This document shows, piece by piece, positions 1 to 64,000 of a DNA stretch of 64,000 nt. Made by a program: the position numbers and the translations under genes. The notes under the pieces are model-generated. The model was not told the origin of the DNA and searched no databases. It saw only the letters and a program-made list of their open reading frames with translations. This DNA is from Promethearchaeota archaeon (GTDB taxonomy: Archaea > Asgardarchaeota > Lokiarchaeia > Sigyniarchaeales > SOKP01), in NCBI GenBank assembly GCA_019058445.1, contig JAHPZA010000004.1:224001-288000 (forward strand), written 5' to 3'. Position 1 is the first letter of the stretch; every line of letters begins with the position of its first letter.

Positions 1-383
1 TATCTACGTAATTCTCCAACTACATCTGCCAAACCTAGCGCATAATTTAACGGGTAGATTTTTAATACTTTCGGAAGGGGCAGATCTTTTTTCTTAATAA
101 TAGAAAAAAATGATACAGCCTCAGCGTATTCTTGCTCTGGAGTTTTTAAATACTTGAAAAACACTCCGATATTTTTATTAACTAATGATACCAGTTTTTC
201 ATGGGTTACTTGCACTTTATCAATTTTTTCTTGATACTGGTTAAACTCTCTTCTGTGGATATGCTTAATAGCAACACTACAATCCCGAATTATATATCGA
301 GAGATTTTTAAAATCTCTTCTCTATCTTGATCTAATTTATCTAATGCCTCAGTTAATTCTGAGAAAATATTATTAAGATTCAT
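1..383 (-). CDS. Translin/Trax (C3PO) family RNA-binding endonuclease; C-terminus runs off the window
   Basis: Not in ORF track. Manual translation from ATG at 383 gives MNLNNIFSELTEALDKLDQDREEILKISRYIIRDCSVAIKHIH...QEYAEAVSF...YALGLADVVGELRR. QEYxEA and LGLADxxGELRR are translin/Trax motifs with the acidic catalytic residues present. Confidence 0.85.
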   Translation of the reverse strand, partial: MNLNNIFSELTEALDKLDQDREEILKISRYIIRDCSVAIKHIHRREFNQYQEKIDKVQVTHEKLVSLVNKNIGVFFKYLKTPEQEYAEAVSFFSIIKKKDLPLPKVLKIYPLNYALGLADVVGELRR

Positions 384-524
384 ACTCACGATGTTTTGAA
401 AAATGCGATAAAAATTTTAGTAATGATTAATTTTGATTTTAAATATAATTAATTATCATACTTCTAAAAATATTTAGAATTTTTTATTAGAACTAGTATA
501 GAAAAATAAAGATTAAAGATTATT

Positions 525-2585
525 ATGAAGATTTTATTAATACATTCAGACGGTGTTGAAGTTGTTAAGCATAAACCAGCTACAAGTGAACCTCAAGAAT
601 TTCCCGAAGATATCATAAAAATGGATGGTTTGGTACTTGTAGCTTATGTATCTGTTGAGGACCAAGATACATATGACACGGATATAATTGCACAGCAAGG
701 AGCCCAAGTGATAGAAGAGGCAATCTATCAAATAACCGGTTTTCCCGAAAAAGTTAGAGAAAAAAATGAAGAAATAAGACAATATAATACAGATATTGAA
801 GCGGGTAAAATAAAGGGAAAAACTAGGAATTATATAGAATTAATCAAAGAAAGAGATATGTATCTTGTCGATAAGGTATTAATATATCCATGGGCCCATT
901 TAAGTAAATTTTTAAGTCATGAATCAAACGCCATGGATGTATGTCCTAAAATTGCGAAAATTTTGGAGGATAAAGGAATCGAGGCGAAATTTTCTCCGTT
1001 TGGATGGTATAAATCTTTCAAAATCAATTGTATTGGTCATGAAGTTGCAGAAATGTATCGAGATGTTAAGTTAGCTATTAAACCTGAGGAGCAAATTAAA
1101 AATTCTATGTTTAAAGTGGTAACAACCTCAGGGAAGGAGATTGATTTAAAATTTGATAAACAAGGGAAATTTTTACCCTTAAAAGAAATTAAGGACAAAG
1201 ATTTTAATTTGTTCCTAAAATCTGAACTAGGTTCTAGGACAATAGATAAGGCAATCGAACCGGCCCATATAAAAGTAATGAAAGAATTTGAGCTCGTGGA
1301 TTTTGATCCTAATACTGATGCGGGAAATTTTCGATGGTATACGAAAGGTGTCATCATGAAAAATTTAATAAAGAATTTCATAGAAGATAGATTAATAGAT
1401 TATGGGGCAGTTCTCATTGATACTCCAATAATGTATACTGTAAAAAATAAGAAGTTAACTGCTCAAACAGCTCGATTCCCGGCAAGGAGTTATTGGGTTG
1501 AATCTGGAAGTGATAGATACCTATTAAGATATGCTTCTGATTTTTTATTATTTGATCTATTTAGTAGTATGAATTTAAAACCTCAATATTTACCATTACG
1601 AGCATATGAATATGAACAATATGATTTTCGAAGAGAACAAGAAGGCGAATTATCAGGGATAAGGCGATTACGGGGATTTATCATGCCGGACATGCATACT
1701 CTTTGCAAGGATTTAGAATCTTCAGTTAAAGAGTTTAAACTCCAATATGAGTTAATAAAGAATCTGGAACAAGATTTAGGAATCACAAGTTATGTTATAT
1801 TTAGAGCAACTACGGAGTTTTATAAAGAAAATAAAGATTGGATTATTGAATTAATTAAATCTGAAGAAAAACCCGCCTTAATCGAATTATGGGATGATAG
1901 ATATTATTATTATATACTAAAATTTGAGAGAAATGTACTTTCAGCGGAAAATAAAAGCGCAACTTTAGCGACAAATCAAATAGATGTAGAAAGTTCCTTA
2001 GAATTTATGGAAGATTCTGAGGGGAAGAAGAGGCAAAAGTACAATATCCATTTTACTGATGTAGATGGCCAAATTAAATATCCTATTATTCTTCATAATT
2101 CACCTACAGGTGGTTTAGAGAGAGTGTTATGGGGATTAATTGAAACAGCTGTAAGAAATAAGGATACAATTGTACCAGGATTTAAAACATGGATATCCCC
2201 TATTCAAGTGAGGTTACTTACCGTAAGTGATAAGCAAAATGAATATGCTGAAAAGCTCTTAGATGTTTTAAATAGAGAAGGGTATCGGGTCGATTTTGAT
2301 GATAGAGAAGAAACTTTAGGGAAAAAAATAAGACAATCCGAAGTTGATTGGATACCATATACTGTGATATTAGGGAAAAATGAGGAAGAAGGTGAAACAG
2401 TCTCTATTCGAAAGAGACTAATTGGAAAATCTTTCGGACCTAAAAAAAAAACTTCTGAACAATTTAATAATATTAAGCTCGAAGAATTCTTAGAAATGCT
2501 CCGAGATGATACAAGGAATTTTCCAAAATATAAACTACCTATCCCATTTAGAAAGTATTCTACAAAAGTATCATTTCGAAAATGA
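525..2585 (+). CDS. thrS: Threonyl-tRNA synthetase, archaeal type with N-terminal D-aminoacyl-tRNA-deacylase-like editing domain
   Basis: MKILLIHSD start, YPWAHLS and SPFGWYKSFKINCIGH editing motifs, FRREQxGE motif 2, MPDMHT, HNSPTGGLER motif 3, C-terminal anticodon-binding domain. Confidence 0.96.
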   Translation: MKILLIHSDGVEVVKHKPATSEPQEFPEDIIKMDGLVLVAYVSVEDQDTYDTDIIAQQGAQVIEEAIYQITGFPEKVREKNEEIRQYNTDIEAGKIKGKTRNYIELIKERDMYLVDKVLIYPWAHLSKFLSHESNAMDVCPKIAKILEDKGIEAKFSPFGWYKSFKINCIGHEVAEMYRDVKLAIKPEEQIKNSMFKVVTTSGKEIDLKFDKQGKFLPLKEIKDKDFNLFLKSELGSRTIDKAIEPAHIKVMKEFELVDFDPNTDAGNFRWYTKGVIMKNLIKNFIEDRLIDYGAVLIDTPIMYTVKNKKLTAQTARFPARSYWVESGSDRYLLRYASDFLLFDLFSSMNLKPQYLPLRAYEYEQYDFRREQEGELSGIRRLRGFIMPDMHTLCKDLESSVKEFKLQYELIKNLEQDLGITSYVIFRATTEFYKENKDWIIELIKSEEKPALIELWDDRYYYYILKFERNVLSAENKSATLATNQIDVESSLEFMEDSEGKKRQKYNIHFTDVDGQIKYPIILHNSPTGGLERVLWGLIETAVRNKDTIVPGFKTWISPIQVRLLTVSDKQNEYAEKLLDVLNREGYRVDFDDREETLGKKIRQSEVDWIPYTVILGKNEEEGETVSIRKRLIGKSFGPKKKTSEQFNNIKLEEFLEMLRDDTRNFPKYKLPIPFRKYSTKVSFRK

Positions 2586-2594
2586 ATTACATGT

Positions 2595-3227
2595 TTGAGA
2601 TACATGACAATTAAAGCTATAATTTTTGATTTAGGTGGAGTTATTGTAGACTTAGATTTCTCAAATTTTTACAACAGAATAATTACTCTATCACCATTAA
2701 ACAAACCTGAAACTCCAATCATGTTGGAGTTCTTCAGACAATCAGATATTTATCATCAAGGAAATATGAGTGATGATGAATTCTACCAACTTGCCTGTGA
2801 ACTATTACAAGTTTGCGCATTAAATCAGCAAGAATTTTTTGACGCGTTTAATAGCATCATTGCGGGTTTTAACCATGAAATCAAAGAATTGTTACAAAAA
2901 TTGAAAAATAGTAATTCTTATAAGTTAATTGCTTTATCAAACGTAAATTCAAGTCATTGGGATTATTTATTGAATCAAAAATGGGGATTTCTTGAATTTT
3001 TTGATGAATTGATACTTTCCCATGAAGTTCATATGACCAAACCTGAGAAGAGGATCTTTGATCATACTATTGAAAAAGCGGGATGTAAACCGGAAGAGAT
3101 TTTGTTTATTGATGATGGTCTTAATAATGTAGTATCTGCGAAGAAATTAGGAATAATAGGAATTCATTTTTCCACAGCAAAGGATTTGATTGAGGAGTTA
3201 AGAAAATTAGGGATAAAAATTGATTGA
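2595..3227 (+). CDS. HAD-superfamily phosphatase (YihX-like)
   Basis: IIFDLGGV motif I, LSN motif II, KPE motif III, FIDD motif IV. Confidence 0.9.
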   Translation: MRYMTIKAIIFDLGGVIVDLDFSNFYNRIITLSPLNKPETPIMLEFFRQSDIYHQGNMSDDEFYQLACELLQVCALNQQEFFDAFNSIIAGFNHEIKELLQKLKNSNSYKLIALSNVNSSHWDYLLNQKWGFLEFFDELILSHEVHMTKPEKRIFDHTIEKAGCKPEEILFIDDGLNNVVSAKKLGIIGIHFSTAKDLIEELRKLGIKID

Positions 3228-3285
3228 AAGAGTTTAACATTAAATTATCTTAAAAAACTAAAAAAAATGTGAGTTAGACTTGAAA

Positions 3286-3813
3286 TTATTCGATTAAAAC
3301 ACTTTCGAGGCATGCTTTTGCGATCTTTTTAAATGCCAACTCTACGTTATTTCCTGTTTTTGCTGATGTTTCCAGATACTCACCACCTAACCTTTTTGCT
3401 AAATCTTCTGCCTCTGCTTGATCAACTTGGCGTTTTAAATCTGATTTATTACCCAAAATTATCATGGGAATAGATTTTTTTACGGTCTTTTTAATAGAGC
3501 TTACCCATCCTGGCAACTTAAGTAATGATGGTAAGTTGTCAAGTGCAAAGACGCCAAGAGCAGCATTACTCCCCTTAAAATAAATTGTCCGTAGTTTAGC
3601 AAATTGAGCTTGACCCCCAATATCCCATAAAAGTAATCTGAGGTTTATATCATCAATTTTTACATCTTTAATAAGAAAATTGGTTCCAATGGTCTTAATT
3701 AAATTTTCCTCAAATTTATCTTGAACATAACGAATTAAAAGCGAGGTTTTACCAACGCCACCAGCACCATAAATACAAATCTTAAATTTATAACTTTCCT
3801 CTATATCAGAGAT
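3286..3813 (-). CDS. Rab/Ras-like small GTPase (~175 aa); true start lies upstream of the ORF-track call and appears non-canonical (ATC at 3813)
   Basis: Frame is open from 3837 to 3286: ISDIEESYKFKICIYGAGGVGKTSLL (G1), TIG (G2), WDIGGQ (G3), GNKSDL (G4), ETSAK (G5). The ORF track shows only the last 76 aa. Confidence 0.92.
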   Translation of the reverse strand: MSDIEESYKFKICIYGAGGVGKTSLLIRYVQDKFEENLIKTIGTNFLIKDVKIDDINLRLLLWDIGGQAQFAKLRTIYFKGSNAALGVFALDNLPSLLKLPGWVSSIKKTVKKSIPMIILGNKSDLKRQVDQAEAEDLAKRLGGEYLETSAKTGNNVELAFKKIAKACLESVLIE

Positions 3814-4078
3814 CGTGAAAACCCTTTTTAAGTTATTTCAAATTGAATTTGATATTGATTTACTTTTTCTTTCTATATTTGATCTATTTCACTATATATT
3901 TATATGTTTATTCTAGATTATCAAAATGAATGGATATGGAAAGGGAGACACCGCAGAAAACAAGTGAAGAATTAGAGCAATTTAACAAAAACTTAACAAT
4001 TTCTTTGTTCTATATAATAAAACTGATTTATCATTTTGAAAATAGATGAAATAAGTTCCATATGACGGATTCTGTGCT

Positions 4079-5509
4079 TTATTGTTCTTTATCTTTGTCT
4101 TTTTTAACTATTTCTTTAGTTTTTTCTTTAATCTTATGACTCTCTTTTTTAATATAATCTTCTGTTTTTTTAATCTCTTTAGATATAAATTCTTCAGTCT
4201 TTTTAATTTCTTTAGATATAAATTCTTCGGTCCTTTTAACTTCTTCAACCACCTTTTCTCCAGTTTTCTGTCCAACCCTGCCGATTTGTATCATAAACCA
4301 TTCTGGGGAGCCAACTCCATTTCCGTACTCATTCCAGAAGTACATGAAGAACCCACAAAATCCTATATACCCAAGCACAACGAAAACTATAATTACAATA
4401 TTAAATTGTCCTATGAAAATGGGTAAAAATACAAAATGGATTAAAAAAAGGCTCAATGAAACTTTCCCATAATAAATTATCATGCTAGTAAATTGATTAT
4501 CCTTTTTCTTAATATCAATGAGATAAAAACAGATAGCAATTATAAGCAATGCTGCACCCATGTTATAGAACATATTTCCAATTGTACCCCTTATTAAGAA
4601 TTCAGGCATACCTGGGAACTTATAATAGTCTTGTTGATTCATCATCGTATATAACCTTAAGTGCGGATACTCGGATTCGGGTAATGTTTCAGGAGTTTGT
4701 AATTGCCAACCTGTTATTAATCCTACAACTAAAAGAACAGTCCCCCATATCATAAATTGTCGAAATAAATGCCAATACGCCTCTTCGGTTCCTTCGATCA
4801 TCGCATTGTAAAGAATTTCACCGAATATAGTCGAAATAAAACATATCGATAACCAGGGTAAAAGAGTTAATTCTGGGGTTGGTGAGGTAATAATGAAGTG
4901 TAATATAAATATTAATAGACTTGAATCCTTTTCAATATAAAGAAACATCCTAAGGGTTGGCGAGATCAAAATAATTAATACGCCTATTAGCGCCCGGAGC
5001 AATTTTTTTAATTTTAATGCATAATAAGAAGCTATTTGAGAGAATCCAATGAACATTAATATATTCCATCCCCAAAGATTCATAGGAAATGGAATATCCG
5101 GACGTGTTACAGTCACTCCTATTAAATTAAATAACACTCCTATAACCATAATTGAAATTCCCCTTGAAAAAATACGTGCACGAATAACTTTTTCAGGCAA
5201 CTTTCCCTTTTTGCGCCTAATGCTAAATATAACACTGAGCGCGGAAAGAAAAACGAATAGTGAAGGTCCTAATATATCTAGCGCAGAATAAACCATCCCA
5301 TTTAAGAAAATCCAATCGCGATCAAACCAAAAAAGAGTTGAGTGACAGATTATAATAAAGATCATGGCAAATCCTTTCACAAAATCGATGGATTCAATTC
5401 TTTGAGGGCTTGCATAATCTCTCATATCTTCGATTGGTATCTCTTCCTTTAAATAACTAAGAAGATCTTCAGATTTGGAATCCTTTTCTGTTATATTTTC
5501 TGATGACAT
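4079..5509 (-). CDS. Multi-pass membrane acyltransferase, HGSNAT/DUF1624-like, with C-terminal 11-mer repeat tail
   Basis: RIESIDFVKGFAMIFIIICH N-terminal motif, about 11 hydrophobic helices, YYGKVSLSLFLIH motif. Confidence 0.75.
   Translation of the reverse strand: MSSENITEKDSKSEDLLSYLKEEIPIEDMRDYASPQRIESIDFVKGFAMIFIIICHSTLFWFDRDWIFLNGMVYSALDILGPSLFVFLSALSVIFSIRRKKGKLPEKVIRARIFSRGISIMVIGVLFNLIGVTVTRPDIPFPMNLWGWNILMFIGFSQIASYYALKLKKLLRALIGVLIILISPTLRMFLYIEKDSSLLIFILHFIITSPTPELTLLPWLSICFISTIFGEILYNAMIEGTEEAYWHLFRQFMIWGTVLLVVGLITGWQLQTPETLPESEYPHLRLYTMMNQQDYYKFPGMPEFLIRGTIGNMFYNMGAALLIIAICFYLIDIKKKDNQFTSMIIYYGKVSLSLFLIHFVFLPIFIGQFNIVIIVFVVLGYIGFCGFFMYFWNEYGNGVGSPEWFMIQIGRVGQKTGEKVVEEVKRTEEFISKEIKKTEEFISKEIKKTEDYIKKESHKIKEKTKEIVKKDKDKEQ
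4130..4250 (-). repeat. 33-bp coding tandem repeat (about 3-4 units of EIKKTEEFISK)
   Basis: ctttagatataaattcttc recurs at a 33-bp period; protein reads EVKRTEEFISK EIKKTEEFISK EIKKTEDYIKK ESHKIKEKTKE. Confidence 0.8.
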
Positions 5510-5690
5510 TTTTACTATTAATAATAAAACGTTTTCATATAAAAATCTAAAAAAAAATTAATATTTACTGAATTTATTTTATAATTGATTGATTTATTTT
5601 TTAACAATAACAAGTCACAATTAATATTAATTAGATGTTCACCAATATATATATTTCAAAATAAAGTAATTCTACAAAAATAGCAAAAAG

Positions 5691-6116
5691 ATGACTCCAA
5701 TGAATTATAAAGAGAAATCATTGAACTTTCTAGATTATAGATTAGTAGGATTAGTTGGATCTATAATATTAATAGTTTCTGAGTTTTTAACTTGGTTATC
5801 TGAATTTTCATTATTTGATATATATATTTTTTATACGATTACAAGGGTCGAGCAATCCTTTATCTTTTTATTTCCATTAATCAGCGGTATCATTTGCTTG
5901 ATAGCAAGTCTTTTAATCATATCCAATCTTGAATATAAAATCAATTCAGTTATTATAACTAGTATAGGTTTAGGGTTTCTTACCCTTTTTTTGGTTGATT
6001 TTATCCCAGGAGAATTATTTTATCTTTCAAAAGCGGGGATTGGTTTTTATTTATGTATTGCGGGATTTGTAATATTGATTTTACATATAATTTTGATATT
6101 AATTTCAAAAGAATAA
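5691..6116 (+). CDS. Hypothetical membrane protein (about 4 TM)
   Basis: 141 aa with four hydrophobic segments. Confidence 0.7.
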   Translation: MTPMNYKEKSLNFLDYRLVGLVGSIILIVSEFLTWLSEFSLFDIYIFYTITRVEQSFIFLFPLISGIICLIASLLIISNLEYKINSVIITSIGLGFLTLFLVDFIPGELFYLSKAGIGFYLCIAGFVILILHIILILISKE

Positions 6117-6131
6117 CGATTGGGAAGGTAA

Positions 6132-7034
6132 TTATCTATTAACGAGGACAAGGAAGAAAATTCAAAAGTCAACAACAATCAAGATTTAGAATCGAGTTTC
6201 TATTATGCGTTAAGCCATGAAATTCGCAGAAAAATCATCCAAATTATTGGTGAGAATGAATTTTCTTCTTTTACATCCTTAAAGAAAGCACTAAAAGTGA
6301 GTACTGGTACAATATATCATCATTTGGATTCCTTATCTCAATTAATTGAGCAGGGAAAGAATAAAAAATATTATCTTACAGATTTTGGAGTTCATGCATA
6401 TAATTCTCTAAAGGAAAATATAGAAGTCATGGAGTCATCAAAATTTTCTAAAGGAGATTATAATTCTCCTCTTTTAAAATTTTTGTTTGCATTAACACCA
6501 ATAAAATTTATTGCGTTCGAGGAAAAGGACAAAAAGTATAATGCGGTAATATCTTTTGCAATCCTAATAATAGGAACGATCTTATGTGGATTAAATGGAT
6601 TTTATTCACTTTTACTATTTTTCATTAAGACTTCTGAAGATATCTACAAATTAACACTCATATCTCATGTGGTTCTTTCTGTAATATTCATTGTAAATTT
6701 CCTTTTGTATTTTTTGCTCGTGGAACTATTCTGTAGGTTATTTTATAGAAAAAAGGGAAACACATTTAATTTTTTTCTCTCTTTTCCTATTATATTATAC
6801 CCGATGGTGATTTATTTATTCATTCATTTCATTTTACTTTCAACAGGATTAATTCGAATAACCTATATTAATTTTTTAGATACTGTTTTGCTCATATTCT
6901 TTCAAATTTTATCATTATGGCTCTTGACGTATAATTTAAAAGTGAGTAAGGATTTAAAAATTGAGCGAGGCTTGATTATTGCCTTATTGCTTCATTACGG
7001 TAGCTTTACCGTAGTTTTATTATTATCTATTTAA
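6132..7034 (+). CDS. ArsR-type winged-HTH fused to a ~5-TM membrane domain (Yip1-like); start upstream of the ORF-track GTG and non-canonical
   Basis: In-frame upstream extension LSINEDKEENSKVNNNQDLESSFYYALSHEIRRKIIQII...LKVSTGTIYHHLDSL completes an ArsR HTH. In-frame TAA at 6129-6131, and no ATG/GTG/TTG between it and 6297. Confidence 0.75.
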   Translation, partial: LSINEDKEENSKVNNNQDLESSFYYALSHEIRRKIIQIIGENEFSSFTSLKKALKVSTGTIYHHLDSLSQLIEQGKNKKYYLTDFGVHAYNSLKENIEVMESSKFSKGDYNSPLLKFLFALTPIKFIAFEEKDKKYNAVISFAILIIGTILCGLNGFYSLLLFFIKTSEDIYKLTLISHVVLSVIFIVNFLLYFLLVELFCRLFYRKKGNTFNFFLSFPIILYPMVIYLFIHFILLSTGLIRITYINFLDTVLLIFFQILSLWLLTYNLKVSKDLKIERGLIIALLLHYGSFTVVLLLSI

Positions 7035-8346
7035 TTATAGAAAAGTCATATTTTTCTTTAAGAATTTCATTAATTTTAACAAAACGCTTTTGAGAGAGAA
7101 TTTTATCTTTCTCTTTCGTAGCTATAAAACAGGAAAAATCAGATTTTTTAGTTGGATCTGATTTAGTAAATGATATTGGCGGCGTAATAAATTCAGGTAT
7201 TTCATTTAATAGCTTAGGAATAATTTTATCATTCAGTTCATTAATACTCTTTTCTCCTACATATTCTAATTCTACTCGTTTAAAAATAGAGTGACCTTGT
7301 ATTTCAGGCTCTTTAAAATCCAGAAATTTAGAGCAATAACTGAGGATTAACTCGACGGGGTTCACATTTAAAATGTTTCTAATTCCAATATAAGAAGTGG
7401 TTAATCTTGGATTTATTTCGATAAAATTGAGAGAATCCTGAGCTAATATAAAATCTATTCCAAAATAACTATTAAACATTGAAAGTTCTAGTTTTTCAAA
7501 TATTTTTATTAATATCTTTTTAATGTGTTCATAATTCTCTACTGGAGTGTATCCCCCAAAATATTCTGAATCTCCTTTTGACTTTTCAATATTAATGTCT
7601 TGATGATTTATCCCTAAAATTAATGGAGCGATACGAGGGTTTTTTTTATTAATAGGGGGACCTATTAAAGAAACGCTTAAATCTACTCCTTCAATATATT
7701 CTTGAGCGATGAACTTCCTTTCAAGATCAATATTTTGAGATTCTAGGTCTTTAAAGAAATTGAAAATCTGATATTTATTCTCGAAATAATATATCGATTC
7801 CGCACCCACGCCATCTATTGGTTTAATAACTATTGGAGAGTTAAATTCCTCAAATATTTGAATAATATAATTGAATTTTAAATCATTTATCAATGGTAGC
7901 GGATAAGTGTTTGGCGTTTTGATATAATGATTTCTAAAAAACTTGTAGGTTTTAATTTTTGATGATCCTAATTCAATTCCTTTTAGACCAGTACTCAGAA
8001 GCTTTTTATTTTCTTTTTTTACAATTTTAGTAAGATCATATAGTATATTTGAAAATTCAGGCGCAATAATAAAAGCTGATTCACATTCTTTCACTGAGGC
8101 CTTAAATATATTCATAAAATTATCACTTGCTTTTATGAATTGCAAAGAATCAGTTTCTAAGTAGTGTGATAAGAAAGAGATTCTCTCATCTAGTAAAGTG
8201 GTTATTTCAAAATCCATTGCTTTAAAATCTGCGATGATCGCTCTTAACATACCATATCCTTCGCAAAATAGCGACGAGGGAATTTCGACTTGATTAAAAC
8301 CACCACCAGAAACAAATTCAAAAATAAAAATCCTACTACTATTCAT
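7027..8346 (-). CDS. ATP-grasp ligase, tyramine-glutamate ligase (MfnD)-like, probably methanofuran biosynthesis
   Basis: IFIFEFVSGGG...EGYGML N-terminus, IIAPE, VIKPIDGVGA, QEYIEG, GIDF, IEINPRLTTSY. Confidence 0.75.
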   Translation of the reverse strand: MNSSRIFIFEFVSGGGFNQVEIPSSLFCEGYGMLRAIIADFKAMDFEITTLLDERISFLSHYLETDSLQFIKASDNFMNIFKASVKECESAFIIAPEFSNILYDLTKIVKKENKKLLSTGLKGIELGSSKIKTYKFFRNHYIKTPNTYPLPLINDLKFNYIIQIFEEFNSPIVIKPIDGVGAESIYYFENKYQIFNFFKDLESQNIDLERKFIAQEYIEGVDLSVSLIGPPINKKNPRIAPLILGINHQDINIEKSKGDSEYFGGYTPVENYEHIKKILIKIFEKLELSMFNSYFGIDFILAQDSLNFIEINPRLTTSYIGIRNILNVNPVELILSYCSKFLDFKEPEIQGHSIFKRVELEYVGEKSINELNDKIIPKLLNEIPEFITPPISFTKSDPTKKSDFSCFIATKEKDKILSQKRFVKINEILKEKYDFSIIK

Positions 8347-8481
8347 TTTTAATAATAAGTTCTATACACGAATATTTATAGATTATTTTAAAACCAAAAA
8401 AAAATAAACTTCTAAAGATTTTAAAAGAATTTTGGATTAGAATATTATAACTTAAATTTAATAAAAAAAAGTGTTGATTTT

Positions 8482-9717
8482 ATGTCGTTTTTCAATGACG
8501 AAGTAATGCAAAGAATTAGATTCCTCCATTACTCAATTAAAAAAGTAGAAGCCGCATTAGACAAAGACGACGAAGAATACTCTTTAGATGACCTCAATCT
8601 AGTATTAGAATACACTATGATTCTAAACATAAATTATAAAAACGAGAGTCATAAAAAAATCCTAAACGAGTTAGATATCACCCCTTCTTTTCATGATTAT
8701 ATAGAGAATAGGGATATTGATATTGAGGACTTAATGTTTGAATGTGCTAGAGCTTTATGGGTGTTAGCAAGAGCATATTCTCATCTCTCAGAAAGTTTTG
8801 AGGAAGATGAAGATTGGGAAAATGCCATTATTGCGATGGTTGAATGTAGCAAAATTTATAAGACTGCTGCTTATTTTAGTGCTGCTACAGTGTATCAAAA
8901 TGACAAGGGTAGCTTAATATCCGCCGAGCAGTTAGAATTAAACTCAGAAGAGGCAAGAGTATGGGCACAGAGTATCGCAGCATCATGGGAAGAAATTAAA
9001 AACAATATATATTTTGCCTCGAAATTATATTCAGGCCTTTCCTTGCTTTCAAAAAGACTTTTCTACCTTAGGAAACATGAAGAAAAGAAACGTCAAAAAA
9101 TAAGGGCTCAATTTCATTATGATATGGGTAGAGCTTGTCAATTAAAAGCCATAGCCTCATTAGAATCTTCTATTGCTCCTATTAATAAAGAAAAAGTAAG
9201 AAAACTTAAGCAAAAAGCTCAATTTTATTATTTAAAAGCGAGAGATATTTGGGAATGGATGCTTGACAATTTAAATAACCTGGATCTCGAAGAAAAGAAT
9301 AGTATCGAGAATAATATCTCAATCGTTAAAGAAAACATTCAAGAAATTGACGATGAAGTCTTAGAATATGAAGAAATTAAGAAAATCCAAGATCCTGAGC
9401 CAATAATTATTATTCCTGAAAATTTAGCGCCATTCGTACCTAAAAGTACCGTCTATTTAACAAAGTTCATCCCAAAAGATCTGAATATTAAACGATTTAA
9501 GAATTTCCAAAGAAAGAAATTAGAGAAGAAAATTCCTTATAGCAAAAAGGAAAAATTACTGGACAAAAAAGCAGGAGTAATAAGAACAATCAATGAGTTA
9601 AAAGTTCTAAAAGAAAATAAAGAAATTGATCTCGAAAAATTTGCTGACCTTATGGAAAAGTATTCCACAAAACTTGAAATGATTGATACTGCTATTGAAA
9701 AATTAACGAAATCATAG
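8482..9717 (+). CDS. Hypothetical all-helical (TPR-like) protein
   Basis: 411-aa ORF with repeated A/Y-rich amphipathic helices and a coiled-coil-like C-terminus; no family recognised. Confidence 0.7.
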   Translation: MSFFNDEVMQRIRFLHYSIKKVEAALDKDDEEYSLDDLNLVLEYTMILNINYKNESHKKILNELDITPSFHDYIENRDIDIEDLMFECARALWVLARAYSHLSESFEEDEDWENAIIAMVECSKIYKTAAYFSAATVYQNDKGSLISAEQLELNSEEARVWAQSIAASWEEIKNNIYFASKLYSGLSLLSKRLFYLRKHEEKKRQKIRAQFHYDMGRACQLKAIASLESSIAPINKEKVRKLKQKAQFYYLKARDIWEWMLDNLNNLDLEEKNSIENNISIVKENIQEIDDEVLEYEEIKKIQDPEPIIIIPENLAPFVPKSTVYLTKFIPKDLNIKRFKNFQRKKLEKKIPYSKKEKLLDKKAGVIRTINELKVLKENKEIDLEKFADLMEKYSTKLEMIDTAIEKLTKS

Positions 9718-9719
9718 AA

Positions 9720-10220
9720 CTAATCTAACTGCCTGGAATGGATTCTTTCTCTTTTTATATACATCCTACGGTTTTTATCTAACTCATGTTTTCTCTGAGT
9801 TTCTTCTAAAAATACCAAATCATACACTTCCTTTAATATCACTCCAAAAAGACATAATTCCAATAGCATGATTAATATAATCATCATAACCTGCAAATTA
9901 TGTAAATCTCGAAATAACAGTAAGCCCATTAAAAAAAAATGGATTAAATAACATAATGAAATGATTCCAATTCTTTTTCCAAATTTGATAATGTGTTTAT
10001 CTTCTAATTTAAAGATTTTTTCCAATCTCAGGGCTTCTAATAAGTAGTACAAACTGAAGATCAGATTAATCATACTTAAAATTATAATAAAATTTTGATC
10101 TTCAATTCCTAAATTAATATAGGGGCTTAGGAGAATTGAACCCACCATAAATGTAAGTGAGAATATAAATATTAATAAAGCCAAAGAGAGTAACCCTTCT
10201 CGAAACTCTTTAAAATCCAT
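9720..10220 (-). CDS. Hypothetical membrane protein (4 TM)
   Basis: 166 aa, four hydrophobic helices, charged C-terminal tail. Confidence 0.7.
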   Translation of the reverse strand: MDFKEFREGLLSLALLIFIFSLTFMVGSILLSPYINLGIEDQNFIIILSMINLIFSLYYLLEALRLEKIFKLEDKHIIKFGKRIGIISLCYLIHFFLMGLLLFRDLHNLQVMMIILIMLLELCLFGVILKEVYDLVFLEETQRKHELDKNRRMYIKRERIHSRQLD

Positions 10221-10431
10221 GTCAAAATTAATTTTAGGAATCCGTAATTAGGTGATTAATAATAGTAAACACTCGTCAAATTAATAGTCATGGAAATATA
10301 TTATCACACGAAATTTGTGGGATAAATAATAATGTGTTCATGATATATTTTCTATTTTTAAATGAAAAGACTGCGCTAATTTTCTGATTTATTGCATTTT
10401 TCTTTAAATACTTTGAGAAGGTTAAACATTT

Positions 10432-10818
10432 ATGATCACATTTGATAAAATCAAATATCATTCGGACTTAGGAAATCTGAAATGTGGAATTTGTGGTGAA
10501 CCATTTAGAGCAGACACCGACATTTACTATTCTCAGAAAGTTAGCGGATATGTTTGCGAGAAATGCATAAAAAGGTTTTCAAAACAGCAAATTGAGGAAT
10601 TTCTGGTGTTGTTTAATACCTATAAAGGGCATTTTGGGCAATTTAATATCTCCGTAATGACATTAAAACACATGATTATTGAGTTTTTTGACCTTATTTC
10701 ATATACTAGCCATACCGATATAATCGAGCTAAATATGAGACTGAGACATCAAGCGTTATTATATGGATATACTCCCGAGCAGCTTATAGAACTCATGAAG
10801 AGAATTATTGCAAAATAA
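10432..10818 (+). CDS. Hypothetical Zn-finger protein
   Basis: CGIC...CEKC pair followed by a helical domain. Confidence 0.7.
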   Translation: MITFDKIKYHSDLGNLKCGICGEPFRADTDIYYSQKVSGYVCEKCIKRFSKQQIEEFLVLFNTYKGHFGQFNISVMTLKHMIIEFFDLISYTSHTDIIELNMRLRHQALLYGYTPEQLIELMKRIIAK

Positions 10819-10895
10819 TTCCATTATTCAGAATGTAAGTTTTTGATCGATTACAATTTGGAAACGTATTAAAATTACTAAAATTTGAATTACTT

Positions 10896-11165
10896 ATGTC
10901 TAAGGACCAAATTTCATTACTGGAAAAAATTTCTGAAAAACTTTCTGACTTACTTTATCTAAATGGAATTATTGCAACTGAACTCATTAAAATAACAGAA
11001 AATACAGCAACTATTCGACGGGGGGAAGAATTTTTGGAGAAGACTCCCTGTCCTTCTGAGCACTATGAATTAAACACAAGAATCATTAGTATCTTGAAGA
11101 AATTTACAAAGAAATCAGAAGATTTAGCTGGTTTAGAAAAACATGTATTAAAACATATCGAATAA
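10896..11165 (+). CDS. Hypothetical protein
   Basis: 89-aa ORF with normal composition, preceded by an AT-rich promoter-like region. Confidence 0.65.
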   Translation: MSKDQISLLEKISEKLSDLLYLNGIIATELIKITENTATIRRGEEFLEKTPCPSEHYELNTRIISILKKFTKKSEDLAGLEKHVLKHIE

Positions 11166-11184
11166 TCAGGTCTAATTAAAAATT

Positions 11185-11277
11185 ATGCCAGATGAATTTG
11201 ATAAGTTTGTAGAAAACTTTCTAAAGGAAATAATCAAAGAGGAAATTGAATAAAACAACGAGAAAATTGTAAATTAG
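11185..11277 (+). pseudogene. Short gene remnant resembling the N-terminal extension of IscU/NifU-like proteins
   Basis: MPDEFDKFVENFLKEIIKEEIE*NNEKIVN*; the resemblance is from memory only. Internal TAA and truncation. Confidence 0.35.
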
Positions 11278-11343
11278 TCATAAACACATTAACGCACACA
11301 ATTCAAAAATATAAAAAATAATGAAACCTAAGTTAAAATCATA

Positions 11344-12066
11344 ATGGAAAATATTAATATCGAAAATTTTGATATCCCTATAGAAGAAGACAATATTAAT
11401 CTGAAAAGTTCAATTTATTATAATTCAAAAATCCCCCCAAAAGCTCCGTGGGTAATTAATTGTGCTGGTTTATTAGACCATAGAGGGAGTCCTTTTGTTC
11501 AAATGTTCACTGAACGATTTGTAAATGCCGGCTATTATGTTTTGTCTTATGATTATCGAGCACATGGAGAAACCAAGAAACAAACGCGTGGACCTTGGCT
11601 TAGACATATTTTTAAGATTTTTACCGATATCAATGATGTAATTAATTGGGTTTTTGATAATCAATCCCACAGACTGTTAGAAGATGGTATTGCATTATTT
11701 GGAAGAAGTTTAGGGGCAGCGTTGATTCTAACCCAGGGATATATAAATGAGCATGCGAAGAAGTTAATTGCCTTGTGTGCGCGATATGATTATGCTCAAA
11801 TAAAAGGTATTGAGTTCCCTGAAGATGTCATAAAACATATTAGTCCAAGATATTATTTGAAAAAAGATCCTTCAAATTATACGAGAATTATGATTGCCCA
11901 TTGTGAGGATGATCCAAGAATTCCCTTTGAGCATTTTTTAAAGATAAAGGAACATCTCGGATTTGAGAATGAAAATGCGATTAATTATGAGACGGGAGGG
12001 CATTCCTTTAAAGGGCATAGGGATGAATTATTTGAGAAAGTTATTGAATTTTTAAACAAAAAATAG
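11344..12066 (+). CDS. Alpha/beta hydrolase (Ser-Asp-His)
   Basis: YDYRAHGET, nucleophile elbow GRSLG, HCEDD, GGHSF. Confidence 0.88.
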   Translation: MENINIENFDIPIEEDNINLKSSIYYNSKIPPKAPWVINCAGLLDHRGSPFVQMFTERFVNAGYYVLSYDYRAHGETKKQTRGPWLRHIFKIFTDINDVINWVFDNQSHRLLEDGIALFGRSLGAALILTQGYINEHAKKLIALCARYDYAQIKGIEFPEDVIKHISPRYYLKKDPSNYTRIMIAHCEDDPRIPFEHFLKIKEHLGFENENAINYETGGHSFKGHRDELFEKVIEFLNKK

Positions 12067-12127
12067 ATTTGTCATCCAAAAAGGAATATTTTTTTAATAA
12101 TTTTAAATATGAACAATTCATTTGATT

Positions 12128-12859
12128 ATGGAAACAATTCAAATTGAAAATGTTGACATTCCGATAAAATCGGATAATGTTAATCTTAAAGGATCCATAT
12201 ATTTTACATCACGTACACCTCAAAAGGCTCCATGGATAATTACGTTGGCCGCTTTTGGAGGTCATAGGAAAACTAAATTTATTAAGACTTATAATGAAAG
12301 ATTTGCTAATGCTGGATATTATGTGTTATCTTATGATCACCGTGGTCATGGAGAAACTCTTAAAGAAACGGGGGAATTGTTTTCTAAACGAGGATATCAA
12401 ATGTATCCGAAAATTTATTCAGATATCAACGAAGTAATGAGTTGGATTTTGGAAACACAATCTGAAAGACTGTTGGATGATAAAATTGCATTATTTGGGA
12501 GAAGTCTAGGAGGGGCTATTATATTAACACATGGCTTTCTGGATACTAGAGCTAAAAGATTAATTGCTTTAGCTGGTCGTTATGACTATGAAATCCATAG
12601 GATAAAATTCCCTAAAGAAACCATAAAAAAAATCAGTCCAAAATATTTTTTGAAGAAAAGTTCTTCAAATAATGAACGAATTTTAATCTTTCACTGTCGA
12701 GATGACGATATTGTACCGTTTGAAAATTTTACTCATATAAAAGAGCATCTTGGCTTAAATCAGGAGAATAGCATAATCTTTGAAACAGGAGCACATTCAT
12801 TTAGGGGGCATCGTGATGAAATATTTGAGTATTCATTAGAATTCTTAAAAAAATTATAA
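12128..12859 (+). CDS. Alpha/beta hydrolase, tandem paralog of 11344..12066
   Basis: YDHRGHGET, GRSLG, HCRDDD, GAHSF; co-linear with the upstream gene. ATG at 12128 preferred over TTG at 12122. Confidence 0.88.
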   Translation: METIQIENVDIPIKSDNVNLKGSIYFTSRTPQKAPWIITLAAFGGHRKTKFIKTYNERFANAGYYVLSYDHRGHGETLKETGELFSKRGYQMYPKIYSDINEVMSWILETQSERLLDDKIALFGRSLGGAIILTHGFLDTRAKRLIALAGRYDYEIHRIKFPKETIKKISPKYFLKKSSSNNERILIFHCRDDDIVPFENFTHIKEHLGLNQENSIIFETGAHSFRGHRDEIFEYSLEFLKKL

Positions 12860-12898
12860 AATAAGGGCAATAATTATTATATTAAATTATTATAAAGT

Positions 12899-13813
12899 GT
12901 GAAGTCAATGGAAAAAATATTAATTGTAGGGCCTGCATCTCAAATTCTTGGGGTAAAAATTGCGAATGAATTAGGCATAGAAAGCCTTAATACCGAATTC
13001 AAGACATTTCCGGATGGGGAAAACTATTTGCGAGTTAATATCGAAGATGAAACGAAAATAATGGGAACGGAGGTAATTATCGTTCAATCTACAGGTCCAA
13101 GTTCCAGCGGAAATCAAAATTCCAGATTATTTGAGCTTTTTATGATGATAAGTACTGTTAAGCGAATGGGGGCTGCAAAAATTATAGTAATTATACCCTA
13201 TCTCGCTTATGCTCGCCAAGATAAAGTTTTTAGACCAGGAGAATGTGTATTTGCAAATGTAATTTTAAGTATTATTGACTCGATGAGAATTGATGAGCTT
13301 TATGTATGTGATGTACATGCACCTAAGGTTTTACAAGATTTAATATGCAATAAAGTTGTAAATATTGACACTATGAAAATTTTAGCTGAATATATTAAAG
13401 AGTTGGGCGCAAAGGACATCGTTGTCGTGTCCCCTGATAAAGGCGCTGTGGAAAGATCAAAAGCATTTGCAAAATATTTTGGAGAGGATGTTCCAGTAGA
13501 TTTTTTTGAGAAAAAAAGAGATGTCAAAACAGGTGATATCACAATGACCGGCAAGTTAAGCCTTCAAGGAAAGGATGTTGTCATTTCAGATGATATCATA
13601 GCTACAGGAGGAACCATGGCTTCAGCAATTAAATTATCTAAAGAAAGTGGTGCCAATAAGGTGTATGCTGTTGCATCACATGCACTTTTATTACAAAATG
13701 CTAAATATCGTATCCTAAGTGCAGGAGCAGATGAGATAATTGGGACTGATTCTATAGATAATGAAGCTGCCAAAGTTTCGTTAGCAAAGGCAATTGCCGA
13801 TTACTTAAAATAA
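12899..13813 (+). CDS. prs: Ribose-phosphate pyrophosphokinase (PRPP synthetase)
   Basis: FPDGE, PYLAYARQDK, SPDKGA, DDIIATGGT PRPP-binding loop. Confidence 0.95.
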   Translation: MKSMEKILIVGPASQILGVKIANELGIESLNTEFKTFPDGENYLRVNIEDETKIMGTEVIIVQSTGPSSSGNQNSRLFELFMMISTVKRMGAAKIIVIIPYLAYARQDKVFRPGECVFANVILSIIDSMRIDELYVCDVHAPKVLQDLICNKVVNIDTMKILAEYIKELGAKDIVVVSPDKGAVERSKAFAKYFGEDVPVDFFEKKRDVKTGDITMTGKLSLQGKDVVISDDIIATGGTMASAIKLSKESGANKVYAVASHALLLQNAKYRILSAGADEIIGTDSIDNEAAKVSLAKAIADYLK

Positions 13814-13825
13814 AATCAGTGTATT

Positions 13826-14371
13826 TCAATAATTTTGGAGTATTTCTACCACTAACTTTCTTGTTTTCTTTATTAATTCCTCTTCAGTGGAGTTATTTTC
13901 TATTTTATGATCGGCCTTATTTATCACTTCTTTAAGTCCAAAACCAATTTCTCTTTTATCTCGTTGTTTTATCTCCTCTATTGACTTTGAATCATCACTA
14001 CGAGCTCTTTCATAAAGTCTTTTAAATCTCTCTTGATCACTTAATTCTATCGCTATTAATGGAAATTTCCATTCTTTACGGAATTCATTAACCTCATAAA
14101 AAGATCTTACTCCATCTATTATAATTATCTCATGATCAGATTTCTTAATCAATTCAATACATTTTTTAGCAATCGCAGATGGACCACCCAATTCTCTTAA
14201 ATCTTTAGCTAACTTTCCTAAATTTTCACCGGAGGGGTCAATATTCCTTGTTTTTGCCTCATCTCGTACCACATCTCCCATGGTTATTATTTTCCCTAGA
14301 TCAGCTATTGATTCTATTGCTGTTGATTTTCCAGAACCCGGAAGTCCACAAAATCCTATTATCTTCATCAT
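13826..14371 (-). CDS. P-loop nucleotide kinase, archaeal dephospho-CoA-kinase-like (UPF0200)
   Basis: GLPGSGKS, MGDVVR, IDGVRS, RDKREIGFGL. Confidence 0.8.
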   Translation of the reverse strand: MMKIIGFCGLPGSGKSTAIESIADLGKIITMGDVVRDEAKTRNIDPSGENLGKLAKDLRELGGPSAIAKKCIELIKKSDHEIIIIDGVRSFYEVNEFRKEWKFPLIAIELSDQERFKRLYERARSDDSKSIEEIKQRDKREIGFGLKEVINKADHKIENNSTEEELIKKTRKLVVEILQNY

Positions 14372-14609
14372 AATTAAAATGAATTTTAACTATAGTTTAT
14401 ATAGAGCAACTAGATTTTTAAAATCTCCAATGAATTTTATACAAAAAAATTTAATTAAGGACTATGTAATAACTTTAAATACTTTAGAATTAATCTATCC
14501 TTATAGACTATACCAAACTTTAAAAAAAAAAGTTTTTTAACAAGTAAAACATGTAACTTATTGTAAAACTTCTTTTATTTCAAATAAAATCAAAATCTTA
14601 TGATTTTTC

Positions 14610-14930
14610 ATGGATAATAACGTTTTTTATATCAAAAATAGAAATGAGAAAGAGAGAATTATCAAGGATGTCATCTTTGCTTTTTCTGGCGGGCAAAAGA
14701 CCTTACAAATTAAAGGAGAAGGTGAAGAAATTTCGACTGCTGTAGAAATAGCTGAAATTCTGAAAAGTAGACTATATCCCGGAATAGAAATAGGAAATGT
14801 TTCGTTAGGAAGTCGTCCGTTTTTTGAACGCAGAAAAAGGGGAAGAAATTATAATAAATATAATAATCGGAATAAAAAAGATTTAGTATCTCAAATAGAA
14901 ATTACGCTCAAAACTAAGACATATATGTGA
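14610..14930 (+). CDS. Alba-family nucleic-acid-binding protein (divergent)
   Basis: IKGEGEEISTAVEIAEIL (cf. Alba IKARGRAISKAVDVAEI), then xLGS...VSQIEITL. Confidence 0.8.
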   Translation: MDNNVFYIKNRNEKERIIKDVIFAFSGGQKTLQIKGEGEEISTAVEIAEILKSRLYPGIEIGNVSLGSRPFFERRKRGRNYNKYNNRNKKDLVSQIEITLKTKTYM

Positions 14931-14933
14931 TTT

Positions 14934-15107
14934 ATGACTTCGACTAATTTTAAACATTTAGGACCATTATTGGGAGAATCCCGAACACCTGCAGTATGTG
15001 AGATTTGCGGAAGCTACATTTTTAAGCAAATTTATCATGACGAAAATTCTAACAATAAACAGAAAACTGTTTTTGTCTGTAAAAATTGTCTGAATAATAA
15101 TAAATAG
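14934..15107 (+). CDS. Small Zn-ribbon protein (57 aa)
   Basis: Not in ORF track: MTSTNFKHLGPLLGESRTPAVCEICGSYIFKQIYHDENSNNKQKTVFVCKNCLNNNK; two CxxC; 3 bp after the Alba gene. Confidence 0.75.
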   Translation: MTSTNFKHLGPLLGESRTPAVCEICGSYIFKQIYHDENSNNKQKTVFVCKNCLNNNK

Positions 15108-15139
15108 TAGGCTTTTGTGCTCGTTACTCGCATTGATAA

Positions 15140-15310
15140 TTAGCTTTTACGATAGTTCATTATTTGTTTTAGCTGCTTTCTTTTTTCTTCAAGAAATTTG
15201 TTCCAATCAAAAGTTAAGATGAAGAACATTATCATAAGCGTGACTAATAGCATTAACGCTTTGGTAATTACTGTTGATTCAATAATGATTGAGTGTTTTT
15301 TTTTCACCAT
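15140..15310 (-). pseudogene. Diverged duplicate of the 3' end of the DedA/VTT gene (20557..21399); open as a 56-aa single-TM ORF
   Basis: MVKKKHSIIIESTVITKALMLLVTLMIMFFILTFDWNKFLEEKRKQLKQIMNYRKS* versus ...ESTVITEAIMLLVTLTIMYFILAFDWNKFLEEKRKQLKKIMNSRKN*; stop at the equivalent position. Confidence 0.75.
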
Positions 15311-15386
15311 TATTTAAATATAAAATTTTACATTATTGTAATTGGATTCTATAAAATTTTTAAAACTACAATTAGGTGTTAAATTA

Positions 15387-15773
15387 ATGGGATTAAAATT
15401 AGAATTTCAGCAAGAAGCTATATCTGAGGGAAAGAAGAGTTTTGATTATGGGATGGTTCAAATTTCACAAGAACAAAGACAAATAGTCTTAGATGCTTCG
15501 AAAATATTTACACAATATCTTCCTTTCGATGAAACCCCAATGGCAGGTCACATTCTAATTGCAATGAGAAAGTATCAAGAAGAGGCAAAGATAGATATCT
15601 CTAAGATACAGACATTACCAATTGCCCAACAGATTGAACAAGTAAGAGGTGTTCATAGAATGTTAAAGCTGAATTTAACTAAGTATTTGATTAAACATGA
15701 AATGGAACCTTTATTAGACAAAGCAATAAATGAAGCAGAGAAATTTGTTTTAAAACGATTTGAGAATTTTTAA
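15387..15773 (+). CDS. Hypothetical protein
   Basis: Helical ORF; ATG at 15387 after an AGGTG RBS-like motif preferred over TTG at 15342. Confidence 0.65.
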   Translation: MGLKLEFQQEAISEGKKSFDYGMVQISQEQRQIVLDASKIFTQYLPFDETPMAGHILIAMRKYQEEAKIDISKIQTLPIAQQIEQVRGVHRMLKLNLTKYLIKHEMEPLLDKAINEAEKFVLKRFENF

Positions 15774-15866
15774 ACCAATTTTAAAGAGAGTTTTCATCTT
15801 TGATATTTTATAGTGTAATCCCCTAATTCAACTAAGTAAGATTTCTTTAAACGAGTTAAGATCCAT

Positions 15867-16994
15867 ATGAAAAAAGCAAATGAACATCTAAAGAAGGAAC
15901 GAGAGCCATCTGCATTTGAAACTATGCACGATGATGTATTGAAACTGGGTCTAAAAGAATCTGAAGATATTTTTCAAAATATAATAATAAATACTAAAGA
16001 ACCCATTTTTATCATTGGACTTGATGGAAAGTTTAAGTTTATCTCTCCGCAATATATTGAATTATTGGGGGGAATAAAAATTGATCTTGAAACTAATATC
16101 TTCAAATATATTCATCCAGATGATGTGAATATGTTAATATCATTATTTAAGAAGGGTATAAGAGAAAAAAAGCCAGCTATAAATGAAAACATTGAATTTC
16201 GATTAAAACAAAAAAACAACCAATACATTTGGGTATCAAGTTCGACAAAGAATTACTATAATAGTGATGGGAAACTAATCGGCTTTATTTCCACATTAAG
16301 AGATATTACAGACGAAAAATTAAGCAAAAAAAAATTAGAAGAATCTATAGAAAAATTTAAGTCAATTATAGAACAAACACCTATAGAGATTTATGTTTTA
16401 CAAGATGGACAAATTAAATATACTAATAAACAAGATTTAACATTCAGCGAATATTCTGCGAAAGAAATATTAAAATGGTCAGAAGCCGATATACAGAAAA
16501 TAATTCATCCTGATGATCTAAAAATCATACTAGATCAAGAAAGAATGAAAAGAAAAGGAGAAAAAAACGAAATTCCTAATTACATTTTTCGAATAATTAC
16601 TAAATCTGGAAAAACGATGTGGATTGAAAGCAAAATTAAAAAGATTATTTATCATGGAAATCCTGCTCGTTTAATCACTCTAAAGGAAGCTTCTGAGCAA
16701 AAAAAAACAAAAATATCTACTAAAGTATTTAAAGAAAAAGAAATATTAGCTCTGAAGAACTTTGAAGATATTAAAGAATCATTAAACGGATTATGCCTAC
16801 TTCTTAATATGGCTTATAATCATAATGATATTTATTTATGGACAGGGATTGAAAATCTTAATAAGCTTTATCAGAGAATTATACATTTATTATTGGATGA
16901 GGATGGTATAAAACTCATTAAGCAAAAAATTGAAAAAACTCAAATAGATTTAGATATCAATAATAATGATGAAGTATATTTTAAATTCTCATAA
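15867..16994 (+). CDS. PAS-domain protein (2 PAS/PAC), no kinase domain
   Basis: Two IHPDD-containing PAS3-type repeats, PAC 'WVSS...GFISTLRDITD'. Confidence 0.85.
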   Translation: MKKANEHLKKEREPSAFETMHDDVLKLGLKESEDIFQNIIINTKEPIFIIGLDGKFKFISPQYIELLGGIKIDLETNIFKYIHPDDVNMLISLFKKGIREKKPAINENIEFRLKQKNNQYIWVSSSTKNYYNSDGKLIGFISTLRDITDEKLSKKKLEESIEKFKSIIEQTPIEIYVLQDGQIKYTNKQDLTFSEYSAKEILKWSEADIQKIIHPDDLKIILDQERMKRKGEKNEIPNYIFRIITKSGKTMWIESKIKKIIYHGNPARLITLKEASEQKKTKISTKVFKEKEILALKNFEDIKESLNGLCLLLNMAYNHNDIYLWTGIENLNKLYQRIIHLLLDEDGIKLIKQKIEKTQIDLDINNNDEVYFKFS

Positions 16995-17305
16995 CATCCT
17001 TTTTTTTTCTCAAAAACCAAATTAACTTAATCTTATTAATTATTATACCTCCCCTTCTCCTTCCAATTAGGACTATTTCTCATCTAATAGTTTATTATAC
17101 ACAATTGGTTTCAAAGATAAGAAATTATGAGATTAGTATTGATAAAATATAATGAGGAGGAGATAGAAAAAAATGATGATCAACTAAATAATTATAATAG
17201 AAAGTTTCTTAATATTCTAGTTGAGAATATTAATTTTTATGAGGTCTATCAACCATCTTAGACATTAAAGAGAAGTACAGTGTTTTATTAGAAAGTACTT
17301 CTGAT

Positions 17306-20227
17306 ATGATAATGTTAGTAAACAGAGATCATATAATTGAATATTTAAATCATATTCCCGAGGGAAAAACAAGAGACGAAATTATTGGTACTAGTATTTA
17401 CAATTATTTCCAACCCGATTATCATAAGTTGTATAGAAAATTTATTGATAAAGTTTTTGAAACTGGGCAACCAAAAAAGACTATTGTTCAAGCAATCGGT
17501 CTTAAAGATAACATTGCTTGGTATGAAACTATAATAATCCCTATTAGTATTGAAGGAAAGATTAACAAAGTGATATTTAATATTAGGGATATTACTGTTC
17601 GAAGAAATATAGAAACTGCTCTAAAAACAGCTCAAGATGAGATAATCCATAAAGATATGCTTGATTTACTTATAAATAATATTCCAGATATTATTTTTAT
17701 TACTGATTTAGAGGGTAAAATAAAATATATTAATCATTTACTCCCTGGATACAGTGAAAATAATGTAATAGGCTCTCATATCTATAATTATATACCAATT
17801 GAATACCAACCGCATCATGAAAAAATGATTAAGGAATGTATGAAGACAGGGGAAATACAAAAGAATATAGTCCAAGTTTATGACTTATCAAATAAGTTGC
17901 TTTGGTTTGAAACTCGTGTTATTCCAATTAAAAGAGACACTCATGAAATTGAATCCTTGTTATTTATTACTACTGATATTACAAAAAAAATAGAAGTAGA
18001 AAAAAATCTAAAGGATTCTGAAGAAAAATATCGAGAATTAGTAAATAATGCTAACAGTATAATTATTAAATTAAACAGAGATGGAGATTTCTTATTCATA
18101 AATGAATATGGAGAGGAATTCTTTGGTTTTTCTCAGGATGAGCTAATAGGGTGTAACGTTATTGGGACTATCGTTCCAAAAACAGAATCTTCTGGAAGAG
18201 ATTTAGAATCTTTAATATCAGTGATTTTGAGTAATCCTGATGAGTATAAATACATAGAAAATGAGAACATAACAAAATCAGGAAAAACTGTTTGGGTATC
18301 ATGGGCGAATAAAGCACTTTATGATAAAGAAGGAAAAATTATAGGAGTTTTAACAGTTGGAACAGATATAACTGAGAAAAAAGAAGCAGAGCAAGGATTA
18401 AAAATTTCTGAAGAAAAATACCGAAATATTATAAAAAATTTACATTTAGGCTATTTAAACGTAACTACAGAAGGGAAAATACTAATACATAACCCAACTT
18501 TTAATAAAATTGCGGGATTTGATTCAAATAAGGATTTAGTTGGCTTAAATATGCCTGACTTATGGCAAAATCCCGAAGATAGAAAGAAATATTTAGATCA
18601 ATTAAAAAAACAAGGTTGTGTATATAATTATATCATTTATGGTAGGAAAATCAATGGTGAAAAAATTATATTACTTGCCAATTCTCAATTACTAAAAAAT
18701 GACATTGGAGATGCGATAAGTATTGAGTCAACATTTATAGATATTACTGAAAAACATAAATTAGAACAAAAATTAAGAGAATCTGAAGAGAATTACCGTA
18801 ATCTTTATGAAGAGGCTCCCAACGCATATTTCTCAATAAGTATTGACAAGTCAATTTTAAGATGTAATAAAGCGGCAGAGAAACTTTTAGGTTATACTAA
18901 GGAAGAACTTCTTAGTATGAAAGTTTTTGATTTGTATGCTGACACAGAATATGGATTCTCTAAAGCTAAAGAGTTATTTCAAAAATTCTCCAAAGGTGAG
19001 CTAATTCAAGATGAAGAATTTCAAATGAAACGCAAGGATGATAAACATATTTGGATAAGTTTATCTGTAAAACCTATTTTAGATCAGGAAGGAAATATAA
19101 TCGAATCCCTCTCAATGGTAATAGATATGAACGAGCGTAAACGGGCAGAAGAAGCGTTAAAATCAGAGCGAGATAAATTAAAGGCAATGATTGACGGATT
19201 AACGAGTGCAGGATTAAGTATTGATATTATTGGAGATGACTATAAAGTCCAATATATGAATGATCTAATGAAAGAAAGATTTGGAGATTTTATCGGTAAG
19301 TTGTGTTATGAAAACTATATAGGAGCAACGGAACCGTGTGAAGATTGCCCAGCTATGAAATCGATAAAAACTAATACTATTGAGCGTGTGGAACAATCTG
19401 CTGTTGATAAAAGGAATTACGAAATTTTTTCTGCTCCAATTCCTAATCCTGATGGAACAATTAGTAAAGCTATTGAACTCGTAATAGATATTACAGAACG
19501 AAAAAAAGCAGAACAAGAATTAATCTTGTTAAGCCAATTAAAATCGGAATTACTTACCCGATATTCTCATGAATTAAAAACACCCCTTATGTCGATTAAG
19601 GGATTTACGAACCTATTATCAATAAAATTTCAAGATACTCTTCACGACGAGGAATTAAGTTTAATTGGTGAGATTACAAAGGGTTGTCATCGTTTAGAAA
19701 CCCTCGTTAGAAATATTTTAGATACTGCAGATTTAGATTCTGGTACAGTTGAGTTAGAGCTAACTAAAAATGATTTAAGCTCTGTTATAAGATCCTGTGT
19801 TGAGCAGTTAGAAGGATTTGCAAACTCGAGAGATCATACAATAAATTTAAAATTACACGAGGAATTACTAATTTCTTTCGATATCAAGCAAATCGTTCAA
19901 GTCGTAAACAATATAATAACTAACGCTATCAAATTTACCCCTCCCCAAGGAAGAATTACTATTCAATCTGAAATAAAAGAAGATTTTATTACAATCTCAA
20001 TTAGAGATACGGGAATTGGTTTTACAAACGAAGAAACTCAAATTTTATTTAAGCGATTTGGTAAAATTGAAAGGTTTGGACAAGGATTTGACATAATTAC
20101 CGAAGGTTCTGGTTTAGGATTATATCTCTCAAGAAAGATCGTAGAATTGCACGGTGGAGAGTTATGGGTCGAATCCGAAGGAAGAAATAAAGGATCTACG
20201 TTTTACATTACCCTTCCCCTACTTTAA
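17306..20227 (+). CDS. Cytoplasmic multi-PAS (about 6) sensor histidine kinase; N-terminus extends upstream of the called ATG
   Basis: Repeated 'DITE.K..E..L..SEEKYR' PAS linkers; H-box SHELKTPL; N-box NIITNAIKFT; G1 DTGIG; G2 GSGLGL; GSTF. Confidence 0.93.
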   Translation: MIMLVNRDHIIEYLNHIPEGKTRDEIIGTSIYNYFQPDYHKLYRKFIDKVFETGQPKKTIVQAIGLKDNIAWYETIIIPISIEGKINKVIFNIRDITVRRNIETALKTAQDEIIHKDMLDLLINNIPDIIFITDLEGKIKYINHLLPGYSENNVIGSHIYNYIPIEYQPHHEKMIKECMKTGEIQKNIVQVYDLSNKLLWFETRVIPIKRDTHEIESLLFITTDITKKIEVEKNLKDSEEKYRELVNNANSIIIKLNRDGDFLFINEYGEEFFGFSQDELIGCNVIGTIVPKTESSGRDLESLISVILSNPDEYKYIENENITKSGKTVWVSWANKALYDKEGKIIGVLTVGTDITEKKEAEQGLKISEEKYRNIIKNLHLGYLNVTTEGKILIHNPTFNKIAGFDSNKDLVGLNMPDLWQNPEDRKKYLDQLKKQGCVYNYIIYGRKINGEKIILLANSQLLKNDIGDAISIESTFIDITEKHKLEQKLRESEENYRNLYEEAPNAYFSISIDKSILRCNKAAEKLLGYTKEELLSMKVFDLYADTEYGFSKAKELFQKFSKGELIQDEEFQMKRKDDKHIWISLSVKPILDQEGNIIESLSMVIDMNERKRAEEALKSERDKLKAMIDGLTSAGLSIDIIGDDYKVQYMNDLMKERFGDFIGKLCYENYIGATEPCEDCPAMKSIKTNTIERVEQSAVDKRNYEIFSAPIPNPDGTISKAIELVIDITERKKAEQELILLSQLKSELLTRYSHELKTPLMSIKGFTNLLSIKFQDTLHDEELSLIGEITKGCHRLETLVRNILDTADLDSGTVELELTKNDLSSVIRSCVEQLEGFANSRDHTINLKLHEELLISFDIKQIVQVVNNIITNAIKFTPPQGRITIQSEIKEDFITISIRDTGIGFTNEETQILFKRFGKIERFGQGFDIITEGSGLGLYLSRKIVELHGGELWVESEGRNKGSTFYITLPLL

Positions 20228-20556
20228 TTTAAAGTATAATTTAACATCCTCTTAACTATTCCCTTGAGAATTAAAAATTAGTCATTTTTAAATGTCAGTT
20301 ATTTTATCATAGTATTTGGATTAGCGTTAATAGTTAGGATAAACATAATAGAATAACAGAATAACAAGACAAATAGCCTGAACACCTCCAACAGCATCCA
20401 TAAAATAATAATTTTAGAATTGAGTGATAATCAAAAGGTTTATTAGGAAAGGAATTAATAATAAAAGCAAAATAATTCTATTTCCCACACTATTTCAGGT
20501 ATATTAACTTTCTTTATAATTAAATTTTGCTTTAGATACTATTCGTTTATCTGGAA

Positions 20557-21399
20557 TTAATTTTTACGGGAGTTCATAATCTTTTTTAGCTGTTTTCTTT
20601 TCTCCTCAAGAAATTTGTTCCAATCAAAAGCTAAAATAAAATACATTATGGTAAGTGTAACTAAGAGCATAATTGCTTCAGTAATAACAGTAGATTCATC
20701 ATTCACTTCAATTCCAGATGCCGCTAACCCTAAAATAATTAATATAGGGAGTAGAACGTAGATTGTGGTGGTAATTGTTTTTCCGATCCACCCCGCGATA
20801 ATTAATTTTGGGATACTTAATTTTTTTTCTGACATACCTAAGGCAATCCAAAGGGGATCATCAGGAATAGGAAGAGCAGCAGCAATAAACACATACAGAT
20901 ACATTCTATTGGGATGTTCAATTATTAATTTGCCAAAACCTTCAATATTATGAAGGACTATTGATTCTTTATCTGATTTTTTTACAATAATTTTCGCACC
21001 GCGACCAAGTAAAAAGCTAGTAATTTCTCCTAAAGCAGCTCCAAGACCACCAGCTATCGCGATTCCCATAATTTCAAGCCAAAATGGACCGCTTACTAAA
21101 ATTTCCCCCAAAACTAAACCCCGTTTAGTATATTTTAAATAAATTGAATTAGATAAGCTAAACAACACAAAAGGGAATGGAACAGGAAATCCGATTGAAG
21201 CAGAACCAATGAAACATACGATAAGCGCAAACAAAAGAGCCCAATAGTAATTTGATCCTTCTGTTAAATTCGCAATATCTTGTCTAGATTGCATTATCGC
21301 TTCTTTAATGTCAGGAAACAATAAAAATAACAATAGATATATTATTACGGCTAAATAGAAAAACATAAAGACGCTGGTTAGCTTTTTATCGATTGTCAT
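20557..21399 (-). CDS. DedA/VTT (SNARE-associated-Golgi) family membrane protein
   Basis: FPVPF re-entrant segment, GGLGAALGEITSFLLGRG, AALPIPDDPLWIALG, GWIGK. Confidence 0.75.
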   Translation of the reverse strand: MTIDKKLTSVFMFFYLAVIIYLLLFLLFPDIKEAIMQSRQDIANLTEGSNYYWALLFALIVCFIGSASIGFPVPFPFVLFSLSNSIYLKYTKRGLVLGEILVSGPFWLEIMGIAIAGGLGAALGEITSFLLGRGAKIIVKKSDKESIVLHNIEGFGKLIIEHPNRMYLYVFIAAALPIPDDPLWIALGMSEKKLSIPKLIIAGWIGKTITTTIYVLLPILIILGLAASGIEVNDESTVITEAIMLLVTLTIMYFILAFDWNKFLEEKRKQLKKIMNSRKN

Positions 21400-21419
21400 A
21401 ATAACTCTGATACCCTTTC

Positions 21420-21806
21420 TTATTTTATGATTGAGATTTTGGTATTCATCCCATTCATTGCTTTTTGAAACAACTCGATATTTGCCGTAATTTTGCCAAT
21501 TTTATTAATTTTATTTGGCATTTCAATTGTTTCCAAAATAATAATCATTTCATCTGTTTTTGGACTATATACGATATCCGCTTTCTCAACGTTTCTAGTA
21601 GCTTTTGAGTCAGGTCCCTTTCTTATCCCAATTGGTAAAGTCCAATAATTTTTCGAGCCAAATCCAAATCTCCCTCTCAAAACAAAGGGCATTTTTCTTA
21701 GTATCGCATCTGCCGAAATGGGACCCAAATGTCTTGTTATAAGCCCCTCTACATTTCCTACGTTAAATATTTCTATTCGAATCTTTATATCTCCTTTACC
21801 AGACAT
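21420..21806 (-). CDS. Cyclophilin-like fold protein (DUF369/TM1367-like)
   Basis: P-x-S-A-x-A-I-L-x-x-M-P-F, VEKADIVYSP, NKIGKI pattern. Confidence 0.7.
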   Translation of the reverse strand: MSGKGDIKIRIEIFNVGNVEGLITRHLGPISADAILRKMPFVLRGRFGFGSKNYWTLPIGIRKGPDSKATRNVEKADIVYSPKTDEMIIILETIEMPNKINKIGKITANIELFQKAMNGMNTKISIIK

Positions 21807-21995
21807 GTCTTGTTAATAAAATAAATTAAAGTATATATATTATTTTAGATGGATGAAAATTTTGATCATCTTATCTAAGTAGTGGATTTTTAATAGCTGT
21901 AAATCGTTTAATAAACCTATAATAACGCTTTGTATTAGAGTTATTTTCAGTTTAATATGTTTTTTCCCAAATTCAATAAAAAATTAATAGTAAAA

Positions 21996-22003
21996 TTTAA
22001 ATA
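21996..22003 (+). promoter_or_regulatory. Archaeal TATA box (TTTAAATA) with A-rich BRE, positioned for a start at G22026
   Basis: AGTAAAA-TTTAAATA. The first T is 30 nt upstream of 22026, the first base of the terminal inverted repeat; no ORF follows. Confidence 0.55.
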
Positions 22004-22025
22004 TTCAATTTGTTATATTATTTGT

Positions 22026-22580
22026 GGACAATAGTAAGCATTGGTTTAAGTTACGTTAATACGGAACTAAACAATAGTAAGATAGAAACAGGTAATTAAT
22101 CGGTTCATAATTTCCGACGAATTTTTTTTTTTTATTCTTACGGAGATTGCACGTTTCTGAATTACATCTATAAATTTTCATTATATTATTAACCATTAGT
22201 ACACGAAGTACTAATCTACATTCAAATTTCAAAATAATCCAAAAAAATCTTTACGCTGGTGCTCCATTTTAAAGATTTGCCTTCAAGTTATTCCCGAAGC
22301 TAAGATTAATCCACTAATAACTGTGCAAAGTTGTACTTTAATTCCAAAAATGTGATTTAAAGTCGTTTTAACGAGTAGTAAATTTTTACACCATTAGGGA
22401 GTTCTAAGAGACTTTAAAGATCATTACTACATTACAACAAAATCTCATGTAAAATTAATGTGTTTTTTAAAATAGGGACTTATATTCCGAATGGTTTAGT
22501 TAAAAATTCTCAGGAGTTTTATACCCAGTAGAAACAGAATCTCAGAGAATTAAATAATATTCGGACTTTACTATTGTCCC
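22026..22580 (+). ncRNA. Candidate large structured non-coding RNA (~555 nt), family unassigned
   Basis: 5' GGACAATAGTAA (22026-22037) is the exact complement of 3' TTACTATTGTCC (22568-22579). Nested stems at 22041-22074, 22084-89/22153-58, 22195-202/22208-15, 22245-53/22270-78, 22356-64/22410-18, 22486-92/22559-65, 22505-11/22545-51. Upstream TATA, downstream T-tract, no ORF. Confidence 0.6.
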
Positions 22581-22592
22581 TCTCTTTTTTTT
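22581..22592 (+). terminator. Oligo-T terminator-like tract
   Basis: TCTCTTTTTTTT directly after the 3' strand of the terminal helix. Confidence 0.5.
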
Positions 22593-23448
22593 ATAGATTT
22601 TCCAATTCAATTAAATCTAATTTACTATCGATATCATAAAACATGTACTTCTTAGAAATTTCTACAGCAATAATTCTTTTTCCTTGTTTTACCATATAAT
22701 TAACTATCTCTCTAATAGTTTTAACTGATTTTTTTTTCTCAGCGCTAATAATTTCTTGAATGAAGTCATAGGGAAATAAAAAGATTGGAACGATTTGATT
22801 AACAGTTTCAGAACTAGTTATTTCACTTAAGTTTATCTTTTTAATTCTCTTAAGAAAGTTTTGCATCTCTTCATTTTCTATATCAGCTACAGAAATTATT
22901 TTTGATTGAATTCCTTTTTGAAAAAAAGTTTTTTGAATTTTTCTGTAAAATATTAAAGGTTTTTTTTTAATTACACTCAAATTATCTTCGATAAACGAGA
23001 AAATCTCATTTAAGAGATGATGCTGAAAAATCGTATCTCCAGGAATGATAAGATATACATATCTATCTTGGTAAAGCTGCTTATTCTTGGTAAAGGAAAG
23101 GAAGGAATAAAGCGGTCCTAATTTATATTCATCTGTCGCATCAACCACATACAGGATATTATTTATCTCTGCATTATATCGTTTCAATCTAGCAATAAAT
23201 TCATCAATTTTTTTTGCCAAATATCCTTTTACTATTGCGATTTTCTTAACACTCAAATTTATTAATAAATCAATGGTAAATTGAACGATTGGCTTGTTAT
23301 TTAGAGCAGGGATTTTAATTAATGGTTTTGGAGTGTTTTGTGTAAGTTCTTGAAGACGAACACCTTCTCCAGCACATAAAATAATCGTAAAAAGAGATTT
23401 ATTCCATTCCTTATTTGGTTGTGACAATTGTGTTCCCATCCAAGTCAA
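22591..23448 (-). CDS. Sugar-phosphate nucleotidyltransferase (NTP_transferase family)
   Basis: IILCAGEGVRL...TPKPLI signature, PGDT, DIDS; start uncertain (overlaps map). Confidence 0.85.
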   Translation of the reverse strand: MTWMGTQLSQPNKEWNKSLFTIILCAGEGVRLQELTQNTPKPLIKIPALNNKPIVQFTIDLLINLSVKKIAIVKGYLAKKIDEFIARLKRYNAEINNILYVVDATDEYKLGPLYSFLSFTKNKQLYQDRYVYLIIPGDTIFQHHLLNEIFSFIEDNLSVIKKKPLIFYRKIQKTFFQKGIQSKIISVADIENEEMQNFLKRIKKINLSEITSSETVNQIVPIFLFPYDFIQEIISAEKKKSVKTIREIVNYMVKQGKRIIAVEISKKYMFYDIDSKLDLIELENL

Positions 23449-24325
23449 TTATTATAGTGTGCTCTTGTTGAGCCACAAATTCACCAGATCTCTCAATCAA
23501 AATGGGATAATGATCAAGTATGTTCTTTCTTACAAATGCATCAATAGTTCTTTGTATTTTATTCTTCGGTATTAAGTTCTTATTTTCTAAAAATCGAGGG
23601 GAAAAAGGGAGGTGATTAGTATTTTTTTCAATTTTATTCATATAACCCTGCTGTTCATAGGGTAAGTTTTTCTTTTTTCGTTTAGCAAAACGATAAATAT
23701 AGGAATGTTTCCCATTTACTACTTTTCCTACTCCTGATGTAGTAAATGGTTCACACGCATATGCATCACCGGGTTTTAACACTTCGCTATGTAACGTTTC
23801 TTTATAATTTGGTATAAAAGGCCCCGCATGCAAATTATATTGCTTTAATTCATGACCACCTAGATTAGTAATTGGTCGTAAACCATGACTGATTATTTTT
23901 TGAGCAATGACTTCTCCTAACTCATAAAGTTTAGTTCCTGGTTTAAATATTTCAATTGCAGCTTCGAGACCCTCCTCTGCGGCATCTATATACGTTTGAA
24001 GTTTAGGATCTTCACCTAAATTTAAAGTTATCGCTGAGTCTGCAATATAACCATTGAAGTGAGAGCCAATATCTATTTTTAATAAACCACTTTCGGGTAT
24101 TAAGGTCTTATCATCAATTACGGGACTATAATGTGCTGCGACCTCATTTAAGGACATATTAACAGGAAATGATAATTCACAACCATTTTTGTAAATCTCA
24201 GCTTCAATTTTATTAGCCACATCTAAAAAAAAAGCTCCTGGTTTCACAATCTCTTTTGCTAATTTTTTAGCAGCAATCACGGCTTTTCCTGCTTTAATAT
24301 AATCTTGAATATAATCTTCAGTCAT
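23411..24325 (-). CDS. map: Methionine aminopeptidase type II
   Basis: FPVNMSLNEVAAHY, KIDIGSHFNGYIADSA, NLGGH, LHAG, EPF, QEHT. Confidence 0.95.
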   Translation of the reverse strand: MTEDYIQDYIKAGKAVIAAKKLAKEIVKPGAFFLDVANKIEAEIYKNGCELSFPVNMSLNEVAAHYSPVIDDKTLIPESGLLKIDIGSHFNGYIADSAITLNLGEDPKLQTYIDAAEEGLEAAIEIFKPGTKLYELGEVIAQKIISHGLRPITNLGGHELKQYNLHAGPFIPNYKETLHSEVLKPGDAYACEPFTTSGVGKVVNGKHSYIYRFAKRKKKNLPYEQQGYMNKIEKNTNHLPFSPRFLENKNLIPKNKIQRTIDAFVRKNILDHYPILIERSGEFVAQQEHTIIIDLDGNTIVTTK

Positions 24326-24360
24326 AATTTAAAAATAGGTTTTTATTTTCTTTAAATAAA

Positions 24361-25695
24361 TTAGGGAGTTAGTCTGTCAGGGGTTCTTGGATACATGACC
24401 GCTTCTCTTATGTCATCTAATCCACATAAGAAAGTTATCCATCTATCAATCCCTAGTCCTACTCCTGCGTGAGGTGGCATTCCAAAATCATACACTTTCA
24501 GATGGGATTCAAATGCGATTGGATTAAGCCCTTTAGCCTCCAGAGCTTGACGTAGTTGCTCACTACTGTGAACTCTTGTTCCTCCTGAGGTCAATTCAAG
24601 CCATCCCATTTGTAAATCAAACGATTCGCTATATTTCGGGTCTTTTGAGGGCATTATATAAAATGGTTTAATTGACATTGGCCAATGAGTGATATAATAA
24701 TATCCTGTTAATTCTTTTCCTAATTTACGGTATGCTTCTGTGGAAATATCCTCACCGAATTCGATGGAAATCCTAAATTTTGACTCTATCAATTCAAGCA
24801 TTTCTTCATAAGTGTATCGAGGAAATGGAAGTTCCGGAAGAACTGTCTTTTCTTCCATTTTTAAGAATTTTAATGAATTCATTTGATTTTCTCTCACATT
24901 TTTAATAACCTGATGTACTAATTCTTCTAAAGTTTTCAGAACATCATTCATTGTGGCAAAAGCCATTTCGATATCCAAGGTGAATATTTCACATAAATGT
25001 CTTCTTGTATGGCTTTTCTCTGCTCTAAAACAATCACTAATCTCAAAAACTCTTTCAAAAACCCCACTTAATTGTTCTTTATATAATTGAGCAGACTGAG
25101 TAAGAAACGCCTCTTTATCAAAATACATTATTGGAAATAACTCTGTTCCTCCCTCAGTGGCAGATCCGATTATTTTTGGAGTGGTAATTTCCGTAAAATT
25201 ATTCTCAAGCAGAAATTCTCTAATAGTATTTAATACTTCTCCCCTGATCTGAAAAACTGCTTGATTTCTGACAGATCTTAAATCTAATGCCCTATTATTA
25301 AGTCTTAAATCCAATTCGGAAATAGTTTCTCCTGTCATGTCGATTGGTAATTTATCAGGAGTTTTATTTAATATTTTTAGCTCAGAGGGAATAACTTCAA
25401 TCCCACCGGGAGCTTTTTTAAAAGCCTTCACTTTACCCTTAACCATAATGCAATATTGATATCCAACTTTCGTTTTATCAAAAATCTCATCAGATACTAC
25501 GCCTTTTTTCAAGGTAATTTGACGTTCTCCATATTTATCTTGAAGGTTAATAAATTTTAATCCACCTAAGTCTCTATAGTTGCGGACCCAGCCTCCTAAA
25601 GTAACCTCTTGATCAATTAAATCCGGAGTAACTTCATGTGTATAATGAGTTTTCCGCCAGTCATCCATATCATCTAGCATTTCTTTTAGCAACAT
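24361..25695 (-). CDS. aspS: Aspartyl-tRNA synthetase, archaeal, probably non-discriminating
   Basis: OB domain [22 protein letters not shown] motif 2, [12 protein letters not shown] motif 3. Pro in the KAPGG loop is typical of ND-AspRS. Confidence 0.95.
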
Positions 25696-25767
25696 TTAGT
25701 ATTATTTAAAAATTAAGTTTTAAAATGAAAAATAACAATAAAATTTTTTGTTATCTTATGTAGTAAT

Positions 25768-27300
25768 ATGGTAAAACTCAATTGGAATACTAAAATCCCA
25801 CCTGACATAAATAAACTAAAAACCCAAAATTTTGAACCGTTACTAATAGTTGAAAAATTAGGTTCTCCTATAAATGAGAAGGTTGAGAGTAGTAGGCAAG
25901 TAAAAAGTTCGGGAATAATAAGAGATTGGTATAACCAACTGATTTGGGGAGATAATATTTCAGTTATGAGTTCATTAGTAAAACAATTTGCTGGAAAAAT
26001 TAACCTGATATATATCGATCCCCCATTTGCTACAGGGGGAGATTTTAATTTAAAAGTTCAGATTGGTGAAAAGGATCATTCCAAAAAACATGCTTTATTA
26101 AATCAAAAAGCTTATAGTGATAATTGGAAAGAAGGCCTTGAATTTTACCTAAATTTTATGTACCAAAGACTCTGGTTAATGAAAGAATTATTATCTGATA
26201 AAGGATCTATTTATGTTCATTTAGATTGGCATGTAGGTCATTATATTAAAATACTTATGGATGAGATTTTTGGTGCAGACAATTTTCGAAATGAAATAAT
26301 TTGGGCATATCCCGCGGCATCAGTCAAAACAAGGAATTTTTTTATTCGCTCTTTTGATATTATCTTATTTTATACAAAATCAGAAAATTATGTGTTTAAT
26401 GACGATCCGAAAATCTATATGGAATATTCAGAGAGAGTGAAAAATGCTCTTAAAAGAGATGAAAAAGGGATTTACTACTATCGTGGAGGGAGCCATAATG
26501 GAAAAAAACTATCGAGAAAAGTATATATTACTCATAATGGAATCTTCCCTCGGGACGTTTGGAACGATATTCCTTATATTCGAGCAAATACTAAAGAGTA
26601 TCAGGGCTTTTCGACACAAAAACCAGAATTATTGTTGAAAAGAATAATTTTAGCTTCATCTAATGAACATGACATTGTAGCAGACTTTTTCTGCGGTTCA
26701 GGAACGACACTGGCCGTTGCTGAAAAATTACAAAGACGTTGGATTGGATGTGATGTAACAAAACACGCTATTCATATTGTTAAAAAAAGAATACTCGATA
26801 TCTCTAATAGTAAGAGCCTAATTAAAAAGAAAAATAAATATAATAAAGTGTATCAACCCTTCAAAACTTTACAAACTAAAGTTCCTATCAATCATCAAAG
26901 AATCCCCCAAGATTTTTTGCAAAGAAAAATTCAGAATTCAATTGAACTTAACATTTTAGATAATCCTGAATTTTCTGTTGATATTAAAATTAAAAACAAA
27001 GAAGTAATAATTGAAATGCAAGACTATATTATTCCTCATATAGACTTAATTTCTGAAAATGTAAAAACACAAGTAAAGCGTTTTTCTGATTGGATAGATT
27101 TTTGGGCTATAGATTTTAATCATATTCCTGAAATGTTTAATACTTTATGGGTATCATTCAGAACACCAAAAAATAGGGAATTGAAACTTATTTCTAGCCC
27201 CTATATTTATGAAAATTCGGGAACTTACACTATTTCTATAAAAGTGATTGATATCTTGGGAACGGAATCTATTCAAAATTACGAGATTCTTATTAAATAA
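25768..27300 (+). CDS. Orphan N6-adenine/N4-cytosine DNA methyltransferase (beta class, Mod-like)
   Basis: IYIDPPF motif IV precedes TQKPE and DFFCGSGTT motif I; C-terminal IDFWAIDF...KVIDILG domain; no restriction gene adjacent. Confidence 0.9.
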   Translation: MVKLNWNTKIPPDINKLKTQNFEPLLIVEKLGSPINEKVESSRQVKSSGIIRDWYNQLIWGDNISVMSSLVKQFAGKINLIYIDPPFATGGDFNLKVQIGEKDHSKKHALLNQKAYSDNWKEGLEFYLNFMYQRLWLMKELLSDKGSIYVHLDWHVGHYIKILMDEIFGADNFRNEIIWAYPAASVKTRNFFIRSFDIILFYTKSENYVFNDDPKIYMEYSERVKNALKRDEKGIYYYRGGSHNGKKLSRKVYITHNGIFPRDVWNDIPYIRANTKEYQGFSTQKPELLLKRIILASSNEHDIVADFFCGSGTTLAVAEKLQRRWIGCDVTKHAIHIVKKRILDISNSKSLIKKKNKYNKVYQPFKTLQTKVPINHQRIPQDFLQRKIQNSIELNILDNPEFSVDIKIKNKEVIIEMQDYIIPHIDLISENVKTQVKRFSDWIDFWAIDFNHIPEMFNTLWVSFRTPKNRELKLISSPYIYENSGTYTISIKVIDILGTESIQNYEILIK

Positions 27301-28707
27301 CTATTTCATAAATTCCCTCAGAAACATGGTTGCATAGGCTCCTTTAATGAGGGAAAATTCGATTTTCAATTTTTTACGTCCCGGAAAAAGCTGATCATCT
27401 TTTATTTCGAGAATTTTAAAACCTACAGGTTTCGTTGTCATAGCTCGAAAAGAACCTTTATATTCAAATTGATATAATAAATTGCTTTTAAAAATATTAA
27501 GATCAATTTCCTCCTTTTTTATGACTTCATCAAATAAAGTTTTAAATAAGGGAAAATCATTCAAATCTGTTTCATATCCCACAATAGGGACAACTATTAC
27601 TGCTCGATTTAGCTTCATTGCTTTTTCTAAATATTCATCATATCGCCCATTAAGAGCGTCATATACATATTTTATCTGAGTAATATGGCCATTATCATCA
27701 TCCAGTATGCTAATTGTATCTCCTTTGACAGGTGTTAACAGAGAAATTCCTTTTTGTGCTCGTAATGAAATCATTTTATTAAATACAAATGACTGGAAGG
27801 CGCTTATTAGTAAATTTTTTAAGTCTAAGGATATCAAATCGAAACATCCTTTATAATCATTTGGATGACCTATTAGATGTTTAATCATTACTCTTTCATA
27901 ATGGAGACTTTTCGGAAACGCATTATAAGTTTTTTCAAGATCATTCGTTTTTGTTAAAACACTCCGAATATTCTGTATGTTTTTGCTTTCAGTAGAATAG
28001 ATGGTAGATACATATTCTTCAAACGCCTTTTTAAAATTTTCCTCTAATAAATACCGTCCAACTAAGTGAGAATTTGGTCTATATTTCCCAAATCTTTGAA
28101 GACCAAAATAATTCAGAAAACCTTTTTTAGCTAACTCATTACCTAAATTTTCAATAGTTTTCTGAAGGTCTTTTTTATCTTCAATGTTTCTTAAAGTAAT
28201 TGTAAAATTGTTTCCCCAATTACCTCCCAGTTTTACTGGTTTCCTTGTTGGTCTAATGTGCCGTATAAAAGAATCCCGAATTTTTAGTTTTTTTAATTCC
28301 TTCACATAATTTCCTTTGATAGATACTTTTTGGACGCTAATTGAACGCCTATCTTTTAATCCAGAATATTGTATGGAACTAGGAGAAATATTTAAAGCAT
28401 CGCCAATTTCTCTTATCGCTTCAAAGGTGTCTTTTTTAACTTTAACCAAATTAAAAGTCGTAAATTTATCTTTTTGCTCTTTAGAAAAGGATTCAGTATA
28501 ATAATCCTCCTTTATTTCAAGAATGCGCCCATTATCTAGTATTTCTTTGACAATAAAATCTTTAAAGTTATGTTTGTATATTCCTTTGATCCCTTCGATA
28601 TTCGGAGTAAGATATGCGTCTATACCTACGAATTGTTCTATGGTTCTCTTACCATTGATTAAATCATGATGATTAATATCGTCCATCTTAATCAGTCTAA
28701 TTTCCAA
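27301..28707 (-). CDS. truD: tRNA pseudouridine(13) synthase TruD
   Basis: DFIVKE, SGLKDRRSISVQ catalytic Asp motif, GNNFTITLR, NYFGLQRFG, SAFQS, FSLIKGAYAT. Confidence 0.93.
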   Translation of the reverse strand: MEIRLIKMDDINHHDLINGKRTIEQFVGIDAYLTPNIEGIKGIYKHNFKDFIVKEILDNGRILEIKEDYYTESFSKEQKDKFTTFNLVKVKKDTFEAIREIGDALNISPSSIQYSGLKDRRSISVQKVSIKGNYVKELKKLKIRDSFIRHIRPTRKPVKLGGNWGNNFTITLRNIEDKKDLQKTIENLGNELAKKGFLNYFGLQRFGKYRPNSHLVGRYLLEENFKKAFEEYVSTIYSTESKNIQNIRSVLTKTNDLEKTYNAFPKSLHYERVMIKHLIGHPNDYKGCFDLISLDLKNLLISAFQSFVFNKMISLRAQKGISLLTPVKGDTISILDDDNGHITQIKYVYDALNGRYDEYLEKAMKLNRAVIVVPIVGYETDLNDFPLFKTLFDEVIKKEEIDLNIFKSNLLYQFEYKGSFRAMTTKPVGFKILEIKDDQLFPGRKKLKIEFSLIKGAYATMFLREFMK

Positions 28708-28731
28708 AATGATGCTTTATAACAATTATCT

Positions 28732-29088
28732 TTATAATAATTTTAGATCTCCAGTTATCTTATCTATTTCTGTTGATGACGCAGGTCCAATCCCCAGAGC
28801 TGTGGTAGTTCCGGGGGCAAGTTGAGTTAAGCCAGCATCTTTTACTAAAAAGCAATGAAGGTTTTGTTTTTGAAGTGTGACATAAAGATCGTGTAATTGT
28901 TCTTTACTAGTGACTTTTAACACTACTTTTTTCTGTCCTGTATTCTTCCATAGCTTCCACACATTTTTATCCTGTACGTGGACTATGTCAGAGGCGGAAA
29001 GACTCGCATGACAAGCTTGAGCACACTTTTTTCCGGTACTCATTCCCAAATCTGTTCTAATAAGAATCACTTGCTTATATTCGGGCAT
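28732..29088 (-). CDS. pth2: Peptidyl-tRNA hydrolase Pth2
   Basis: [41 protein letters not shown]. Confidence 0.95.
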
Positions 29089-29134
29089 AACTTTTTACCT
29101 ACTAAAAGATTAAAAAATCAGGTACATATTTTTG

Positions 29135-29647
29135 CTAGGCAAATTCAATTCTGGTAACATTACCTGTTAATTCTAAAACTAAATCCTCAAGTTCTTCCTT
29201 GGTAAATAAAATTTTATCCTTATCAGATTTACGGAGAATTCCTTTAAATTCTATATCTCCAGTTGCCAAAAATATCTCATTGAGAGAGATTACTTTTGCG
29301 GGAGAAATAAGACCCTCTATTACCGCTCTCGGCTTATTTGTTTTTTCTATTAAAAGTATTTGATCTATTTCATATGTTTCCTTAATCCAAGTTAATAACT
29401 CTTTACTTATTCTAATTTTATCTTTTTTATCGACCACAAGAATAACAACATCTTCAAAATCAATCGCTTTATAGAAAGAGATATCTCTTAGAAAGTCAAA
29501 TCTACCGTCACGTTCTTCTAACTCTAGCAAGTCTTTTGCTAAATCGAGTTCGAATTCAGTAATTTCTCCCTCATCAAGTTTCTTTTGACAACTATTGCAT
29601 AAAAATCCGGAACTCACGCATGTTTTACACGCTGGAAGATTTTTCAT
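29135..29647 (-). CDS. Archaeal NusA-like protein with N-terminal CxxC..CxxC
   Basis: MKNLPACKTCVSSGFLCNSCQKKL, degenerate KH regions; conserved neighbourhood with pth2/truD. Confidence 0.7.
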   Translation of the reverse strand: MKNLPACKTCVSSGFLCNSCQKKLDEGEITEFELDLAKDLLELEERDGRFDFLRDISFYKAIDFEDVVILVVDKKDKIRISKELLTWIKETYEIDQILLIEKTNKPRAVIEGLISPAKVISLNEIFLATGDIEFKGILRKSDKDKILFTKEELEDLVLELTGNVTRIEFA

Positions 29648-29687
29648 TAATTTGATACCAAATACTATTTTACGTATTGAATTTCCA

Positions 29688-29882
29688 TTATAATTCTATT
29701 ACTTCACAAGTTATCTGTCTTAAAAGATTTTCAGCAGAGTCGGGAGAAGTTTTTAAGGTGAAAAGCGTTTTTTTTGTTCTTAATTTCAATTTCACCGTGT
29801 CTTTTGTGCGTTTTACTCTACAATGCACCGCAAATTCTGCTAATTCTAGAAATTTTTCCTCATCAAATATTTCTCTTGGCAA
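29688..29882 (-). CDS. rpl38e: Large-subunit ribosomal protein eL38
   Basis: MPREI..FLELA..CRVK..VKLKLRTKKTLFTLK. Confidence 0.9.
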   Translation of the reverse strand: MPREIFDEEKFLELAEFAVHCRVKRTKDTVKLKLRTKKTLFTLKTSPDSAENLLRQITCEVIEL

Positions 29883-30059
29883 CCGTTATCAATTCTTTTC
29901 TGTTTTGTAAGATCTATTAATTATAGAATTTTAATTTTATGATGTAAGACTATTATCTATCCAAAATTTTATTTTGAATCATTGTTTTTCCTTATTATTC
30001 TACATTTAATTTTATTAATTTTACTTTTTAGAAAAATAAAAAATTAGGAATGATGAATA

Positions 30060-30224
30060 ATGGCCCCCATCGATGATCCTGTGAAAAGGAAGATTGCCAG
30101 ATATCACTTATTAGAAAAGAGTGTTTGTAGAAGGTGCGGAGCCCTCAATCCAATTAAAGCAACTAAATGTCGAAGATGTCACAGTAAGGATTTACGGCCA
30201 AAAAAGAGAGAGTTAACGAAATAA
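30060..30224 (+). CDS. rpl40e: Large-subunit ribosomal protein eL40 (stand-alone, no ubiquitin fusion)
   Basis: Not in ORF track: [54 protein letters not shown]. Confidence 0.95.
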
Positions 30225-30299
30225 TTCAAAATAAAGAAATTTTACTCATTTTTAATTTAAAGTTTAATAAGATTTTATTATAATATGCACTACTTATTT

Positions 30300-31751
30300 T
30301 TAGGTATCTGAAGCCAACTCTTCTAAAACTGCGGGTGCAATATCTAATATTTCCTCATTTATTTCTATTTGCCGTAAGAATAGTAAGCTAACTAGATAAA
30401 AAATACCCATAGATGCTAAAGATAAGGTAATTATTATTGAATTCTCTTCATTTGGTCCCGAAAGAATGAAACCTATCATAATTGAAGCAATCCCGCCCGC
30501 AATTGAGAATACAAAATTATTTAATCCGAAATATGCCCCCGAAATTTCTGAGACCCCTTTATCTAAATCTGCGTTATCATTTTTTCCGGCAGATTCATAA
30601 ATTATAGCACTTGCTAGAGGACCCGAGAATAAATTGAATGCATATATAGAACCTAAGACAGTGCCCATAGTAACTACAAATAAAATTACTTTTAACTCAA
30701 AAGGAAGGAAAGGATATAAAAAGATAAGATCTAAAAATGAAGCAATTAAGGAAGCCATAACACAGAGTGAGTAGGTCTTTACCAACTTATGTTTTTCGAG
30801 GACTTTTTTCCAAATGTAATACCATCCAAATTTGCAGGTAAATGATACTATAATATAAATAAAATACAATGTCCCTCGAAATTTTAGGGTATAGGTTAAA
30901 AAAGGAAAAATTAATATTCCTAAAAATGTTCCCGCCATACTCGTGAAAAAACCCATCAATAATAACTTTCTAAATTTCTTATCTTGGGCGGGTACCGTCA
31001 TTTGACGAAATGTCTCGAAAATTGATTTTTTTTTCATTTCTAAATCTTTAATCCTGTCATGAAAACTTTCATCGACAGAAAAAAAAGTAATAATTATTGA
31101 AACTAATCCAAAAATGGCAATTGTTCCACCTACTATTGGAATATAAAATAGAATCACTTTTCCTGAAGGTTCCCACCATTTTACATTTTCAGGATCTTTC
31201 AAGAGACTCTGGACCGTTAAAGGCAACAGCAGCGATATCCCTGAAGCAAGGATCGATAAAATTGTGGTCATAGAAGCTACTTTTTTTCTATTTATGTGAG
31301 TTTGGGATTGTTCTGGTAACATAGAGGCATATACGCTTAAGATACACATCCCTGAAAATGCATTTAAAATTAAATTTACCCAAAGCCATAAAGCTGTAGG
31401 CCAATATAGAGATTTTGTCTCAGGACAATACCAAGGGGGCAACCATATTAAGATACAAGTTGCCACCCATACAGGTAATCCATAAAATAAAAAAGGACGT
31501 CTTTTCCCTAGTTTTCCCGGTTTTTTATTATCTGCTAAAACGCCAAAAATAATAGATGAGATTGCTGCTATAAATAATCGGATAGCAATGCCTATTGAAA
31601 CTAAAATTGAGCTTAAATTAATCGTATACACATAATACTGAAATAGAAAAACACCTCTAAACACATCAGTCAAAATGAACCCAAAATAACCTATACAATA
31701 TCCAACAAGGCGACCTCGATGTAGTTCACGTGGTCTACGAGGTAAGCTCAT
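30300..31751 (-). CDS. MFS transporter, GPH/MelB-like
   Basis: FGVLADN...GKRRPFL motif, about 12 TM, SGAYFG. Confidence 0.88.
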   Translation of the reverse strand: MSLPRRPRELHRGRLVGYCIGYFGFILTDVFRGVFLFQYYVYTINLSSILVSIGIAIRLFIAAISSIIFGVLADNKKPGKLGKRRPFLFYGLPVWVATCILIWLPPWYCPETKSLYWPTALWLWVNLILNAFSGMCILSVYASMLPEQSQTHINRKKVASMTTILSILASGISLLLPLTVQSLLKDPENVKWWEPSGKVILFYIPIVGGTIAIFGLVSIIITFFSVDESFHDRIKDLEMKKKSIFETFRQMTVPAQDKKFRKLLLMGFFTSMAGTFLGILIFPFLTYTLKFRGTLYFIYIIVSFTCKFGWYYIWKKVLEKHKLVKTYSLCVMASLIASFLDLIFLYPFLPFELKVILFVVTMGTVLGSIYAFNLFSGPLASAIIYESAGKNDNADLDKGVSEISGAYFGLNNFVFSIAGGIASIMIGFILSGPNEENSIIITLSLASMGIFYLVSLLFLRQIEINEEILDIAPAVLEELASDT

Positions 31752-31937
31752 GATCTTGTAAAGAAATGATATGAGATTAATTTTATTATTTTCGAGAAAA
31801 CGCGATAATTGTTAATAGAATTAAATATAATCAAAAAAAGAAAACTTTTTAATTTTTCCTATATAAAGATCTCTAAATCATAATTATGTTTAAAATTAAA
31901 ATTAAAACTATACAAAATTTAAACAGAGTGAAAAAAT

Positions 31938-33620
31938 ATGGCACAATTAGGTGGAACACCAGTATTAATCATGAAAGAGGGAACCCAAAGAACTCGTGGC
32001 AAAGATGCTATGGAAAACAATATCGCTGCAGCCATTGTGATTGCTGAAGCAGTAAGAACATCACTTGGACCTCGTGGAATGGATAAAATGTTAGTAGATC
32101 AATTCGGTGATGTGGTAATTACCAATGATGGAGCTACCATATTAAAAGAAATTGATGTGCAACATCCTGCTGCAAAAATGATGGTTGAAGTCGCGAAAAC
32201 TCAAGACTCTGAAGTAGGCGATGGTACTACTACTTCTGTCATCCTCACCGGAGAATTACTCAAGAGGGCTAAAAAGCTCCTTGAACAAAAAATTCATCCA
32301 ACAGTCATTACAGAAGGATTCAGAAAAGCTGCTGAAAAAGCAGTAGAAATTCTTGATAACATGTCAATTAAAAGTGGTATTGAGGATAAAGAAGGGCTAA
32401 AAAACGCTGCTATGACCTGCATGGGATCGAAAATAGTATCCGAAAGCAAGGATGAGCTTGCTGAATTATGTATTGGCGCCATTGAAGCCATCGCTGAGCA
32501 AGTTAATGGTAAATGGACAGCTGACATAGATAAAGTTCAAATCCAAAAGAAAGAAGGAGACAGCATCGATGATACCAAACTCATCAAAGGTATTATCTTA
32601 GATAAAGAAGTCGTTAGCCCAGGAATGCCTAAGACCGTAAAAGATGCGAAAATTCTTTTAATCCAGACTGCCTTAGAAATTGAAAAAACTGAATTTGACA
32701 CGAAGCTACAAATTACCAGCCCAGAACAAATTCAGCAATTTCTTAACGAGGAAGAACGAATGCTTCGAGTAATGGTCGAGAAAATCGTAAATTCTGGTGC
32801 GAATGTGGTCATTTGTCAAAAGGGAATTGATGACATGGCTCAACATTTCTTAACAAAAGCTGGCGTTTTAGCAGTTCGCAGGGTTAAAAAATCTGACCTT
32901 GAAAAACTTTCCAAAGCAACAGGTGGAATGATTTACACTGATTTTGATGACATTACCGCAGACAAGCTCGGATATGCGGGCTTGGTAGAAGAACGCAAAA
33001 TCATGAGCGATAGCTGGATATTCATTGAAGAATGCAAAGATCCTAAATCCGTGGTCATCTTAATTAGAGGTGGAACTGAACTCATCATTGATGAGGTAGA
33101 CAGGTCCCTTCATGACGCATTATGCGTAATAAGAGATGTAGTGGAAGATCAAAAGATTGTTGGCGGTGGTGGAGCTCCTGAGCTCGAAACTGCAATTCAA
33201 TTAAGAGAGTATGCCTCAACACTAGGCGGGCGAGAACAGTTAGCCGTAGAAATCTTCGCGGATGCCTTAGATATTATTCCTAAAACTCTCGCAGAAAACG
33301 CAGGATTAGACCAAATTGATATTTTGATGCAGCTAAGAGCAGCACATCAAAAAGGAAATAAATTTGCAGGATTCGATCTCGAAACGGGTCAAGTCGTCAA
33401 TGATATCATGACCATTAAAGTCGTAGAACCTACTGCAGTAAAAGTTCAAGCAGTTAAGAGTTCTGTCGAAGCAGCTTCCATGATTTTACGCATCGATGAC
33501 GTGATCGCAGGAGCTAAATCTGCAATGCCTCCAATGCCTCCAGGAGGGATGCCTCCAGGGATGGGAGGCGGTATGGGGATGCCTCCTGGTATGGGAGGAG
33601 GGATGCCTCCAATGTATTAA
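31938..33620 (+). CDS. ths: Thermosome (group II chaperonin) subunit
   Basis: [34 protein letters not shown]; GGM/PPM-rich tail. Confidence 0.97.
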
Positions 33621-33627
33621 TTTAATT

Positions 33628-33662
33628 CTTTTTTTTTATTCTTTTTTATTTATTTTTAATTT
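33628..33662 (+). terminator. T-rich terminator after thermosome
   Basis: Several long T runs immediately after the stop codon. Confidence 0.55.
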
Positions 33663-34258
33663 TATAAAAGATTATATTACTAATCTTTGAAGAAATTTTA
33701 GTTTTAAATAAAGAGAAAAAATGTTGATTTAATTTTATATTTTATTTTTAGAAATTTAAATTAATGAACTATGAAAGTCATGTTTCATAGAGGTACAAAA
33801 AACAAGAGGAGTCGTGAATTGGGGGTAATGATAGGAGCTAACTGAGAAGTGATGCTTATTGAACTTTTAATTATCATATAAAATCTTTAATTTGGATATT
33901 TTGTCAATAGAAATATCATAGTTATTATTTAAACTCTTATCAAAAATGGATTGATTATAAGATTTATGACACATTTGGTTTTTCAAACTAGTTTATATTT
34001 TGTCTTAAAGCTTTTTAAAAGTTTCTAAAATAAGAGCTTCTTTAAATATCTTCCTAAAAATAAATTATCAGCTATTATATAAAATTGTGGCAAAAAACTT
34101 AATTGAATAGCGATTTTCTCTGGTCTTTTTTGAGTTTATAGAGATAATGTATGGGCTTTCTCATTAAGTCTTTTACTTATTTGAAAAAAATGTAGGAGAA
34201 TGAGATATTTTTTTACAAAAACATAAAAATTTAAATTAAACCTCAAAAATTAATAATT

Positions 34259-34573
34259 ATGCCATGGAAATTCCAAAAACCACATAATATATTCTACGTA
34301 TTAATTTTAGGAGTAGTTATTGCGTTAATAGGATTTGCGATACCTGATCAAAATGTGACTACTATACTCTATATTATCGCCGCACTTTTTATTGGGGTTG
34401 ATGCAAGAGATACGGAGGGGGAGAACAAGTTACTTGCTATGATTGCGGCAGGGATTATGATTGTTATTTGTGCAGTCTTAAGTCTTTTTTTATATCCGAG
34501 TGATTGGAATAACTTCTATCAATTCTGTATCTTTGCGGGCGAGATTGTTGGAATTGAAACTCCTAAACCCTGA
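34259..34573 (+). CDS. Small hypothetical membrane protein
   Basis: 104 aa, 3-4 hydrophobic helices. Confidence 0.7.
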   Translation: MPWKFQKPHNIFYVLILGVVIALIGFAIPDQNVTTILYIIAALFIGVDARDTEGENKLLAMIAAGIMIVICAVLSLFLYPSDWNNFYQFCIFAGEIVGIETPKP

Positions 34574-34764
34574 AAAACCAAATTTAAAAATTTCGTTTTA
34601 TTTTTCTTTATTTCTTTTTTATGATTTAGTAGTGCTAACTAGGTGTATATTTTCCATCCTTAAATCTTCAATTTGAAGAGGAGGGTCAATACAATGAACT
34701 TAAGATTCAAAAATAATTAAATGGGATTAAAAAATTTATTAATAGGTTTAGTGTAGATAATATT

Positions 34765-34929
34765 ATGGCTACTTATGTGAAATGCACCATATGCGGTAAA
34801 ATGTTTGAATCTCGATTAGCAAAAGTTATGAAGTTAGGGGCCAATATCCTTATCGAAGATAACCACGAAGTATGCCCATATTGTCATCAAAGAACTGTAG
34901 TGAGTGAAAAAACCATCGTCAGTAAGTAA
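34765..34929 (+). CDS. Small Zn-ribbon protein (54 aa)
   Basis: Not in ORF track: MATYVKCTICGKMFESRLAKVMKLGANILIEDNHEVCPYCHQRTVVSEKTIVSK; CxxCG and CPxC. Confidence 0.75.
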   Translation: MATYVKCTICGKMFESRLAKVMKLGANILIEDNHEVCPYCHQRTVVSEKTIVSK

Positions 34930-34950
34930 GCTTCTAAAAAATAAAAAGAT

Positions 34951-35259
34951 TTAAAGTTTTCTATCCGAAATCGATTTATAATCTCTTCTTTTTGTTTTAA
35001 ACGGCTTTTCTGGTCGATTAAAAAAGCACTCTGGACAGTATGGAGAGAGTATGGGATCTTTCCATAGTTCCAGTGCTCTTGTGGTGGTTAGGGAGGGATG
35101 ATTTCTACAGAAATCCTGGAAGGTTAGCACATTACCACAATCAAAGCATTGTCTCGCAGGGATATTTTCATTGTTCACCACTGTTGGTATGAGAGGGATT
35201 TTATGAAGATATCCCTTTACAATAATGTACTCATGAACGTCTTTATTACTATCTTGCAT
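34951..35259 (-). CDS. Small Zn-finger protein
   Basis: CFDCG...LWKDP...YCPECF. Confidence 0.7.
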   Translation of the reverse strand: MQDSNKDVHEYIIVKGYLHKIPLIPTVVNNENIPARQCFDCGNVLTFQDFCRNHPSLTTTRALELWKDPILSPYCPECFFNRPEKPFKTKRRDYKSISDRKL

Positions 35260-35433
35260 GAATCTATGCGAGAGAATTTTAGGTTTTAAGATTCAACAGA
35301 CTCTTAAATTTTAAGTTTTCTTCTTATTCCTTCATGAATATTTGTTTTTTTGGTGGTTGCTTTATTTTTTCTTTTTAAACTTTCAATAAAATTTATACTT
35401 TAAAAAGTAATAGTCTTTAGAGAGAGATTTTCT

Positions 35434-35973
35434 TTGAGTGTAAAACGGGTAAAAAGGGATTTGAGTATAAAAAGAGAAGTTTGGAAAGAATTACACGAAT
35501 TAACGGATTTACAAAAACAAACGACAGAGCAGACTCTTATGCTTTTAACGGAAACCAAGCAGTATCTTGACTTCGAGGCAAATCATGGATTAGATGAGAA
35601 ATCTTATAGAGAGCGATTAAAAATCCTTATTAATATGGGGATTATCTATTACTATGCTTTGTATGAAGGATTCACGAGGTTTGTTTTTAAAAAGATGAGA
35701 GCTTATGAATTAGACATTTCCGAAGATAGAGTTAATGATAGAGATTTTACACTTCACAAAATAATTACATATATGAAGTCCCGGTACAAGATTTATTTAG
35801 AGGAGGAGATGTTCAGTGTTATAATAAAGCTAAAAGAGGCTCGACATGATATTGCCCATGGAGTGGGAGATGCGAAACCGGATTTTGACATTATTCTTAT
35901 ATGCCATTCGCAGATCGTGGAATATTTTGACTTTATCCTGCATGAAATGGCTAAAATTTTGAATTTTATTTAA
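35434..35973 (+). CDS. HEPN-domain protein (putative RNase)
   Basis: N-terminal helix YYYALYEGF with conserved E, and C-terminal RHDIAHG (Rx4H) motif. Confidence 0.7.
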   Translation: MSVKRVKRDLSIKREVWKELHELTDLQKQTTEQTLMLLTETKQYLDFEANHGLDEKSYRERLKILINMGIIYYYALYEGFTRFVFKKMRAYELDISEDRVNDRDFTLHKIITYMKSRYKIYLEEEMFSVIIKLKEARHDIAHGVGDAKPDFDIILICHSQIVEYFDFILHEMAKILNFI

Positions 35974-36067
35974 TGTAATAGAAAAGAATGCGATTTCAGT
36001 TTGATTTATAGAACAATTTAGAGCTACTATAAATAATCGAGGTTTAGAAACTAGAGAGTTTATTAAA

Positions 36068-36439
36068 CTATGAGAATTTATTTTGAAGGAACGTATAGAG
36101 CGTTTCATACACTAATTTAAATAGAGAGGGCAAACTCATATAGAATTCCAATCGTTCTTCTTTCGATTTGAGCAATGTTAAGTTGGTGGTTAACAACCGT
36201 ATCATAATGGATAAAAGCAGTCGTTGTTCCGAGATATTATATCGCGAAACTTCCTTCTTTTCTTGTTTTAATCTATCAATATCTTTGGAAGGGAGCTCGT
36301 GAGCCAGATTATCTATGGTCAAGTCATCTTGATGGATCATTAATAAAATATGTTGAGCTTTATCAATAATATCAAGGGGAACATCAGAGGTATGAAGCAA
36401 TTCATATAATTTTTCAATAATATTGTCTCTAAGGCTCAT
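36068..36439 (-). CDS. Hypothetical helical protein
   Basis: 123-aa ORF, no motif recognised. Confidence 0.6.
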   Translation of the reverse strand: MSLRDNIIEKLYELLHTSDVPLDIIDKAQHILLMIHQDDLTIDNLAHELPSKDIDRLKQEKKEVSRYNISEQRLLLSIMIRLLTTNLTLLKSKEERLEFYMSLPSLFKLVYETLYTFLQNKFS

Positions 36440-36696
36440 TTTCTCAGGGTATTATCTCTGAGTATTACAATACTAAGTGTATCAATAATTATTACCCAGC
36501 TATTCATTTTATATTTTTTTTTTATTTTTAATTAATAGAAGTAAAGCAGGATTTCAATACTGTTAGCTTTATAAATTTAAATCTATAATTTTTACTAATA
36601 CCTTTTATAGAGCCAAGTATTATTCGTGTTTATTTAAAATAATAAACTGACGAAAAACAAAAAAAAAGTTGTTTGAATTAGTATACTTTAAGAAAG

Positions 36697-37305
36697 GTGA
36701 TTGCTATCGGAGGAGAAAAATACGAGGATATGCTGGAGTATCGCTTAAAACAGCTGGAAAAAAGCAGAAAACCAGCGAGGGAAGCATCAAGTTTCTATAT
36801 TGTGTGGTCCAATATCGATAGGAAAGAAACACGATATTCCTCGTTTGATTCGATTCCCATAGATGTCAAAAATGACGAGATAAACTACGAAATAATGAAG
36901 ATACGTTATGAACGTCAAGAGCGCCGCACTCAAAAAACTGGGATGTTTGCTCCGACAATCGTAGAGCGGTCAGGGTATTCATATTACGAAAAATTGCTGC
37001 ATATTCTGTTAATAAAACGGGATTATAAAGAGAATAAAGACTTTGTGCACCTTTTTCGGTTTGAAAGTCAACCTTATGTTTTGGATTTTGCGTTTGTGAA
37101 AGAAAAATTAGATATTGAATGCGATGGAGAGCCTTGGCATGAAAAATGCAGAAATCGCGAAGAAGACAGGCTACGGGATGAGTATTTAAGAAAAAAGGGG
37201 TGGAAAATATTAAGGTTTAAATTTAAATCTGGTACTATAAAAGATACTTTAATTAATGCCATAAAACAAATCGACCTAGAAATTAAGAAAATGAGAAAAT
37301 CCTAA
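36697..37305 (+). CDS. DUF559/Vsr-like PD-(D/E)xK endonuclease
   Basis: YVLDFAF...LDIECDGEPWH...DRLRDEYLRKKGWKILRF. Confidence 0.85.
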   Translation: MIAIGGEKYEDMLEYRLKQLEKSRKPAREASSFYIVWSNIDRKETRYSSFDSIPIDVKNDEINYEIMKIRYERQERRTQKTGMFAPTIVERSGYSYYEKLLHILLIKRDYKENKDFVHLFRFESQPYVLDFAFVKEKLDIECDGEPWHEKCRNREEDRLRDEYLRKKGWKILRFKFKSGTIKDTLINAIKQIDLEIKKMRKS

Positions 37306-37335
37306 CACAAATAGTAATTTGATGCTTCCAAAAAT

Positions 37336-37941
37336 CTAATGACCATGACGAATGTTAGAAACGGTTTTTGATTCAATAGAGAAATAAATGAAATCAACAA
37401 TTACACCATTCCCGATTGGACTTGCTGCAGAGAGACCGACTTTAACTTCGGTCGATACAGGTAGATTGAAATATCGTACCATTTTCCATTTAATGCCATC
37501 CAAGGAATAGTGCATTCCAAAAGTATTATTAACCCTTACTATTTGAAGCCATATATCCTCTTGATTAATGTCAACACTATTTGCATCATCTGATAAACCG
37601 TTTGTAATAACACTTACTATAGCATTAGTTCCATAATCAGTTTTTTCAAAAGCTAATTTACACCATTTTTTATCATTTTCTCTTATAATTAGACTACCTT
37701 GATCGTAGACTTGTTTAAAATTAGGTTTTAAATGCAACTTGGTAACGAAATTATTTTTCACATTTATATACAAGAAAGGTGCTGAATCATGGGATGCCAC
37801 TCCAGAAGGATCTCGAAAGAAATCAACCCGTTTTGGTGCAGTAATTCTTAAAATACCATTGTTTATCGTCCATTCCTCTGGGGCATCTAACCAAGATAAT
37901 TTGCCTAAATAATTTCTTTTAATTGCATTGAGTAAGTTCAT
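37336..37941 (-). CDS. DUF1349 (Ree1-like, ConA-fold) protein
   Basis: DFFRDP, APFLY, YDQGSL, WCKLAFE, VSVITNGLSDDAN, YSLDG..W..VRYF. Confidence 0.8.
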   Translation of the reverse strand: MNLLNAIKRNYLGKLSWLDAPEEWTINNGILRITAPKRVDFFRDPSGVASHDSAPFLYINVKNNFVTKLHLKPNFKQVYDQGSLIIRENDKKWCKLAFEKTDYGTNAIVSVITNGLSDDANSVDINQEDIWLQIVRVNNTFGMHYSLDGIKWKMVRYFNLPVSTEVKVGLSAASPIGNGVIVDFIYFSIESKTVSNIRHGH

Positions 37942-38186
37942 AACTAATGGAAAATCTCTTTCTTTAAAAAATATTTTTATATTAATTATGTTATTAATCC
38001 ATTAAAATTGAGTCTATAATGGTCATTTTAGAAAGTCTTACATCCAGAAATTTAAATAAATTGGTAAAAGGGCTAGAATTTCATTTCGATATTTATACTT
38101 TATTTTGTTAGTGTAATTCTTTAAAGAAGGAGTTAATCTAATACTTTATCAATATTAATTATAGATTTAAATTAGAATAAATCTTA

Positions 38187-38999
38187 ATGAGAAATATGAA
38201 GTTTATAGATCTTTCGATCCCGATAATAAATCCCGAGGAGGCCATTTTTGATCCTCCTTTAACCACTCCTAAGATAGAATACAGTGATCATGATACTGGC
38301 GCGGAACAAATGGGATTTGTATTTCCTAAGATAAAGCCAAAAGAACATCTCCCCGATGGGAAAGGTTGGGCTGTAGAGAGTATCACTTTAGGCACTCACA
38401 GCGGAACGCATATGGATGCCCCGTGGCATTTTGCCCCTGTACAAGATAAGGAAATTGGGCAAAGAAAGGCAATGACGATCGATGAATTTCCATTAGAATG
38501 GGGTATAGGTCCCCTTATTGTGCTTGATTGCACAGATTATGAAGAAGGATATGTTATGACCCCAAATGATATCGATAAGAAATTAGACAATATTGGGCAT
38601 AAATTACAGGAAGGAGATATTCTATGTGTTCATACAAATGCTCCAAAACATTATGGGACAAAGGAATATATCAACCACGGGGTAGGAGTAGGAAAAAATG
38701 CTACGCTGCATATAATTAGACAAGGAGTTCACGTAGTAGGGATTGATGCATGGAGTTGGGACGCTCCATTCACGATCACGGCAAAAAAATGGAAAAAATC
38801 AGTAAAGGAAAAACAACCGGACAAATCTATTATCTGGGAGGGGCATTTTGCTGGAATAGAATTAGGATATTTTCAAATGGAAAAAATGCTAAATTTAGAT
38901 AAAGTACCTCCCGTAGGAGCAACAATATATTGCTTTCCTGTAAAAATTGCAAGAGCATCGGCAGGCTGGGTCAGAGCGGTGGCAACGGTACCCGAGTGA
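38187..38999 (+). CDS. Cyclase-family metal hydrolase (kynurenine formamidase-like)
   Basis: IDLS, HSGTHMDAPWHF, VGIDAWSWD, EKMLNL, FPVKI. Confidence 0.9.
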   Translation: MRNMKFIDLSIPIINPEEAIFDPPLTTPKIEYSDHDTGAEQMGFVFPKIKPKEHLPDGKGWAVESITLGTHSGTHMDAPWHFAPVQDKEIGQRKAMTIDEFPLEWGIGPLIVLDCTDYEEGYVMTPNDIDKKLDNIGHKLQEGDILCVHTNAPKHYGTKEYINHGVGVGKNATLHIIRQGVHVVGIDAWSWDAPFTITAKKWKKSVKEKQPDKSIIWEGHFAGIELGYFQMEKMLNLDKVPPVGATIYCFPVKIARASAGWVRAVATVPE

Positions 39000-39040
39000 A
39001 ATAGTGATTATTTTAAATAAAATTAAAAAAAAATCCCTTT

Positions 39041-41275
39041 TTATTCTTCTGTGAATATTTCTTCTACAATCAGAGCATCATCCCTAAAGGGAGCGAGCAT
39101 GCCATTCCAGTCAGCTAAGACACTTTTATGCTTCTTTTCGAATCTATTAATAAATTGTATTAATTGTTCTCTAATTTCAGATGTTTGACTTCCTTTTATG
39201 AATAACGCGCCAAAAAAGTTAAATCCGTATTCCAGCAATATAGTAATATCTCCGTGGTCTATGGTCTTTAATAATTCAGAAGATTTCGTGGTCTCTTTAA
39301 TAAAGGACGTAAGAGCAGTGAACATGCCTGAGACAAGACCAGGATCTTGGAGCTGGTCTTTGACAAAGGGATAATTGAGAATATCTCTCCCGTCTTTATA
39401 AATTACGTAAAGCCCTTGCTTCTCTACTTTCGCATACCTATATTTAAATTCAGGTTGCCAGATCTTAATTTTATGAGTCTTGAAAAGTGAGTTCAGCGTA
39501 TAGTAGAGTTGTTTTTTCTCAGCTTCAGCAGAAGGTAAGATTTCCTGTAAGAATTTATCTTGTTCGAGGGTATTTAGTAAACGTTTGAATTCTTCAGTCT
39601 CTTGTTCTATACTCTCTTCAGTAAATTCATGATTTCTCGTAATTAAATACCGGTCAGCTTCATCATTGTATTCTTTATGAGTTAAGAAACCTCCAATCGT
39701 GGTAAATAACGCTTTTTCTACGAATTTATCATCGATAGTTGTTGTTTTTACCTTGAACTCTCTTTGAAAATAATAAATCATTATGCCCCAAAATATCGTC
39801 GCCATTAGATATCTGGTAAAGAGATAGGGTAGAGCCAATATGCCTAATAAAGTAAGCTTCCCTTCAGGAAAAAGGTTGGCGTCAAAAGTTGCCGTTCTAA
39901 AAGTATAGAAAGTAAATCCAAAGGCATCGGTATAGCTTAGTTGTCCTGTCAACCAATATTCAATAGGTGCAAAACTAATTAAGGGATTTGCCCCTAAATA
40001 ATAAAAAATAATAGAAAAAACCATAATAATAGAGAAAAACACAATAATACCTAAAACAATACTTCTCAAGTATTTTAAGCTATATGCAAAGATATAGGCT
40101 GTGATGAAAATAGGAATTATCGTCAATACCACTATATTAAATATGTTCATAAGGTCAAATCTAAATGAATTGCGTAAGGTAGGGTTTTTATAACTGAATT
40201 TAGCTGAGTTTATGATGATACGATGTTCCTCACCAAACATGGCGATAAGAGTATTAAAAACGACAATAGATAAAATGAAAAAAATACCTGTAGCCACTGC
40301 ACTTGCCACGACCATATAAAGCCAATTTGTTGCTTTAAATTTCTGCGCTTTCTCTTTCCTTGTTTTCCAATATTCAATAATTTTCACAAAGATTAAGATC
40401 GAGATGGGTTCAAATAATTTTAGAAATAGCACGAAGATAATCGAAACCATGATAAAATATGCGAAAAAATAAATTATGATGAAGATGGATGCGGTGTATT
40501 GAACAATAAAGAGAATAAGAGATAAAATGGAAATTGGTGCGCCAACACTGTAGAGAGATCTGTAGGTTTGTTTTCGCAGTTTGATACCCCAGTATCGTCC
40601 TTTTATCGCAATTTTACTTGAAAATAACAACTCAATACTAAAAATTAAAGTTGCCAGATATACAAGTAAGATCTCGATAAACCATCCTAAAGCAGACTCC
40701 CCCGTCGTTAATGAGATATTTTGTAACCCGGATATATCTAAAATAGTCTGTAGTAGGTAAAGAGAGATGGGTAATAAGACGATCATCAGTTTTAAGATTT
40801 CTTTCTCACGGGTCCAATCATTTCTAAATAACTCGTTTCGGATTTTATCAAACGGACTTTCATCGAATTCATAAGTTAGATGCTTTAAGTTATCTTCTAT
40901 TGTTCCTTCTTCGCTCCTAAGATGGTTCCATAACAAAATAAAGGAAATAAACGGAGCAACAAGGAATATAAAAGGTAGTGTAACAAGAGGATAAAACGCA
41001 AATAAGGAAAATAGCGATCCTATATGCGCAGCCATGTATCTGATTCCCAATGCAAAGTTCTCACTGCTAGCATCCTCAGTAACTAGTTTATTAGGAGTTT
41101 GCCCTACTTGAAAGATTATTGGAAGAACCCAATATATTAAATAAAAGCTAATTGCCCCGGCGATAATTCGAAAATAATATTTCCCGATGTTCTTCTTCCA
41201 TATGAAAAAGAGAGGAATAATCAAAATAAGAAGTGGTAAACCATTAAGAAAAAATGAGAAGAAAATTTCAATCAT
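39041..41275 (-). CDS. Polytopic membrane protein with C-terminal longin-like domain
   Basis: About 11-12 TM in the first ~500 aa. C-terminus GLYVIYKDGRDIL...DPGLVSGMFTALTSFIKET...TIDHGDITILLEYG...FINRFEKKH...DWNG matches the Asgard longin pattern. Confidence 0.75.
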   Translation of the reverse strand: MIEIFFSFFLNGLPLLILIIPLFFIWKKNIGKYYFRIIAGAISFYLIYWVLPIIFQVGQTPNKLVTEDASSENFALGIRYMAAHIGSLFSLFAFYPLVTLPFIFLVAPFISFILLWNHLRSEEGTIEDNLKHLTYEFDESPFDKIRNELFRNDWTREKEILKLMIVLLPISLYLLQTILDISGLQNISLTTGESALGWFIEILLVYLATLIFSIELLFSSKIAIKGRYWGIKLRKQTYRSLYSVGAPISILSLILFIVQYTASIFIIIYFFAYFIMVSIIFVLFLKLFEPISILIFVKIIEYWKTRKEKAQKFKATNWLYMVVASAVATGIFFILSIVVFNTLIAMFGEEHRIIINSAKFSYKNPTLRNSFRFDLMNIFNIVVLTIIPIFITAYIFAYSLKYLRSIVLGIIVFFSIIMVFSIIFYYLGANPLISFAPIEYWLTGQLSYTDAFGFTFYTFRTATFDANLFPEGKLTLLGILALPYLFTRYLMATIFWGIMIYYFQREFKVKTTTIDDKFVEKALFTTIGGFLTHKEYNDEADRYLITRNHEFTEESIEQETEEFKRLLNTLEQDKFLQEILPSAEAEKKQLYYTLNSLFKTHKIKIWQPEFKYRYAKVEKQGLYVIYKDGRDILNYPFVKDQLQDPGLVSGMFTALTSFIKETTKSSELLKTIDHGDITILLEYGFNFFGALFIKGSQTSEIREQLIQFINRFEKKHKSVLADWNGMLAPFRDDALIVEEIFTEE

Positions 41276-41385
41276 GATTTTTAGATCCCAATTTTTTTGC
41301 GTAAGAGTTAAAATCTATTTAAAACAAATGTATATAAATTCTTTTATAATAGATAGGAAATATTAAATATTTTTAATTTTGGATT

Positions 41386-42483
41386 ATGACGGAAGATCAG
41401 AAGATTGGGATTATTATTGATGTAGATTTTGCGAGAAAACACAATCCCCCCTACCAACACCCGATTTTTCTTTCTTATGAAAATCCACTTAGAATAAAAG
41501 CAATTTTGGAATATTTTAAAAAGATAAACTTATGGGAAGACCACAGAATCACTAAACTACAACCCAAGCTAATGAATGAGGAGATTTTGAATTTAGCTCA
41601 TACTAAGTACTATATCGATACAGTAGTGCGGCTTTCCGATTTTGGAAGTGGTATTCTTGATGAGGAAGTGTTCATTACAAAAGACACCTTTTCCTTAGCA
41701 AAAAAAGCAGTAGGCGGAACCATACAGGCTTTAGAAAAGGTGATAAATAAGGAAGTATCTCAATCACTAGCTCTTGTTAGACCTCCTGGGCATCATGCAT
41801 TACGTGAAAAAGGCTCTGGATTATGCATATTCAATAACATCGCCAATAGTATTCTATATCTAAGAAAAAAATTAGGCTACAATAAGAAAATTGCCATAAT
41901 AGATATTGACGATCATTTTGGCGACGGATTGGTTCAATATTTTTACGATGACCCCAATGTGCTTTATTTTTCTGTCCATGAGTTTGATTTCTTAGAGAAT
42001 GACATTGGATTTATAAACGAACTAGGAGAGGGAGAAGGTTTAGGGAAAAACATTAATTTTCCGGTACCTGAGGGAATTACTGACAAGGAATTTTTAGTAT
42101 TTTTTAATATTTTAGAGCCAATTTTAAAAGAATATACTCCAGATCTTATTATTGTGGCTATGGGATTTGATATGTATTTTAATGATCCCATTGGAAATTG
42201 TTTCCTAACAACTATCTCTTACAATAAGTTTGCTAAAAAAATTTTAAGTATAGCAGAAGATCTCTGTGAAGGTAAACTCGCTTTTATATTAGAGGGAGGT
42301 TATAGTCTTATAGGGTTACCATTTTGCGTTCAGGCTGTTTTAAGTAGTCTATTAAAAGAAGAGTATGAGCCACCTTTATTCGAAAAGTTTCTTTTTTCTA
42401 GTGAGTCAAAAATGGAGGAAGTACTTGAAATTAAATTAAAATTAGAGAGTCTCTTAGGTAATTACTGGAATTGTTTAAAATAA
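41386..42483 (+). CDS. Zn-dependent deacetylase, HDAC/AcuC/APAH family
   Basis: RPPGHHA, GLCIFNN, IDIDDHFGDG, SVHE, GFDMYFNDP, LEGGY. Confidence 0.92.
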   Translation: MTEDQKIGIIIDVDFARKHNPPYQHPIFLSYENPLRIKAILEYFKKINLWEDHRITKLQPKLMNEEILNLAHTKYYIDTVVRLSDFGSGILDEEVFITKDTFSLAKKAVGGTIQALEKVINKEVSQSLALVRPPGHHALREKGSGLCIFNNIANSILYLRKKLGYNKKIAIIDIDDHFGDGLVQYFYDDPNVLYFSVHEFDFLENDIGFINELGEGEGLGKNINFPVPEGITDKEFLVFFNILEPILKEYTPDLIIVAMGFDMYFNDPIGNCFLTTISYNKFAKKILSIAEDLCEGKLAFILEGGYSLIGLPFCVQAVLSSLLKEEYEPPLFEKFLFSSESKMEEVLEIKLKLESLLGNYWNCLK

Positions 42484-42504
42484 TGAAAAAAAATTATTGA
42501 TTTT

Positions 42505-42909
42505 TTATAAAATCTCTGAAAGTTTCTTAGCATATTCTTGTACTGCGAATAAAGCGTCACGTGGCCCCACTTGAGGATTAATATAGCATACTAATGCGCC
42601 AGTACCTCCAATTGGGACGGGAGCTATAATCAAATGTCCCTTCCCGGTAATATTGGTTCCGATCTTCCTTTCTTCAGTGTTCTCCACAATCATATATTTA
42701 ATCCCGAGTATCGAGATACTAGTCATCCCTTTTTGACCGAGTTCTAATTTTGTTTGAACAAGCTCGTTAATTTGCGCCAAATCCCCGGTAATGTCCCAAT
42801 TATCAGTTTGCGTTAATAAGGTGCCGTCTCGGTTTATGATAGCAATCCCAAAGACGTTTTGTTCCTCATTTAATAAATCATCAATAATAGCTTCGATATT
42901 AGAAGACAT
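42505..42909 (-). CDS. Profilin (Lokiarchaeal type)
   Basis: IIDDLL...GIAII..DG....QT.NW....L..KG.TS.SI.GIKYMIVENTEERKIGTNITGKGH...GPRD; closely matches my memory of characterised Loki profilins, including the Loki-loop. Confidence 0.92.
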   Translation of the reverse strand: MSSNIEAIIDDLLNEEQNVFGIAIINRDGTLLTQTDNWDITGDLAQINELVQTKLELGQKGMTSISILGIKYMIVENTEERKIGTNITGKGHLIIAPVPIGGTGALVCYINPQVGPRDALFAVQEYAKKLSEIL

Positions 42910-43090
42910 TTTACAATCTAATCTTTATCTTTTTTTACTATATAGAAATACTAATAGAAGTTATATTTAAATAATTAGGAAACGTTAAACCGATTATTAT
43001 CTTTTAATAGAGTATACCATTTTAATAGATAGAATTAAGAAAATAGTAAATTAAAAAAGCATCAACTAATAATAGAGAGGTTTATGTATA

Positions 43091-44287
43091 ATGACAATAA
43101 AAGAGGTTGAGCATGTGTTCGTCTATAAGGATAAAAAACTGGCGCATGCGTGCAATCAGGTCAGTCTTGTCGCACTTCGAAATGGGGAAGTCTTCATGGG
43201 ATTCAACGAAGAGAGATGGCCTATCCATGCCGACAGCGGACAATCATGTTTTATCAAATCTACAGACGGGGGAAAGAGTTGGGATCCCTCCACTAAGCAG
43301 GTTATTTGGCCCTACACCAAATTCATGGGTAATTGGGATTGTGCTTTTGCCCAAATATCAAATGGAACGATTTTAATGCACACAAGAGTGTGTAATTTTC
43401 TTGCACCCAGAGGGATCGCTTCAGAAGGTGACCAGATGCTAGGAATGCCTCCCCCAGGATTTCCAGAGCGCCTCAAAAGACAGACAGGGTATGCTATACT
43501 CAAATCCAAGGACGGAGGAAACACTTGGTCTGACCCTATTGAAATCAACACAAGCCCTATCGCCAGCTCATCGTTGAGTGCCTATGCCTGTGGAGGATCG
43601 GGTGCAGGACACATTATTGAGCTTCCTAACAAGGGATTATTAATGCCATTGGCAGGAACGTTATCGATGACAGGGGAATGGTTAGATGGATCCGGAACAG
43701 AATTGGAACGCTGCTTTTTGTTAAGGTCTGATGATGGTGGAAATAATTGGGAATATTGGTCCACTGTTGCTTATGATCCAGCTAGTATTATCAGTTTTGC
43801 AGAGCCTGGCATGGCACGTTTAAGAGATGGTAAACTTGTCTGCTTGATGAGAACAGCTCATAGACCAAAACGGCAAGATAATATGTGGTTCACTTGGTCG
43901 GATGACGATGGGGTTACGTGGAGCCCTCCAAAGAGAACTGCTCTCTGGGGCTACCCAGCAGATGTCATGCAGTTGAAAGATGGAAGAGTCCTAGCGGTCT
44001 ATGGATACAGAAAAACGCCATGGGGTGTGCGTGGCTGCATCTCAGAAGACGGCTTGACATGGGACATTGAAAACGAATTCGTCATTAGAGAAGGAGGAGT
44101 ACCGACGCCAAAGCCAGGCAAAGGTTCCCGTGGTCTTCAAGATATGCTGATCATGAGCCAATACTGGCATATTGGATATCCTAGTGTGACTCAATTGGAA
44201 GATGAAACTGTAATTGTTGGCTATCACGAGTACAGCGACGATGATATGCCCCTCCAATACCTGATGTGCACTCGTTTTAAAGTATAG
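43091..44287 (+). CDS. BNR/Asp-box beta-propeller (sialidase-fold) protein
   Basis: Five Asp boxes (STDGGKSW, SKDGGNTW, SDDGGNNW, SDDDGVTW, SEDGLTW), GYP motifs, no signal peptide. Confidence 0.85.
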   Translation: MTIKEVEHVFVYKDKKLAHACNQVSLVALRNGEVFMGFNEERWPIHADSGQSCFIKSTDGGKSWDPSTKQVIWPYTKFMGNWDCAFAQISNGTILMHTRVCNFLAPRGIASEGDQMLGMPPPGFPERLKRQTGYAILKSKDGGNTWSDPIEINTSPIASSSLSAYACGGSGAGHIIELPNKGLLMPLAGTLSMTGEWLDGSGTELERCFLLRSDDGGNNWEYWSTVAYDPASIISFAEPGMARLRDGKLVCLMRTAHRPKRQDNMWFTWSDDDGVTWSPPKRTALWGYPADVMQLKDGRVLAVYGYRKTPWGVRGCISEDGLTWDIENEFVIREGGVPTPKPGKGSRGLQDMLIMSQYWHIGYPSVTQLEDETVIVGYHEYSDDDMPLQYLMCTRFKV

Positions 44288-44511
44288 GCTTGGAGATTTA
44301 AATCTTGAGACAACGTATAACATGAAAATGAAAAAACATTAAAAGTATAAGCTCTGAATTCTGCTCTAGTTTTTCCTTTTTTTATATCTATAAATTTGTT
44401 ATTGATCCACAAATATTTTATTGGTACCATTTTATAATACTAATATTAAAGAAAAAATTAATTCAAAAACACTTCAAAATTTTTTAAAAAAAATATCGGT
44501 GAAATAATAAT

Positions 44512-45060
44512 ATGGCTTTAAGATTATGGAGAAAGGCTATTAAAATGACTCTCCGGGAAAAAAAGATATTTGTAATTTTTACAGGCATATATACAATATT
44601 AATCTTTTTAACAAGTTTTTTTATTGAGACTACCTTAAGTGCGGGAGAGGGATTTTTATCTAATTATTTCATAATGATTTTCTTTATTACAAGCTTAATT
44701 CTCTCTTTACTTTATGCGTGGCTAATTGTCTCGAGAAATAGAAGAATATTTGCCACTTTGAAATGCATTGGTTGGACTAACGGTAATATAAATTCTTTAG
44801 TTACAGGAATTATTATGTTTACAACGATCTCGGGTTTTATTCTTGTAATTGAAGGATTATTTCACTATGCTGCAATTATGGGGTATTTACAGTCTACTGG
44901 TAAAGGATTTGACGCTTATCCCTCAATTTTAATCAGTCTCACTCCAGTTGTTATTACGTTCGCAATGTTTCTATTTGTCCAAATAATTTCGATAATCTTG
45001 GCTAATAGAAAAGTATTAAAAGTAAGACCCGTGATTGCATTAAAACGGGTAGGTCAGTGA
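44512..45060 (+). CDS. ABC transporter permease, FtsX/LolE-like (no large extracytoplasmic loop)
   Basis: RRIFATLKCIGW motif, 4 TM, C-terminal PVIALK. Confidence 0.8.
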   Translation: MALRLWRKAIKMTLREKKIFVIFTGIYTILIFLTSFFIETTLSAGEGFLSNYFIMIFFITSLILSLLYAWLIVSRNRRIFATLKCIGWTNGNINSLVTGIIMFTTISGFILVIEGLFHYAAIMGYLQSTGKGFDAYPSILISLTPVVITFAMFLFVQIISIILANRKVLKVRPVIALKRVGQ

Positions 45061-45074
45061 GGTGATGAAAAAAA

Positions 45075-45758
45075 ATGCCAGTAAGTAAAGATGTAATGAT
45101 TGAGTGTATTGATGTAAATAAGGAATACAGGCGTGCTGGGGCTATTATCCGAGCTTTGGTAGATATAAATATTTCTATTAAATCCGGGGATTTTGTTATC
45201 GTTCAAGGTCCGACGGGTTGTGGTAAAAGCACTTTGTTAAATGTTATGTCTGGTTTAGACTTACCAGATTCAGGAAAAATTATATTTGACGGTGAAAATA
45301 TAGCCAGATCCAAAGAGGATAGATTAGCTAAGATTCGTAGACAAAAGGTTGGATTCGTGTTTCAGGATTTTAACCTTGTTAACACGCTAACCGCCATTGA
45401 AAATGTAGAAGCGATGTTATGGCCTACCGTTTTAAGATCAAAAGAAATTGAGAATCGAGCTATTGCTGCATTGCGTGATGTAAACATGCTCGAAAGAAAA
45501 GATCACTTTCCTGTAGAAATGAGTGGTGGGGAAAAACAGCGTGTGGCATTAGCAAGAGCTATTGTAGGAAAACCAAGAGTAGTTTTCGGAGATGAAGTTT
45601 CTGGAAATTTAGATCCTAAATCTGAGAAGGAAGTTATGGAACTCCTAAAGCAAATAAATCAAGATTATGAAACAACGATGATTATCGTAACGCATAGAGA
45701 AACTGTGGCGAAATATGGGGACAATATCATCAAAATGGATAAAGGACGAATTATTTAA
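45075..45758 (+). CDS. ABC transporter ATPase, LolD/MacB-like
   Basis: GPTGCGKS, GFVFQDFNL, MSGGEKQR, GDEVSGNLD, VTH. Confidence 0.93.
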   Translation: MPVSKDVMIECIDVNKEYRRAGAIIRALVDINISIKSGDFVIVQGPTGCGKSTLLNVMSGLDLPDSGKIIFDGENIARSKEDRLAKIRRQKVGFVFQDFNLVNTLTAIENVEAMLWPTVLRSKEIENRAIAALRDVNMLERKDHFPVEMSGGEKQRVALARAIVGKPRVVFGDEVSGNLDPKSEKEVMELLKQINQDYETTMIIVTHRETVAKYGDNIIKMDKGRII

Positions 45759-46019
45759 CAAATAACTTTTTTTATTTTATCTTTTTTTATGAAACAAAAT
45801 TCTGAAATAGTATCTTTAATAATTATTTTTTTTAACACTGGGATTCATAATTGAATAAGATTTAGGATGCCGCTCTCTATTTGTATTTTAATATATAATT
45901 AAAGATTGGACTCCTATAATTATAAAAAAAGAAATAAATATAAATAGAAAAACAGTCTTGAAATTATAAATAAAAATAATATAATAATTAAATTTTATAT
46001 ATCAAGGGAGTTAACAACC

Positions 46020-46592
46020 ATGGGATTCAAATTATGGCGATTTATTTGGACGGGAATCGTAGGAATGCTGTTTATGTTACCAACGGCGTATGCAACGTTT
46101 TATGCGTTTGATTTAATTGCTCTTCTTACTGGTGGTTTAATTCAAAATTTTTTCGTTTTAACCAGAACTTTGGGTGGTCCATTAATAGGTTTTTTAATAA
46201 GCGCATTCATTGGAGTTTTTTTAATATGTCTAATTCCAGTTCATTGGGCTCTTCTTAACCAACCTGATAATGTTATGTTAATGCTGGCTTTAGTACTTCC
46301 TTGGATTATTTGTTGTTCACTTATGGCATTATTAACAGCTAGAGATCCTCAAGAGGGAGTATATACAAGTTTCGCTATAGGCCTTGGACTTTTCATAATA
46401 ATGGTAATCATCTATTCTGTTCTAGCAGTATTATTGGCTAGATTTGGAGGAGGAGCGATTCTTGATAGTGCTTCAGTTGGGTTTACTGATTTACCATTTG
46501 TACTAGCAGCTTTTTTGGCAACAATGGAAGGCGCGGGAATTGGGGCTGTATTTGCAGCATTGTTTGGAAGTTTAAAATATGAACCTACGTAA
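46020..46592 (+). CDS. Hypothetical membrane protein
   Basis: 190 aa, about 5 Gly/Ala-rich TM helices. Confidence 0.7.
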   Translation: MGFKLWRFIWTGIVGMLFMLPTAYATFYAFDLIALLTGGLIQNFFVLTRTLGGPLIGFLISAFIGVFLICLIPVHWALLNQPDNVMLMLALVLPWIICCSLMALLTARDPQEGVYTSFAIGLGLFIIMVIIYSVLAVLLARFGGGAILDSASVGFTDLPFVLAAFLATMEGAGIGAVFAALFGSLKYEPT

Positions 46593-46780
46593 AAAATTTT
46601 TTAATATTTCTTTATGTTATTATTTTTTTTATATCATTTCGAAAAAAGTCTGATTTATTTTTCTGTAATAGCCTAAATGGAGTATTAAATTTTTAAGCAT
46701 TGAAAAGAAAGATTTATAATAGAATACAATATAAGTGTATTAAATAACTTTTAATATCAACATTTGGATGATGTATTTAG

Positions 46781-47794
46781 ATGTCTAAACAAATAAAAGG
46801 AATTATAGTTTCACGATTAATTGTAATGATTTCAATCATATTAGTCCCAATAGCAATATTTCTCATCTTCAACTTAGTGGAATTTAGTTTATGGTTTTCA
46901 GATGATCCGGCGTTAAATTTTTGGATTTTAAATGTATTATGTCCGTTAGTATTTAGCGTTTCTTGGTTGTTCTTTTTAATATTATTTGCCAATAGGTTCG
47001 CAGCCACGATTGAGGCTATGGATAAAACAGTGGGAGTTGTACCCTTAAGATTGAGATTTTTTTTCGGACTAAATGCTTTATTCATTTTATTTATTTTTGT
47101 CTTTCCATTAATTACACCAATTGTCTCAATTTTAAGTTTTGCTTCAATGGCGTGGAGATTAACAACCTTTAGAAAAGAAAGCTGGGATGATTCTGAAATC
47201 TCTTTCGGGACTAAATTTCTAATGATTCTTTTCTCAATATTGCCTGTGTTCTGTACCATTGTTATTCTTCCTCAATATATATTACTCTCCATCTTCTTAT
47301 GGGAAAATATCTGGATGCCGTTATTACCAATTATTTTCATTATTTCGGTGTGCTTATGTACGGCATTAGCGATTGGATCATTATTTTATTTAGTGGCAAA
47401 TAAGGGAGTTAGTGAATATGAACAAATTTTCGTTGACACAAGCACTCCAAAATATGTATGGAACATTAGAATTTTAGAGATATTCTTATTCCTGTTTTTC
47501 TTATTCTTAGCATTCGGAAATTTTGCTCTGATTGATTTTTTCTACTATTTAGGATTTGTAATTGTGGCGTTTGTTGCTATTGTTAATTTTATTAATGGGA
47601 AAAGAAGAGATGTAAGTTTTAAGAGCCATTTTCTAGGATATCTCCTTGCAGCTGTATTTATGGGGTCAAATTTTCTTATTTTCAATGCGGACTTAGCATT
47701 AATTATTCAAGAAGTAAGTTTAATCACTTCTGCTATTGTGTTTATCCTTATATTTTTCTATACATTCTTCCGCTTTGACGAATCAGAAATTTAA
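46781..47794 (+). CDS. Hypothetical polytopic membrane protein
   Basis: 337 aa, about 9 TM helices. Confidence 0.7.
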   Translation: MSKQIKGIIVSRLIVMISIILVPIAIFLIFNLVEFSLWFSDDPALNFWILNVLCPLVFSVSWLFFLILFANRFAATIEAMDKTVGVVPLRLRFFFGLNALFILFIFVFPLITPIVSILSFASMAWRLTTFRKESWDDSEISFGTKFLMILFSILPVFCTIVILPQYILLSIFLWENIWMPLLPIIFIISVCLCTALAIGSLFYLVANKGVSEYEQIFVDTSTPKYVWNIRILEIFLFLFFLFLAFGNFALIDFFYYLGFVIVAFVAIVNFINGKRRDVSFKSHFLGYLLAAVFMGSNFLIFNADLALIIQEVSLITSAIVFILIFFYTFFRFDESEI

Positions 47795-48256
47795 AAAAAG
47801 GATTATAGGATTTGGTAAAAAATTACCATTTTTTTTATTAACTCTTATGATTTTAAGTTAAATATTAGAATTAATTTAACAAAAGCTTATAGAATTAGAA
47901 TTTATACACAGATTTAGAATAAAATTCAATTTATTACAAAAATTTTTAAAGATTTCATATCATAGGTTTATTTTTTAGATAATTCTAATCTATCCGAAAA
48001 TCGATACTCATCGCTTCTTCTGATGCTTCTAACAATCCTTATTAACTCTTAATCGTACTCGTATGTATCTTAAAGATTCATTCTAACTTGAATTTTAAAT
48101 TGAATTATAAAGGATTATTGATAAATAAATTACTTTTTTAAAGAAGTTCTATTCCACGCGAAACTAAATTCTTAAAAAGTTGAATTTGAATTATAATTCT
48201 TAGATCTATAATTTTTTTAAAAAAAATTTGAATTAAAAAAAAAAGGACAACTGAAT

Positions 48257-50362
48257 ATGAAATTAATAAATTTCAAAACACTAATGGTATTAGCTTTTCT
48301 CATAACAGCTATGGTAGCTATGCCTGTCATGGTTTTAGGGCAACAAGATGGTGATGACGAAAATTACGACGAGAGTGAACAATACGGTGCGTTTGAAAAC
48401 TTCCATGGAGGTTTTGGAGGTGTTTTTCGTGAAAATATGGGCCCTGGGGGGGATATACTTGGGGTATTATTTGAAATGTTGTTACTTGATGGAGTTGATT
48501 TTAAAGACGACGAGGAGTTAGAGGGAGTTTATGTTTTAAGCGCAGATAAAGAAGAAACATATACTGGAAATTACTCTTTTGCTGATAATAAGGATACTCA
48601 AGAAATCCATTATCTCCCATTTTATAATTCAAGTGGTACTGCGAATCAATATCGAATTGATTCTCTTGATGGTTATGCTTATTGTGTTGTTGACAAAGAA
48701 GGAGGATTTGAGTATAATCTGACTATTGGGGCAGCATTAACTCTAATTATATGGGATTATGATGGTTCCTTTATAGAAGCTGCCGAAAAGGTCCTTGCTT
48801 GGGCGAAAAAATTTCAAGAGGCAGAAGATAAGGATGAAGTGGATGAAGAAATTGTTGCTGAAGGAGTGCAAGTTCTATCTTGGTTATTAATACATATTAA
48901 TGAGATTTTTACAGGAGATGAGTTATTCGTACTAAATCCTATTATATGGCAAACTTTAGATATGAATCCCTGGGATAACTATAATATAAGAAAAAACTGG
49001 TATGATACAGGTATAAATAATGGTATTGAATATGGATTTGGTGATGATATTAATCTTACAGAGACGGAATCAGGGCCTACAGGGCTTCTAGAAGAATGGG
49101 AAGCTGCTGCTAATTTAACAAAAGATAGCTATATGCAATGGCTATTGTCAGATTTTAATACTGATGATCTTGTTGAAACCATTTGGACCCAATTTTCTTT
49201 CGATTTAGCTCAACTATGGGTAAAAGAATTCTACGTTGAACTAGATCTATCAGAATTATCAGACGGGGAGGATGCTGACGTAGATGATATTTTTGAAAGT
49301 GCCGATGTTGAATTTTATTTGTTCACGCACCACTTAGCCGGAGCGTTCTTGTATAATGATGAAGATAACAATAGACAAGTCACAGTTGATTATGATTATG
49401 CTAGAAATGAAACTGGTGATATTATCTATACGAACGGTACTGCTGCAATGGTACCTACGAGTAATGAAGTGACTCACCGCTTAATTTTAGGAACAGTAGG
49501 GAAATTTGATTTCAAGGAACCTGAAGTAGATGAGGACGAAAATACGGTTTCATGGGGTCTACTTTTAGCAGATGTTAACATGTCTGCAGTACCAGTCGGA
49601 GTAGACTTAAATTCATATGTGAATGCGCCAGAGGAGAATCTTGACTACATTTACTTTGGATTAGAATTTGAATCAGAAATGGAGGACCCCAATAAAAAAG
49701 GAGAAATTCAAGCGGAGTCAGATGTAAAATTGGAAACGAGGTTTGCCCCATGGAATGATCCAGATGATCCTTATACAAACCAAGATATTACAGATTTAGA
49801 CATGGCAATTATTTATGTTTCAAGTATTTTGCATTTTGATTTACATATCGAACAGGGAGACGATGATATTGAGCCAGAAGATGATGAAGATTTTACAGAT
49901 CAAGATTACTCATCAAGTTCACACACGTTAAAAGTAGGAGATTACCTTGCGGAAGATAATGATGATAAACTTGACTTTGTGGATATTGCGGGACCTGGAT
50001 ATTATTTAAACAATGGTACCACTCTTGAACGATATGCTGCTAACACTAGTATTATCCCAATTGCCTTATGGGAGGGTGAAGAACATACGAGCGAAACTGA
50101 CGTTGATGATAAAGATGATACTGATAACGATTTTGAAGCAGATGTTGATGCTGTAGCAGAATGGAATATTCTATTATACGCAGTGTGCTATCCAGACTTT
50201 AATGGGACGGGGAATGGTATCTTGCATGATCCTACGTTCTCTGTTTACATGGTTTTTACCCCTGAAGAACCTGGATTCTGGGCGTTAATTTTACTCATAG
50301 CTGGAGTTGGCTTAGCCGGGGTTGCGGCAATTTTAATCAAAAGGAAAAAAGATAAATGGTAA
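48257..50362 (+). CDS. Acidic cell-surface glycoprotein candidate (signal peptide plus C-terminal membrane anchor)
   Basis: N-terminal signal peptide, D/E-rich ectodomain, about 10 N-x-S/T sequons, HDPTF motif, TM helix followed by KRKKDKW. Confidence 0.75.
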   Translation: MKLINFKTLMVLAFLITAMVAMPVMVLGQQDGDDENYDESEQYGAFENFHGGFGGVFRENMGPGGDILGVLFEMLLLDGVDFKDDEELEGVYVLSADKEETYTGNYSFADNKDTQEIHYLPFYNSSGTANQYRIDSLDGYAYCVVDKEGGFEYNLTIGAALTLIIWDYDGSFIEAAEKVLAWAKKFQEAEDKDEVDEEIVAEGVQVLSWLLIHINEIFTGDELFVLNPIIWQTLDMNPWDNYNIRKNWYDTGINNGIEYGFGDDINLTETESGPTGLLEEWEAAANLTKDSYMQWLLSDFNTDDLVETIWTQFSFDLAQLWVKEFYVELDLSELSDGEDADVDDIFESADVEFYLFTHHLAGAFLYNDEDNNRQVTVDYDYARNETGDIIYTNGTAAMVPTSNEVTHRLILGTVGKFDFKEPEVDEDENTVSWGLLLADVNMSAVPVGVDLNSYVNAPEENLDYIYFGLEFESEMEDPNKKGEIQAESDVKLETRFAPWNDPDDPYTNQDITDLDMAIIYVSSILHFDLHIEQGDDDIEPEDDEDFTDQDYSSSSHTLKVGDYLAEDNDDKLDFVDIAGPGYYLNNGTTLERYAANTSIIPIALWEGEEHTSETDVDDKDDTDNDFEADVDAVAEWNILLYAVCYPDFNGTGNGILHDPTFSVYMVFTPEEPGFWALILLIAGVGLAGVAAILIKRKKDKW

Positions 50363-50653
50363 ATGACCATTTAAACTTACATATTTTTATTTACTACTTT
50401 TTTTTTATTTTTCTATTTTTGTATATTTTTTCTTAGAATTTTTAACTAATTCGTTATTTTTTATTAAAAACTTTTTGCAATTAAAGGCAGTATTCTTCTT
50501 TCATTTACGGATTTCTATAATCGAGTCAATTTAATACGAAAAACTTTTAACAAAAGGTACATGATTAATATTGCTATTAAAATATAATTAATAGATTAAA
50601 GATTTTAAAAAGTATAATAGAAAAGACTTAAAGAAAAAGCGAGATGATAATAG

Positions 50654-52438
50654 ATGCCAATAAAGAGTGGAGATAAGTTTCAAGTAAATGAAAATAAAAG
50701 ATGGTTTCAAAAATGGTGGCCAAAGGATGTTCCAAAAAATATTTCCTTACCAGAAATGACCGTCAATGAAATGCTTGAAGAACAAGTTAAGAAATACGCA
50801 GATCATAATATAATGTGGTTTTTAGAAACCTGGATGACATATAAGGAATTTCAAGATCACGTAAACGCACTTGCAACGGCTCTTGATAATTTAGGGATTA
50901 AAAAGGGTGATGTCGTCGCAATGCATTTACCAAATTGCTTCCAATATGTTATAAGTTATTATGCCATTACTAAGATTGGTGCCATCGCTACTGGAGTAAA
51001 TCCAACATATCAACCTATGGAAATTTTGCATCAGTTAGATATTACGAAACCAAAAGTACTTATCGTACTTGATGCTCTATATGAACCGTATATTAAACCC
51101 ATAATCGCTAAATCTAGCATAGAGAAATTAATCTACACAAATGTGGCTGATTTAGCTCATGGATTAGGCTTTAAAAGAATCTTAGGAAAATTATTAAAAA
51201 AAATTCCTACAGGGAAAGTCGATTTTCCTGGAGCACTAAAATTCATGGATCTTTTAAATACTCCATCAGCAGTTCCAAATATAAAAATTGATATCAAAAC
51301 CCATCCAGCAACCTTTATAATGACCGGGGGAACTACCGGCTTGCCCAAAGCAGCAGTTTTAACCCATTTTAATGTGGTGTCTAACGCGAATCAATGTGTT
51401 CAGTGGTTAGGGGGAGAAACGCCCGGTATTGGCGTTGTTGGAGTGCTTCCATTATTCCACAGTTTTGCCCATACTGTGGTAATGAATACGACGATAAAGT
51501 TTGGAGGATGGATGATGTTATTCCCAAGACCCCCCGACACAGAGGATTTGCTTGCTGATATCGTGAAATTGCCGGCACCCGAGGGTTTAGTCTATCCTGG
51601 AGCCGAAATCTTATTTAAAAGATTAGCAGAATTTGAAGATATTAAAAAATATCCCGGAGTGATGGGTAAGCTAAAATTATGTGTCTCTGGAGCAGGACCT
51701 TTACATAGACCTGTGCGCGATGCTTTTGTTGAAAATACTAAAGGGAGAATTGTTGAAGGGTATGGATTGAGCGAAGCCACTCCAGTAGTTAGTGCTGGAA
51801 ATTTATTTGGAGAGAGTCCAATAGGAGTAATAGGTATGCCCTTTCCAGCAACTGAATGGGGAATATGGCCTGTTGATGATTTTAGTCAAGGTCCAATTTG
51901 TTTAGGAAATCCAGATGATACTAATTTCGGAGAAGAGCATACTGGAGAATTATGCGTCCATGGTCCACAGGTTATGTTAGAATATCTAAATAAACCAGAG
52001 GAAACAGAAGAAACTATTAAAGAATTTGATGGTAAACTATGGTTATTAACTGGAGATATCGGATTTATGAACGAGGATGGTACAATTGAACTAAGAGATA
52101 GGAAAAAGCAACTTATTAAATATAAAGGATATTCTGTATACCCTAAAGAAGTAGAAGAGCTTCTTATGAAGCATCCTGAAATTTCAGAAGCTGCAGTTGC
52201 AGGATTGCCTAATGAGGAATTTGGAGAAGCTGTTAAAGCGTGGGTTGAATTAACTCCCGGATCTACTTTGACTCCAGAAGCAATTAAAGAATGGGCTGCC
52301 GAAAATATGACACATTATAAACGCCCGTATTATGTTGAAATTATAGAGGAAGTGCCAAAAAATTTAATTGGAAAAGTTCAAAGGCGTTTACTTCAAGAAG
52401 CAGATCCTATCTGGCAAGAAAAAAATAAACCAGCATAA
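50654..52438 (+). CDS. Long-chain acyl-CoA synthetase (AMP-binding)
   Basis: MTGGTTGLPKA, EGYGLSEA, TGDIG, DRKK, PKNLIGK. Confidence 0.92.
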   Translation: MPIKSGDKFQVNENKRWFQKWWPKDVPKNISLPEMTVNEMLEEQVKKYADHNIMWFLETWMTYKEFQDHVNALATALDNLGIKKGDVVAMHLPNCFQYVISYYAITKIGAIATGVNPTYQPMEILHQLDITKPKVLIVLDALYEPYIKPIIAKSSIEKLIYTNVADLAHGLGFKRILGKLLKKIPTGKVDFPGALKFMDLLNTPSAVPNIKIDIKTHPATFIMTGGTTGLPKAAVLTHFNVVSNANQCVQWLGGETPGIGVVGVLPLFHSFAHTVVMNTTIKFGGWMMLFPRPPDTEDLLADIVKLPAPEGLVYPGAEILFKRLAEFEDIKKYPGVMGKLKLCVSGAGPLHRPVRDAFVENTKGRIVEGYGLSEATPVVSAGNLFGESPIGVIGMPFPATEWGIWPVDDFSQGPICLGNPDDTNFGEEHTGELCVHGPQVMLEYLNKPEETEETIKEFDGKLWLLTGDIGFMNEDGTIELRDRKKQLIKYKGYSVYPKEVEELLMKHPEISEAAVAGLPNEEFGEAVKAWVELTPGSTLTPEAIKEWAAENMTHYKRPYYVEIIEEVPKNLIGKVQRRLLQEADPIWQEKNKPA

Positions 52439-52464
52439 TACTTTTTTTTTTCTAAATTTAAAAA

Positions 52465-52986
52465 TTAATAAAACTCAGACTTTTGGAGCATCAATCTGGT
52501 TAATGCCTCAAAAGTCACTTCTACATTTTCGCCCGTTTTTGAGCTGCATTCGATAAAGGCGTTCATATCTCTAGATTCAGCAATCTGAATACCCTCTTCA
52601 CTACTAACTTCACGTTCCTCAAGATCGGCTTTACCACCAACAACAATAACAGGGAACATATCTTCTATCTTTTTGCGTATAACTGTTAACCAATCATCAA
52701 TATGGGCTAAAGAAGAATAGTTTGTTATATCATACATAAAGATACCCCCATTGGCTCCTTTCACATAGGTTGGTAATAAAAATCTAAAACGTTCTTCCCC
52801 ACCAAAGTCCCAAATTTGAAGTTTTACCTTTTTTTCATCAATTTCCAAGCTTTTTACTTCGAAATCAACACCAATTGTCATGGAGGTGTCTGATTTAAAT
52901 AAATTTGTCAAATACCTTTGAGTTAGAGTGGTCTTTCCGCAACCTGCGTCTCCAAATATCACAATTTTATAGGTCGCATCGTACAT
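52465..52986 (-). CDS. Rab-like small GTPase
   Basis: GDAGCGKT, TIGVDF, KLQIWDFGGEERFR, GGKADL, ECSSKTG; no C-terminal Cys prenylation motif. Confidence 0.93.
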   Translation of the reverse strand: MYDATYKIVIFGDAGCGKTTLTQRYLTNLFKSDTSMTIGVDFEVKSLEIDEKKVKLQIWDFGGEERFRFLLPTYVKGANGGIFMYDITNYSSLAHIDDWLTVIRKKIEDMFPVIVVGGKADLEEREVSSEEGIQIAESRDMNAFIECSSKTGENVEVTFEALTRLMLQKSEFY

Positions 52987-53137
52987 GTTTCTACAATAGA
53001 CTATTTGTGATTTTTTTTTTATCTCTTAACATTATGATTTCTATTTATTATTAATAAATTTTCGTTTTTAATTAAATCCATATGAATTATCTTATTAACT
53101 ATTAAAAAAAATTAAAAATAAACGTAATTTATTCTAG

Positions 53138-53524
53138 CTATTTGTCTTTAATTAATACTTCTACCGCAGCATCGCATATAATCATTTTATCAGACGTATC
53201 TCCTAATTCTTTGATCATAATACCATGAGCAACAAGCCCTCCTTTTTCCACTTCAAGCGATTTTTCACCAAAGGGAACAGCTTTTAGCACTTTTTTTTCA
53301 TCTATTTTTTCTGGGTATGGTGCACCTATCTTCACATGAACTTTCATCCGTAAAAGATCCTTAGCTTCTTTAAAATTACAGAAATCGGCTATTCCTGTCA
53401 AACAATTGTTAGAAATTGCATTTTTTATAGCTTTTATTGCAGCTCTTGTACAATCATCGTCGTGACCGTGTTGGTCGACACCTTGTCCAATCTGCACGAT
53501 AAATCTTTTATAATTTTGGTTCAT
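53138..53524 (-). CDS. Lin0512-family protein
   Basis: KRFIVQIGQGVDQHG..CTRAAIKAIKNAI, VPFG, GGL. Start trimmed from the ORF-track 53620 to an internal ATG. Confidence 0.8.
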   Translation of the reverse strand: MNQNYKRFIVQIGQGVDQHGHDDDCTRAAIKAIKNAISNNCLTGIADFCNFKEAKDLLRMKVHVKIGAPYPEKIDEKKVLKAVPFGEKSLEVEKGGLVAHGIMIKELGDTSDKMIICDAAVEVLIKDK

Positions 53525-53721
53525 TATTATTGCCATTTTTATATTTAATGGTGATGTAATATCTTCAAAAAAGTATTTATCAATCAAAAGGTTATGTTTT
53601 AGGATTAACGCATATAACAAATTTTATGAGCTAATCTTAATATATGTTTACCATACTAGATGGAAAAATAACATTTTCTTCAGAAGTATATGCATAAAAA
53701 TTTGGTGTCTAGAAAGGTACT

Positions 53722-55440
53722 ATGAGGATAATTGATAAAAAAATTGTTGCTGAATATCTAAAAACTTCCGTTAAGAATTTCTCAGTAGAAGAGTTGGAGA
53801 GTCTAATTGAGATTCCCCCTCAAAATATTAATTATTCTTACGCATTTCCCGTCTATCGACTGGCAAAATTCGAGAAAAAATCACCAAATTTAATTGCTAA
53901 AGAGTTGAAAGAAAACTTAGTTTTGCCTGATTTTTTAGATAAAGTAGAAGCAAAAGGTCCGTATTTAAATTTTAGAGTTAACACATACACAGTTTTAAAT
54001 AATATCTATGAATCGAAGCAAGACTATGGAAAAATTAGAGAATTAGTAGAAAAAAATAAATTTACTCCTCTTAGAATTGTCATCGAATATCCTGCTCCGA
54101 ATACGAATAAACCTCTTCATTTAGGACACGTTCGAAATATGCTATTAGGAAATTCGCTGTCTCAAATTTTAAAATATAAGGGTCATCAGGTTTTTCAGGT
54201 CAATTTGAACAACGATAGAGGCATACATATCTGTAAGAGTATGCTCGCATATAAAAAATGGGGAAATAATGAGGCGCCGAAAGAAAAGAAATCAGATCAT
54301 TTCGTAGGAGAGTATTATATTAAGTTTAGTCAAGAAGCAGAAAAAAATGATAAGCTAAATGAAGAAGCTGCATCCATGCTTAAATTATGGGAACAAAACG
54401 ATCCAGATACGAGAGCATTATGGAAAAAAATGAATACATGGGCTCTAGATGGCTTTAAGGAAACATATCGCAAGTTCGATATCTCTTTTGATAAGGAATA
54501 TTATGAGTCTAATTTATATAAGGAAGGAAAGGAAATAATTCTGGATAATCTTGGAAAAGGATTTCTCAACAAAACCGAAGATGGTGCGGTATATGCTAAC
54601 TTGAAAGAAACTTTTAATCTGCCTAATAAAATTTTACTAAGAAGTGATGGAACCTCCATATATATCACTCAAGATATTTATTTGGCATATCTGAAAAAGG
54701 AAGATTTCAAATATGACGAATCAATTTATGTAGTGGGCAATGAACAAGATCTTTATTTTAAACAACTTTTTGCAGTATTAGAGAGGATTGGATTTAAAGA
54801 ACAGAAATATCATTTATCCTATGGGATGATTAGTCTCCCCGAGGGGAAAATGAAAAGCAGAGAGGGTACTGTGGTTGATGCGGATGACATTATTGAAGAA
54901 ATGAATTATCTTGCTTATGAAGAAGTTCATAAAAGATATCCAAAGCTTCCAGAAAAGGAAAAAGCACGAAGAGCAAAAATATTAAGTATGTCAGCTTTGA
55001 GATTCTTCATTTTAAAATTTAATCCAAGATCCGATTTCATTTTTAATCCTAAGGAAAGCATTTCTTTTGAGGGAGAGACGGGACCATACATTCAATATTG
55101 CTATGCGAGAATTGAATCAATATTTAATAAATCTAAGGAAAAAATTGATTTGAATATTAATTTCGAACTCTTATCTCATGAAAAGGAATTAATTTTAATT
55201 AAGCAACTAAATTATTTTCCAGAAGTTATTGAAACCACAGCTACTTCCTATGGCATTCATTTACTTCCTCAATATCTCTTAAGTTTATGCCAAGATTTCA
55301 ATTCCTTTTATGCCAGTTGTCAAGTAATTTCGGAAAATAAAGAATTAGAGAGAGCAAGATTATTATTAATAAAATGTGTTCAAATTATTATCAAAATAGG
55401 ATTAAATCTTCTAGGAATAGAAACTTTAGAAGAAATGTAA
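53722..55440 (+). CDS. argS: Arginyl-tRNA synthetase
   Basis: PNTNKPLHLGHVRN (HIGH), KMKSREG, GETGPYIQY, DALR domain ending EEM. Confidence 0.96.
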   Translation: MRIIDKKIVAEYLKTSVKNFSVEELESLIEIPPQNINYSYAFPVYRLAKFEKKSPNLIAKELKENLVLPDFLDKVEAKGPYLNFRVNTYTVLNNIYESKQDYGKIRELVEKNKFTPLRIVIEYPAPNTNKPLHLGHVRNMLLGNSLSQILKYKGHQVFQVNLNNDRGIHICKSMLAYKKWGNNEAPKEKKSDHFVGEYYIKFSQEAEKNDKLNEEAASMLKLWEQNDPDTRALWKKMNTWALDGFKETYRKFDISFDKEYYESNLYKEGKEIILDNLGKGFLNKTEDGAVYANLKETFNLPNKILLRSDGTSIYITQDIYLAYLKKEDFKYDESIYVVGNEQDLYFKQLFAVLERIGFKEQKYHLSYGMISLPEGKMKSREGTVVDADDIIEEMNYLAYEEVHKRYPKLPEKEKARRAKILSMSALRFFILKFNPRSDFIFNPKESISFEGETGPYIQYCYARIESIFNKSKEKIDLNINFELLSHEKELILIKQLNYFPEVIETTATSYGIHLLPQYLLSLCQDFNSFYASCQVISENKELERARLLLIKCVQIIIKIGLNLLGIETLEEM

Positions 55441-55473
55441 TATAAAATTAACGGGAAAATAGTTTTAGATATT

Positions 55474-56385
55474 ATGAATTTTTTTGATTTTGGTGAGATA
55501 ATCAATAAAGATACCCAATTTGTAATTTTTGGAATACCTTGGGATTATTTAACTTCTATCGAGGGACCTGATTCATCTCTCGCCCCCCAAAAAATACGGA
55601 ATGTAACAGAAAATTTAGCACTCACAACTGAATTAGGATCTGAAATTCCAAATATTAAAGCTGTTGACATTGGAGATGTAGAAATTGAGCCTAAAAATGT
55701 AGATAAAAATCTCAATGAAATAAAGAATTTTATTAATAAGATATATAAACAGAAGAAAGATGCTATTTTAGTTATTATTGGAGGCGATCATTTCTGCTCA
55801 TATCCAGTTGTAAAAACCGTGGGCGATAATAGAGATAATAAGAAAAATTTCGGCATTTTAATATTCGATTCTCATTTAGATCTTTATGAAGAATGGGATA
55901 AGGGAGTATATTCTCATGCTACAATTTCTCATAGAATTTATGATTTAGAATACGTTAATAATAAAAATCTATTAATCGTGGGTTCAAGAGATATTGATAT
56001 TCCAGAGCTAAAAATTGCTAATGCTGAAGAAATTGTTCATTTTGATGCTCATCTAATTGAAGAAATCGGGTTAAAGCAATTTACCGATAAAATTATTAGT
56101 TTTTTCAAAACCTCGGGTATTGAAGATTTATACGTATCGATCGATGTGGATGCGTTGGATCCATCTATCGCTCCCGCCACTGGATTTGCCATTCCCGGCG
56201 GTTTTTCCTATAGAGAATTGTGGAAAATACTAAGAGAGATACCTAACCATTTCGATGTGGTAGGGTTTGATTTAGTTGAGGTCGCCCCGAATTTGGACCT
56301 ACCTAATAATTTAACCAGTAATTTAGCAGCCAAATTGATTGTAGAATTTATGGATTTTATTACAATTAGGAAAAATAGACAATAA
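55474..56385 (+). CDS. speB: Agmatinase / ureohydrolase
   Basis: GGDH, DSHLD, SHAT, SIDVDALDP..AP.TG...PGG, DLVEVAP. Confidence 0.88.
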   Translation: MNFFDFGEIINKDTQFVIFGIPWDYLTSIEGPDSSLAPQKIRNVTENLALTTELGSEIPNIKAVDIGDVEIEPKNVDKNLNEIKNFINKIYKQKKDAILVIIGGDHFCSYPVVKTVGDNRDNKKNFGILIFDSHLDLYEEWDKGVYSHATISHRIYDLEYVNNKNLLIVGSRDIDIPELKIANAEEIVHFDAHLIEEIGLKQFTDKIISFFKTSGIEDLYVSIDVDALDPSIAPATGFAIPGGFSYRELWKILREIPNHFDVVGFDLVEVAPNLDLPNNLTSNLAAKLIVEFMDFITIRKNRQ

Positions 56386-56387
56386 AA

Positions 56388-57338
56388 ATGAAAGAAAAAG
56401 AGAGAAAAGAAGTATTTCAAAAGGTCAATCAATTTAAAATAGAGAGAGATACAAATATCGTCGATCTTGTTAATAATCTTAAAGGAACTGGTTTTAATGC
56501 TAAAAGATTGGCTTTAGCATGTGAAATTTACTATAAAATGATCGAAGATAAAGATTGTGTGAAATTTTTCGGATTAGCGGGTGCTATGGTTCCAGTTGGT
56601 ATGCAACAAATAATTCACGATTTCATAGAAGAAGGATTCATTGATGTATTAGTAACCACAGGCGCGAATTTAACTCATGATATCGCGGAAACCTTAGGAT
56701 ATCATCATCTTCAAGGAGAAGTGCATATTGAAAGGTTAGATGATGTAAAGTTATATGAGCGAGAAATGAATAGGATATACGATGTCTTTCTGCCTAATAA
56801 GGTCTATGAAGGTATAGAAAATTTTGTTTCTAAATTGAAAATCCCAGACAATAATATGTCAGTCAGTGAATTTTTAAAATTTTTAGGAGAAAATATACCA
56901 AATAATCCAAAATCGATTTTAAGAATTTGCGCTGAAAAGAATATACCAATCTACTGTCCAGCTTTTACGGATTCTGGTTTAGCCCTACAACTAGGTTTTC
57001 ACCATCAAAAATTAAATCTTAATCATTTTAAGGATATGCTGGAAATGGTGAATTTAGCTTGGGATGCGAAAAAGGCAGGTATTTGTATAGTTGGTGGGGG
57101 AGTACCAAAAAACTTTATCTTCCAATCTATGCAATTTTGCCCTAATTCTGCTGATTATGCTATTCAAATTACAATGGATAGACCAGAACCAGGCGGACTT
57201 TCCGGTGCTACATTAAATGAGGCTATGTCTTGGGGAAAAATTAATAAACATGCGAAGCATTCAACTATTATCTCGGATGCGACGATTGCACTTCCTATAC
57301 TCTTCTGGTATCTGAAAGAATCAAGAGTAGGAAGTTAA
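56388..57338 (+). CDS. dys: Deoxyhypusine synthase
   Basis: TTGANLTHD, CPAFTDS, GGGVPKN, GGLSGATLNEAMSWGK (catalytic Lys), DATIALP. Confidence 0.93.
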   Translation: MKEKERKEVFQKVNQFKIERDTNIVDLVNNLKGTGFNAKRLALACEIYYKMIEDKDCVKFFGLAGAMVPVGMQQIIHDFIEEGFIDVLVTTGANLTHDIAETLGYHHLQGEVHIERLDDVKLYEREMNRIYDVFLPNKVYEGIENFVSKLKIPDNNMSVSEFLKFLGENIPNNPKSILRICAEKNIPIYCPAFTDSGLALQLGFHHQKLNLNHFKDMLEMVNLAWDAKKAGICIVGGGVPKNFIFQSMQFCPNSADYAIQITMDRPEPGGLSGATLNEAMSWGKINKHAKHSTIISDATIALPILFWYLKESRVGS

Positions 57339-57344
57339 TTGTTT

Positions 57345-57809
57345 TTAAAAAAAAGTACCCTTGAGTTTCTGATCTATCGTTTTAGTTTCAGAGCCAAAGA
57401 TTTTATCAAGTTTTTCTTTAAATGTTTGGAATTGAGAAATTTCTGACAAATTTTTCCCGTTATATTTCGCGATAAACTGCTTCATTATTTCTTTTAATGA
57501 AGGAATAACGACTTTTGAAATGTGTTTGTCAATCTTTTTTTCTTGGTCTAATATGGCATATGCGATTAGCGGTTCAGGTTCAGGACTGTCTTCTGGCTTT
57601 ATTTTATCTTCGATAAATGATATAACAAATTTACGCATCTCAAAATATTCAATAGTGTCCTTAGAAAAAGCACTCTCCGCAAAATTTATAAGAGCGGTTA
57701 ACAGCGCTGATCGTAGATCTTTATCAATTTTATTGTCTGAGGTTTGATGATACGTTGCAAATAATAGCGTAAAACCCCTGAATAATATACCGCTTTCTCG
57801 GATAACCAT
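57345..57809 (-). CDS. Stand-alone longin-like domain protein
   Basis: GILFRGFTL, DLRSALLTALINFAESAF..IEYFEM..FVISF, C-terminal helix 'LKEIMKQFIAKY'. Confidence 0.65.
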   Translation of the reverse strand: MVIRESGILFRGFTLLFATYHQTSDNKIDKDLRSALLTALINFAESAFSKDTIEYFEMRKFVISFIEDKIKPEDSPEPEPLIAYAILDQEKKIDKHISKVVIPSLKEIMKQFIAKYNGKNLSEISQFQTFKEKLDKIFGSETKTIDQKLKGTFF

Positions 57810-57932
57810 AATTAGTGTTTACTTCTGCAATAAGATATTATTTTAAATTCTTAATTTAAATATCGAAATACTAATTATGTTAAATAAACGATTGTGATCT
57901 ATTAAATCTTTTAGATATAGAAGATGGTAAAG

Positions 57933-59390
57933 TTAAAGTTCTTCATACCATTTGTTAAAAAATTTCTTCCATAGTATTAGTTCACTAAATATCTCTCTTT
58001 TTTTCCATGCTTTTAACACTTCAAAATAGTTCTCTTTATACTCTCCAATCAATTGTTTTTTAGTATAAGATTTCGAAGGTTTTTCTGGTACTGAATTTTT
58101 AAATGCGTTAGAAGGCAATTTCCACCATTCCTTTAAAAATTCTGAGCCAAACTCATTCTCATAATATTGCATATTTTTATATACGAACACGTTTGGGTAA
58201 TTGGAAAAAAGTGTTGGACTTATTTGGATATTCTCATGCATGGCATAATTGTTAACAAAGTCTAATGTTTCGTTGAAAGTACTCTGATCCTCTCCTGGAA
58301 ATCCTGCAAGAAGATTTAACCTACAATAAGGGCCATCTGAAAGCTTATATTGATTTAAGATAGATATCATTGTTTCGATGTACTCTCGGGGATTCTCAGT
58401 TTTATGCATCTCGGGTAATAATCTCTTACTTGCTGATTCAAATCCAAATCCGATAATCATTCCACATGTTCTATGCTTTTTAATTAAATTTAGATTATTC
58501 TTAAAAGATTCTACTCTACTCTGACATGAAAAACTAAATTTTTCATTCAATTTATTTTGAATTAAATAATCTACGACTTTATTGCTAATAGACACTCGAT
58601 TGAAAGATTGGTCAGCAAAAGCTATTTTTGGAGCATTATAATTATATTGCTCAACAATTCTACATAATTTTTCAAATTCTTTTTTGAACTTTTGAAAAGT
58701 GAAACTTCTAAAATCATAATTTTGAGCGCAAAAAGCACATTGATAAGGACAACCTCTTGACATGAAATACTCAAATTTGAATTTGTTTTTGTAAGGATAT
58801 TGTTCTAAATATAATTCATAGTCCGGAAAGGGTAGGGTATTTATTTCAATGCAACCGTTTGAATTTAATATTCTTGTTCTCCTACGTGGTTTTAAATTAT
58901 TAGATTTTAATAAATTTAATAGTGATAATTCAGCTTCACCTCTTATTACAAAATCAAAAGGAGATTCTCTAAAAAAGGAATTTCTAAAATCTTTAGGAAC
59001 AGCTGTAGGATGATAACCACCTACAATAATGGGTTTTTTTGGAAATTCCTTTTTTAATATCTTAGCAATTAAGTCCGTTTGAAGATATTGGAAACTCGTA
59101 TAACAATTTATACCTATGTTCTGAAACTCCTGTAAATTTTTTTTTTCCAAACATTTTAGAAGAGAAACTTTGAATAGGTCATTTGGTTCTGTAGAATCTA
59201 AATTTTTATAATTTTCTTGTTCTACTCGTAAATCAATTATCTGAGTTTCAATATTCACCCTTTCTTTAAGAAAGGATGAGAGGTGCAGTGTTCCCAATGG
59301 GATATCATTATAATATAGTGCTTTTTGGTATTCTTCAATATAAAAAAATCCGGGAATAATAAACAGTAACTTATTCTTGTTTGTCGACAT
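57933..59390 (-). CDS. Cobalamin-binding radical SAM enzyme
   Basis: PLG, VGGYHPT, RGEAE (B12-binding domain); SRGCPYQCAFC; GFES; GFPGE. Confidence 0.9.
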   Translation of the reverse strand: MSTNKNKLLFIIPGFFYIEEYQKALYYNDIPLGTLHLSSFLKERVNIETQIIDLRVEQENYKNLDSTEPNDLFKVSLLKCLEKKNLQEFQNIGINCYTSFQYLQTDLIAKILKKEFPKKPIIVGGYHPTAVPKDFRNSFFRESPFDFVIRGEAELSLLNLLKSNNLKPRRRTRILNSNGCIEINTLPFPDYELYLEQYPYKNKFKFEYFMSRGCPYQCAFCAQNYDFRSFTFQKFKKEFEKLCRIVEQYNYNAPKIAFADQSFNRVSISNKVVDYLIQNKLNEKFSFSCQSRVESFKNNLNLIKKHRTCGMIIGFGFESASKRLLPEMHKTENPREYIETMISILNQYKLSDGPYCRLNLLAGFPGEDQSTFNETLDFVNNYAMHENIQISPTLFSNYPNVFVYKNMQYYENEFGSEFLKEWWKLPSNAFKNSVPEKPSKSYTKKQLIGEYKENYFEVLKAWKKREIFSELILWKKFFNKWYEEL

Positions 59391-59467
59391 GTTGAATATA
59401 GCGAATTTTATATTCCTATAATTAAATTAAATCCTAAATTTTATAAACTCATAGTATATATTTTATT

Positions 59468-59947
59468 CTATTCTAAGTAAGTTTCTAAAAACACCAAGAC
59501 TTCTTTTAATACTTTCTTTTTAAAAGTTAATCGGTCAGTTTTAAAAACAAATTTCTTAACAAATGTCTCCTGTACTGTTGAAAAACCGATATAAACTAAA
59601 CCTACAGGTTTTTCGGGGGTTCCACCTGTTGGACCTGCAATACCTGTAATTCCTATCCCAATATCGCAAGGTTTTGAGATAACTCTGACTCCATAGGCCA
59701 TTTTTTCCGCAACTTCCTCTGAAACTGCTCCGAAATTCTCTAGTATTTCGGGATTTACCTTTAGAATATCAATTTTCGCTTGATTTCCATATGAAACTAC
59801 TCCCCTTTCAAAAATTTCTGAGGAACCAGAAATATTAGTTATCATATGAGATACATAACCCCCAGTACACGATTCGGCAATCGCAATTATAAGATTTTTT
59901 TCAGCGAAGTTTTTTATAATCGTTTCAATTCGTTCTAATATTTCCAT
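59468..59947 (-). CDS. CinA C-terminal domain / NMN deamidase PncC
   Basis: AESCTGG, GSS, GAVS, GITGIAGP.GG...KPVGLV. Confidence 0.92.
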   Translation of the reverse strand: MEILERIETIIKNFAEKNLIIAIAESCTGGYVSHMITNISGSSEIFERGVVSYGNQAKIDILKVNPEILENFGAVSEEVAEKMAYGVRVISKPCDIGIGITGIAGPTGGTPEKPVGLVYIGFSTVQETFVKKFVFKTDRLTFKKKVLKEVLVFLETYLE

Positions 59948-60047
59948 ATGACGTATCTTTATAGATTTTAATAATTTATATCAAATTACGATATTAAAAT
60001 AATATTCATTACAAATAAAAAAATGTTAATTTAAAAAATTAAAGGAG

Positions 60048-60998
60048 ATGAAAAATTTGATTGTTGATGTTCATTTTCATTCAATTCCCTATTCCATTCC
60101 AAATGAAAGAATCAATATGATGGTAGAGGAATGGCCAATGCGAATAGCGAAAATCATGGGTATTAACCCAAATAAAGAATTGTTCATCCAGAAAGCGCAA
60201 GAATTATGGGGGGATAAAGATGGCTCTAAAATGATTAAAATAATGAATGAAAGCGGGATTGATTTCACCTTAATTTGTAATGTTGATAATTCTGGAATAG
60301 AAGGAGCGACTATTGAAAAGGTTCAAGAAATTAATAAAAGAGTTGGAAATATAGCAAAAAAATATCCTGATAGAGTGATGGCTTTAGCAGGAGTAGACCC
60401 AAGGCGCCCAGAAGCGTTAGACATGTTAAAGGAATGTTTTGAAGAATTTGGTATGAAAGGCCTAAAATATCATAGTGATAATGGTTATTATCCTAATGGC
60501 CCTGAATCTTATAAGTTGCTTAAATATTTAGAAAAAAATAATGGAGTTTTACTTACTCATACTGGTCCCATACCCCCACCTAGCCGTCCAAAATTTGCAG
60601 AACCAATGCAACTCTCTGATATAGGAGTAGATTTTCCCAATCTTAAAATGATCGCAGCACATATGGGATTAATTAACTGGAGACCTTGGGCGGCGCTAGC
60701 CTCTTCTCAACCTAATCTTTATGGAGATTTGGCAATGTGGAGTCCTTATGCCTATGGAAAGTTTGAATTATTTTGCCGAGAATTGCGTGATATAATTGAT
60801 TATGCGGGAGTAGAGAAAGTCCTTTTTGGTTCAGATTTTCCTATTTATGATGTGGCTTTACCTGTAAAGGATTTCATTAAAATAGTTAAAAGTCTGCCAA
60901 AAAAAGCTCCAAAAGGAATAACATTTACTAATGAGGAAATTAATGCTATTCTAGGGGATAATGCTGCTAAAGTTTTAGGATTGAGTAAAGATCATTAA
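60048..60998 (+). CDS. Amidohydrolase_2 family metal hydrolase/decarboxylase
   Basis: DVHFH, GLKYH, HTG, AHMG, FGSDFP, ILGDNA. Confidence 0.9.
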   Translation: MKNLIVDVHFHSIPYSIPNERINMMVEEWPMRIAKIMGINPNKELFIQKAQELWGDKDGSKMIKIMNESGIDFTLICNVDNSGIEGATIEKVQEINKRVGNIAKKYPDRVMALAGVDPRRPEALDMLKECFEEFGMKGLKYHSDNGYYPNGPESYKLLKYLEKNNGVLLTHTGPIPPPSRPKFAEPMQLSDIGVDFPNLKMIAAHMGLINWRPWAALASSQPNLYGDLAMWSPYAYGKFELFCRELRDIIDYAGVEKVLFGSDFPIYDVALPVKDFIKIVKSLPKKAPKGITFTNEEINAILGDNAAKVLGLSKDH

Positions 60999-61102
60999 AT
61001 AAATTAAATTTTCACAATTTATTTTATTTCTTCAAGTGGAATTTTATATCTTTCATTTGGATTTATTTATCGCTTTAATTAAAATAGCTTGTTAAGTCTA
61101 AT

Positions 61103-61687
61103 CTATTTTTTAAATGCTTCAGGATTTAGTGAGATAATCAAATTTTTAAAATCTGAAAGAGTAGTATCTAATTTAAAATCAATATTAAACACATTTTCTA
61201 AATGTTTTTTGATATAATAACCTTCAAAAAAAACTGATGTGATTTTAGCCATTTTAGTTGGATTTTCAAATCCTAGTTCTTGATATATCGATTTATAAAG
61301 TTCTAAACTTTTATTTTGTACAGAAAGTATATCAAGATTCACTTCTTTACACATTTCTGGTTTGGATAAACCTTGATAAACGATTGAGAATTTATCTTGA
61401 TCGATAATATAATCTCGAATTTCAAATATTATCTCAAACTTTGCGAGTGAAGACATATTGTCAAAATTAGGAAAAAGCTTATTTATTGCGGACTTTATAA
61501 ATGAATCTTCATAAATATTTTCTTCTTTTAATTGAAGAAGAATCTCTTTTTTAGATCTATAATATTTATAAAATGTCCTACGAGAAACCTCAGCTTTTTT
61601 AAGAATATCTTCCACAGTTGTAATATCATATCCCTTTTCAGCAAAAGTTTCTATTGCAGCATCAAATATTTTTGTTTTAGTCGACAT
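61103..61687 (-). CDS. TetR-family transcriptional regulator
   Basis: IFDAAIETFAEKGYDITTVEDILKKAEVSRRTFYKYYRSKKEI. Confidence 0.92.
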   Translation of the reverse strand: MSTKTKIFDAAIETFAEKGYDITTVEDILKKAEVSRRTFYKYYRSKKEILLQLKEENIYEDSFIKSAINKLFPNFDNMSSLAKFEIIFEIRDYIIDQDKFSIVYQGLSKPEMCKEVNLDILSVQNKSLELYKSIYQELGFENPTKMAKITSVFFEGYYIKKHLENVFNIDFKLDTTLSDFKNLIISLNPEAFKK

Positions 61688-61775
61688 GTTCTCATTTTTT
61701 TGTGAACTTTCAGCTTTCTATAATTATCTCAACTTTAGAAATCTTTATATATATAATAAAGATTGATAATATATT

Positions 61776-61812
61776 AGTATGTATACTTTGTAAATATATA
61801 TGTATATACATA
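61776..61812. promoter_or_regulatory. Candidate TetR operator palindromes in the divergent tetR/MFS promoter
   Basis: Perfect palindrome TATGTATATACATA (61799-61812) and related AGTATGTATACT (61776-61787). Confidence 0.45.
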
Positions 61813-61857
61813 ACAAAAATAAAAAATAAAATCTATTACACAAATAGATATTTTAGG

Positions 61858-63306
61858 GTGAAAATCATATCCAATAAAAATTTAAAACTTGAAGACATAA
61901 ATAATCAGCCTGATTCAGATTTAAATGTAAAAAAATATTCTCTTTGGATTTTAATTTCATTTCAGTTTGGACAATTGGTAAGTAATATGTTTGCATATAC
62001 ATTCACAGCCCAGATGCAGTATTATTATGAAAAAATAGTCCTTCTGCAAATCGGTTTATTTACCCTCGCTTTTATTATATATACTATATGGAATATGTTT
62101 AATGATCCGGTAATAGGTTATTTATGTGATAGTTCTACAAGATTAACAAAGAGATGGGGAAAGAGGTTTCCATTTATTGTGATATTTGGCATTCCTTGGT
62201 GTATAAGCTTTATGTTTTTATTCATGGCTCCCTCAACAGAGAAATATGGTCAATTAATAGTTTTTTTTTGGCTTTTAACTATGATTTGTGTATTTGATAC
62301 TCTTGCTTCAGGATGGCAGATCAATCATATGAGCCTTTTTCCAGATAAATTTCGCGATGATATTCAACGTAAACAGTCTGGTAGTATATTTGCTATTTTA
62401 TCTACTATTGGATTAATGCTTGGAGCAATTATTCCTGGAATCGTTGTTTCAATGTTTGATACAAAATTAGGATATGTACTTATGGCATTAGTTTTAGGAT
62501 TAATAGGATTAATATTCATGATAGGTTCAATTCCGGGGAGTCGAGAAAATATAGAAATTCGTGAACGTAGAACTCTGCTGGATACTCAAGAGAGAACACA
62601 ATTTTTTCGAAGTATGAGAACCGTCTTAAAACAGAGAAATTTTAGGGCATATCTAATATATTCACTACTATATTCTGCATTTTATGCGATTGGTGTTGCT
62701 TCAATACCATTTTGGGTGGATGATATGTTAGGATTACCAAAAATAATGGAAATTTTTTTAATGCTTGGATTAATAATAAGTCAACCCTTAACTGCTCCAT
62801 TTTGGTATAAATTAACATTAAAAATTGGTTCTAGAAAAGTCTTAGTCATAGGAACCTTAATGGCAGGATTAGGATTAATCCCCCTTATTTTTGTATCAAG
62901 AGGATCTGTGGGTATTATACTAACAATGATATCAATGATATTAGTTGGAATAGGCGGAGGAGGGCGATTGGTCGCAGCATTTCCAATTTGGAGTGACATT
63001 ATTGATGAAGCGACAGTAATTAATCAAGAAAGGCAAGAAGGATTATATCAGGGAATAAATACATTCTTTTATAGATTAGCAATAGCAATTCAAGTTATAA
63101 TATTTTTCATTATACATACTTTAAGTGGATATGATCCTGAAGCTCAACAACAAAGTGAAATAGCTCTCGTTGGTCTAAAAATTCAAGCAGCTATAATTCC
63201 GATGCTGATCCTAATATCTGCAGCGTTAATATTTTGGATAATATATGATCTTACTCCTGAAAAAGTAAATAATTTAAAAATTCAACTAAACCAAATAAAA
63301 TTATAA
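61858..63306 (+). CDS. MFS transporter, GPH/MelB-like
   Basis: IWNMFNDPVIGYLCD, RWGKRFPF, ERQEGLY. The ORF-track extension to 61702 is promoter DNA, so the start is placed at GTG 61858. Confidence 0.9.
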   Translation: MKIISNKNLKLEDINNQPDSDLNVKKYSLWILISFQFGQLVSNMFAYTFTAQMQYYYEKIVLLQIGLFTLAFIIYTIWNMFNDPVIGYLCDSSTRLTKRWGKRFPFIVIFGIPWCISFMFLFMAPSTEKYGQLIVFFWLLTMICVFDTLASGWQINHMSLFPDKFRDDIQRKQSGSIFAILSTIGLMLGAIIPGIVVSMFDTKLGYVLMALVLGLIGLIFMIGSIPGSRENIEIRERRTLLDTQERTQFFRSMRTVLKQRNFRAYLIYSLLYSAFYAIGVASIPFWVDDMLGLPKIMEIFLMLGLIISQPLTAPFWYKLTLKIGSRKVLVIGTLMAGLGLIPLIFVSRGSVGIILTMISMILVGIGGGGRLVAAFPIWSDIIDEATVINQERQEGLYQGINTFFYRLAIAIQVIIFFIIHTLSGYDPEAQQQSEIALVGLKIQAAIIPMLILISAALIFWIIYDLTPEKVNNLKIQLNQIKL

Positions 63307-63338
63307 ATGATAAATAAATTAAGCGAGATTTAAAAAAA

Positions 63339-63989
63339 ATGGTTGAGAATATTAGTAAACTTTTATCTGATTTGGAAGAAAACAGAGTTTTAGAGTTAGT
63401 AAAAGAATTAATTCAAAAGGGAGAGAATCCCAATAAAATACTAGAAGCCGTTGGAAATGGGATGCGCTTAATTGGAGAAAGATGGAAATCCAAAGAATAC
63501 TTCACTCCAGAAGTTATTTTTGGAGCAGAAATTTCTCATGAAATTACAGAAATATTAAATCCCATATTAGAAAATAATATTAATAATGAGGAAAAAAAGC
63601 CTATCATCCTTATTGGTACGGTTAAAGGAGATATCCATGATATTGGGAAAAATATTATAATATCACTATTAAGAGCAGAAAAATTTGGGATTTATGATCT
63701 TGGTGTAGATCTCCCACCGGAGGTTTTTATTGAAAAAATTAAAGAACTTAAACCTAATATTTTAGGACTTAGTGGATTACTTACTTTAGCGGTTGATTCA
63801 ATGAAAGAACTTATTGATAAAATTTCTGAGGAGGGATTAAGGGAGAATATTAAAATCATAATAGGAGGACCTTTTTTGAGTGAGAAAACGTGCAATTATG
63901 TTGGCGCAGATGCATATACTAATAATGGAGATGATGGAATTGAGATTATTAAAAATTGGATGGTGAATTATAATGGCAAAGGTTGTTAA
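63339..63989 (+). CDS. Corrinoid protein of a methyltransferase system (MtaC/MttC-like)
   Basis: Cap domain GM..IG...., GTVKGDIHDIGKN (DxHxxG), DLGVD, GLSGLL, IIGG. Confidence 0.92.
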   Translation: MVENISKLLSDLEENRVLELVKELIQKGENPNKILEAVGNGMRLIGERWKSKEYFTPEVIFGAEISHEITEILNPILENNINNEEKKPIILIGTVKGDIHDIGKNIIISLLRAEKFGIYDLGVDLPPEVFIEKIKELKPNILGLSGLLTLAVDSMKELIDKISEEGLRENIKIIIGGPFLSEKTCNYVGADAYTNNGDDGIEIIKNWMVNYNGKGC

Positions 63990-64000
63990 TCCAAATAAGT
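63973..64000 (+). CDS. 5' end of next operon gene (partial)
   Basis: GGTGA RBS-like motif, then ATG GCA AAG GTT GTT AAT CCA AAT AAG overlapping the corrinoid gene end. Confidence 0.5.

Follow-up and report, generated by a model that had tools for sequence, protein, structure and literature searches.

A probable new family of large structured non-coding RNAs, about 555 nt long in the window genome, from one family of Promethearchaeota

To our knowledge, almost no large structured RNAs are known from archaea besides rRNA, RNase P RNA and SRP RNA, and none has been described from the Asgard archaea, the closest prokaryotic relatives of eukaryotes. The nearest comparisons for such an RNA are archaeal RNase P RNA (RF00373) and eukaryotic MRP RNA, archaeal SRP (7S) RNA (RF01857) and the bacterial RNAs OLE, GOLLD, ROOL and raiA.

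Here we describe a locus within a 64,000-nucleotide stretch of DNA from a member of the Promethearchaeota (hereafter, the window), which we consider highly probable to be the gene of a stable, abundant and independently transcribed non-coding RNA of ~555 nt, encoded on the + strand and founding an undescribed RNA family. Like archaeal RNase P RNA and eukaryotic MRP RNA, this RNA is single-copy, abundant and several hundred nucleotides long, with ends joined by a terminal helix, several domains and a possible pseudoknot; unlike them, it matches no model, lacks the CR-I/CR-V P4 core, has a background G+C content, occurs in one family only and belongs to a genome with an RNase P RNA of its own. 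It resembles archaeal SRP RNA in its paired ends, elongated irregular helices, abundance and single copy, but matches no SRP model and is almost twice as long, and relatives carry their SRP RNA at other loci. OLE, GOLLD, ROOL and raiA are likewise large (~500–600 nt), conserved, highly expressed, lineage-restricted and found by comparative analysis; the present RNA differs from them in being archaeal with a BRE/TATA promoter, in lacking Rfam similarity, in being less G+C-rich and less ornate, and in its fixed chromosomal locus, as against the association of large bacterial orphan ncRNAs with phages or mobile elements.

A possible further likeness concerns an internal uridine run. The Sm site is a single-stranded uridine tract of the RAU4–6GR type bound by an Sm ring, and a run of the form AAU6–12 on or between stems recalls Sm-class RNAs (snRNAs, yeast telomerase RNA) and the ligands of Sm-like archaeal proteins. 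Unlike Sm-class RNAs, the RNA described here has no homology to snRNA models, and its uridine run is short in several genera.

The locus and its relatives

The RNA gene occupies an ORF-free interval (21807–22590, with no ORF of at least 60 aa) flanked by two genes on the − strand, one for a cyclophilin-like protein and one for an NTP-transferase (Table 1). It reads away from the cyclophilin-like gene and toward the 3′ end of the NTP-transferase gene, with which it is convergent. An initial annotation, made from the sequence alone, had proposed a ~555-nt ncRNA with its own promoter and terminator at this site; direct reading confirmed the positions given for the TATA box (30 nt upstream of G22026), the terminal T8 tract and an internal T12 run. 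Transcription starts at or near G22026 and the RNA ends at or just past 22579, before the oligo-T run, into which the primary transcript probably extends. The gene has a G+C content of 28.7%, compared with 31% for the genome and 46% for the RNase P RNA of the same genome, and the longest ATG-initiated ORF on either strand has a median length of 34 aa.

Table 1. Coordinates of the RNA gene, its signals and structural elements, and its two neighbours in the window.
Feature	Position	Strand	Basis
Cyclophilin-like protein gene, 128 aa	21420–21806	−	Weak Pfam matches
Archaeal promoter: BRE-like TTAATAGTAAAA, then TATA box TTTAAATA (21996–22003)	21984–22003	+	Conserved in relatives
RNA proper, ~554 nt, first to last base of terminal helix	22026–22579	+	Metatranscriptome contigs
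P1 5′ strand GGACAAUAGUAA	22026–22037	+	Perfect complement of 22568–22579; compensatory variants in relatives
GCAUUGG box, adjoining P1	22038–22044	+	Sequence conservation, nearly invariant across genera
5′ hairpin GGUUUAAGU ... AACUAAAC around CGU-UAAU-ACG	22043–22072	+	Kept in close relatives
Hairpin UCCG (22113–22116)/CGGA (22141–22144), loop carrying T12/U12 (22122–22133)	22113–22144	+	Direct reading
Variable central part, local hairpins UUAGUAC/GUACUAA and AAAUCUUUA/UAAAGAUUU	22196–22279	+	Kept in nearest relatives only
Junction and possible pseudoknot: UUUAAAGUC (22356–22364)/GACUUUAAA (22410–22418), crossed by GUAGUAA (22375–22381)/UUACUAC (22424–22430)	22356–22430	+	Two-sided changes in genome G003
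Long irregular 3′ arm: UCCGAAU/AUUCGGA, AAUUCUC/GAGAAUU and inner stems	22487–22565	+	Fold and relatives
P1 3′ strand UUACUAUUGUCC	22568–22579	+	Compensatory variants in relatives
Oligo-T terminator T8, overlapping the NTP-transferase stop codon (22591–22593, −)	22585–22592	+	T-run after P1 in nearly all relatives
NTP-transferase gene, 285 aa	22591–23448	−	Pfam NTP_transferase

By blastn, matches to the element were confined to three congeneric genomes. The cyclophilin-like gene occurs in 111 of 121 family genomes and in all 13 genera, and at loci with both neighbour genes the transferase lies 480–800 nt off, with an ORF-free gap between them. From the syntenic gaps of the 13 genera we extracted 99 elements of 311–632 nt. 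They share one design, in which TTAATAAnAAnATTTAAATA is followed by a spacer of ~24 nt, (U)GGACAAUAG, a few variable bases and GCAUUGG, with AAUCGGAGC-nn-CUAUUGUCC and a T-run at the far end. This collection of syntenic intervals, which the initial annotation had suggested, bears out its gene model: promoter, both ends and terminator recur in the 99 gaps, as does a covarying terminal helix (P1, described below). Among 56 diverse relatives, the promoter core A.ATTTA[AT]ATA is invariant or nearly so and stands at a constant distance of ~24 nt from GGAC. A CAT or TAT ~12 nt upstream of GGAC and a TT immediately before it are also conserved (22009–22025 in the window; alignment columns 37–50) and, judged by sequence, look like a proximal promoter element and an initiator common to all genera.

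The RNA gene is present in one copy per genome in 13 of 13 sampled genera, nearly always between the NTP-transferase and cyclophilin-like genes. In one genus (g6; locus L154, G025:C32:41423-44448), the RNA gene is short, at 361 nt, and is found ~9 kb away from the cyclophilin-like gene; its promoter, ends and terminator are those of the other members. It follows that the gene is independent of its neighbours and that synteny is not obligatory.

A rearranged RNA gene was seen at one locus of the window's own genus (L005, G002:C170:1778-4967, reverse strand, ~275–1690). Here the 5′ part runs into a divergent 3′ end (...TTACTATTTTCC and T8) similar to the G003 version, followed by an inserted 128-aa ORF (P0001) with no Pfam family and then, adjoining the transferase gene, by the 3′ domain of the window once more, in a copy of 92% identity, an arrangement which indicates that the 3′ domain was duplicated around an inserted gene.

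The range of the family was explored with two models. A covariance model of the 3′ domain (R1) found one locus per genome in 92 of 131 family genomes, scoring 45–104 bits on the + strand and 31–37 bits on the − strand of the same loci, and had no match in 19 genomes of three sister families. A sequence model of the promoter and 5′ end (R2) matched a single locus in the window's genome, as it did in 24 of the 25 family genomes searched; across 125 genomes from 30 other families of the phylum it returned a single 21-bit match, to its promoter half only. In other families of the order, every occurrence of the pattern GAYAATAG..GCATTGG lay in a coding-like context and lacked both a TATA box and a 3′ complement. 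TATA..GCATTGG yielded no site with a terminal helix and T-run in five genomes from outside the family (f1), of which three, each a single contig, belong to family f2. Weak cyclophilin-like homologues in f2 have no long adjoining gap, and a search for related loci from the NTP-transferase protein found none. As far as searched, the RNA family is confined to one family of Promethearchaeota (Asgard archaea); the initial description of the RNA as Asgard is correct, for an RNA found in a single family of the phylum.

Position between two genes, together with a 58-aa ORF on the − strand (22056–22232), might suggest a long UTR, an antisense transcript, a cis-regulatory leader of a neighbour or the mRNA of a small protein. 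We regard this as very improbable: the promoter does not face the cyclophilin-like gene, the RNA and the NTP-transferase gene are convergent and meet at their 3′ ends, the flanking genes lack RNA cover where the element is covered hundreds-fold (see below), the g6 gene stands 9 kb from the cyclophilin-like gene, and no ORF is conserved among elements of 311–632 nt.

Terminal helix, internal structure and known RNA families

The pairing of the first 12 nt (GGACAATAGTAA) with TTACTATTGTCC near the T-run, given in the initial annotation, is indeed perfect, and the resulting 12-bp helix, P1, joins the ends of the RNA. P1 is paired at 97.4% in register, versus 27–42% when the partner is slid. Compensatory substitutions between genera affect at least seven positions (1, 2, 4, 6, 9, 10 and 11): C-G at position 4 gives way to U-A, G-C or A-U, A-U at position 6 to G-C or U-A, and position 10 shows three pair types. 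Covarying variants include GGAUAAUAG/CUAUUAUCC, GGAGAAUAG/CUAUUCUCC, GGACAUUAG/CUAAUGUCC, AGACAGUAGGC/GCCUACUGUCU, GAACAAUAG/CUAUUGUUC and GGGAAAAUAA/UUAUUUUCCC. U.G intermediates are frequent (for example GGAUAAUAG/CUAUUGUCC); as these would be A.C on the − strand, they fit the + strand only.

Two further observations concern P1. A direct repeat, ACAATAGTAAG, occurs at 22028–22038 and 22071–22081, so that its second copy could pair with the P1 3′ strand in place of the first, giving an alternative fold; genome G002 retains this second copy and G007 nearly does, in G003 it is altered, and the family consensus lacks it. A reading of P1 as a bulge-helix-bulge motif (circularisation) was rejected, the helix being uninterrupted and the back-splice joint absent from RNA contigs.

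The perfect 12-nt terminal inverted repeats, the intergenic-like G+C content and the modest folding z-scores on both strands (given below) could also befit a DNA-level element or chance AT-rich stems, whether a MITE, inverted repeats, a replication or recombination site or a decayed gene. We give this next to no credence and consider it refuted. The 4.6-Mb genome holds one full copy, the only other match being a 31-nt low-complexity one, and target-site duplications are absent; a single-copy element is not a MITE, and dispersed copies with target-site duplications were what the initial annotation had named as the sign of one. Moreover, 13 genera carry the element at an orthologous position, its G.U pairs fit one strand only, its promoter and terminator are conserved, and RNA cover is high and limited to it.

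The RNA folds as P1 closing one or more 5′ hairpins, a U-run hairpin, a variable central domain, a junction helix and a long irregular 3′ arm. For the GCAUUGG box next to P1 a search revealed no conserved pairing partner, the best candidate site being present in 26 of 70 sequences and competing with another helix; UGUUGAAU, GAGACAUUnAAACA and AAUAGG are further boxes conserved in sequence in most genera. In other genera the place of the 5′ hairpin is taken by a hairpin of other sequence, the U-run hairpin design is repeated as CUGG/CCAG in another genus group, and the central region holds a helix, UGUUCC-AGUGCU/AGCACU-GGAGCA, in which both sides have changed in several lineages. Most genera have UCUUGU/ACGAGA as the junction helix; the window has UUUAAAGUC/GACUUUAAA in its place, and G003 has AAGCA/UGCUU. 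For the crossing helix GUAGUAA/UUACUAC there is one compensatory change, in G003, a sequence change which would lend partial support to a pseudoknot.

In other genera the homologue of the 3′ arm consists of GCUUUGAUU/AAUCGGAGC, at its base, and inner helices of varying sequence. This base is paired at 91.6%, versus 31–51% when slid. It contains two conserved U.G pairs, at whose places the window version UCCGAAU/AUUCGGA has C-G; U.G, being A.C on the other strand, points to the + strand. The second helix of the arm differs by group (AUAAUUG/CAAUUAU, CAGGA/UCCUG or CCAGA/UCUGG, with AAUUCUC/GAGAAUU in the window). Pairing amounts to 82.7% of cells in the 3′ domain as a whole, compared with 35–52% in slid controls, and none of 500 shuffles attained this value or the covariation score. 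A K-turn reading of the arm's base, as AGC-UUU-GA/GA-GCU, is contradicted by the Watson-Crick pairing of UCCGAAU/AUUCGGA in the window.

The internal stems listed in the initial annotation are all present in the window and fared unevenly among relatives. AGAAAC/GTTTCT is replaced by the compensatory AGAAAT/ATTTCT, TTTAAAGTC/GACTTTAAA by AAGCA/TGCTT and GTAGTAA/TTACTAC by GTACT/AGTAC in close relatives; the TCGG/CCGA hairpin is broken in G007 and G003. Several helices are conserved and do not covary, the central parts are poorly alignable, and with an alignment this rich in U and G a genome-wide scan of column pairs for covariation gave too much noise. The element of the window has a minimum free energy (MFE) of −110.3 kcal/mol on the + strand (z = −2.6) and −111 on the − strand (z = −2.0), and one typical relative has z-scores of −1.8 (+) and −0.75 (−). 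The proposed comparison with shuffled sequences gave an advantage of only ~2 sd, and with z-scores this modest it is comparison among genomes, not thermodynamics, that places the structure beyond chance. In a typical member, the MFE and centroid folds both give P1, the 5′ hairpin, the central helix and the 3′ arm.

All 4,227 families of Rfam 15 were scanned, with no match at gathering threshold in the whole window, noise only at E ≤ 10 in region 21800–22700 and no match at E ≤ 1 in 12 diverse family members, so the statement that the RNA belonged to no recognised family holds. The scans disposed of several candidates individually. Archaeal RNase P RNA (RF00373), OLE, GOLLD, ROOL, HEARO and raiA were among the models with no match at these thresholds, and ARAGORN reported 0 genes of the tmRNA or tRNA type in 21800–22700. 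Box C/D sRNAs are defined by C (RUGAUGA) and D (CUGA) boxes, with a K-turn by the terminal stem; here only sub-threshold matches on the − strand were seen (SNORD75, 17.8 bits against a threshold of 50; ceN103, 21.1 against 55). A literature search, in which subscription papers were incompletely covered, retrieved no description of such an RNA.

The initial annotation had entertained a very divergent RNase P or RNase MRP-like RNA, on account of the end-paired architecture and of a box just 5′ of the P1 3′ strand (conserved as AAUCGGAGC, AUAUUCGGACU in the window) that loosely resembles CR-V. This reading is largely refuted and now hardly tenable. RNase P and MRP models had no match at the locus even at E ≤ 10, and none at E ≤ 1 in the 12 relatives, the scan of all 4,227 families giving no MRP match; the CR-V-like box pairs locally with GCUUUGAUU at the base of the 3′ arm, not in a long-range helix of the P4 type; and the check for a normal RNase P RNA elsewhere in the genome located a bona fide archaeal one at G000:C3:7495-7803 (127.5 bits).

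Archaeal SRP RNA was likewise rejected. RF01857 has no match at the locus, and full-length SRP RNA was found at other loci in 24 of 31 related genomes (E 1e-9 to 1e-20), including G003, which carries the RNA gene. The archaeal SRP model had no match over the window's own assembly (G000; 10 contigs, 92.6% complete), which also holds nearly no rRNA, the 3′ end of the 16S gene alone being present, at the end of contig C6. The SRP and rRNA genes are probably unassembled, in which case their absence from G000 means nothing.

Transcripts in natural communities and the internal U-run

Sampled words of the stretch are present in several metatranscriptomes. Four RNA runs from four studies (one of rhizosphere, two of wetland and one of sediment) were compared with positions 20500–24000, on which 4, 33, 6 and 36 contigs were placed at 88–99% identity. 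Apart from one contig of 3.8x, RNA contigs are confined to 22021–22605, where they overlap to tile the whole gene (22031–22579); summed word depth on the gene reaches 728, and the flanking genes are bare but for that one contig. These contigs are assemblies of related strains and so speak for presence and selective abundance, not for strand, exact ends or a single molecule. No RNA contig covers 21904–22020 or the sequence from 22606 on, which is weakly informative on the ends; in one run an Illumina adapter follows immediately after 22579, a hint that the 3′ end is the last base of P1. The assignment of a large ncRNA to the + strand is backed by conservation, covariation and strand-specific wobbles together with this cover.

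In one contig (run X12, depth 93) position 22148 is followed directly by 22234, so that 85 nt of the variable central region are missing. It most likely represents a strain with a shorter variable region, RNA processing being possible and less likely.

The loop of the U-run hairpin contains U6–U12, after AA or CAA in most genera; it is shortened to U4–5 in some genera and is therefore not a universal feature. In RNA contigs the T-run of the window has 1–4 T fewer, varying by strain; length variation of this kind is usual for homopolymers, and the exact length is accordingly not fixed. U-tracts drive termination by archaeal RNA polymerase (PMC8716108); on that basis the U-run should end part of the transcripts, and a shorter 5′ isoform is plausible. 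The U-run may therefore act as a leaky terminator and may yield a 5′ isoform of ~100 nt. That the T12 run could terminate transcription had been raised at the outset as a caveat; the concern is real and not fatal, as RNA contigs bridge the run (for example 22047–22259 and 22076–22212).

Taken further, the same features might indicate two or more separate small RNAs, namely a 5′ sRNA of ~100 nt ending at the T-run, with the rest made separately or representing read-through noise. Most genera conserve a T-run ~100 nt downstream of the start, archaeal RNA polymerase terminates at U-tracts (PMC8716108), and in two of the four runs the first bin has the greatest summed contig depth, a measure that cannot rank parts of the gene. 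However, RNA contigs span the T-run and tile the remainder, no second conserved promoter was seen, and the 5′ end covaries with a partner ~540 nt downstream, which requires one molecule. We judge separate small RNAs improbable and retain a single large RNA.

Nature and significance of the RNA

The evidence against a new ncRNA family includes the background G+C content, folding only ~2 sd beyond shuffles and a long T-run that should terminate many archaeal transcripts. Within the reading of a single large RNA that we prefer, its role can be approached by analogy. Invariant boxes set in sequence-variable helices resemble the RNAs that scaffold ribonucleoproteins (RNPs) and ribozymes, which favours an RNP subunit, and we tentatively propose, at somewhat less than even odds in our own estimation, a ribonucleoprotein specific to this lineage, with the RNA as its scaffold or RNA subunit. 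In such a particle the conserved boxes, taken as single-stranded, would be sites of protein or RNA recognition, and the U-run loop, by analogy with Sm-class RNAs, would be a candidate site for a Sm-like archaeal protein. The more specific proposal of a catalytic or scaffolding subunit of a novel RNP machine of one Asgard lineage, maybe built on Sm-like proteins at the U-run, is possible and rather less likely.

One gene per genome, a strong conserved promoter, a conserved architecture and very high natural abundance are what one would look for in an important cellular RNA. As the RNA is restricted to one family, claims about the origins of eukaryotes must stay modest. The ~100 aligned sequences with defined ends provide a concrete target for structure probing, pull-downs and cryo-EM. 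Were the reading as part of an RNP machine true, this would be the first large lineage-specific archaeal RNP RNA besides those of RNase P and SRP; and if the RNA belongs to a new RNP or is a ribozyme, it would open a new area of archaeal RNA biology.
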